A stretch of 63,608 nucleotides of DNA, counting the filler, from Sluysia triapertura (Eukaryota): the NCBI GenBank assembly GCA_046118255.1. It is 4 parts of 4 records of this genome, joined end to end, with 100 filler letters (N's around TTAATTAATTAA, not from the genome) between each part and the next. Parts side by side here need not be neighbours in the genome. Positions count along the whole stretch, not along the records: positions 1 to 21,112 come from JBJNIA010001120.1; 3 more parts are not named here. One strand, written 5' to 3'. The notes under the pieces are model-generated. The model had not been told where the DNA came from. It did not search any database and saw only the letters and a program-made list of their open reading frames with translations. Shown piece by piece: positions 1 through 63,608 of the stretch. A program made the position numbers and the translations under genes. Numbering within the stretch: the stretch's first letter is position 1; every line of letters starts with the position of its first letter.

Positions 1-80
1 GATCACACCTTTTGCAAATTAATTCCGTCCGGCAGGTAATACAAATCAATATAAATAGCGTACGATAAAGGTTAAATCCA
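1..80 (+). mobile_element. LINE (Rex1/L2-like) C-terminal remnant
   Basis: FCKLIPSGR*YKSI resembles F.LLPSGRRYRSI. Confidence 0.35.
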
Positions 81-1710
81 TAAATCCAACATAAATAAAT
101 TGTTAATGTAAATTTCAAATTTTACTATTTGAAATAAAAATAATGATGTGTTGATAATTTGTATAACAATTTCAGAATTATCTTTTAGTTCATAATTTAT
201 AATATATTCTATTGTAAATAAAACAAAAATTGAAATAATTTGAGAAACTAATTGGTATAAATAGTTTTTAGTGAAGTGAACAATGATATCAACTTGAAAA
301 CTGGTTGTACTATTTTTAATACTTAAAGTATCAGTAAATTGGAATAAATTAAACGTAGAAAAATGTATTTAATGAAACAAAGCAAATTATGCAATTCCTT
401 GAATCTTACAATAAAAATTAACTACAACAACAATAGAATAACGATGGCAAAAGTACGAAATAGTGACGACAAATACGATAATAATAAATTTTGGATTATA
501 ATGAATTTTGATATTTTGATTGTTGTATGTAATTTATTAAGTTTTTAATTGTTGTGTTAGATTAGGTTGAAATCTGATTATTAATATGTTTGTAATTGTA
601 TTTTGGGTTGAGTTCACCACATCAATAATTTAACTTAAAACGATATCTACTTCATTTCATATTTCTTTAAGATGTTTAGCTTTGATTTAAGTTATCTCTA
701 CACAGAATTACAATTGATTATTTCACATTAATTCCGACAAATTGTAACTAATCCGACTACTTCTTTACGAAAATTAACATAATTTTATTCTGTAATAATA
801 ACTAAGTTCATTTTAAAATTGTACCATTGAAAATTAATAATACAATGATCAAAAAGACGTGAATTATGTATAAATCGATGTTTATACAGATATTTCATTG
901 TATTTAAGATTTTATATACAATAAAATTCAAATGAATCCAATACTTCCAACTCGCATTGACCAGCCTGAATTAAAAGTACAATATAAAAAGAAAATGAAA
1001 ATTTAGTATTATGAAGGAATTAATCTAAACTAATAACAGAATTTAGGACTCTTGTGTATCCTTGAAAAACGTGATCTAAAGGAATGCAATTACGATATCC
1101 AAATTACGATAAATATATTATAAAATGCTAATACTGATTACAATTTTTGATTTTTAAACTGCCTTTAAAATTGGATTTAACATAACATAGGTAGCTCATA
1201 AATATTGTTTGCATAAATTTTAGTTTCTTTAAATCTTCTCTGCTGCATAAAACGTTTATGCATTATGGATCTTAATTTAAAAGTAAAAATTATAGCACTA
1301 ACGTTACATTACATCACAATCACTTAAATATATATAATTGTGGAAATACTAACTCACTTCAGCACTGCAAAACAATTAAATTTAATAGGCTTATTTATTT
1401 AATTATGTAAATAAACTATTATAAAAATTCTGAATTTATGAAAAAATGTTATTTTAAATAACTTAAAATACTTAAATGTAAATTAAATTTTTTAACCTTA
1501 ATTCTTATTTCTTTAGATTTTACATTTATTATTTGTTACTTAAAAAAAGAAATGAATTTATAACCGTCTTGTTTTAATAAATCATAATTTATTTTAATGT
1601 GTTAACGTAATTTTAATTTAAATTTAATATAGTCATTTTTGACGATTACATATTAATTTTTAAGTAATTTTAAATAATGTATTAAATCAATAATATATAA
1701 GACAAAATAT

Positions 1711-2565
1711 TTAGTCATAATTTGGTCCATAACAACAATGATCTTTAATGCATTTTAAAATATAAAGCAATAAAAATAATCCTACAATACCAAAAGATAT
1801 GAAAATGATATTGGGTGTTGATGTGAAAATTTCGACTAATCGTCTGTCATAACAGTATGTCCATAATTTATCTGAATCAAAATCTGATGTAGTAGGACAC
1901 CATTTATAATTTATTATATTATCATTAAACGGATTCAAATATGAATCTAAACAAGATGTATATTTTTTATGATTAAAATAAAAAGGAAAATGGCATAATT
2001 TTCCTGGATCATTACCACCAAAAGTAGCTTCTGTTTCTGGACAAAATCTTATGTCGTTAGTTTCTGTGCGACAAATCAGATTACCTTCAAAATTATGGCA
2101 CATTCTGTCAATTTTGGCTGTTTTCTTTGGATCACCATTTCGATGAGAAAAAACGCATGGTAATTCATCGGAAAAGTGTCTACATCGAGTCCAAAGATTA
2201 TCTGAATCATAGTTTCTCGTGGTACTACACCACCAATATATAGAGTTTTTATCTCCACTACGTCTTAAACATGTATATTGAGGTTTGGAATTATAAATAA
2301 ATGGGAAATAACAAAGATTTCCAGGATCATTTCCACCATATGTTTTAGAAGTTTCTGGACAATATTTCCATGTTCGATAACTGTCGTAATTGTCATCCAG
2401 TGGACACCACCATTGGTTATTTGAATTAAGTACGCACTCATATATAGCTCTGTGTTTATACAATGATGGAAAAACACATTTTGTTGTTTCAGTTTTGATC
2501 ACATAGCAAAACCATACTAATCCGTGTATCAAACCGTAATAAAATAATACTAAGTAATTTGTCAT
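1711..2565 (-). CDS. Intronless type I membrane protein with four fibronectin type II (FN2) domains (third degenerate), 284 aa
   Basis: Intact ORF. Hydrophobic N-terminus; repeats of C-x-FP(F)-x-Y...C...WC-x-TT-x-(N/D)(Y/F)D-x-D-xx-W-xx-C; TxGGN linkers typical of FN2; C-terminal TM segment IIFISFGIVGLFLLLYIL; short Cys-rich tail. Confidence 0.9.
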   Translation of the reverse strand: MTNYLVLFYYGLIHGLVWFCYVIKTETTKCVFPSLYKHRAIYECVLNSNNQWWCPLDDNYDSYRTWKYCPETSKTYGGNDPGNLCYFPFIYNSKPQYTCLRRSGDKNSIYWWCSTTRNYDSDNLWTRCRHFSDELPCVFSHRNGDPKKTAKIDRMCHNFEGNLICRTETNDIRFCPETEATFGGNDPGKLCHFPFYFNHKKYTSCLDSYLNPFNDNIINYKWCPTTSDFDSDKLWTYCYDRRLVEIFTSTPNIIFISFGIVGLFLLLYILKCIKDHCCYGPNYD

Positions 2566-3379
2566 TTAAAATGCCATTGAACATTATCAAAATGTTTTTA
2601 TTTTTAATATTTGATATAATTTATAGTACAATAAAATAACGATTTTTTACTTCATTATATTTTATTGGTAATTTTGTAATAAGGTAGAGAACTGCAATGT
2701 GATTCGTCATCGTTTCTCGCTCAAAATTTGAAACAGGTTTTAATTTTTCATGCAATATTACATATTTGCTTTCAGTAATTTGAACGTTATTACATTTAAG
2801 ATTCATTAAACATATTCAAGTATAACTATTTTTACAATGTCATGACAATGGATTATTCACTTAAACATGTTAAAATCGTAAATAATAAAATACATTAAAT
2901 TGTGTATTATTGACTAATTATTAATTTTTTAATTCAGCTTAAAAGAATTATTAAAGTAATATATTTAGATTAATGCTTTGGCTTTTATTCTACTTTTTCT
3001 ATAAAATGAATTTACTTCATGAGATTTTGAGAGTTTAATTTTAAAATAGTTCATATTAGTATCAGGTACGTTTACTATTTAAAAAATGCTTAAACATTAA
3101 AATTTTCACATTCCATACTCGAAATCAATATAAGTGAATATTATTTAAATGAAAAGAATGGATGGGTAAACCTATAACGTTTTAATTTTTATATTTAAGG
3201 GTACATTTATTAATTAATTGAAAAATTATTTTAACTCAAAAACTCTTGTGTGATATTAGCATTTGAAAAGTAGCATAAAAGATGAAATTTATCTTGATTA
3301 TTTTGGTGGTTTGAGATTATTGTTAGGTTTAATATGTTTAATTTCATTAATTTTTAACGTATTTACATCCAATTTATTA

Positions 3380-3900
3380 TTAGAGGTCTAAATTGTTGAT
3401 GATTTTAAATGTGAAGACAAAGTCTGCAAGTCTGGTAGTAAAATTCTCAAAATTGGTAATGTTGGAATAACAATAAGAATACTTTGAGGAGTGATTATTA
3501 AAAACACGCCAAATTCGTGATCTTATTAGTTACGAGGATCTAATAGACTTAGCGTATAAAGTTATTCAAAATATAATATGAGTGCTGAAGAAATAAATGG
3601 AATGTGCGATAAGTTTTAATATGTAGTATGTTTGTACAACATTTGTATTTGTACTTGACGTAGACAAGATCTCATTTTTAATTTCCTTATTTTTATCTGG
3701 CTTTAGATATTTTATTTTTATTGAATTGAAATAAAATTTACGTTCACTGAAATATTTATAGATAAATTTCCTTTCAAAATTAATATTAATATGATTTAAA
3801 GAACTGCACAAACTTTCCTTAAGTGCTATTGTTTTACGCTCAAAATTAAGTGAAATGACGATGCACATTAACAATTTTTATTAAACATAAAAGATATAAA
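3380..3900 (-). mobile_element. Decayed CR1-like LINE 3' region
   Basis: TRLADFVFTFKIINNLD resembles the CR1 RR..DL...FKI.N.L motif. Confidence 0.35.
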
Positions 3901-4219
3901 AATAAAACAAAATGTTCATTAAGACAATTCCATGATGCAAATGTTCTGATGTGGGTTTTCTAACTCTTAACTTACGGCAAAATATTTTTTGAGCACTAAA
4001 TGTCTTATGTCGTAAAGAGGGAGCTTCTCTAACAATATAAGCTAATAATTTATCTAAATTCAAATGTTGGGGTCTTACAATCGCTCAAAAGTATTACTTT
4101 AATAATTCATTAAACGGCACTAAGTATTGATTTTTTTATTCAAAAAACAAAAATTTTTAACAACTAGAGTAATAGATCGAGAAAGTAAAAATAATTATGA
4201 GCGTTTAATCTAGTGCTAA

Positions 4220-4768
4220 GATATATTGAGTGGATTTTACCCCTCAATATATCGGAAACGTAAGAAACTTTACAAATTAATATAAAATGTGCCTGTATTT
4301 CATGATGTCAACTTCGAAAGTTGAAATATATAAATTACCAAAAATAGAATTGATGTCCTCCAGAGGATAATTTCCAAATTGTGAACGTTTACTAAGATTT
4401 CACAATTTCTCGAATCACAGCAAACTGAGGAAAATTGATTTTCCAAAATGGCGATTTTCACTATAGTGATGCTAGTTCATATACTAGTCATCAGCCACTG
4501 AAAATCGATGGAATGTTCTAGAACATTCTAGAAGCTTCTATTCTATTTTTAGAAGCTAATTTTCTTTTTTAGAATTTTTTTGGAAAATAAATTTCTTTTT
4601 CGGAAAATAAGTTTCCTTTTTGGAAAGTAATTATTTTTAAAGTAATTTTAAAGATTAATAAATGGTTTTAAAGCGTTTTATATGATTTTAATTAATTTTT
4701 AGATAGTTTTTAATAATTTTAAATGACATTTTTATATTATTTTGTAGGGTTGTGATGACAACCTAACA
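4220..4768. repeat. Unclassified dispersed ~550-bp repeat with a hairpin at each end, copy 1
   Basis: About 320 bp closely matches 49579-49849; both end in TGTAGGGTTGTGATGACAACCTAACA and begin near CCCTCAATATATCGG. Confidence 0.85.
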
Positions 4769-4989
4769 GTACTGTACTAGGATATTGTGATATACATAAA
4801 TGGTTATTTTCATAGCCAATAACAACTGTTTCCAAAGGAGAATTTATTGTAGAGGTCCTGGGATAATTTGATGATCATTATCAACATCGAGTTTGAAGAC
4901 GAAATTGATTTTTGACCATTGGATGATGTTGTGGTTTGTGAACACAAATGAACTTCCATGGCACAAACTGATGCATGATTGCTATCGCC

Positions 4990-5700
4990 TGATACATTAT
5001 GGGATACATTGCTTTTTACTGTCTTTATCTAAACAATTGGCTGTAATAGATTTGCAAATTTCGGAAACTAATTTCCACAGATGATTTCGAATTTTAACAT
5101 AATGTATCGATCCACTATCTTTATTACAAAAATAAATTATGTGGTCTAAAATGTCTATGAAATTAATAGTATCCGGTAAAAATTCATGACTTCTCCGAAA
5201 TAGTTTTAATGTCTTCTGCTCATTCATCGACGTTAGATAAGTTCTGATGACATGTTTCACAGTTCGTTAGTGTAATTTTTAGATACTAATTCATCAGATA
5301 ATTCGCGAAAAATTAATTTCAAATCAGACGCATTGGCAAGAATATCAGCATCATGATTCATTAAACACTGTCTTTGTATTGTCTACAGCTTCCATCGTTC
5401 CACTTTCAGTCTTAATACCGTTCATAAACAAAGGTTCACATATAACTGAAACAGTACCTGAGTTTTTTTATTCAAGAAATTTCATTAATGAGACTCCAAA
5501 TATTTTCGAAAACCGCCGATGGTTATTAGTAGATTACGTTTCCGAATTAGTGCATTCATATTGATTTTGTGAATAAACTTATCTATTTGCGGATTAGGTG
5601 GACTAGAAATTTCAATCATTACTGCCAATGGTGGTTTTCGTTTTTGGTGTTTTTTGATTGATTACACAAAAATTTTTCGTTTTCTTTTACCACCATAATT
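4990..5700 (-). pseudogene. Decayed RhoGAP-domain pseudogene
   Basis: Across stops and frameshifts: KIFGVSL...GIKTE(S)G...TVFN...ANASDLKLIFRELSDELV...Y...FLPDTINFIDILDHI, in the order of RhoGAP motifs (FG.SL, GLxTEG, LK.FFRELP.PL, LP..N). The catalytic-Arg segment appears deleted. Confidence 0.65.
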
Positions 5701-7049
5701 TTTTAACCTATTTTTTGTAATTTCAATACAAACAGTTTATTAATGCTGTTTATTCAATTCAGGTGAATTCAGTTTCTACAGCGTTTTATTATTGTTCACG
5801 TAATTACAATAGAAAAAGGAAATGGCGTTGATAATATGCTATTAAAATTTTTGTTAAATCTCTTTAGTTTCTTTAATTCTGAACTCATTACACAATCGTA
5901 CATAAATTAAAACTTGGATGGATCTTTAGCTCAATTAATTACAGTTTTCTTAATTCTTAGGAATACTGGATCTCTCGAAAACCATAAATTTATGCAATAA
6001 TGCTTATTGTTATAAGATACTGTATTAGAGCTCATCGTATTAAAGACAACTAGGATATTTATGATCTATAACTTGATTCGAGATGAAAAGGGTGACTGAA
6101 TGTTGGGTTAGATATTGAGATTTACCGTAATTGATTAACGTTTTCTTTGAGTGAAAATTTAGGGAATTTTGAAAATATTTTAAAGTTGCCGGAAGATAAG
6201 TTACGAACAGAATAATGATTTTACTGATGAGTGCTAGGTAAATAGGAGATGTTTGACGAATAACCCTGGTTTAGTAAAATTGGTGTAATAGGGTTTTAAA
6301 GTTTGTTATTGTTATGATTGAAGATACGTGTAGTTAATGAATTTAAATGTTCAGTTGCATGATGGTAAAATGTGAGGATTCATTTTTATTGTATTAATAA
6401 CATTTTCGAAGTTATTTTTGTTTAATTTAAATAACTTCCTCTGTTAAAAAATAACATTTGTACGCAAGAGAGATTTTTACGATTAAAAGATTTACTTGGC
6501 TAAAATTATTTTTCGTACAGTTTAAATTTATTTTGACCGTGTTAAGTGTACCCTCACATTCGCAACAAAAGAAGAATTTGTTCATTTAAAACACTTTACG
6601 TGCATAGGAATTTCTTTTATAAACAAAATCTTGAAGCAAGGTCTTCTGCGTATTTAAATCGTTGACTTCAAGCGAACCCGTTAATCAAATATATATTTGC
6701 TAGAGTATAAGTCGTCAGGAGATATAAAACCTCAGAAGATCAAATATAATTTCAAACAATAGTGCAATAGTTTGCTAGGTTTTGTAGCGTTTTAATTTTC
6801 TGTGTATAATTTGTTATTAATTACAACTATAAGTTACGAAGTAAGGACAATTCTCTACACACTAAAGAAATGCATTAGTCAAAATAGATTTATGTAAAAT
6901 AATTTTAATCTGCTTCTATTAATACATATTTTAGTGTAAATTTTGATTAGATTTTACTTTATAAAATATAATTAATTATTTTTCAAAATAAATAGTTTTC
7001 TCACAAAGATTAATTACATTCATAATTTATGGTTCAAATAATTCAATAA

Positions 7050-7185
7050 NNNNNNNNNNNNNNNNNNNNNNNNNNNNNNNNNNNNNNNNNNNNNNNNNNN
7101 NNNNNNNNNNNNNNNNNNNNNNNNNNNNNNNNNNNNNNNNNNNNNNNNNNNNNNNNNNNNNNNNNNNNNNNNNNNNNNNNNNNNN
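7050..7185. other. Assembly gap
   Basis: Run of N without linker. Confidence 0.99.
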
Positions 7186-8945
7186 ATATTTTATTTTAAT
7201 ATCTTATCTTAAAGAATTACAGTGAATTCAATTATGCGAAGCTTAGACGAACTTATTGTTTAGAATTGTTTAGTAAAATTATTTCTCTTAAATTCTTTGT
7301 GAATTAAAATGTTATGATAATTGATTTTGTCATATGTGTTTGAAAGTCTTTAATATAATTAGAAGTTCCAAAACTGTCATAGTTTGAATCATAAAATGAT
7401 ATTGAATATTTGCAGTATACAGATGTATGACATCTTGTGTGTTAAAATGATCTTTTGTAACACATAATCTATTATGAACATTATAACTGAAACAACAATG
7501 CTTTTACGAGAATACTTTGTAAGGTTTGCAACGCAGAATATACAAAAGAATGTTCGTTGAACATTAAAGTTGAATTTAATGAATTGGATTTTAATTTAAG
7601 TTGATTGGGAATGAAGAGTTTGTTATCTATTATCTGAATTGTTCTAGATTGCCATCACGAAATTTAATACGAAATAGCAATTAAAATCATTAAATTTCTT
7701 AAAAGAAACTTATTTCTTTAAAAAATATTTATTTATTTAGAAACTACTTTCTAAATAAAACATTATAAATTTTCTGGAATATTCAGTCAATTCACATTAG
7801 CTGATAACTGGTACATATAGTAGTATCAATCTAATTTCATTTCACAATTTAAAAACGCATAATTTATTATTCATTATTTGGCCCTTACTACAAATTTTTA
7901 TTCAGTCAACAGTTTAATTCAGAGCTAGTAAATTTTAATTCCTAGCTAGTAAAAATTTAATAAACTAGTTTATCAATTGGTATTCAGTTTCCATTTCTAT
8001 TAATTGTTTAGGTAAGTTACTTTTATATGGTAGTTTAGATCCTAGGAATGGAAATATAAAAATCTTGCTTAAATTCTTATTTATTTTATTTTCACCCAGA
8101 TTTAATGAGGACAAATATCTATAATATTTAAAATTAAAGATCTGAAAAGATCTTAATTGCAAAATATCCATTTTTATCATTGTCTATTTTTGTAATTACT
8201 TCTGCCGATCTATATTTTGTCGACTTTCTATAGTAGAATTTGAAATTTTGATTTTTATTATTAACTGTACTTAGTTAGGAAGTTACCAGTAAAGTATTTG
8301 ACAAACCTCGATAAACTCATTAAATTATAATCGAATTAGTTTAGGATTAAGTTTACAAGCACAAGAATTGAAGCATGTTTGAGATAAAGTTGTTGATTGA
8401 ATTATTTGAAATTTTAGATTAAACTTTTAAGCATAGGACCGCCTAACAGTTGCAAAAAAGAATTATTAAAATGATATACATTAATTCCAAAGTTTCACAT
8501 TATGGAGTGAGACACCGCATTATTTATTACATTTGCATTTGACTCCCATGTTCTTTAAGAATTTTATCTTAAGAATTTTATATAAGCCACTTACTGTAAC
8601 TCTATTATCACAGTTGAACTCAATTTGTGATAGAACTTTATTCATTAACAGAAACCACAGCAATCTTTAATTTCCTACTCAAAATGAACACTCTTTCTAG
8701 AACACAAACGACGAAATAGTAATGAAATAAAAAAAATAAAAATTAATGAAATTATTTTACAATATTTTTAAAATAATGCTTAATTTATTATATAAATAAA
8801 TATTAAAATTACACACTCATTAGTAACATTAGTAATATTAATGTTTTAATATGGCATCTGTGATTAAAAATTATAGCAAAAATAAGATTCTCATAATCGG
8901 ATTATTTTTGTATTGTTTAACGTTTTACATTCAGCTTCCTCTATT

Positions 8946-8975
8946 TTAACCCATTAAGGACCGGGTTTTTTTCAA
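8946..8975 (+). mobile_element. piggyBac-type terminus
   Basis: TTAA-CCCATTAAGGACCGG; matching other end not found. Confidence 0.35.
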
Positions 8976-9796
8976 AATTAAAAAATCATGACATGCATTT
9001 AGTTATTTTGGTTTATCACCTTACATACAATTTCAAATCTTATAAAAACATTTTTTGTGTACGCTACACATACCAATGCAATGATTGTGCTAGGATATTT
9101 TATTATTAAAAATGTTTTGCAATAATAAAAAATATGGGTTAAATTCTTGATTCTATTTTATGCAAATTTCAGTGTCAATAATTTATTACACATTTATATT
9201 TTAAAATTATTTACTTCTTTTTCACAAACAAATATTTAAGTGGACATTTTAAGCTCATTTGATTGATTCGTATATTTTTATTTAATTTCCCTTTTATTAA
9301 TTGTTACCATTAGTATTTGTGTTATTTAATCATCACTTCATTAACCATAACCTAACAATAGAAACTTACCAATAGAATTTCAGATAATATTCGTGAATTC
9401 TGTACATAAATGTAGGTATTAATAATATTTATTAATTTGATAATATTTAATATTTATATTTATATAATTCTAATTATATAAAAAAACTTAATATTACTGG
9501 TAGTTCATTAAAACTCGGCCTTGACGTATTCTAAGTTAATACGAATAAAGTTCAATTAAATATAAAATTTGAAAAATAAGCTTATTTTAGCTTATGGATG
9601 CATTTAACTTGTGTATACATTGATGAAATAATATATTCCACCTGTGCATTGAGTTGCTCTCATACCGAAATGGTTATTAATGTGGGGGACCAACACATAA
9701 ACCATGAATTTCCTACCTTAAAATCACAACAAAGCTTCCATTCATATAAATGCTCACAAATAGACACACTTTATTTAAAATATAATTCGAATTACC

Positions 9797-10928
9797 TCAT
9801 AATAATACGTTAAATAACATTCGGCCAAACCATTTTGTACGCGTAAAATATAACAAATCAGACATACCATGCATACCCAATACATCAGCATACCAAAACT
9901 AATACAACGTAATTCTAGTAACATAAAATTGATAAACTTAATATTACATATATTCTGTCGTAACTCGTTCTTCGTGCACCCTAAATCAATAAATAAATTT
10001 TAATTATATACAAAATATCAAAAATAAAAGTAAAAATAGTCACTATACAATTTTTCACAAAAACAGCAGAGTTACATAAACTGTAAAATTTATTATAGGA
10101 AATAATGTGATAAAATAAATCATCATAATTTAATTTCAGATAAATATAATAGTATATATAAGTATAACTAGATGAAAAATAACTCATTAAATTATAAATG
10201 TGAATTAAATGCAAACTATTACATTATTAAAGGAAGCTCATTATATAATACACGACTCTCAATAACCCTTTATCTACATCCAAAGTTGATTTGAACTCTA
10301 AAAGGACCTATCATTTAAAATTTCACTAAACACAAATAAACAAAACATCACAAAATATTAAACAAACATGAAACTCATAAAGATCTAAGTACACTAGCAT
10401 AAAAACTTAAAATTAAAAATTGTAATAACAGTACAATTTCTATAAAAACACCCTCAATTCTTCCTAACTTTCTATTATATATTTTCCTTTTACTCTCAGT
10501 CCATGCTTTACAGTTCTGTATACAAGAATAGCGAAAAAACACTTCTCGTTCATAATAATACGTTAAATAACATTCGGCCAAACCATTTTGTACGCGTAAA
10601 CATGCCATTCATACCCATTACATCAGCATACCAAAAATAATACAACGTAATTCTAGTAAGATAAAATTCATAAACTTAATATTACATTTGTTCTGTTGTA
10701 ACTCGTTCTTGGAGAATCCTAAATCAATAAATATATTTTAATTATATACAATAATATCAAAAATAAAAGTAAAATTTGACTATATAATTTTTCACAAAAA
10801 CAGAAGAGTTACATGAACTATTTAATTTATTATAAAAAATAATGTGATAAAATAAATTAATATAATTTAATTTCAGATAAATATAACAGTAAATATAAAT
10901 ATAACTCTCATTAAATTATAAATTTGAA
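9797..10928 (+). repeat. Local direct duplication of ~400 bp (9797-10204 and 10550-10928)
   Basis: Both copies start TCATAATAATACGTTAAATAACATTCGGCCAAACC and align with small indels. Confidence 0.9.
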
Positions 10929-11666
10929 GGGAATACGACTTCTTTTTTCTCGTTTCCAGTAGTAGTGACTTTATTACCAATTAAATACGCATTTGTATGT
11001 TGATGTGCGCGATCACGGATCCGTATAGTAAGCATGCGAAGTGTTAATATCCTCATTTAAAGAATAATAACAATAGTGATGATAATTAATAATATTAATA
11101 AAATAATAATTGTTGTAAAAAATTGCTTACTTGCCAAAGTAAGTAATGTATAGTTATTTTAGTGATTATTAAATTTAAGAAATAAATATTTTAAATTTTT
11201 ATAAAAAATTACACGCTTACAAGATATAATTAAATATCGACTAAGTGGCATATAAATGAAATAGTGATTGGTTAAGAGTGAGCATAAATACTGATATTAT
11301 TCAATCACTATTTCACAGTTTTCTTTCACTTTACATTTTTAAATTTACAAAATTCTATTTGTCAGTCGCCATTATAATTTTTTAATTTAGCCGCTACATT
11401 GTTTTAAGAAAATTGATAATTTTTATATTTTAGTAAGTTTAATACTCATATAAGGATGTTCACATTATATACATTCAAATACAGATCAAAGTCATATATT
11501 TCATTTACACCAAAATATAATAAACTCAAAGTACATTTGATTAATGACCACAGAAAAGGTTTTAATCGTAAATCCTAAAGTTTTGACGTAATTCATTGAC
11601 ATTGTTGTAGGCATGCTTAGAAGTGTTTCAAGCCATGTACTCAGTGGTGAGTTATGAAATTTTTAA

Positions 11667-12141
11667 CAAGGGGCTCGAAAATCGAATGAATTAGTCATTG
11701 CGACTGACATATAAAAAACAAAATGATATTAATTAAATGGTTTATTTTATACGAAAAAACAACAATACTATATTAATAAGGAATAAAATAAAGAAAACAA
11801 TGCCATTTAACATACGGATTAGGGTTAAATACTTCCAAAGATTTCCCATTTAAGCAGATCGTCATACAATCCAAAACGTGTTTAACATTAAGAGATCTTT
11901 GCATTGTAACGATATGATTCATCGTACTAACAGCTCGTTGAGATTCTTTCCATAATGATCTTGGCTTTTTCCACGGTGTTGGGAATTTCGATTTGAAATC
12001 TCTAAAATCATTTATTTTAATTTCATTTTTCAAAATAAAATTCAAAGTTCTTATTCTCTTTTCTCCTTCAGGCCATAGACATGTAATTTCTTCCATATTC
12101 CACGTTTCAGAATAGCATGCATTAAATATGTTTTTCAAGAA
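11667..12141 (-). mobile_element. hAT transposon 3' remnant (KIAA1586/ZNF862-type transposase C-terminus) with terminal repeat
   Basis: ORF 11773-12144 contains WPEGE...INDFRDF...RAVSTMN...LNVKHV..CMTICLNGKSLEVFNPNPYVKW (hAT dimerization region). CAAGGGGCTCGAAAAT terminus at 11667; a second copy at 12142. Confidence 0.75.
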
Positions 12142-12196
12142 CAAGGGGCTCGCAAATCATAGAATTATTTAACAAAGAGATCGAGCAATCCCCCTT

Positions 12197-12412
12197 TAGC
12201 TTACCACTGCACGTACTGAAACAGAACCTTGTGAAAATTTTATTTTGCTTTCCGGTAAGTTAAAAGAATAGCACATCAGAGTTGTTAAAATGCAAAGGAT
12301 TGTTGTACAATGCAATCCAGACCACTCGAAAATTAAACCAAGAAAATAACCAATCAATTCCATTATCAAAATTAAAAGTTGAATCACAAACATAATTTAC
12401 TACAGTTTCACG
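12197..12412 (-). pseudogene. Sushi/CCP-domain gene fragment, frameshifted
   Basis: VVNYVCDSTFNFDNG... then after a frameshift EWSGLHCTTILC...KFSQGSV...TC, fitting the V.Y.C..GF...G...WSG...C pattern. Confidence 0.4.
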
Positions 12413-14808
12413 AATAATCTTTTATAGTACATAGTACATAGGCGTCAATGATGTTGTTCAACGATATCAATATGTATATTATTTATATATTTATTAAGTG
12501 TATTAGATTTCTAAAAATAATATTTAATCAATAATTTCTAACTAATTTTTAATATGTAATTAATTTAATAAAATAATTTGATTTTTAAAAATAAAATTAA
12601 ATAAAGAATTTTAAAAAATTTATTAAAAAGATTTATATGCATTTTGTTTTAGAATCAATTTTAAAAACTTATCTAATTCTGTTTTATTTTTGGTAACATT
12701 TTAAATTTGTTTTAGTGGTGAGAAAACATATAAAATACAAAATTTACAACAAAAATCATAATTACTAAGCATAAGAAGTTTTATAATTCTACGACAAGGT
12801 GACTCATCAATTATAATTTATTCGGACAACTATTTGGTAAAGCATAAGCATAAACTACCTGAAATTTTTTCTGTAATTCGACGACAATTCTCCAAGAGAT
12901 TAAATTTATATAGTTTGTTAGTTTAAATTTATATAGGTTTGTCAAGAATTTAAATTCTTGTAAAATGCACTCAAAATCTTTTATAAATTAAATTATCAAC
13001 CTTTTAAGAAGGCTGTTGTAAAATAACTATAAATTGATTAAGTTTAGTTCAGATTAATAACTAGGAACCTTAAGACATAAAGATACCTTATGTCAGTTGT
13101 TCATCTGTACCACAAACAGTGAGGCACAATTCTCATATATGTTGAGTGCTTAAAATGAAAACTATGAACTATAAGAATCAACACAAAGTATTTGTACTAA
13201 AATTTAATTATAGAATTAATCATTTGTATTTATTAAATTAAAATTAATTATACAAAAATAAATTTGATGTGAGTCGTTATTATTTTTTGTTATATAAATA
13301 GTTTACATAAATATATAGCATTTATTTTCTTATATTTTTAATACACAATAATGATTAAAACATAATGAAAATAATTACTAATTGTTTGCTCTCTCTTGAG
13401 CTTGTTAATTTCTGAATAAATATGAAATATATTATTTTAAATAATATTTTTAATTTGTGGATTATAGTGCAGTGCGAGAAATATTTTAAGATTTTTCTTT
13501 TGCCTAAGCTAGTGTTTATTGTCTTAATTTATGAATGAGGTTACATTTAATTAATTATTACATTTTCTAAATCTTCAATAAGTGCGATATTTGTTGAATA
13601 AGTATTCTTCTAATAGAAGTAACTATAATAATTTGGCTACCATTCACTGCATACGACACTTATAGAATTTTAGAAAGTTACATTCTGGAAAATAACGAAA
13701 ATAAACGTAGTTGTAAGATATTGGATGAAAAAAAAATAAAAATGTGAATTAAGTGCCATATGAAATCGAAATAGTTAAAAAGAAAAATGAATCAACATAA
13801 CAATATTATAATTTATCAAGAAACAATTACAAAAACAAATAACTTGCTATTTTCAGTAAGGAAAATCGTGAACAAAAGAAAATATCTTACTCAATTAAAT
13901 ACAAAATAAAACAAGGTATGAAATTAGATATAATTGTAAAGAAAATAAAAATGTTTAGGCATTAATTTTTATACCCAGATTCGAAGTAATATATTTTTCT
14001 GAATAAACAAATCAAAAAACCTATAATGACTAGTCAAAAATGCAAACTTCAGTGAAGAAAAACCATATATAGATGTTCTAAATTGTAAATATTTTGTAAT
14101 TTCTTTTTTGATACATAAAAACGAAAACTATAACAACAGTAATAAATCATTTAAAAAATAAAGAAAATTTGCTTGTTATGTATTTTATACTGTACTATAA
14201 TCCTGACAATGGAAACTAAACATACAAATAAACTCTGACGCGATCTGACAAACTAAATGAACAAAACAAAATAATAATTATTATTGTAAAAATTTATACT
14301 TATAATTATAAATATACATATATTTTTTGTTAGATATGTCACGTACTTAAAAAATCCTTTTTGGTATTAAACATAAGAAATGAGAAAATTATTCATTGTA
14401 AACTTTATTCGATGTAATATCACACAAATAAAAACAATCTCTTCACTTAAAAATGTTGTGTATTATAGTTCAGATTAACCAATTAAAACTGTTTACTCAA
14501 AATAGAAGTAATCAATCACATCAACATGAAGAACAGATATTTGACGACACAAATACAAACTTCGACCTACGAGATAACTTGTAGTTTGTAGCGAATTGGT
14601 TAATATAGTTTATCATGATTTGACATATAATGTTGCACACTGACAGATGCAGTATTATTTCCATGTTAATCTGTAGAAATAAATGTAAATGTTCGTTTGT
14701 TCAAAAGCTTAAATCTTCGAACGTTCTTCATCAATTGTTTTAAAATTTTAAAATTGTTTTATATACATGCTACTATAATAATAATTGTTGTGTATACATG
14801 CTACTGCG

Positions 14809-14809
<1 letters not shown>

Positions 14810-14861
<52 letters not shown>
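14810..14861. repeat. (AAT)n microsatellite
   Basis: Perfect trinucleotide run. Confidence 0.99.
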
Positions 14862-14862
<1 letters not shown>

Positions 14863-16069
14863 GAAACAATTATAATAAATCTGCGTTCATAAAATCAAGT
14901 CCGGCTATCTGATTGTGTTGCTAAACCAATGAAATATGAAGTAGCTACATTAGGTGCCAATTCATACTTAAAATTTTTGTTATTTTGCACAAATTCATAA
15001 TAAGGAATTCTTTAAAAGTAGATTCTGATACGATGTACATTCACATATGAACAATTTCTCAATATTAACCTTTATATTTCTTGTTAGTGTAATTATACAT
15101 TACGATATTTTACATACTATTTTTGAATAATAAATTTTTTCTGTTCCATTTTAGCAATTAATTTATAATGAAATTTATTACATAGACAATTTCTTTACAT
15201 AATTAGTAATTTTTATTCAATATTAAAATTATAGCCTATTTGTTAGATCATATTATAAATTGTCAATTTGTTTTTTATTCATTACGATTTTAGTAACATC
15301 AAAGGTCATTGTACTTCTTTTAAATCGAGTCTTTTTAGTCTTGCTATTTAAGTATGGGAATTTTATTTTATTTTATGACAATTAGACATTTGTTTCTAAA
15401 TTATAATTTAGATTATATTTCTTAATATTTTAAATAATTTTATCACTACATTCTATTATCTCAATAATAATAAATTATGCCACAAAATTACTTGCAACTC
15501 TTCATTTAATTCAGACTAAATAAACATAAATAATGATAAACAAATATAAATAATTCAATTGGTCGACAAAAATATAATTTACTGACTTTATGCGGTTCTC
15601 GTTTCTAAATAAACAATGAGTATACAAGTGGTTAAAAATCGATTAAACTAACAGGATTGTGTAACTTTTCAAAATTCTAAATTAATAATAAATGATAAAT
15701 TTTACATGCAAAACTTTTCGGACATTTCTATTTAATAATGAACAAATCTGAAGATATATTTAAATGCCGTATTTCTAGAAAGGAAACTTTTTCTAGAATT
15801 TCAGTCTTCATAAACTTATAAAATTTCACAATCACTAGTGATAGTGCTTAAGGAACGATTAGCATTAATGTCGTCTGTAGCTGATAAAGTATCATACCCA
15901 TCACGTAAAATAATTTCTTTGTCATTATTATTGGGAACTATCAGTACAATTTTTACAATTAGTCAATCAATTCCATTCGAATTTTCATCGTGGTAATTTA
16001 ATCTCATTCGGATGTTTCGATATTTGTTGGAAAATTGATTACAGCAGCAAGGAATTTGAAAATCTTGTT

Positions 16070-16214
16070 ACAAGTACATGCGCAAAGTAATTTGTTGTTG
16101 TTAAGTTTAATATTAATTCTAATTAAGAGAATTAATATTTTAAAATCTACTAAAATTATATTTTTGTTAGCAATCTAATTCATAAGGTTCCCCGATATAT
16201 TGAGGGGTAAAATC
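16070..16214. repeat. Inverted partial copy of the hairpin-ended repeat
   Basis: CCCCGATATATTGAGGGGTAAAATC plus about 120 bp similar to the reverse complement of 49300-49430. Confidence 0.7.
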
Positions 16215-18299
16215 AACGTAACTTATTATTTATAACTATTAAATACTAGAATTAGTTTTAATATTAAAATTTTATTATCTATCATCTTTTGTTCACTAAT
16301 TCTATCATTATTTGATATATTTTGTAATTTTATTTTTTAAAGAATAAAATTTGTATAGTTTTTTGTGAATTTGCCTAGTTTTTGATTGACCCTCGTAAGG
16401 TAAGGCTAAGGTTTTAGTTAAATTAATTCGTTTAACTTATTAGTTGTAGGAATGCCAACGAGACGTTGTAAGACACTTACTGCAACCGAACCCTGCTTAA
16501 TTTTTTCTAAGTTTTTCTATAATAGTTAAGTTAAAATTCCAGCAATTATATAAACAAAATAAAACAGTTATTAATAATAATAATGAAAATAAAATAATAA
16601 GTATAACAATAAATTATAAATGTTTTCATGAAAAGTTGAATGGTGTGAATAAAAATTAGAAATAATATCTAGAATATATTTCGGTTTTTTAAAAAAATTG
16701 ATAAAATCTTATATAAAAATATGTAAACATAAAATTCTATCTTTAACAATTTTTAAACTCTTTTATTAATCTTGACCGTTAAATACTTCACTAATTTTTT
16801 CCGATAATTCTTTATTAAATACAGTAAGTATTTCTTTCTAACAAACCGATACGAAAGATATTCTATTTAAGTTACTTACGTTTTAAGTTTTATTAGAGAA
16901 CTTCAATTTCCTCTCATCATGTGCTCAGGAAGCTTGGTTTACGAAAAATAAATGACATCAAAATTATATTTGATATTTGAATTAAAAGTATAAAAACATT
17001 TTGAATTAATTAAAACGTAGCTTAACATTGAGTCTCGATAACCTCTGAGGTATTTATCGGACTAAATGGTGTCGATGATAGTAACAGTAATAATGATAAT
17101 GATAATGATAACAATTAGATTAAATTTATTTAAATTTTTTTATAAAGTTTAATGTTTAATAACGTTATTAATTGAAAGGTATAATTTAGAGTTATTTAAG
17201 ATATTCATAAATTTACTACTTTAAAAATTAGTGTTTGGTAATGGAGATAAGGGAAGTTTAAGATGAATTTTTTAATGAATTTTTTGTAATTAGTGAAGAT
17301 GACATAATATAATCGTGGTGAATTAGGAACCCTCAGATTATAGAACTAAAATGACGATAACGATTAAAAGTTATTATTACAGTTTATATTAGTTTAAATT
17401 TTTATTTTTTTAATTTCTAAATTTTTGAGGTGCCCACAGTTAAGGTCTTAAGCCATTCATTATAGGCGAATCCATTAAATCTCTAATTTGTAGAGTAAGT
17501 TTGTAACAAATCTTTATAATAAAACACTAGTGCAATGTTCCGTTTTAATTAAAGCAATAAATTATTAAATATATTAATAAATTTTTTATTTCATATACAT
17601 AAAAATATAATAAAATAAATGTGAAATAAAATAAGATACAACAGAATGAAATTAGCAAAATAATACGTCATTATATTGCAGTAACTACAGAAAGTAAAGT
17701 TTTGGAAGACTGTTTATTTGATTGGGTTTTAAAAAATTCATATGACAACTAGTAAGAAAATTTAGTAATTGATTATTGGATTTGGTTAGGTTATTTCGAT
17801 TATTGGTTATTATATTTGGCTCTTATTTAGAACATTCACTTATAGAATGATGTCAAACGATTGTTTGAATTATGATATATGTAGTATTCCAATTAAAAAG
17901 TAAAATTAATTAAATTAAATTAAAACATTTAATTTTCTTCTAAATTTAATTAATAAATTATTTAGTTTTCTGACTTATAAAGAGAAATTTTTTGAATTTT
18001 GATTAATATTTCAGATAGATTCATAACATAAGAAACGTTAGAATTTCGAATTCATATTCGACTTGACATATTTAAAGTTCACGAGTGAAAACTCATTAAT
18101 TTTGTTAACATTTATAAATGTTAGTTTTAAATATTTTAATAATTATCAAGTTAATTAAATGAAGAAAAGTTAACTGTAGGTGGCAAGACACTAGATGCGA
18201 AACAAAAAGTATGAAATATTGGTTGTTATATGGATTCCAAAATGAACATGGAGGAAAATATTGATTTTGATTGTTAAAACGTGTAAATATCACATATTC

Positions 18300-18750
18300 G
18301 AAAATTTATTAATAAAGAAACAACTAAACTTATTGTTCATTCATTGATAACTAGTAACATAAATTTTAACAATGGTTTATTGTTCTCAATTTCAGATAGA
18401 AAAATGAAAAAGTTACAATTAATAATTAATCAAGCAGCCAGACTAATTCTACAAGTTGGAAGATCTCATGTAACGCTTTATCTTAAAGAATTACATTGGT
18501 TGACAAAGAAAGGAAGAATATAATTTAAAATCATGACAAATGCTGAATATCTTTTAGAAATAATGCGGAAATTGGAAACCAAGATGAATATTTCATTGAG
18601 ACAATAATAATCTATACATAATTCACAGTGATAACAAGCTAGGTGGTAGGTTGTATACTGTTTATGTCTCAAAAATATACAACCAGTTACCAGAGAATGT
18701 CAAATTGCTGGAAGATTATGAAATATTTAATATATTATTATTATTACGCG
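18300..18750 (+). mobile_element. L2-clade LINE 3' end, copy 1
   Basis: KKLQLIINQAARLI...RSHVTLYLKELHWL...YNQLPENVK; clearly homologous to 60268-60800, with internal deletions. Confidence 0.85.
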
Positions 18751-19723
18751 TAAATTAGTTTAATATCCACTAAGCTAATGGATTTTCTAATAAAATTAAT
18801 TGATTTTAGTAAATTGTTTTTTTTAGAAAATAAATTAATGGATTATGCATTTAATGATATTAATAAAAATAGATAAGTTAATGTTTATTAAAATAGTGGA
18901 TATTCAAATTAAATAATTACAAATTAATGAATGTTTTATTTAAATTATTTATTAATTAATAAAACATTGGTGAAATTTGAATATAATAACAGTAACAAAG
19001 AAATTAAGAGCAAAGTCATAAATACAACTATAATATTGAGAGAAATATTGGAAAACAATTGACTGATACTTTCGATTGAGTCAAATCAGTATTAGAAGAC
19101 ATTATCGTCAGTGTAATTTTATTTGCAAAGCAATTAACAATTAATTAATTAATCGTGCGGTCGTAATTACTCACGTTGATTTTTTATTTTTCGTTGAAGA
19201 AAATTTATACGTTTTTATGTTAAGTTTTCCTCTTGTTTAATTGATTGGGGCTAGTTTAAAGCTAGCTTTAAAATCCCAGTTAAAATATCAATATTTATAT
19301 TACTATTTTTTTATATTTTATTTTACTTTATAAAAAAGTTATCATAACATTCATTATGATAGAATTTTTAATAAAGAAATAATTTTTCACCTAATATTTA
19401 AGTATAAAAGAATAATATATAAGGTAGATAATTGCAACGTCAGTTATAGTAAATAGTAAGACATTATAAGGAATATATTTAATATTTTCTTATTGATTAA
19501 ATGCATATTAACCAATTTCTTCCGGGTCATTCAATCACAATGGAAATAAACTATTGTCGTAGCCAAAGCTATTACCATTGATTTCATAGTATCAGAAACA
19601 TGTCAAAATGCATTCAACACCTAGTATAACTCTCTAAGCATTTCACTTATCAACACATTTCATTACTTTAACTCCAACATAAAATTTTATCCATCATTGT
19701 TGGTATTGTTAGACTTCATAAAA

Positions 19724-19786
19724 TGGACTGACCGAGAATCGAACCCGAGACCTCTCACTGATACTCTATCACTGAACTATCAGCCC
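19724..19786 (-). repeat. tRNA-derived sequence (SINE head or tRNA pseudogene), copy 1
   Basis: GGGCTGA...TCAGTCC-A acceptor stem, A box TAGTTCAGTGATAGAG, B box GGTTCGATTC; anticodon arm deleted. Confidence 0.75.
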
Positions 19787-20619
19787 CATTTAACAATTTT
19801 AGTCAATATTACTATCATGGCACATTAGACCTTTTATCCCAACATTATCATTATTGTCATCATTAGTGTGAAATTATTAATATGAACCTTTTTATTTGTC
19901 GTACCTTATTATTAAGCAATTATTACAATAGCATGAAATACATTACCAATAATATATTAACATGGTATAATCATCAACATTCTCTTAGCTCTTTTCCATT
20001 AGTAGAATTACCTCACTAATTTATAAACGTGAAATGAAAAAAGAATTATGAAGTCAATAATAAAATTATTTGTAGCAATTGCATGTTTTTTGAAACTTAC
20101 AATATGATTTTGATTTCTCTTTCTAAAAGATTATAATGGATCCAATTAAAAATTATTAATTCATATCATTTAATACATTTGAACTGTATATGTTGTTACA
20201 TTAGGATGCTTTATTATGACTTTGATGCATTGGGTGTACTCGAGAAAAAGAAAAAAAATATATGAATCTAAGAAACTAAATAATAAATTATTTTTTACCA
20301 TTTTTTTGTTTAGAGTGTAAACTTATACTGATATTTGATTTCGAAATTATTTTTATACCAAATTTTAAACAAATTTGATTTTTGCTTTTGCTATTACTTA
20401 ATTTCATTAATTTAATAAATAATTTTTGTTTAAATTTTCTTAACGAAATATATGTATACTCTATTTCAAAAGCGAATATGATATACTAGTGTTACACTAG
20501 TCTTTGAAAATTATTAATTACTATAATTCAAGTAGCTTAAGAAGAATCTCAATTATCCAATTACTTCCTAAATTAAGTATAAGTTTATTCATTTATACTC
20601 TAATAACAATAAATGTTCA

Positions 20620-21112
20620 CCCAAAATTAAGCTCTTGAAAATCAAACAATAACAAAACAATAATTTACTGTTAAACAAAAATCAAAGTACAAATTATTAT
20701 TATGAATCTCCACTAAACAATACTAAAAATGACAAAATTATCAATAACGTTTATAATAATATTAAGGATACTACAATCTAACTAAAGAAATCAGGAGTGA
20801 CGCAAAGACACCAACAATATCAATATCTAGAAAGTTAATAATAATGATGCTGCTTAAATATTTTTAGATAAAGATTAAAAAAAATAATAATAATCATGTA
20901 ACAATATTAAAATAATAAAACAATAAAATAATAAAATGTCCCTACCAAAAGCAAGGATCTTCTTACTTCTGCAAATATTCTTGTGTCCTGTTATTGTGTG
21001 ATTAAACTGAAAAAATTTTAAAATTTTATTTTATACTCTCATCATCCAATCAATTCACAATCTCACAACCAAACACTCTCTCACACAAATCATCCTAACC
21101 TCTTTGAGAATC
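20620..21112 (+). repeat. Dispersed repeat, homologous to 27980-28671
   Basis: Shared blocks (AGTGACGCAA, GGATCTTCT); the last ~55 bp are identical to about 28617-28671. Confidence 0.8.
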
Positions 21113-21212
21113 NNNNNNNNNNNNNNNNNNNNNNNNNNNNNNNNNNNNNNNNNNNNTTAATTAATTAANNNNNNNNNNNNNNNNNNNNNNNNNNNNNNNN
21201 NNNNNNNNNNNN
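21113..21212. other. Artificial contig linker 44N-TTAATTAATTAA-44N
   Basis: Identical 100-bp construct occurs three times; the 12-mer has stops in all six frames. Confidence 0.95.
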
Positions 21213-21829
21213 AACATTTTACTGTTCATTATTCTTGCTCTAGAAATATTTAATTATGTTTATATTATCATATTTCAGATATTTTATATAATTTTTCTTA
21301 TATATTTTAAATTCTATACACTAACTGGACAATCCCAACACATTTATCGCGTGCATATTACCTTCACATAAAAGTATGAGAGGTGTAAAGATGCTTACTG
21401 TTTTATTTCGCCAATAGTAGCTTACTTCCTTAAGTAAAATTTTTGACTCTAAACAATATGGTTTAAGAAAATGTACATTATTTTGCAAAAGTATTTTAAT
21501 ATTTCTTCACTATTACTAATACCATCAATTGGTATTACATTTACATTTTGTACTCTTAGTATTAATTAATTGTCTGAGAATTGACATCTTCAATCTTATC
21601 AACATCCACTATCAATTACTTTTTTTCGTTTTATTTTTGATTACTGCCTTTTGTTAGTGAAAAATCTACTTGTACCAATTTTATCATCTTATTATTTCTT
21701 TTAGATTTTTATTCACTTCATTCAATCTGACTATATAATAATTGTGAAACTGGACTTTTATTTCCTGAGTTATTTCTGCTTCTGTTATTATTATTATTAA
21801 ATAAATTTCGAAACCAACAATTATAATTA

Positions 21830-22170
21830 TTATGGCCTGTTTTCATACAAATAGCGCACGATTCATTTGTAAATCGTACTAATTTCGTCTATAAGTGGTG
21901 CATTTATTCCTAAAGTATTTTATATTATTCTCACTATAATTATATACATTCTTTAAATTACTGTTAAAACGTATATCATCAGAAAAATTATTATATTTAA
22001 AATTATTTTGATTATTCGAAAACAAATTTGTTCATCAATGCAAGTACAAATTACAAGCTCAATGGTCATCAAATGAGATTGGTGAGTAATTCCTGTTTTA
22101 CTTTCTAAATTTGACGCTTTTTGTAGAAAGTCTAACATAAGAAGTTGTGTCTTTTGCACACATCAATAAA
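21830..22170 (-). mobile_element. Possible SWIM-finger MULE-like transposase remnant
   Basis: IELVICTCIDEQIC resembles the SWIM CxC...CxH motif; otherwise decayed. Confidence 0.25.
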
Positions 22171-22719
22171 TGTTTTTAGTAATTAATACAATTTTTGTTC
22201 GTGTGTAAAACTTAGCCAAGTCTTATTTGCTAATTGCTTAAAATGAAATAAAATTGTGACAGTTTTTTTAGTACATTGTATTCTGTTTCGAAAGTTTTAA
22301 AATTAACTTTTAGAATCTTTAGGTGACAAATGATTTCTAAAATCACTAATTAAATTTTTTATTGTTTTTTTTATAGTCAAATAAGCCTCAGTTGTGTGAA
22401 GCAGAAAACGTTTACATTGAGCTTCCTCATTGTATAAAGTTGATAAAGTTGATACCATCAAATTATTCTAGCGGGAGAACAAGGGATCATAATGGCTCAA
22501 CATTCATTTCCGTTTCCTTGTAAATCTGGAATTACATTCTTATTTTTTGATTAAACAAATTTATATCGTTATAATAAAACTTTACCGGGACACCATATTG
22601 TGCTTTTATTCAAAATTACCAACGATAACTAAACAATTAAATTAACTATCACAAAAGGAACAAATTATTGATTATATTTTAATAATAATATATAAATTCA
22701 AAGTTATAAATCACTGTCT

Positions 22720-23070
22720 GCATCCAATTAAATCAATAAAGAAAAATCTATGGTTGACAAATACATAATTTGGCGCTCGTTGTTGATAAAATCATCTCAT
22801 TATGGCTCAACAACTTTCCTGAATCTCGAAACGCCATGAAAATTGTGAACAACGATCAATCTCAAACTATAACAGCCAGCCAGTCTTCAGAAAACTTACT
22901 TTTAAGAATTGCAGCGTTAACAAAACAAGAATAGTGACATTCAATTCAAAAAATGACATTTCTCGAAAAAGAACAAATAACACCATTAATAACAATAATC
23001 CTAAGCGTTTCAATGGAATCCGCTACTAACATAACAATGCTGTCAGGACATTTCAGATATATCACAACAT
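22720..23070 (+). mobile_element. Ty3/Gypsy gag C-terminal remnant
   Basis: NLALVVDKI...LLLRIAALTKQ...SRKR...GIRY*H..AVRT follows the LA..AD.I / coiled coil / SRSR / CYYH pattern. Confidence 0.45.
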
Positions 23071-26000
23071 AAAAATGAAAAGATTTCTTAATATGTGTAA
23101 GGATGCAAAATGTGAAAGTAAGTGATGACAAAAAAATGTTATTAAATTGAGTTTTGGTTCTTGTATGTTTGAATGTAAAGTTTGTTGTTGGGTTGAATTA
23201 ACCACTTAAACTATTATTGATTAATAGGTATTATTGATTAATAGAATAAAGCTAATTTTTGAAAATTTTAATAGACAGTTATTTTCCAAATAAATCAATA
23301 AAAATAATTAATTCTCAGAACTTTATAATAAAGTACTAAAAGATTATAATTGTAAAGAATTTATAAAACAAATTATCAATTATAATTTAAATAATATTTC
23401 AATTATACATTAAATATAATATTTTTCAATAAATCAATTTAAACCCTAATAGAGAGAGACATTTCCTTTTTATTATCGTTTTGATAATTTGTTAGAAATT
23501 TGTTTGAATTCACCAAGAAAAGCATTTATATGAACTGAATTTTATTGAGTACAACCATGATTTTTATATTCCACTGATTACTTTTACTGTTCGAAAATAT
23601 TTAATTAGAAAATCGTTTTATTGAACTAAAAATACATTTATAAATACAATTTGTGAAGTAAATCTATAATTATTTTTGTACATAATATTAAGCCGATTTG
23701 TGCTATTTAAAAAAATTAGTAGATAAATTTAACTTTTATTTTTCATAATTAAGAAAATTATTTACAATATTGTTTTGGCTTTAATGTATAATTTGCTTAT
23801 AATAATAATTCTTCTTTTGCCAAATAATCAAAATTATTATTTATGGATTCTTTTGAAATATAGATTCATTGTTATTATCAGATTTGTAGTTTAAATTAAA
23901 ACATTAATTTTTTACTATTTACAAATTATACTTAAGATACATTTAATATTTTAAAAATAACTTTATTATTCCTATATAATATAAATACAATATCATTTTA
24001 GTAAAACTAAAAGTAATATATCACTTCATTGTTTTTCCAATTATGATACGCATCTTAGATTCAGTTTTATGTCTCTTCGGATATAATCTGACATTTTCAT
24101 TGGTAAAGCTATTTAGATTGCTGTCGAAGTTGATTCTACAAATATAGTACTTCCTTTTGTGTATTGTAGTTTAATATTAAACGATTTTATATATTTATAT
24201 TTTAATAATCTATATACCATTTTATTTGCTAAAATTTTAAGAACTAAATAAAGAAACAAAAATTGAATTAATGAAATAGATATTAAAACAATTATACAAA
24301 AGAAAGTTGTCTTCTTATACCGACGAACACGCATCTTTAAAATGCAAAAAGGTTGCACAAATGGTGCTTATAAGAAATCCTCATTTTGGTGTTAAAACAT
24401 AATATTTGTTATTTGATTTTATATTAGTTGATTCTTCTGTTGATATACGATTACAGTTGAAATATTTTAAATTAGGGCAAACTACTAATTTATTATGATA
24501 CGAAATTAATAAATTTAATTTTGAATTTACTTTAAAAAAATATATTATTCAGAAGATAATTTACACAAAAGCAAAGTTTTATTAATACATACACGAAATC
24601 TAAATAGTTTTGTAAGTAATATAAAATATTTTTGGTCTATTCTTACGTTGTCTACATTTTCTTATATTGTAGAACAGTTTGGTTGCGGAATTCTAAAGGA
24701 AAAATTGTAACTGTAAAAATTATGATCATTAATATATAGAATATTAGGATTACTTTAAGTGAAAGTTTCTTGACTAAATGATAGTTGTTATCTTCGAACT
24801 GAATAGGATCTTGAAAAACGTTCTGTTTAGTTTATTGCCACAATGACTGGAGCGTAATGACGTTAATAGATTATACGCTTGTTTGTATTGATTAATTACT
24901 TGTTTATTACAGTTCATTTGGTAGATATTGTGGCAATATGGACAGGATGTGCGGAATTTTATGCAAACTCCAAATTCATCTAACTGTAATGGACATTGTC
25001 ATGTACATTTCCGTTTGAATGAAGTAACATGAGACTTTACCAGTTCTTAAATATTTTGTTTTGATTTCTCATGGTCATTTTGACATATCGTTTATCATTA
25101 GTAATTGGGTAACATTTTTAAAATACGCAGATTTCTTATACGAAGTACAATGATGTATACTCTCACGTTCAGACATCTTTTCGGAATCTTGTAGTTGTAG
25201 AAGATAAATAGGAATAGTGTAAAATTGACTTCTGAAGTTCAAGAACTTTCTAACTAAAAATATAGTATGTGTTTTGACAGGTTCAATTGATATCAATATT
25301 GAGAGTTAGGTCTTTTAAGTTCTTATTCATCATGCATGCAGGAATTGTCACTTAAAATTGTTATGTGACTACGTCTAAGAAATAGGAGTGATGAAATCGT
25401 TGAATCGTAATTTTTATTAAGTGGACATGTATTACTCTTTAAATAATTAAATTCAGAAAGTATAACTAATAAATCATTATCATTACTAGTACCATATTCA
25501 TGGGGTGAAAGATATCTTACTTGATCTGACTTTGAGAACAAAAAATACAGTAATTTATTATGAATTTCACTTATATCTAAGATGGTAGAAGACATATATT
25601 TCGAGTCATTGTCATTCGGAAACAGATTTTTAATTGCTAATAAGTTAAACGTTATTGTAGAATTATAAAAGTTTGTTCCATTTAGGTGTGTCAATATATT
25701 GTTTATTCCTATTATATGAGCAACAAATTGAAATTTCATTACAGGACACATTACGAACTTTTACATGTTTACCTTCTACTTCATTATTACATTGATTTAT
25801 ATTCTTCGATAAATTATCGTGTTTCTTAAATTTAGAGTCATTAATAAATCGTATATAAATTTGATTCATTGAAGCTTATCTCTATATGATAATTTATATT
25901 TATATTAAAAGGAAAGATAATAATATAAGAAGTCAATATTTTAAATTATATAAAATTCTATTATAATAAATTAGCTGTTATAATCTATTTGTTTTCTGAT

Positions 26001-27979
26001 TAATCTAAATGTTTCTGTTTAATCTAAATAATTCCAAGTTTGGAAAGATGTCTTGAAGTGTAAAGATACCTTTGAACTTCGAAACCTTGGAATCACTTGA
26101 GACCTTGTTGGAACCTTAATAAACTTTTGAGATCTTTGAGCAACCTTGTGAAAAGTTTGGAACTTTTGAAATATTCAAGCATTAAAATTATGGTTAATGA
26201 TGCTAAAGACAAATTTAATACATTAATAATTAAACTAAAAAAGTAGAAAAAGGAATCAGAGTAGTGAAGGTGAAAACATCTAGAGCCTCCTGAGTACCGC
26301 ATAAAGTATCTAACAACTTTATAACCATGATCAAACCTTTAAACTTAAAATAAAATAAGTTAAAATAATTAATTAATTAATTAAATCTTAATTAACTTAA
26401 TTAAGGAAAATTACGTTGGTGTGAATAACTTTTGAATGAGGAATGCTATGTTAAAACTTTAATTGTGAATGTATGTTTTTTAAAGGGACATTTCGATGAA
26501 GATAAGGTTTGACCGAGTTCATGCGAGGAAAACCTCTATATTGAGCAAAGTTGAATTTTAATTAATTTTTAATTTAAAATGATGGAATTTTCATATTTAG
26601 AATTATGATGAGTTGGGTATGGAGTGATTGCTATGAAATAGGAGAATCCAAATATTTTCCATTAAATATTTTCCATTAAGAAATTGAGTGTGAGGAGTTG
26701 AAAATTAATTAAAGTGTAAAAACTGAAGTTAAATTCATTATTTATTTTAATGTAAAAAGTGATTCATGAAAAAATAATAGTGTAGAGTAGAAAAAAAGAG
26801 AGTTGATTGTTAATAGAATTAACAGGTCTTACCATGTAAGTGTCAGAGTCGTTTTAGTCGGTTTAATATTTAAGAGGTTTTGATGATTTATGTAAATATA
26901 ATTCCTGATTGTAAGTATAAAGTGATATAAAATGAGTAGATAGAATCTTTATCTACGCAACAACGTTCATGATGATTTAATGAACATGAAAAAAATTCAT
27001 GATGATATAATGAAAACAGAATTTTGTTTATTTTATAATTTCAATTTAGCCTAATATTTTTATTTATCTTATACTTTTAAATAACGACATACTTTATATT
27101 TTTAATTTTTGAATAAGGTAAGACATGAATAAATCGATTTTTATTTGATTTTATAACTTTATGTCTTTAAAATTTTGAGAATCTTTTTAAGTGTTTAAAT
27201 TTTGCTTTCGATAAACTGATTTTAATTGAGTTATGGAGACATCTTGTTCAAATTATTTTAAATTGACTTAAGTTATATATTTAAGTTTGAATTTTAAATT
27301 TATTTTAACTTTTAGCTAGTGATTTTAATCACATTGTGGACGACTCTCTGCTCAAATTGTATTTTCATAGTTTTCATAATTTTTGTTAAAAAAATGATTA
27401 GTTGGTGAATCAGAATCAGAACTAATTCAACCGATTCGGTTTCATCTAAGAATAATTTTTGAGATGCATGTCTGTTTTGCAACTAATTTATGTGGTAATT
27501 GTTGTAACAAAAAGATAAATTAGCACACCAAGCAACTACCATCAGTCGGCAGTTAACAAGACAGCCTGAATTGATTTTAATTACATTGTCGACTGATGAC
27601 AGGCTGTATGATGAAAAATGATAATTAAGTGTTGACAGTTGAATGATAATGATAATGTAAATGAAGATTAATAATGATAATAAATAATATTAATAATAAT
27701 AAAATAGTAATAATGATGTAAAACATAAACTAAAATAATAATAATAACAATAATAATAATAATAATGAAAATAAAATTAAATTAAATACATAAACTTCTT
27801 ATAATTCTTCTTTACATTACACAATCTTTTGATTATGTGCGTCTTTCAAATTTATTATTTATTATAACTCAATCTTATCTCGTTCAGCTTAAAATAGTCA
27901 TAATAATTTCAGTAGTTAATATTTCTAATATAATTTTGCCGTAATCTTCTTTCTTAATATTAATAACGACTACCCCCAA

Positions 27980-28671
27980 TTCAAGTTCTTGACAATCAAA
28001 ATCAAAACTAAGTCAATAATGTATTATTAAACAAAAATTCGTAGTATAATTTATTGTCAATGAAAATCTTAACGAAATCACTAAAATGACAAAAATAACA
28101 ATAATGTTGATAATAAAATTAAAGACATTACAATCTAATTAAAACAAAACAACCAGAAGTGACGCAACAACGATAAAAAATGAATATCCAGAAAGTTTAG
28201 AATAGTAATGATAATTAAAAATATTTTAAAAATAAATTGGGCAGAGCGTCTCCCTCTAAAATTATCTTTTAATTAGCTAAAAATCAAATAGTTAATTCAA
28301 AATAGTTAATTCAAAAATAAATGAAAATTAAATATAACTTTGAACAAAAATTATGCAGGGAGTTTCCTATCAACTTACCTTAAAAACAGCTTAAAAATTA
28401 ACTGAAAATAATATAATATCAAAATTATCCAAATTAAAATAGAATTAGTTATTTATGTTATTTTAATGAAATAACAAATAAATAAACAAAATTTACCCTC
28501 TGCATGGATCTTCTCTCCTTATTGTTGACAACGTTATTGTTGTATTATTGTATTGTTATTGTGTTGTAAAAATTTTGAAATCTTTATTTTATACTTTCTC
28601 ATCATCCAATCATTTGCAATCTCACAACCAAACACTCTCTCACACAAATCATCCTAACCTCTTTGAGAATC
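27980..28671 (+). repeat. Dispersed repeat, homologous to 20620-21112, with an internal insertion
   Basis: Visual alignment of shared blocks. Confidence 0.8.
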
Positions 28672-28994
28672 AGACCGACAATAACAACTTTGACAACTAC
28701 ATGATACGGTCTGTCAAACAGAGAAATCTGATTTATTATCAACCATCATTTCCTTTTATTCTACTCAGTCTATTATAATAAAGGTCTAGCTGAGAAACTC
28801 TACCTTATGATAGTGATTTTATAATTGACCTTAAGGGCCAACTAAAGAGCAATAAATTTAGATTTTGAATTGATTTTATGATTGGTCTGAAGGACCAACC
28901 GAAAACTTAATATTTTAAGTATAGATTTTAACTCAAAAAAATGAGTGTTCACATTATATACAACAAACTTACTAATTTAATCAATAATATCAAG

Positions 28995-29260
28995 GATCGC
29001 TTTTCCAAAAATGTTTCTCGAAGTGGTTTGATAGGTTGGAGCGTTGATGATTGGAAATCGTTATCCCTCTAATAGAAGACACGGGATTTACACTCATAAC
29101 TTGACGAATAAATTTAATAATTTAAACTTGCTGACGAATTAATTTTTGTTGATGTAAAAATTTTTATTTCGAATTGATGACAATCTATCAAATTTGTAAT
29201 ACCAAAATGGCGTATTACGAACAATGGCCTACTAAATTATTAATGGCGGTCTACTGCTGC
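28995..29260 (+). mobile_element. Possible Tc1/mariner transposase remnant
   Basis: KWFD...MIGNR...RDL and a later INGG echo the WL...RWIG...WP.RSPDL...NG motif order across frameshifts. Confidence 0.25.
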
Positions 29261-30237
29261 TTGTCTTTTCTTATATAATTTTTTGCACATAAAGCACATA
29301 TTTAAAATTTTAATTTAATAAAACAATTTTATTTCGAGAAACTTCTTTTGAATTACTTTTTAAAATAATTGAGTAATAATTTAAATTTTATTATAATTAG
29401 AATAAGAATTTTTTTAAATAATAGTAATTTTAATAACTTTTTATAATATTTATAATTTTTTAGAATTTTTAAAAAATAAAATATAAAACATAAGAAATAA
29501 ATTTACAAATTTAACATACATTTTAATTATAATTTCTTACATAAATTTAATTTTGGATTATAAAAACTAATTAAAGTAACTAATTTTTACGTTATCTGTG
29601 CAATATTTCAACACTAAGACGACCAATAAAATTCAGCTTACAAGCTAATTCTAATGTTATTTTATGAAGAACAAACATTTTCACTAAGTTATCAAATCAA
29701 ACAATTTTTAATTAAATTAATTAACAAATGCGCTTTAATATTTTAACAAATAAGATTTTATAAAGGTTTCTTTCTTCGTTTCTTTTATTTTGTTTTAAAT
29801 TTTTTACTCACTTATTTTATTCATCGCAGTATTTTATCTTGATTCCTCAATGAAACTTATTTTATTTTATATTGAGTTATAATCCTTGTGTCCCTCTTCA
29901 TCTTTAATTAAATCCATAACATCCAGTTACAGTATAAATACAGCTCGGTTAAATTACCATTTGTTCCTTTTTTCGTATCAGAGGAATTTGAAAAATTGGA
30001 TGTGAATCTAGTATTGGTCAAACAGTTTAGTTCTAGATCGAAATATTTGTCATCAGTGGAACAAGTGTGAGAGCGTAATACATATTAGCAATGATTTTTT
30101 ATTAACCAAAAGATTTATCAAAATATGTAATTCTTTCCCACCTAATATTTACTATTTATGGTTTTTTGCGATTCATTTATAGTACATAAAATTTCATTAG
30201 AATATAAATGACAATGATTATATATTATATGTTAATT

Positions 30238-30242
<5 letters not shown>

Positions 30243-30272
<30 letters not shown>
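30243..30272. repeat. (TA)n microsatellite upstream of the ANKRD27-like start
   Basis: Direct reading. Confidence 0.97.
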
Positions 30273-30277
<5 letters not shown>

Positions 30278-30571
30278 AAATTTTTTTATTTAATTATCTT
30301 TCATTATATAGTAAAATGACTCTAATTTTTAATAATGGAATTAAATTTTGGTTGTTTCTTTTAATAATGATAGACAACAAATTTTAAATTAAAATTTATT
30401 TTCGGAATATAAAAAAATTACGAAATTAGAATATTTTTGATAATTAATAATTATTTAAATAACTACTTGTACTACACAATTTTTCATTATGGCTAATTCA
30501 TTTTTTACAAATGAAAATCTTTGATCTTGAAATATACTTATTGATTAATTTATTTTATTTAGTTATTAATA

Positions 30572-30858
30572 ATGAATTCTTATGATGAAAATATATTGGA
30601 GAATACATTTTTTCAAGCATTTACAATAAATCAGAAAACACTTTTACAAAATGCCATTAAAAAGAAGTGGATTGTTAGTTGTATTAAATGACTAATTTTT
30701 ACTTTTAGATCGCTGTACCTCGTGAAAATTCATTTCGAAAGAATTATAATGATTTTGATTATTTAAGTCATGTACTTGTACCCATAAGTTTAGAAGAAAT
30801 TGTACATGATACTGTATTAGGTGAAAAGGAAAAGCAGTTTAAAACATTGGGAAATCAG
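30572..30858 (+). CDS. ANKRD27: ANKRD27/VARP-like gene, first two coding exons (30572-30673, 30709-30858); remainder not located
   Basis: Spliced translation MNSYDENILENTFFQAFTINQKTLLQNAIKKKWI/IAVPRENSFRKNYNDFDYLSHVLVP...FKTLGNQ resembles the VARP N-terminus (YDEDLLKNPF...IVLVP...ILIP...FQTL). 35-bp GT-AG intron, phase 0; GT donor after exon 2. Confidence 0.75.
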
Positions 30859-31118
30859 GTTAATTTTTTATTAGATTTGCATTAAAATGATTCTTTTTTC
30901 GAATATGAAAAGTTGTAGTTAAGTATATTTAAATTTAAAAATAGTAATTTAATGTTTGCGTATTTTAATTATTTATAATTGTTCTTGATTTTTAAATTGA
31001 TTTATGGTTGAATATTTTAAGTGCAGGTATATTAAGTTTGTGCTTTATTTTGTTTTCACTTCTTATTTCGGTTTTTCTTTGTCATTTTTATAAGTTTTTC
31101 ATTAATGCTAGTGAAATT

Positions 31119-31120
<2 letters not shown>

Positions 31121-31184
<64 letters not shown>

Positions 31185-31860
31185 TAATATATTCTGCGAA
31201 ATAAGTACACAAAAGCGATTAAAGTAAAGCATCGATTATAAAATTTTAGAAATAATTTAATGTTCTCTGGTAGCTGATAGTTTTGAAACAAATGGTACAT
31301 AATATGCCACCTATCTTATTATTATATCTTAATGCCATTCTCATTTGGTTTCTGATTTTTTTATTTTTATTGTTTTCGGCACTTCCATAATATAAATTAT
31401 AGCCATGATTTTGAAGTTTTATTCTTGCTTTTATTGATAATGTAATTCTTTAATATAAGGTGTTATGTGAGATCTTTCCTACTTAAAAAATAGTCTTGAT
31501 TAATAATTGCAATTGGAATTTTTATACGTTTCAATAAAATTGAGTACAGTTTAGTCTATTCAATATACCATTATTAACACTAAAGGCACCATGACCTGTC
31601 AAATGATCGTTTTTATTTTTTTCATAAAAATACTACGAAATTGTATTTTTTTCCATTTTATTGACTTAATTTTATACATAGTATGAATAGGTATACATCA
31701 AACCTTGGTGTAATTAATGATGGTGCAATTAGTTTTGCTGTAACTTTATTAATGAATATTTTAATATCTGACATTTTTATTATTATTTTCATCATTCTTT
31801 ATTTTTGAACCAAATAACATGTGCTGTATTTTTCTTTCTAAAAGTAGAACTTAATCGCAA
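31121..31860 (-). mobile_element. L2-clade LINE 3' end, older copy with (ATT)n tail, downstream of ANKRD27 exon 2
   Basis: Minus strand gives TAKLIAPSLITPRFD and RSHITPYIKELH..IKARI; long (ATT)n tail at 31121-31181. Confidence 0.7.
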
Positions 31861-33292
31861 AATGAGATTATAAAATTATAGCTTCGCTTGTAATATGCAA
31901 CTTACAATCGTGGAAAATCAGACAAAGGTTGTGGTAGAAAATAAGTTGCAACTTCGAGGGTCAATTATTGAACTGATTAGAAAGATTTCCTTTTCAAGAA
32001 AAGTGTGTGAAATCTATGTATAATGTTGAATGTTTCCTTGCGGTCCAATAGATACTCACGTTTAAGTTTTAGTATAATTAATTTAAGGACTTCTTTTTAT
32101 TATCTCTGACTCTATTAATTGACCAAAGAAATTGTCGAAATTAAAGTATATTTAATCCTAATTTTTCTATGACGCACAATACAGTTATAAGTTTGCTAAT
32201 AAATAAGATTCAATATTATATTAAAAAATGATAGTAATAATGATAATATGTTATTAATATATAAAGTGTTTCAGGCTTTATTCCGTCTTAAAAATATTTT
32301 ATTATGATTTTATAAATGACCGAGGCCAATTTTCTTTTTAAGGATTTTTAGTCAGATTTTATAACTCCCAAAAATTGAGAGTAAACCTATGTAATATAAA
32401 CTTACTACTTGAATACTTTGATATAATGTAAACTGAGAAAATATTCTTCTGTCATATGAAAAATTGAAAGTGAATGTTCCGTTTTAGTGTAGAAATTTTT
32501 TTGATCAAAGAACTACTACTACTTGTGTCTTGTGTTCTTTATTTTTATTTATTTGAGTTTATATACTTTTTCTCTATCTATTATCTACATCCATTAGTCT
32601 TAATGGAATTTTATTTCAATTAATTCATTATTTAGATTGTTTACTAATTGATCTTAATGGAATTTTCATTTTATTTCAATTAATGTTTAGATTATTTATT
32701 AATGGTATCCATGAATTTATTTAAAATCCTTTAAATTTCAGCAATTATAGAACAAGTTAATGTATAAAGGGTCCGCCTATAACCTGTGGTTTATATCGTA
32801 AAGAAGGATTTAAGCCTACGACAAGTTTTCCTTAAAAATCTTAATTACAGCTAATAAAATTGGTTGAGGGTCGTTTATTGAATAAATGTCGTAAAATCTT
32901 TCAATACTTTTCGAAATATTCTTTCTGAGTTAAATTATTGTAATGTAGATCTTTTATTATCTTTAATTCTTTCACTGTTAATTTTATCTTTTACAATTAC
33001 TAAGAACACACAAATTAAGAATAAAGATCTATTTACAAAATAAATAAAAAGAACGTTGATAATACAAAAATTGAATATATATATATATATATGATTCATT
33101 GGCTGTTTTAAAAGTATTAATAAAAAAATAAATTATAAAATTAATATTAAAAATGTTCACAATTTAGAAAATCACTTATGAAATAAAATATCAATAATTG
33201 GCTACTGATAAGTATTAAATACTGGACAATCACATGAAAAAATCACAACTAGAAGAATTCAAGTTTTTGCTACATAACCAGAACTATTGTCA

Positions 33293-33386
33293 TTAAATTT
33301 CTGTATCGAATTCTTCAGAATATTTAAAAGCAAAAAGTACAAATTTGACTCCTTCTCCTTTGTAGAATTTATTCTGAAATTCCACC
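33293..33386 (-). CDS. ATP6V0A: V-type H+-ATPase 116 kDa subunit a, last coding exon only
   Basis: ttttacag acceptor, then g-GTG GAA...: (W)VEFQNKFYKGEGVKFVLFAFKYSEEFDTEI*, matching the conserved WVEFQNKFYxGxGxKFxPF C-terminal motif. Confidence 0.85.
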
Positions 33387-35689
33387 CTGTAAAATAGAGT
33401 TTTATAAATTATTTAACAACTTAATTCATTTTACTAATGATAAATTAAAATATTTATAATTAATACAATTTAGAAAAAAAAGTATCATTTAATCATTTAC
33501 AGTCGAAATACCCCTCTTAAAGACAATTAGTTGCTGCAGTTCGTGCAAGTATTGAAGTCGCAAAAAGAGTTGATATAAGAGGTCGATTGTAATTACAAGA
33601 TAAATTGTATATTACTTCAATGAGAATGTATGAAGCGACGTCAGAAAATTAAAACCTCTTTTGTGTATGTTGGGGCTTTCATTGTTGTTCAATTTGTTTA
33701 TATTAAGATAAAACACTTTGAAATTAATTTGTTCATGAAAGTTTTTACATTTATGTACTATCTAAACTTGTCATTTTATTACATATCTTCACATATAAAC
33801 ATTTTAAATCACACCAGTTAAATCAATTACAACTAAACTTATTACATCCTTTCGACCTTTATTTAGCACCCTTTATACATTTTGAAGCATTTAATATCAT
33901 TTGTATCATTCACACTACCTATCATTAAACCTTTCGATCAAATATTATTTAGCAGCAAACATTCAATTTATATCTTCAGCAATCCAAATAAATAGGTTAA
34001 TTATAACTTTATTCATAATCTGTGTAAAATCATTCATGTATAATCTACTCTATAAAATAATATAACAAACCAAACGACGCCATTCTTAATACATTACAAT
34101 GTAATTTCAAAGCCTTATAATAAAACAAATCAACTCAATAAGTCACTCTTAAACGCCTAAAATATTTTATCCATTATCGCATAAACGACGCGATTCATTG
34201 CAGATCTTGAAAGAACGTGCCCACTATTACCGTTAGAAGTTAGTCCAAATTTTAGTAAATTTTGTGAAGATTATGTATGTTTCATAATAACTAAGTGCAT
34301 AATTTATAAAATTAAAAGTAATGAAATATTTGATCAATTGTATCTGATTGTGCTCATGGGATTCTTTATGTCCTACAAAAGACTTCTTAAATTTCAGATG
34401 ATGTTAGTTAAATGCCTTGATGATATTAGTAGATTTTGCAAAATAAATAGTCTTAAGTGTTATTCATATTTTAATTTTAATTTTAATTTCATTGTTAACT
34501 TCGAAGTCAAGTTTGCGTGCCTTAAGCACTATACAAAAGTTAAATGTTAAGATTAATAATAGTAACAAGTATAATACAAATTACCATTATAACTGTAGAA
34601 AATAAAAACAAATATTTTTAAATTATAAATAATTTAAATTTGTATTTTAACTGTAAATAATTTTAATTTTATTTGTAAAACTGTAAAAATTTTTTAATTG
34701 TAGATTTAAATTTATATAATTTAATAAATTATATTAGTAAAAAATTTGTATAATAAAATTTTACAAAAAAGAATTATATTAGTAATAAAAACTTGCAAAA
34801 GATTTATGGACACAAAAATTTTTATTAGAAATTAATGCAGTAAAAAATAATAATATAATTATAAAATATACATCAAATTTGGTTCTCAACGAAGTTAACA
34901 CGTATGTAAAAAACTCGTTTATGTGAAAATTTTACCACAACTTGAAAAACTTAAGCAAGAGTACCGTTTTTTGGAATTATTCGTGTGAAGTTTAATTATT
35001 GTAAATCTTTGTGGAACTACTCATTTGGAAAACATAAACTTTCGTGAAATCGGATTATTGGAGATTAACTTAAATTTGTCACGGAATTTACTTGCTGGTA
35101 GACACTTTGCGATTTTGGAGTTATTCGTCAGATCGAAAAATTTATAAATTGAAAATACGTAAGTTGATAATTTGTAGGATTTTCACATTTATACAATGTG
35201 TTAAAATCATAATAAAAATCATTTTTAAATTAAAAGCCAAATATCACACCTGGCTCAACTCTAATTGTAAATTTTTTAACATAAAATAAAGTTGAAAATC
35301 TTTATTTTTAATCATGTTATTACATATATTATATCATTTTGTGTTATATATTTTGTTCATTTAATTTTGATAGTTTTTATAGAATAAAATTTGACGCCTT
35401 TGTAATTTTGTTTAGTTTAACATTTTATTTTGTGTCATTTCTTGATTATGTATTTTGCTCATTTTGGTAGAATAAAACTTCACGTCTTCGTAATTTTGTT
35501 TATTTATAAAGTTCAATATTGAAAAAGTTCAAAACTAGAGAATTAATTTTAAGATTTAAAAGTACCGATTTTGAAATTTTTTGAGTAACATTTAAGTATT
35601 AAAGTTCATCGTTAATAAACCTTTAAGAAATAATAAGATTCTTTAAGGAAATAGAAGATTGTTTAAAAGATTTGCTCGCTTATAAAATA

Positions 35690-36213
35690 TTGACCCTCGC
35701 TATTCTTTAATTTTAATTGACATCTGTAGTTGCGCCTTCGCTCAGATATAAAGCGCAATATACAGACGAACCCGTTCTTTAGAAAAATCATAATTATTAT
35801 CTTTTATACAGAAGAAAACCTAACATATAGTTTAATAACATCTTGCTTAGTTATCTGTAAGTTCTTCACAAAAAACTCGATTCACATTATAATTGATATA
35901 TCTTTTATACCCGAAACTGAAAATTCAAAATTACGTGTAAATTCGTCACAAAAATTAGATAGATTTTACTTTGACGATCTCAAATCATTGAGGTCACCTC
36001 TTATTAGAGATTATAAATCTTTAGTGATGATATCCAAGACCTTCAAAAATTTCAACCACACATTTCAACATAGAGCAACTCGCCACTCAAACCAGTATTG
36101 AAAGAAAATCTGCTTACACAATATTTTTACGGAAGAAAATGGAACTTATCTCCAGAGAAATAAACATAAAGCAGAAACCGTTGATTAATAAACTCATCAG
36201 AATAAAGGGTTAA
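35690..36213 (+). mobile_element. piggyBac-derived internally deleted element
   Basis: Imperfect TIRs ttGACCCTCGCTATTCT ... AGAATAAAGGGttaa; internal DDIQD...HNIFTEENG resembles the piggyBac N-terminal region. Confidence 0.45.
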
Positions 36214-36219
36214 ATAACT

Positions 36220-36476
36220 AACCAGATGTAAAATGTGTCCATCATCAAATGATAATAGAAATAATACTATTTGTCTAATTTGTATTTATGTAAGAACCAT
36301 TTATTTTATATTTTAAATTTTGTATTACTATGTTTAATGCCATCTGAAATTTTTAGAAAATTAATAACATTTTATTTCATGCATTTGTAATAAATTGAAA
36401 GTGCTTTGTTTTTGGGTCCAAAAAGATCCGATCATCTGTAAGGTGATTATTTTGTAACACATTAGAATACTGTTAA
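36220..36476 (+). mobile_element. piggyBac 3' end with Cys-rich domain remnant
   Basis: RCKMCPSSNDNRNNTICLIC..LCKNH (PGBD C-terminal Cys-rich domain), subterminal GGGTCCAAAAAGATCCG and terminal GTTAA. Confidence 0.6.
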
Positions 36477-39400
36477 ATCTTTTACTATATAAATATTTAA
36501 AATGGTTTTAAAAACAATACTTTTAATTTTAATTAATTCCATGTTCTTTCTGTTTCTTTTCTAATTTCATGATGTCTTTCATGTATTTACTCGAAGTCGG
36601 AAAAGTCTATTTTGTAAGAACTTCTGAAGTGATAAATGAAAATTCGTATAATTCATTCACTATATTGTCAGTAATTAATATAAATATTTTGTAACATATT
36701 AAATTAAAAATATGTTATATTTTTTTAATGTCTTTTTAATATTACATTATTTTAACTTTTAGTGTATGAATGTTAGAATTATCCAACATTTATAAAAAAA
36801 TTTTAAGTAACTATAGTAACATTTTTTCGAATAGGATTGTTCATAAAAATGATTTAAAAAATCTCTTCCACCACACTTTACAGTTTTTACAAATTCTTAT
36901 ACTAAAGGTTAGTAAAGTTTGTTGAAATAGTCTAATAAATTTAAATAAAAAAATAGAACTACAAGCACACAATTCATAAAATATAATTAGAATACATAAT
37001 TTAGTTTTACAATGTATAAATTAGCAAAATACGTTATTAGCAAATACGTTGCGATAAAATTATTTGTAAAATTATTTAAATATTTATCTATTTGTTTAAC
37101 AAATAAATTATTATCTAAAAATTTTAAATCACTTAAATAGTTTTTAATATTTTACTAATGTCATAATTAGGATTAAAATATAACAATCATTACAAATTTG
37201 AATCTTTTTACAAATTATTACTAATTTTAACTATCAAAATTAACAATTTCTTTGTAGATGTTTTTGTAAATAGCAGTTTAGATTTATTAAATTTAAATTT
37301 ATCAACAATAAATTTTGGAAAATCATGTATACAAAATATATTAAGTTTGTGTTTAGGTATCTTTACAAAATGACACTATTGGTTCAAGATTATTGTTTTT
37401 TAAGTGTAACAGTACAAAAACAAATTATTTATCTTTTAAAATGATTATTTGTTTTTAGAACGTACTAATTTCTGTAAAATGATACTTATTTCATTATTTT
37501 TAATTATTTAAATGTAGTTTCTAATATAGTAAACATTTTGTAATAAAAGTATGAAAATTAATTTTTAGTTATTCTTCTTTAAGGAAAATCTAAATTAAAA
37601 TACTTCGTAAAAATTAATTTTTATGATCATAATAATATAATTATCGTTCATAATAAATCTACCACTATTAAGTGAATCCAACGTTACTATAAATAACTAA
37701 TAAAATTACCTTGGAGGTATTTTAATAATAAATATGCAATATATAAATATAAATATAAATATAATCAAGTTTAGATATCTTAATAAAGATTATTACTCTT
37801 ACTGGATAAGAGTTATTTGTAAATTCGAAGAATTTAATATTTTTAAAGGAAAAAGGAATTAATTAATAAAAAATTGTAAAGTACAAATTACAAATAAAAA
37901 TTTAAGATTTAACAGAATTTAAATATAATATCAAACTATTAATTTAATGGCAATGGAATTTGATGTAAATTATTACTTACAATTAAGTTGTAATGTTTTG
38001 TAAATTAAATGTGTTCAAATTATGTGATTTTATGATTTGATGAAGAAAATTAGTTTTTAATTTGATTATTTTCGGTAGCCGAAAGATATGAATCAATAAA
38101 GGGAAAGGCTGGATAGAAAGAAAAAGGTCGATAAAAGTAGTTCGTGGAATAGTTATAGAAAGTTTCCTTTAAAATTAATGTCTGGAATAATGAAAGGACG
38201 TTAATGATATATTTATGTAACGATAATAAGGAGGGAAAATAACACAATTTGATTGTATGATAAACATAATGAGAACTATGGAAGGAATTTAAGTAGAAAT
38301 TTAAAAATGTTATAAAAACGTTTGTAGTTTTAATTAAAATCCAAGAAAAATTATTTTATTTGCATAATTTTTGAAAATTACAATTATCTTATTATTCGAG
38401 CCTTAAGGGCTATTAAATCAACTAAATAATGTTTCATTAAGGCAATGAATTTATTCTTTTCCACCTTAAGGACTATAAAATGAACTAAATCTTGTTTCAT
38501 TGAGATAAAATAAACAACTATTAATTTATTTCTTAATATAGGCATCCAAACAATATTAAATTTAAAAAACATGAAGAATTTGATTTTTTGTAAAAAGTAA
38601 AAACCCTAACGAAATGTTTCAAAACGTTAGAAATATTAAAATGCATTGTATCTTATGTTGGATTACAAAAATAAAATCGAAATGAATGAATGCGGTGAGT
38701 AATAATGTACTTCGAATCGGTGCACGTATTTAGAGGAGTAGATGCCGGCCGAACATGAAGCATCTGATCCAGTATTATAAAGTTTATACCATAATTAGAC
38801 ATATGGAAATTGTAATTGCGCTCTATGAAATAAACTCGAAAAACTACAAGCATTTCAAAATAGAATTGAATTAATAACAATATTTGAAAGTCGTCTTTAA
38901 ATTCTGTTCCAAATAAAACCAAAAATATTCATCTTGCAGAACTAATATAAAATGTCGGGCACACTACTGATTTAATTTATTTTTATTTTGCTTTTTATTT
39001 TTATATAAAATTAAAAATTTTTATTCACTTTAATTGTAATGTTAATAAATATCTTGTGTTATATGTTAATCTATGTAAATGTGTGAATTTCATATTATAA
39101 GTGTGTATTTTATAAATTATTTAGTATTGACTTTTTGTTTATTTGATTTCTGAAAGTTTGAAAAATAATTTGAAAATTTCAAGAAATGTAAGTAATTTTT
39201 AATGTAAGTAATTTTCTAATTAATTAATTAATTTTGTTCAGTTTAAATTAATTCATTTTGTTTTTTACTAAAATATAAGTAATTTTTAATTAATCTTGTT
39301 TCAATTTTTGTAAGTAAAGGTCAACTTTAAACTACTATAAAAGAACGCGATTTTTGCAATAAAACTCCATTTTTTAACACAGTTTTTTAGCTAACACAAT

Positions 39401-40070
39401 TTTTGTTGCTGATTCTACAAATACTTGAGATGCAAAAAGTTATTCAAAAGAACCAAATCTTCGAGAATCTTATTCATACTTATTCGTTAGTTTATTTTCA
39501 TTAAGGACCTACCTATTAGGTACATTCATGACTTTCGACTTAAAATCATAATTTAAATTATTTTAGAACTATTTAAAGGTTATACCGAAAAATTAACTTA
39601 GACTTGTTAATTGTGTAACAAATTATTTGCTTATTATAATTAAATTGTCATTGTAACATAATTTTTGTCATTAATGTACTTTGAGAAAATTCGTCTTATT
39701 AGTAATTTCAATAAAAGGTTTAACAGTTTCAAAAAGAATAAAATCAAAATTTGTTTTGTATATTGTCAAATTTTATCGGCTTTGTAATATAATTTCACTT
39801 GTGAATCCTTTTAGTAGATTCTTCGTAAAATCTATTATATTTTCTTGCGGACTACAAAAATAACCCGGAAAAGCATTTTTGAGAATATTGATTTAATTAT
39901 AACATCTAAATTATAAGCTTAGCATTTGACATCCTACATTTGTTTGTTTTTAAAATCCAACGGCTAGCCCTAACCGGTAAGCCTAATATGTTGTGTAAGA
40001 GTGTATAAATTTTTAAAATTTTTTAGAAATTTTTAATGGTTAGAAAAATTTATAATAAAGTTAAAAATTA

Positions 40071-40170
40071 NNNNNNNNNNNNNNNNNNNNNNNNNNNNNN
40101 NNNNNNNNNNNNNNTTAATTAATTAANNNNNNNNNNNNNNNNNNNNNNNNNNNNNNNNNNNNNNNNNNNN
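40071..40170. other. Artificial contig linker
   Basis: Same construct as 21113-21212. Confidence 0.95.
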
Positions 40171-43100
40171 ATTAATTTCGACAAGGATATTTAATGGAAT
40201 AATGTTTTAATCTTCTCAATTTCAGAATTGAAAATTGGAAATCCTTACAAAATTATATTTAATACCCAAATTTATTTTTATTACAGTATTGTCTGAATGA
40301 TATAAGTATCTTAATTGATTATTTTTTGTATAATTGATATTATTTTTAGAATATTTTATTAGAAATATTTCTATTATTTAAAATCTGATGCCATGTGTTT
40401 AGAAACAATACACATACATATGTATGACTATTAATTTAATATATGACGATTTTCATGGAAATATAATCTAACAACGATATTCGTATATTTATTGTCTGTT
40501 GCTATGATATTAAAATTCAAAAATAACAAAACTCATTATTCATCGATATTAGAATAACACTAGCATAAATATTAAGTGATAATTTAATATAAAATATAAT
40601 TTTATTGTTAGTTGATTGTAATATATTAAATTAATAAGATTTTTAGTTGGGTTTTTAAACGTTAATTAATCACGATTACTCATAATATCTCAAACTAATG
40701 TTAGGCTGGCATGACAATCCTTTAAAGTCATAAATTTACAAAAGAGTTTTGTGAAACACAATTCACAATTAGTAATTTCAACTTATTCAGAAAAATTATT
40801 AATATTGAAGTCATTGTCATTATTTACTAACTTATCTAAATTGAAGGCAGCGGAAATTTTTATTTGTTCTCAAAAAAATATCAAAATTCGTAAGATGTTT
40901 TACTTATAAGAGTAAAATATTAAACATATTAATTAGAATTTTTTGATACACCAATTTAATATGGGAAAATTTTATATTAGATTTTGTTTCTTCAAGTTAT
41001 TATTGTAACATTATCGATTTAGATGTTGATGTAGTTCAATCATACATTTTGGTGTTCTTTTGTATTTTTATTATAATATATCTGTTAATAAAAGATTATA
41101 AAATCAATTTTATGTTTATTTCTTTGTGAATCAATTGTAATAAATTAATTGTATAAAATAATTTTACAAAATAAGTTTACCTACTCTTTTCAATAGCGCT
41201 CTTTTACTTATTGTTGGGATACAGGCATAAAGTGCCATAGAATAATGATAGTTATATTGATAAGTCAGTGGGAAGATCATGGATTCGCCTACGCCACTTA
41301 TCGGTGACTCTCGACGACCTGGCATACAGGCCGTGGTACTTCCTCAAGACTTGCATGGACTTGGCGACAAACCACAAACTGCAGGTGTCTCTGGAGCCTT
41401 GGGTTCATGGGATCCCGAGAATGACAAGCTAATAATAAAAATACTAAATTCTTCATTAAATCTAAATTAAATTAACCATATAACGCAAGTCGTGCAAATA
41501 AATCAAAGGTGGATAAAAGCTGTGCAATTAATTCTATCGTCCATTTTAATATGTCATATATGGTGGTTCAACCTTTTCTTTCACAAAAATTAACAAAACA
41601 TCACACATCACAAACATACAATCACAAAACCTTAAAAACATACAAACATTCTAACATACAAAGCTCTTAAAAATACATTTTTGTTAATATAGGAAAATTG
41701 TACTGAAATTTCTACAAGTACAACTGATATCCTTCCTAACTTATTATTGTAAACGTTTTCGACTTTTTTCAACGCAAAAGTAACATTCACAGCTTTGTAT
41801 CGAGTCTTTCGAAATAAAATTTAAATACTGGTAGGTTAAAATTATAAAAAACAATATTCAATTACTAAATTATATTTATTAAAACTTCTTTTACAAAATC
41901 CAGGACAAGACAAATAATGTGAAAGATATTTATTAAACATACACTCTTGTAGAATTATAGTTAAACATTTAAATAGTTAAATATTATGAAATATTAAATA
42001 TCTACACTGAACACTTTGTGGGCCACACTTTGCAGGTGCCAAAATAGTGATAAAAATCAACTAAAAATGAATCAACATAAATTTTAAAATATCGTACTTG
42101 AAGTGACAAGTAACAAAGTTCTTCATTTATGGAGCTGGAATGTGATTTGCCAAATGCGCTTGCGTTAATCGTTGTATTGTATCTTATCGAGATAATAGTC
42201 GTTTATATTTTACAGATATATAAAAATCGTCAGAATGTATTGGATAATATTAATACAGTTTGTTAATAAATAAATTGTAAAATAAATTAATGATTGTTTA
42301 AAAGCTGTTTATACAATCGTATAATCACTTCCAACAAGTATACTCTTATTCCAACAACTATACTTTCATTAATACTGACATATTTTGTTAAACAATGCAT
42401 TGTTATGTCAGCAACGTGATTTACAAGGTCGTAAATAGAATGTATTACCAAATATAACATAGACATTTTTAATATCAACGATTTCCATTAGTGAATAAGA
42501 TGGAATTTCAATCCATATCATTTTTTGTAGATGAAGTTGAATACTTCTTTAATAATACCAAATCTTGGAAATCCGTAGCCTCACATTTTAATCTAAATTT
42601 CGCATTTACTTTCATAAAATGAAGCTTAGATTCTCTGTATACTTCGACGGGATATTGAGATTCAACTCCAATACATAAATGATTAATTATAGAATTTAAT
42701 GTATCTAATCTTGAAGTGAATGTTGAATGTTTTCATATTCTTTTAATACTCATTCAATATAATTATCAAAGTATGAATGATAGTATTTTATATGTTCGTT
42801 TGAAATCGTAGATAATAACATAGATGGTATTCTTGGTCTAGCTGTATCATAGCGATCAATAAATTCACGACCTTTTTATAAGATATTAATTTTGAATTTG
42901 TTTTAAAGTCTTTAAGAACTTCATAGAACTTGTCCTCATAAAGTTTCAGCTTGAACATGTTGTTAAAATTGACTAGAAAATTGTGAATTTTAATGTTATG
43001 AGTACTCTATCTAAATTGTAATTGAGATTAATATTGTCTGTGAGATTGTTGCCAAATTGCTTTTGTTTTGATATGTACAAAAATTTTTATTGGCCAACTG

Positions 43101-44204
43101 TGTATCAGCAACTGCTTCGTAAGTTAAAACAATAATTAATGATTGTTGATGTCTCCCTTTTATGCTTAATAAGACATGTATTGTGATTAATGAAGGGGAA
43201 ATTTTTGGTGGATTTAATTGTTGGATTGATTGTTGGTGCTTTTGAAGTCATAGATGAATCATTAGAAATTAGGGCAACATCTGACGTAGAATCAATTATA
43301 AATGGCTTACTAGAATTCAAAGTTAGTGTAGCTGATGTGTACGGTTGATAAATGGTTGTACTTCATCCTGCAGATGAACAACTTCATTGTTAATATAATT
43401 GGTGCCTAAGAGCTAATTCTTCTTCTGTATAATCAGTTTCTTTGATAAATGGTTCGTAATTGTTTGATGTATATTGAAAATTTGAATAATCTTTTTTACT
43501 ACTGATATTATCAAATTCAGTGAATGTTTGCTTTCAGTAGAACTAGAAAATAATGAGCCCTTTTGAGCCTTTGTTGGATAAGTGTATTTCTTCTTGGTTC
43601 TCGTGTTCCTATTCCTTTATTACTACTTTATTTTCTTTCTTATCGTATTCCTGATTTACATAAGATCCTTGTAATTCTACTTGATCGGATAACTCGAGAT
43701 GATATTCTTGTTCTTCTAAATGTTCGATAGGTTTCTCCTATACTATTCGAAAGGGATTTAATTTTTGTATTACTGGTTAATCCTTTTTTTAGATAAAGAA
43801 GTGGAAGAAATGTTAGGTGAAAATGAAAAGGAGGAAGGATGTAATAAAAAATATAACATAATCGATAAAGTTAAAGGTGTTAAAAGAATTTCCATTTAGT
43901 GTATTGTTTTTTTAATTTTTGGTGTCATGAGTGCTTTAAATGTTGTAAAAGCATGATTTTTAGTGTAGTGTGATGTATAAACTAAATCTAATATTATTAT
44001 ATCATGAGCAAACATTTTTATTAAGTTAAGTTAAATTAATTAACAAATGTACTTTTGTAAAGGTTATTTCTTCGTATGTTGCATTCTTTAGTCTTGATTC
44101 AAATATTTTATACGCTTATTTTGTTCAATACGTAAATTACATTGTATTGATAGAAGTTGTAAGACAAATCCGATAATAAATTGTGTTAAACTTATTCATC
44201 CATT

Positions 44205-44520
44205 ACGCAAGACGCAGTAGGACCAAGCAGCTATAATCGGTTAGATTTCTCTAGATACCTGTTGTAGTTTTATCAGCTCGACATGATAGATTACGAATCA
44301 TCTTCTTTCGAAACATTCATGAGTAGTACCGCGTGGCACCCTTAACAGAATAATAACCACATCCTCCATCGAATCATTGCCATTCACACCCAAATCAACT
44401 TAAACATATTTTACAATTGCCAGAACAAGCAAACCAAAAATATTTCGTCACTAAACTTATTACTGAATATGCCAATTACTCTAGAATTAGCTATGTATTA
44501 AATGTTTATAACGCAAATAA
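44205..44520 (+). mobile_element. Ty3/Gypsy integrase core remnant
   Basis: DAVGP...DFSRY...SSTAWHP*QNN...LHR resembles D.VGP, DRFSR and T.YHPQ.NG motifs; heavily decayed. Confidence 0.4.
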
Positions 44521-47178
44521 TGTTGTTATCGATATAAATAGAGTTTTACAATATAAACTTACACCAGATATGACATCAGATTCATTATCTGAGAATATGG
44601 ATAATTGAGACATAGCACCACCGGATACTGAACTTTTGCAGCCAATCAACAAATGAGTACATGTGTTACATTATTATTATTATTTTTATTATTATTATTA
44701 TTATTATCATTATTGTTATTATTATTATAGTAGTATTCTCAAATTATTGTTGTACTTATTATTTTTATTATAATTGTTACTAGACGTTAGTTCTGGTTTG
44801 TGGTGACCAAACATGTAATTTAAATTTTATTACCCCAAAAAATTCACTAAACCTCCATCAAGACACTTCTACTTTGTAAAATCTACTACAAAACATTATA
44901 AAATTCAGCTCTTAACAACAAACCTCAAATTTCATCATACCAATCAAATTTTAAAATTGTTTCATACATATCTTCCACAATTTCAATTACACAAGAAAAC
45001 TGTACTCAATCACAAATAACATTAACATTTCTAACTCTCATTAGAATCTCAGATTTGCTTGTATTACTCATTTTCTTCTAGACTATTGTTTATGCTTGTT
45101 TCCGTCAATGTGATAAAGAGAACGGTTTAGAAATAACGTATTCATAAGGTGTAAATAAGCAAACACAATATAATTTTCTCCAGAATTTATCTAATTATGT
45201 TTCTCCTTTTTCTTCATATCGTAGGACTAGTCCAAGATGCCCAGAAAGCATTGCATATTGTGCACTCACCACATATATTATCAATAATAATTTATAAATA
45301 ATCAATAATAATTTATAAATACCATTATTGAATGACTTTACTGATTTTCACTTTATGAAATTAAGCACTACCCTATATACTTAACAAGGCGTATCAAACT
45401 ATTTAAAATTAATGCATTTAATTTCACAAACATTCTAACATTTATTTGAAAATAATTCACGTAATTTTATTTTAAAATATTTGTTTATACTAAACATTAA
45501 TTAAAAAAGATTGTATAATTCGAAAATAGATCTTATTAAATTTCTTAATAAATTTTATGAAGCAAATGTGGCTAATAATAATTATTATTATTAAGTTAAA
45601 AAGTCAATTTTATGCTATTTTTGTCAAAATTATTAGAAATTGTCGTATACCGTTTTATTTGGTAACGTAATTTTGACTAAACATTTTGTGATTGTTACAA
45701 ATTCTAATTGTTTGTAGTCGACCGTGTTACTGAAAGCATTTTCTACCCATTGTCTTAGAATTTATCCATGAATGAAGTTTTTTGAATCGAAAAAATCAAA
45801 CGATTTTAGACAGTTTTAGGGGTCATTTTATTTTTGAAGATGTAATTTTTATGGTGCATACTGAAGTTCGTGTTGTGACTAAAAAAGAAACGACCATATT
45901 GGCTCATTGGAAATTCAATTCAATGAATAATTCTATTAAAGAATCGCGAATTAGAATCGAATTTCTACAAATTACTTTTCCTGGAAAGCTCAGTTGATTT
46001 AACCAATGGACTGGTTTTCAAACATTAATATTAGAACAAATATTATAAGTATTGCGATGTGTTCATTTTCATGTATCCTATAGTGCAGTTTTATCTTTTG
46101 ATTAAAAAAGACTATTTTGATCAGCATGTACAAGAAGTTATTTACGATGGTAACACTTTGCTAAATAATGACTATAATGACCTTATTTTAAATAATGTTC
46201 ATGAAAATTTTGAAGGAAGAAAATTAGATAATCTTGTCCAATCAACTAAGCAATAAATAATCCGGCAAACAAACACATATTCCGGAGTTAATCATGCATA
46301 ATCTTAATATCGTTGTTTTGGCCTACAATGTACCTTTTATATAATTTTAAGTTGTAATAGATTAGATTTTTACTGATAAATTTTACATACTATTTAAAGT
46401 TCAAATTTTGATAAAATATTTTCAACACATTTAATTTATAATGCAAAATAGTTTTGATTTTAGTTTTAGATTCTTCAAGGTCATTTCTTTTTCAAATACA
46501 CCTCTGTATAACTAAATTTTATAATTTAAAATTATTAAACACAATATAGTTAAAATGCAAATCTTGTCCCGACGGCATTATAATTTCGTTTCATTCGAAC
46601 GAGCACAGTCATAAGATATAAACATTATAAACAAACCTCAAGTTCTACTTATTGACCTCCATATTGTTTGTAACATCATTAAGAGCACAATAATATAAGA
46701 TAAAGAATTACATTCTCTGAACAGACGAATTCATTTATGATCATGAGTTGTCTTCTTTAAGCAAAATATCCATCAAATTAAATTAAAATAGGAAAATTAA
46801 AAAAGTCATAGTAATTACGAGTGATCGCATTATATTGTATATGTATATATGTAGCCTGATAACAATAGATATTAATAAGAGACTGCAATGTTTATTAGTT
46901 ACGTAAATTTGCGTTAATTTATTTAGGTTATTTTATTTTTGAAAATAAAGATATATATCTTTAAATTAATTAATAAACGTCGCATTTCCATCTTCATCAT
47001 CAGAAACGAGTGTAGATCTCATCTTCATAATGTATAGACTAATCATAAATAGATATATTTGGCAGAATTTATGCGAAATAAAATTTACTTTTTGTATTTT
47101 AAAATTAATAAATTAAATAAATACATAAATAAGATAAAGTATGTAATTTGTTACTATCAATTAATATAGAATCGTAAT

Positions 47179-47211
47179 ATATTATTATTATTAAATTATT
47201 ATTATTATTAA

Positions 47212-47266
<55 letters not shown>
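47179..47266. repeat. (ATT)n microsatellite, interrupted
   Basis: Direct reading. Confidence 0.97.
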
Positions 47267-47268
<2 letters not shown>

Positions 47269-49294
47269 TTATTTAATAGTGACATTTAATTAATTTAGTA
47301 ATTATGCTTCGTTAAATAATTAATTTCTATTTTTAATAATTAAATTTCTTGTAAATTAGTTAGTCTAGATATTATTATATTATTATTTATTAAATTATAT
47401 TATATAACATTTGTTTAGTGTGATAAAAATATTCTTAAAGAAATAATTATTTCCAAAGGTAAACTTGAATCTGTTTTCTGAAGCCAGTCCAAGATAATTT
47501 CGTAAACACTCTTCGGATACGATTTTCTTTTTCGATATTTTCATTACATTTTTTAAACCTTACGAGCAAATCAATTCTCAATTTAAATGTTAATTTCTTT
47601 GCAAAATTAAAGAAAATATTTTTGGGTTTTTTTAAAAGCTTTCTGTTTGAGCAAACATTACAAATATTATGCTGTGGTTTTTACTAATACTTAAAGCTAA
47701 ACCTACAGCAAAATGGAAAATTGAGCAGGATCCTGTTACAGTAAGCGTCTTATATCGTAACAATATAAGTTAAGTAAAATGTAATATCTTAAACTAGTAA
47801 ATTTGATATTAGAGGGTCAAAAAATAAAATAATGCAATGCTCAATTTATTATGCAACAAATGAAACCAAAAAAAACGTTTAATTAAAATTTTATTACAAC
47901 TGTAATATAATTTTTTATAATTGTTGAGTATATTAATATAAAAATTTGTCTTAACTTCTTCTAAATCTTAAACATCTTATTGGTTTTCTCTTTGATTTTA
48001 TTTTATTAAATCTTTAACTATGTCTGGATACTATTTTATACTCCAAAACTTGTTGAATCAAATTTATTTACAGAATTTATAGTTATTCTGAATTTCTCAA
48101 TTAATATTATCACTTTATATTAAGCTTAACTGGAGGTATGAATCAGTATATTCGTCCTTGCTTAATAATTTTTATTAATAATAGGTATATGGTTATATTA
48201 ATCAATACTTGACAGTAATATAGATGTTTAAATCTCAATTTAATTATTCCTATAAATTCAACTATAATTGTTTAGACTTAGTATTCAAAAATTTTTGTAA
48301 TGTAATCTCTTATATAATTATATATCTTTTCTTCCTCTCTTAGGGTCCCACTCTTAGTTAAGATTAATTAAAATGAAACAATTGATCAAAATGAAATAAT
48401 AACTAAACAATTTATTTATAGATTAACATAAAATGTAAAGTTATATTATAATGTAAAAGAAAAATTTTAGATTCTTTATATTTATCACTTACGAATAAAA
48501 TCTCGAATTAGTTGTCTAAAAAAATATACAAATTCAATTGTTCAGTCAATTGTAGAACCGTATGGCAATGGATAATGTTTCGATTTGATTGTTTAGATAT
48601 ACCAATTTAATCGTTTAGGACTTCTTCTTGTTTCTATACCACGAATTTTTTATTCTTCTTTTTGCGACTTTTTACTTCCTTTCATAGTGAAAAAAGAATA
48701 ATTTCAATGTGTAGACAAATGATTAAATTCAATACAAATTATTAGATTCAATATAATAGTAATAAGCAGATAAATAACGAAATGAATAATTTCAATATGT
48801 TGTTATGTAGCTTATAGCAATAAACATCAACATTTAATATTAGTAATCTATAATACAAACAATCATTAAATATAGATGACATCAAATTATTTTTACTTTT
48901 ATCTAATAATTTTCATTGGATAAATAAATTATCATTTAAGCTATCTACAATAGTGAGCAATTAAAAGTTTTTTATAAATATATTACTAATTTTTAAATAA
49001 TAATAATAATAATAGTAATGATATTTATTGCCTTTAATTTAAATTCCAAAAATGATTTAAAAACAAAATGATTTATTATAAATGAAATATTAAGTTTTTT
49101 ATTATTTTAAATTAATAATGAAATATTATATTTTTCTTATTTTAAATGAATATTAATAAAATGAAATATTATATTTTATTATTTTAAATGAATATTAATG
49201 CTACACAACAATCACAAAAATTAAATTATTTAAGTTACTTACAGGACAAATATGTCAAGAGAGAGAAAAGAGATTCAAAATTTTATTTTATTCT

Positions 49295-49849
49295 GACCCT
49301 CAATATATCGGGGAAACTTTAAACATTTACTAAACGAAATATTAATTTAAGTATAATTTAAGATATTAGCTTCATTAGATGAAGTTAATATCAATCTTAA
49401 AATAAACAAATTATTTGGAACATGGATTTTAAATCCGATATACTCTGTTGGTTCAAAATCCCAAAATTCCAAATCGTCTATCAAACAAAATTTAAAAGAT
49501 GACCGTGAGTTGAAATTTAACTGCTTTATCTATCAATTGGATTTGTCAATATAAATTTCGAAATGGTGTTATTTTTAAAAATGGCGATTTTCATTGTATG
49601 GATGCTAGTTTATATCCTAGTCATCATCCGATGAAAATCGATGGAATGTTCTAAAACATTCTCGAAACTTCTATTATATTTTTAGAAGCTAATTTTCTTT
49701 TTTGGAAAATAATTGTTTTTTAAGTAATTTCAAAGATTAATAAATGGTTTAAAACATTTTCTACGATTTTAATTAATTTTTTGATAATTTTAAATAGTTT
49801 TAAATAATTTTAAGGTATCATTTTGTAGGGTTGTGATGACAACCTAACA
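49295..49849. repeat. Unclassified hairpin-ended repeat, copy 2
   Basis: Homologous to 4220-4768 at both termini. Confidence 0.85.
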
Positions 49850-50049
49850 ATTACATAATAATAATTGTTACTGTAAATTTATTGTATTAAAATAGAATCA
49901 AATAATAACACAATGATTGTAATCAATTTATTTCCATATTACAATCATTATATTTATATGTTTATATTTTGGTTTATACGTTTCGTTTCCTGTCATGATT
50001 ATATTAATTAGGCAACACCTTCAAAATTGAGATCAATATAAATAAAAAT

Positions 50050-50054
<5 letters not shown>

Positions 50055-50108
<54 letters not shown>
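50055..50108. repeat. (AAT)n microsatellite
   Basis: Direct reading. Confidence 0.98.
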
Positions 50109-50110
<2 letters not shown>

Positions 50111-51039
50111 TACAATCACCGTGATAAATCGTGTTTCCTTTTGGTATATATTTTTATAAATTTAACGCTTTATTTATTAAAATTTATTTTTTTGATATCA
50201 TGAAAAAAATAATTTAATAAATAAAATAAATAATAATCCGAAGAAATGATTAATAATTTAAAAATATTTCAAAATTATTAGAAAATAAAAGAAAACGAGA
50301 ATAGAATGATAATAATGATGAAGAATAGAGGTCATCACACTTAATTATCCAGAAGAGACGCTACGTATGGAACAGAAACGTGATAATTGTGGTAGTATAC
50401 TACCAATATACAATTTTATTATTAATCCCTTTAATATACTTTTAATATAATGTTATACTAAGGGCTTTTGAATATCTTTTGATAAGGTTAGCCTTTACGG
50501 TCCGATTTTATTTCCATTGAATCCCCTATTTAATTTCAGCGAAAACACAAAATTTTCACAAATCGAATTTACATTATCTATTTATTAATTTAATTACATT
50601 TATGTTATTATTGTTCCACAAGGTCAACTTTATTTAACACTAAGTTGTTACGAGAAAATAGCAATATTTTAAAAAGAAAATACAAATTATTATGAATATA
50701 TATTATTAATTTAATATTTTAAACATCAGTTGACACCAATTTTACCACATCCTAAAGAGATCTACTACTACTACTACTGCTGCTGCTACTGCTACTACTA
50801 CTATCTAATTTGCATAATTAGATAATTAAAACAAAAAAAACATTTGTCATTTTTAAAACTGATAAGCATTTTAATTATTTAAATTAACATTAGGATAAAT
50901 ATATTAATTATATTAATATCTTACCCAGAACATAGTGAAAATTAATAATTTGTACTTACATTTATTGGTTTTAATTGATACATTTGTGAAGATGAACAAT
51001 AATAAAATTAAAACAATGTTTACAAAAATGATGTAACTA

Positions 51040-51404
51040 TGTTGCGATGTATCTTTATTAGTAACTTATGCTTTTCAACGATTTATTTCGACTGTGTCAT
51101 CTAAAATGTCGAAGTAATTTATAATCTTTCTGCTAATGACAAAATTTTCTATCAAACACTTTTTCATTATTTTTGATGAATTTACTAATTTATCTGGAAT
51201 GCAATAATCCGGTTTTGTCAATATTACTTTTGAAAAATCTCTCTGTTTTGATCATGTATTATCAATTTTTGCAACGTTATCAGAATCAGAATAGATAATT
51301 TAGAAGATTCTAATTCAAGTGGTTCCGAATAATTTTAAATTTCATGATCCATAACTTTCCAAAAAGTGAATGATTGCGATAAACGATGGTGCCACACGAG
51401 TTAA
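51040..51404 (-). mobile_element. Possible piggyBac 5' remnant
   Basis: Starts at TTAA; decayed acidic/Ser-rich coding-like sequence follows. Confidence 0.25.
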
Positions 51405-51754
51405 GATATGTGATTTAAATAAATTAAAATGTTTGTGTTATTTTATTAGATATGTTTTATGAATTATATTGGATGCTTAGCGGGTAAATAAAAGATTAAA
51501 AAGGTAATATAATGTAATATTTAATACAGTATGAAATGGCAGGTGTTTGGTATGTTTTAGTTTGTGTTTGTACAATAATAAAATCGTCGAGAATGGTTCG
51601 GACCATTACTGCATACTTAACAGGAATCACATTTGCTTTTATTATTTTTTTGTTTATTAACATTGTAGATCATTTTCCATTTTGTGTCATTTTACATTTC
51701 AAACTGATATCGTTCAGAGATTCATTAAAATTGGTTATGTTAGACTTCATTGAA

Positions 51755-51817
51755 TGGACTGACCCTATTATCTCGCAGCTGTGCTGCTTGATACTCTACT
51801 CACTGAACTGTCAGCCC
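51755..51817 (-). repeat. tRNA-derived sequence, copy 2
   Basis: Same acceptor stem and A box as 19724-19786; keeps the central arm but lacks the T arm/B box; flanks homologous on both sides. Confidence 0.7.
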
Positions 51818-52357
51818 ATTCTAACAATATTATTTTATTATAGTCAATTATACTATCATTATTCTAATTAGAACTTTAGGCTTGTACCTCATCATTTATA
51901 AAAATCGAAATACATTCCTACCAAGTTCGCTAGTTATCTCGTGCCACTCGTTAAGGCTGAAATAAACCATAGCTATTCTTACAAACTATTCAATTTTATA
52001 AAATATTTCATCATAACTTATTCATATGTAGATAAGGAAAGGATTAACAAATATTACTTAGAATACGACTTTAAGATAACTCCCAATATTAATTTCTCGT
52101 TAAGATTTTATGATAAATAAAGTTTTCCATTAATTGTAAGTAAAATTCTTCATCATCAGATTACCAATGATTACTATTATAACTTATACCAGAGATACTT
52201 TGACAATAACAACGTTAAAGTTCATAAACATGATAATATTATAAATTTTTCAAGATACACAATCGAGATTCTATCACTTCGACTATTGCCTTTGGTTTAC
52301 GGATCATTTTCTGTTCTTATTCCTGTTGGATTAAATATTGATTGCATTACTATAAAG

Positions 52358-52452
52358 CATGGATTCCCAAAGTGGACGCTACCGTCCCCTGGTTGGCGCT
52401 GCAAGGATCCAGGGGCGGTGGTGAATACAAGTTCATTTAGGGGCGATAACAC
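52358..52452 (+). mobile_element. hAT (Charlie/Buster-type) transposon terminus, truncated at or near the contig end
   Basis: GC-rich CATGGATTCCCAAAGTGG...ACCGTCCCCTGG...CCAGGGGCGGT with a ~14-bp hairpin; the CAG.G.TTCCCAAA TIR style is typical of Charlie/Buster elements. Confidence 0.6.
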
Positions 52453-52471
52453 GATAATACTATATTAAATA

Positions 52472-52571
52472 NNNNNNNNNNNNNNNNNNNNNNNNNNNNN
52501 NNNNNNNNNNNNNNNTTAATTAATTAANNNNNNNNNNNNNNNNNNNNNNNNNNNNNNNNNNNNNNNNNNNN
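52472..52571. other. Artificial contig linker
   Basis: Same construct as 21113-21212. Confidence 0.95.
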
Positions 52572-52642
<71 letters not shown>

Positions 52643-53150
52643 AAACAAATAAAGCCTAATAATTAATATTTCAAGAAATCGTTATCAAAATAAATATTAC
52701 AATGGATAATATATAAATATGTATAAAAATTAGATCATTTTGTGATATTTAAGATAATTTTTGGAATCAGGAATATATCTCAATAAAAAATCATCAAGCA
52801 GAATGACTGTATCCTGGATTTGTACTACTAGAATACTGATATTGATGTGAAACACCAGTGTGACTCTGTGATGAGTCACCTGATTCCGGATAGCCCATTA
52901 TTGGTGGCGAATTAATGTTTAGTTCACGAGAAACTCTCCAGCTTTCTTTTAAATGACTAAATAAGATGATAAATTAGAATTCGAAACAAATTCTGAGTAA
53001 CTGAGCCTTTTTAATGAGTTGGTAGTAGTGTAAATGAGTCTAGAACTTTTACAAATAATTAAACTTTCAATAGACTTAAGGCCGTTCAGTCCCATATTAA
53101 AAATTATTTTGAACTTAAGATTGCAAAATAAATAAAAATTCAATAACTTC
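52572..53150 (-). mobile_element. Probable R4/Dong-like (RLE) non-LTR element 3' end with structured UTR and (TAA)n tail
   Basis: KIIFNMGLNGL...YQLIKKAQLLRIC resembles the RLE C-terminus (IP.IIG..G...IQKA.LL.TC). GC-richer UTR with inverted repeats; ends in (TAA)n at the contig edge. Confidence 0.45.
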
Positions 53151-53939
53151 TGTTAACAATTCAAAATAAAGCTGGAAATAAATTATGGAAATTTTGATTA
53201 TTATATTATAGACAAAGCTTTTAAGAGCTCATCTAAGTAATTTATAGGGTAACTCAGTGAATCTATAAAACCTTATACGAAATACAAAAAGAAAAACTAT
53301 TTGTTAACGTGCCATGCTTTACGATTTGTCTGTCATCGATGAACCAATCATTAAGTTTTTCATTACAAATCCTTTAAACGATTTTCTACACAATCATAAA
53401 TCACACATCCAAAAAGTATATTTAAATTGTTCTAAAATCGACTCAAATTCACTCGGAATAAATCATGGAAATTATTAAGAAAAATAATAAAAGTAAAAAT
53501 AATTATTAATAATGCTTTAAATAGTACAATAGAACTTCCAGTTACTTCGATTAATGAAAAAACATTAATAGTTTCTGCTGCTATTATGGCTCCTAGTAAA
53601 AAAATTAGATAATTTGAATAATTTGGTTAAACCTATAAATGATTTACGTTGTGACAATGTATCTGATGTTGATTTAGATAACTCTCCACGATCACGATCT
53701 AAGGAACTACTGGAAGAAGATAATAATAATGATGATAAGAAATACATTAATGACGATAAAAACGAATATAACAAAATTATAGACATTACAAATGATAATG
53801 ATAAATTTATTAATGGTTAGTTTATGTCTACTCATGATAGATGACAGTCTATGAATGATACATATAACATTAATATATTTCCATATTTATGAGTTTTAAA
53901 TTTTACACAGTTCGTTAAATTGAATATATTTAGTAACTG

Positions 53940-63608: not shown

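Follow-up and report, generated by a model that had tools for sequence, protein, structure and literature searches.

A predicted FN2-module surface protein with a short tail in Sluysia triapertura, a likely member of a conserved flatworm family

The DNA analysed here (the window) comprised 63,608 nucleotides of the Sluysia triapertura assembly GCA_046118255.1, made of four joined parts, with a GC content of approximately 24%. A stop-free frame of 284 codons plus the stop was located on the minus strand at 1711-2565, with its methionine directly after an in-frame stop. No other frame in the window came near this length, the runner-up reaching 145 residues, and 1000 shuffles of the frame's own DNA gave a longest frame of 152 codons. 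The frame was present in one copy in the window (tblastn). The encoded protein contained 20 cysteines, 16 of them in four groups of four, and ended in the C-terminal tail KCIKDHCCYGPNYD. Its exact sequence had no match in the protein collection searched, and a word-seeded search with this one protein passed none of 129 candidates. Contigs of one sequencing run gave five short partial matches to the frame, not the gene itself, and an Rfam search of the window returned no match. The frame looks like a real gene, without interruption, whose product is predicted to lie at the cell surface, and the single intact frame with a signal-like N-terminus, TM helix and tail described in the initial annotation was seen at this position. 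A 9-mer, CGCTCAAAA, was found three times upstream of the gene (2718, 3837 and 4082) and nowhere else in the window; the nearest copy lay approximately 150 nt before the start codon.

Two other genes were identified. Pieces of an Ndr (NDRG) family gene lay at 62205-62588 on the minus strand, separated by GT-AG introns, one of 37 nt (62442-62478) and one of 47 nt (62334-62380); their Pfam matches (E 0.015 and 0.038) were below the curated cut-off. The last exon of a CDC50/LEM3 gene, at 55853-56021 on the minus strand, stood behind an AG acceptor (Pfam E 3.5e-11), and upstream CDC50 exons were not recognised among the fragments scanned. The remark that other genes of the window are spliced holds for these two.

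Module order was read directly from the protein, all of whose features are encoded on the minus strand. A hydrophobic stretch at residues 5-23 (2497-2553), assigned by hydropathy and covered by a model helix at residues 2-24, was followed by module 1, a short-loop FN2 module from C30 to C69 (2359-2478). Module 2 (C85-C128; 2182-2313) was a canonical FN2 module by profile and fold match, with R127 at the last pocket position. Module 3 (C137-C175; 2041-2157) appears to be an eroded, FN2-derived module and was recognised by a family-diagnostic profile; its four cysteines were retained and its pocket aromatics were absent. Module 4 (C191-C238; 1852-1995) was canonical with a longer loop, and residues 191-238 gave the best Pfam stretch. 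A TM helix was predicted at residues 252-270 (1756-1812) from hydropathy, a model helix and the same position in relatives. The remaining 14-residue tail (1711-1755) carried C272, C277 and C278, ended in GPNYD and lacked the P(S/T)AP and PPSY motifs. Kyte-Doolittle hydropathy was 1.9 at residues 5-23 and 2.5 at residues 252-270. From hydropathy and the matching position in relatives, residues 5-23 are predicted to form a signal peptide or signal anchor. No basic residue preceded this stretch, and it could remain uncleaved.

Pfam fn2 matched the protein in three stretches (E 2e-30) and was the only family to pass; ricin-B, C-type lectin and Peptidase M10 domains were not matched. The HMMER check proposed in the initial annotation thus returned fn2, in three stretches rather than four. 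Of the four FN2 domains claimed there, modules 1, 2 and 4 stood; module 3 is probably an eroded module, and it gave no FN2 match in the PDB sequence search. With profiles built from family members, the canonical FN2 profile was matched at 99.7% probability by module 2, 99.1% by module 4 and 98.3% by module 1. The module 3 profile matched canonical FN2 at 13.8% and module 1 at 86.8% (hhalign), and modules 2 and 4 were alike at 99.6%. Because modules 2 and 4 are alike and module 3 resembles module 1, the ectodomain is best read as (A-B)x2, a duplicated pair of short module plus full FN2, with module 3 as a probable eroded copy of module 1.

An AlphaFold model built with 23 family rows gave a mean pLDDT of 84 and a pTM of 0.64; from the single sequence the pLDDT was 42. 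Fold-search matches were taken up by modules 1 and 2 and the TM helix. Modules 1 and 2 of the model superposed on solved FN2 domains with an rmsd of 1.3-2.2: module 1 on factor XII FN2 (Z 6.4, rmsd 1.7 over 42) and module 2 on mannose receptor FN2 (Z 8.5, rmsd 1.8 over 57). The earlier description of a surface protein built of FN2-type modules with a TM anchor is supported.

Relatives were collected by phmmer against 1.84 billion representatives, which gave 648 matches at E 0.001, the top 150 of them being listed; a profile search gave 110 further proteins among 3341 candidates. Most of the matches listed were vertebrate FN2-repeat proteins and MMP-9. In BLASTP with the ectodomain, 19 family rows scored 124-182 bits in one colinear alignment, and the best outsider scored 111. 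The same module order with a TM helix was found in at least 11 trematode species, plus Macrostomum lignano (partial). The trematode members came from Calicophoron daubneyi, Opisthorchis viverrini, O. felineus, Clonorchis sinensis, Schistosoma margrebowiei, S. japonicum (partial), Fasciola gigantica, F. hepatica, Heterobilharzia americana, Trichobilharzia szidati and Dicrocoelium dendriticum. Further four-module relatives were P0010, P0024, P0166, P0168 and P0159. No annelid, mollusc, cestode or planarian family member was named among the matches listed, and a metagenome contig scan gave four weak single-module loci (E ~3e-5). The initial annotation had not recognised this architecture elsewhere and had called the protein lineage-specific; because relatives of the same architecture exist in flukes and Macrostomum, that claim is refuted on its own terms.

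Shorter forms, consisting of short module, FN2 and TM, were found as P0048, P0121 and P0143 (Logan). P0048 carries PTAP and PPSY, which fits an origin of the four-module form by duplication of the short module plus FN2 pair.

A module 3 profile trained on 13 relatives, with the window protein excluded, gave the window protein a score of 23.5 bits (E 6e-7); among the 264 proteins searched, the highest score outside the family was 5.1 bits. A tree of 29 ectodomains was made with one row per close cluster, other proteins being left out. The window protein fell inside a 15-row family clade with support of 100/100, on a long end branch (1.03); it stood apart from the trematode subclade, and no sister to it was supported. 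Vertebrate FN2-repeat proteins fell outside the family clade. A constraint grouping the window protein with five named squamate FN2-repeat proteins and one further row, a group picked after the tree was seen, was rejected (p-AU 0.0004). The FN2 phylogeny thus placed the protein with the flatworm family and away from vertebrate FN2 proteins, and the lateral gain from a vertebrate once suggested is excluded for the rows tested. From module profiles, alignment and tree, the window protein is very likely a member of a flatworm FN2-TM family, and the comparison indicates that this family is old and conserved.

Database entries for this family include Opisthorchis viverrini KER31975.1, Macrostomum lignano A0A1I8IZR2, Clonorchis sinensis GAA33061.1, annotated as 'epididymal sperm-binding protein 1', as well as Fasciola gigantica TPP64277.1, labelled 'matrix metallopeptidase-9'. 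These relatives matched no Pfam family other than fn2, and their labels are best-hit transfers. The window protein shares with its flatworm relatives the four-module order, the diagnostic module 3, the TM helix, GxxPG..C linkers and WT(R/K)C ends, at 34-47% identity in the alignment. It differs in being, among the matches listed, the shortest four-module member, with a 14-residue tail, whereas in trematodes the proteins are extended by inserts in the loops, by a stalk of ~170-240 residues and by long tails.

Similarities to other FN2 proteins were partial. BSP proteins (including PDC-109) and ELSPBP1 are secreted and have neither a TM helix nor a tail. They share an FN2-only extracellular part with the window protein, and PDC-109 was the best solved sequence match of module 1; the window protein differs by its TM helix at residues 252-270, and descent from vertebrate FN2-repeat proteins was not found, those proteins lying outside the family clade. 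In the available text of PMC4635314, mannose-receptor family proteins are composed of ricin-B, one FN2 domain and 8-10 C-type lectin domains. Members of that family (MR, Endo180/uPARAP, PLA2R and DEC-205) resemble the window protein in its predicted type I layout, with extracellular FN2 and a short cytoplasmic tail, and module 2 superposed on the FN2 domain of the mannose receptor. The window protein differs in lacking ricin-B and C-type lectin domains and the R-x-D motif as described in that text, and in having three FN2 domains against one. Compared with MMP-2 and MMP-9, it lacks a Peptidase M10 catalytic domain around its three FN2 domains.

In the literature searched, which left most subscription papers outside its scope, no paper on the flatworm FN2-TM family was found. 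FN2 domains in flatworms are described in the accessible parts of two papers, in turbellarian VAL proteins (PMC3435950) and in S. mediterranea proteins mentioned in PMC6211748; the latter also reports FN2 domains in a planarian nidovirus. The available text of PMC4557993, a BSP phylogeny, contained no occurrence of 'invertebrate' or 'transmembrane', and the accessible part of bioRxiv 10.1101/2024.02.05.578899 concerns type III domains, not type II. A secreted 'fibronectin type II domain' protein of Fasciola gigantica (fraction F22; PMC9951737 section 3.4) was considered and set aside, being listed as type III in Table S3. An orthologue was not found under the names tried in the Fasciola single-cell marker tables (PMC13400776), and a schistosome orthologue was not found in the 12 of 25 supplementary files of PMC12909830 that were searched.

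The ligand pocket was compared with solved and mutated FN2 domains, using positions given in the available text of the sources. In PDC-109 the phosphocholine site comprises W47/W58 and W93/W106 with Tyr 30, 54 and 60 and Tyr 75, 100 and 108, and domain b also binds collagen (PMC2823774, accessible text). In the alignment, Y36, W53, Y60, W66 and Y68 of module 1 fell on PDC-109 Y75, W93, Y100, W106 and Y108 as numbered there. By the same positions, module 1 retained five of the five phosphocholine-site aromatics and module 2 four of them, R127 taking the last place; module 4 kept both Trp and one Tyr, with two Tyr replaced by Phe, and the pocket of module 3 was lost. At the first module 1 pocket position the family varied, many rows having H, R, G or D there. 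The last pocket position was Arg or Lys in 24 of 24 family modules 2 and 4, and aromatic in 474 of 610 outsiders.

These pocket aromatics are compatible with more than one ligand. The window protein could serve matrix adhesion by binding collagen or gelatin, or could take up collagen, as an analogue of Endo180/uPARAP that has no lectin domains. According to the part of PMC4635314 available, Y193A, R206A/D208A and Y219A abolish gelatin binding by Endo180, the same aromatic positions serve gelatin binding there, and DEC-205, in which Y193, R206 and D208 are missing, is not considered to internalise collagen. Modules 2 and 4 matched MMP-9, MMP-2 and fibronectin best and carried aromatics at the positions of Endo180 Y193, Y219 and W225 given in that text, Tyr or Phe being retained at the gelatin Tyr positions in modules 1, 2 and 4; a tandem FN2 array with an endocytic tail also follows mannose-receptor family logic as that source presents it. 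Against this, the Endo180-type R-x-D (R206/D208), placed by cysteine spacing from the same text, was absent from all four window modules, as in DEC-205, and the equivalent of F227 was Arg in module 2 and Arg or Lys in all family modules 2 and 4. An R-x-D anywhere in the loop was present in 4 of 24 family modules 2 and 4 (none in register) versus 281 of 610 non-family modules. We regard the collagen-receptor reading as unlikely.

The absence of R-x-D and the Arg or Lys at the last pocket position tip the ligand guess away from gelatin. A membrane choline head group, read mainly by module 1, is tentatively favoured over gelatin, at somewhat under even odds; it remains a guess because both ligands use these aromatics and many family rows lack the first Tyr of module 1. 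Since that Tyr varies, module 4 carries Phe and all 24 family modules 2 and 4 carry Arg or Lys, the ligand of the family may be something else, for example anionic. An adhesin or receptor role for the window protein, as proposed in the initial annotation, is plausible.

Of the 13 complete four-module relatives listed, 12 had a tail with P(S/T)AP and, after it, PPSY; the exception was P0022, whose cluster mate P0158 carries both motifs. The pair was also present in one of three two-module forms. In the 14-residue tail of the window protein the aligner set the terminal GPNYD on PPSYD of relatives. PSAP and PPSY/PPTY were absent from every minus-strand frame of the window. The overlapping PSAP/PPSY motif of the relatives resembles that of LITAF/SIMPLE, an unrelated protein, and is missing from the window protein itself. 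In LITAF, PPXY is a ligand for the WW domains of NEDD4, the P(S/T)AP that overlaps it is a predicted TSG101 binding site, and PPSY mutants are found more at the plasma membrane (accessible text of PMC5142333). The motifs absent from the window tail are thus likely the sorting motifs of the family. Since it lacks a sorting signal that most relatives carry, the window protein likely stays longer at the surface than they do, by analogy with LITAF.

The best overall explanation, to which we give a probability of roughly 55%, is that the gene encodes a ligand-binding surface receptor of the flatworm family with reduced ESCRT sorting. That the protein is a surface ligand-binding receptor is, judged on its own from sequence, distinctly probable; the full mechanism, with pocket ligand, trafficking and tether, is offered tentatively. 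The protein is predicted to be a single-pass surface receptor, for which we infer a type I topology. Its FN2 aromatic pockets would grip a ligand outside the cell, the best guess being a choline head group on a membrane. By analogy with LITAF, the tails of relatives would recruit Nedd4-type ligases and Tsg101, leading to ubiquitination, uptake and ESCRT endosomal sorting. Without these tail motifs the window protein would remain longer at the plasma membrane, held by its TM helix and possibly by palmitoylation of C272, C277 and C278, which is suggested from general knowledge. Because of this longer residence it would be more a tether than a scavenger.

Our verdict is of a real gene from a conserved but uncharacterised family, with the trimmed tail as its one modest change specific to the lineage. 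Taken alone, the gene is ordinary: it belongs to a conserved family and is not a lineage invention. It points to a surface-receptor family common to free-living flatworms and medically important flukes, which databases mislabel as MMP-9 or ELSPBP1. If the FN2 pockets are coupled to ubiquitin/ESCRT sorting, the family would be a candidate for taking up membrane or matrix in flatworms, and the window copy, without the family tail, shows which part is dispensable.

A bolder extension, which we consider rather doubtful, would make the whole family an undescribed receptor, flatworm-wide and without lectin domains, whose FN2 pockets recognise choline or anionic head groups on membranes and which passes cargo to Nedd4/ESCRT, the window copy being a tail-less tether. 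The late-domain-like PSAP plus PPSY tail would on this extension be conserved in schistosomes and liver flukes, and the window copy would have switched from uptake receptor to fixed tether, for example in gamete or host-cell contact.

A different account of the short tail is that the gene model is incomplete, the frame being one large exon and a downstream exon restoring the PSAP/PPSY tail of a plain orthologue. The presence of the motif in all but one of the complete four-module relatives listed, the mere 1.7 kb of window downstream of the frame, and the splicing of the other genes identified in the window all speak for this account. A consensus-like splice donor (by a pattern of our own) was not found in the last 100 nt of the frame, however, and PSAP, PPxY and even PP were absent from the three minus frames of 1-1800. 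The alignment of the terminal GPNYD on PPSYD is also what an eroded motif would give. An incomplete model is accordingly judged improbable, and the reduced-sorting receptor of the flatworm family remains the preferred reading.

The initial annotation had linked the single-frame state of the gene to retroposition, lateral acquisition or recent expansion; as regards expansion, the window showed one copy. Contigs of 9,122 (P0024), 16,085 (P0166) and 23,322 bases (P0159) each yielded a whole relative as one called protein, and these whole-protein calls on contigs of 9-23 kb suggest that the intronless state is common to the family. If the contig calls are unspliced genomic ORFs, lack of introns would characterise the family and would not point to recent retroposition. 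No perfect hairpin was found within 1.2 kb upstream of the frame (arm of at least 7 with at least 2 GC pairs, criteria that were our own and not derived from any cassette sequence), and the only pairs from a repeat search of the upstream sequence were AT-rich and looked like chance. The frame as cargo of a mobile cassette was rejected because no hairpin head was present upstream and the ORF was intact. With relatives apparently intronless too and no hairpin head upstream, retroposition is weakened. A lineage-specific adhesin gained by retroposition, mobile-cassette capture or transfer from a vertebrate host would agree with a single-frame gene among spliced ones but is very improbable, and largely refuted as a retro- or laterally acquired adhesin, given the same architecture in flukes and Macrostomum, the fully supported family clade, the rejected squamate grouping, relatives running whole from signal peptide to tail on single contigs, the missing hairpin, and an ORF that is intact and not mosaic.

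Other features of the window were recorded. A GC-rich island at 41167-41471 contained frames of up to ~50% GC against the 24% background and had no Pfam or Rfam match. On the minus strand at 54030-54614, an Endonuclease/exonuclease/phosphatase fragment (Pfam E 7e-4) adjoined a Cys/His-rich, knuckle-like frame; this stretch looks like a broken LINE relic. Two-copy repeats with 73-86% identity were present at 9797-10204 and 10550-10928, at 4438-4768 and 49571-49849, and at 20620-21112 and 27974-28671. A dispersed repeat was found at 18352-18730 and 60266-60683 (82% identical), and also at 31318-31548; its frames resemble the end of a LINE reverse-transcriptase ORF.
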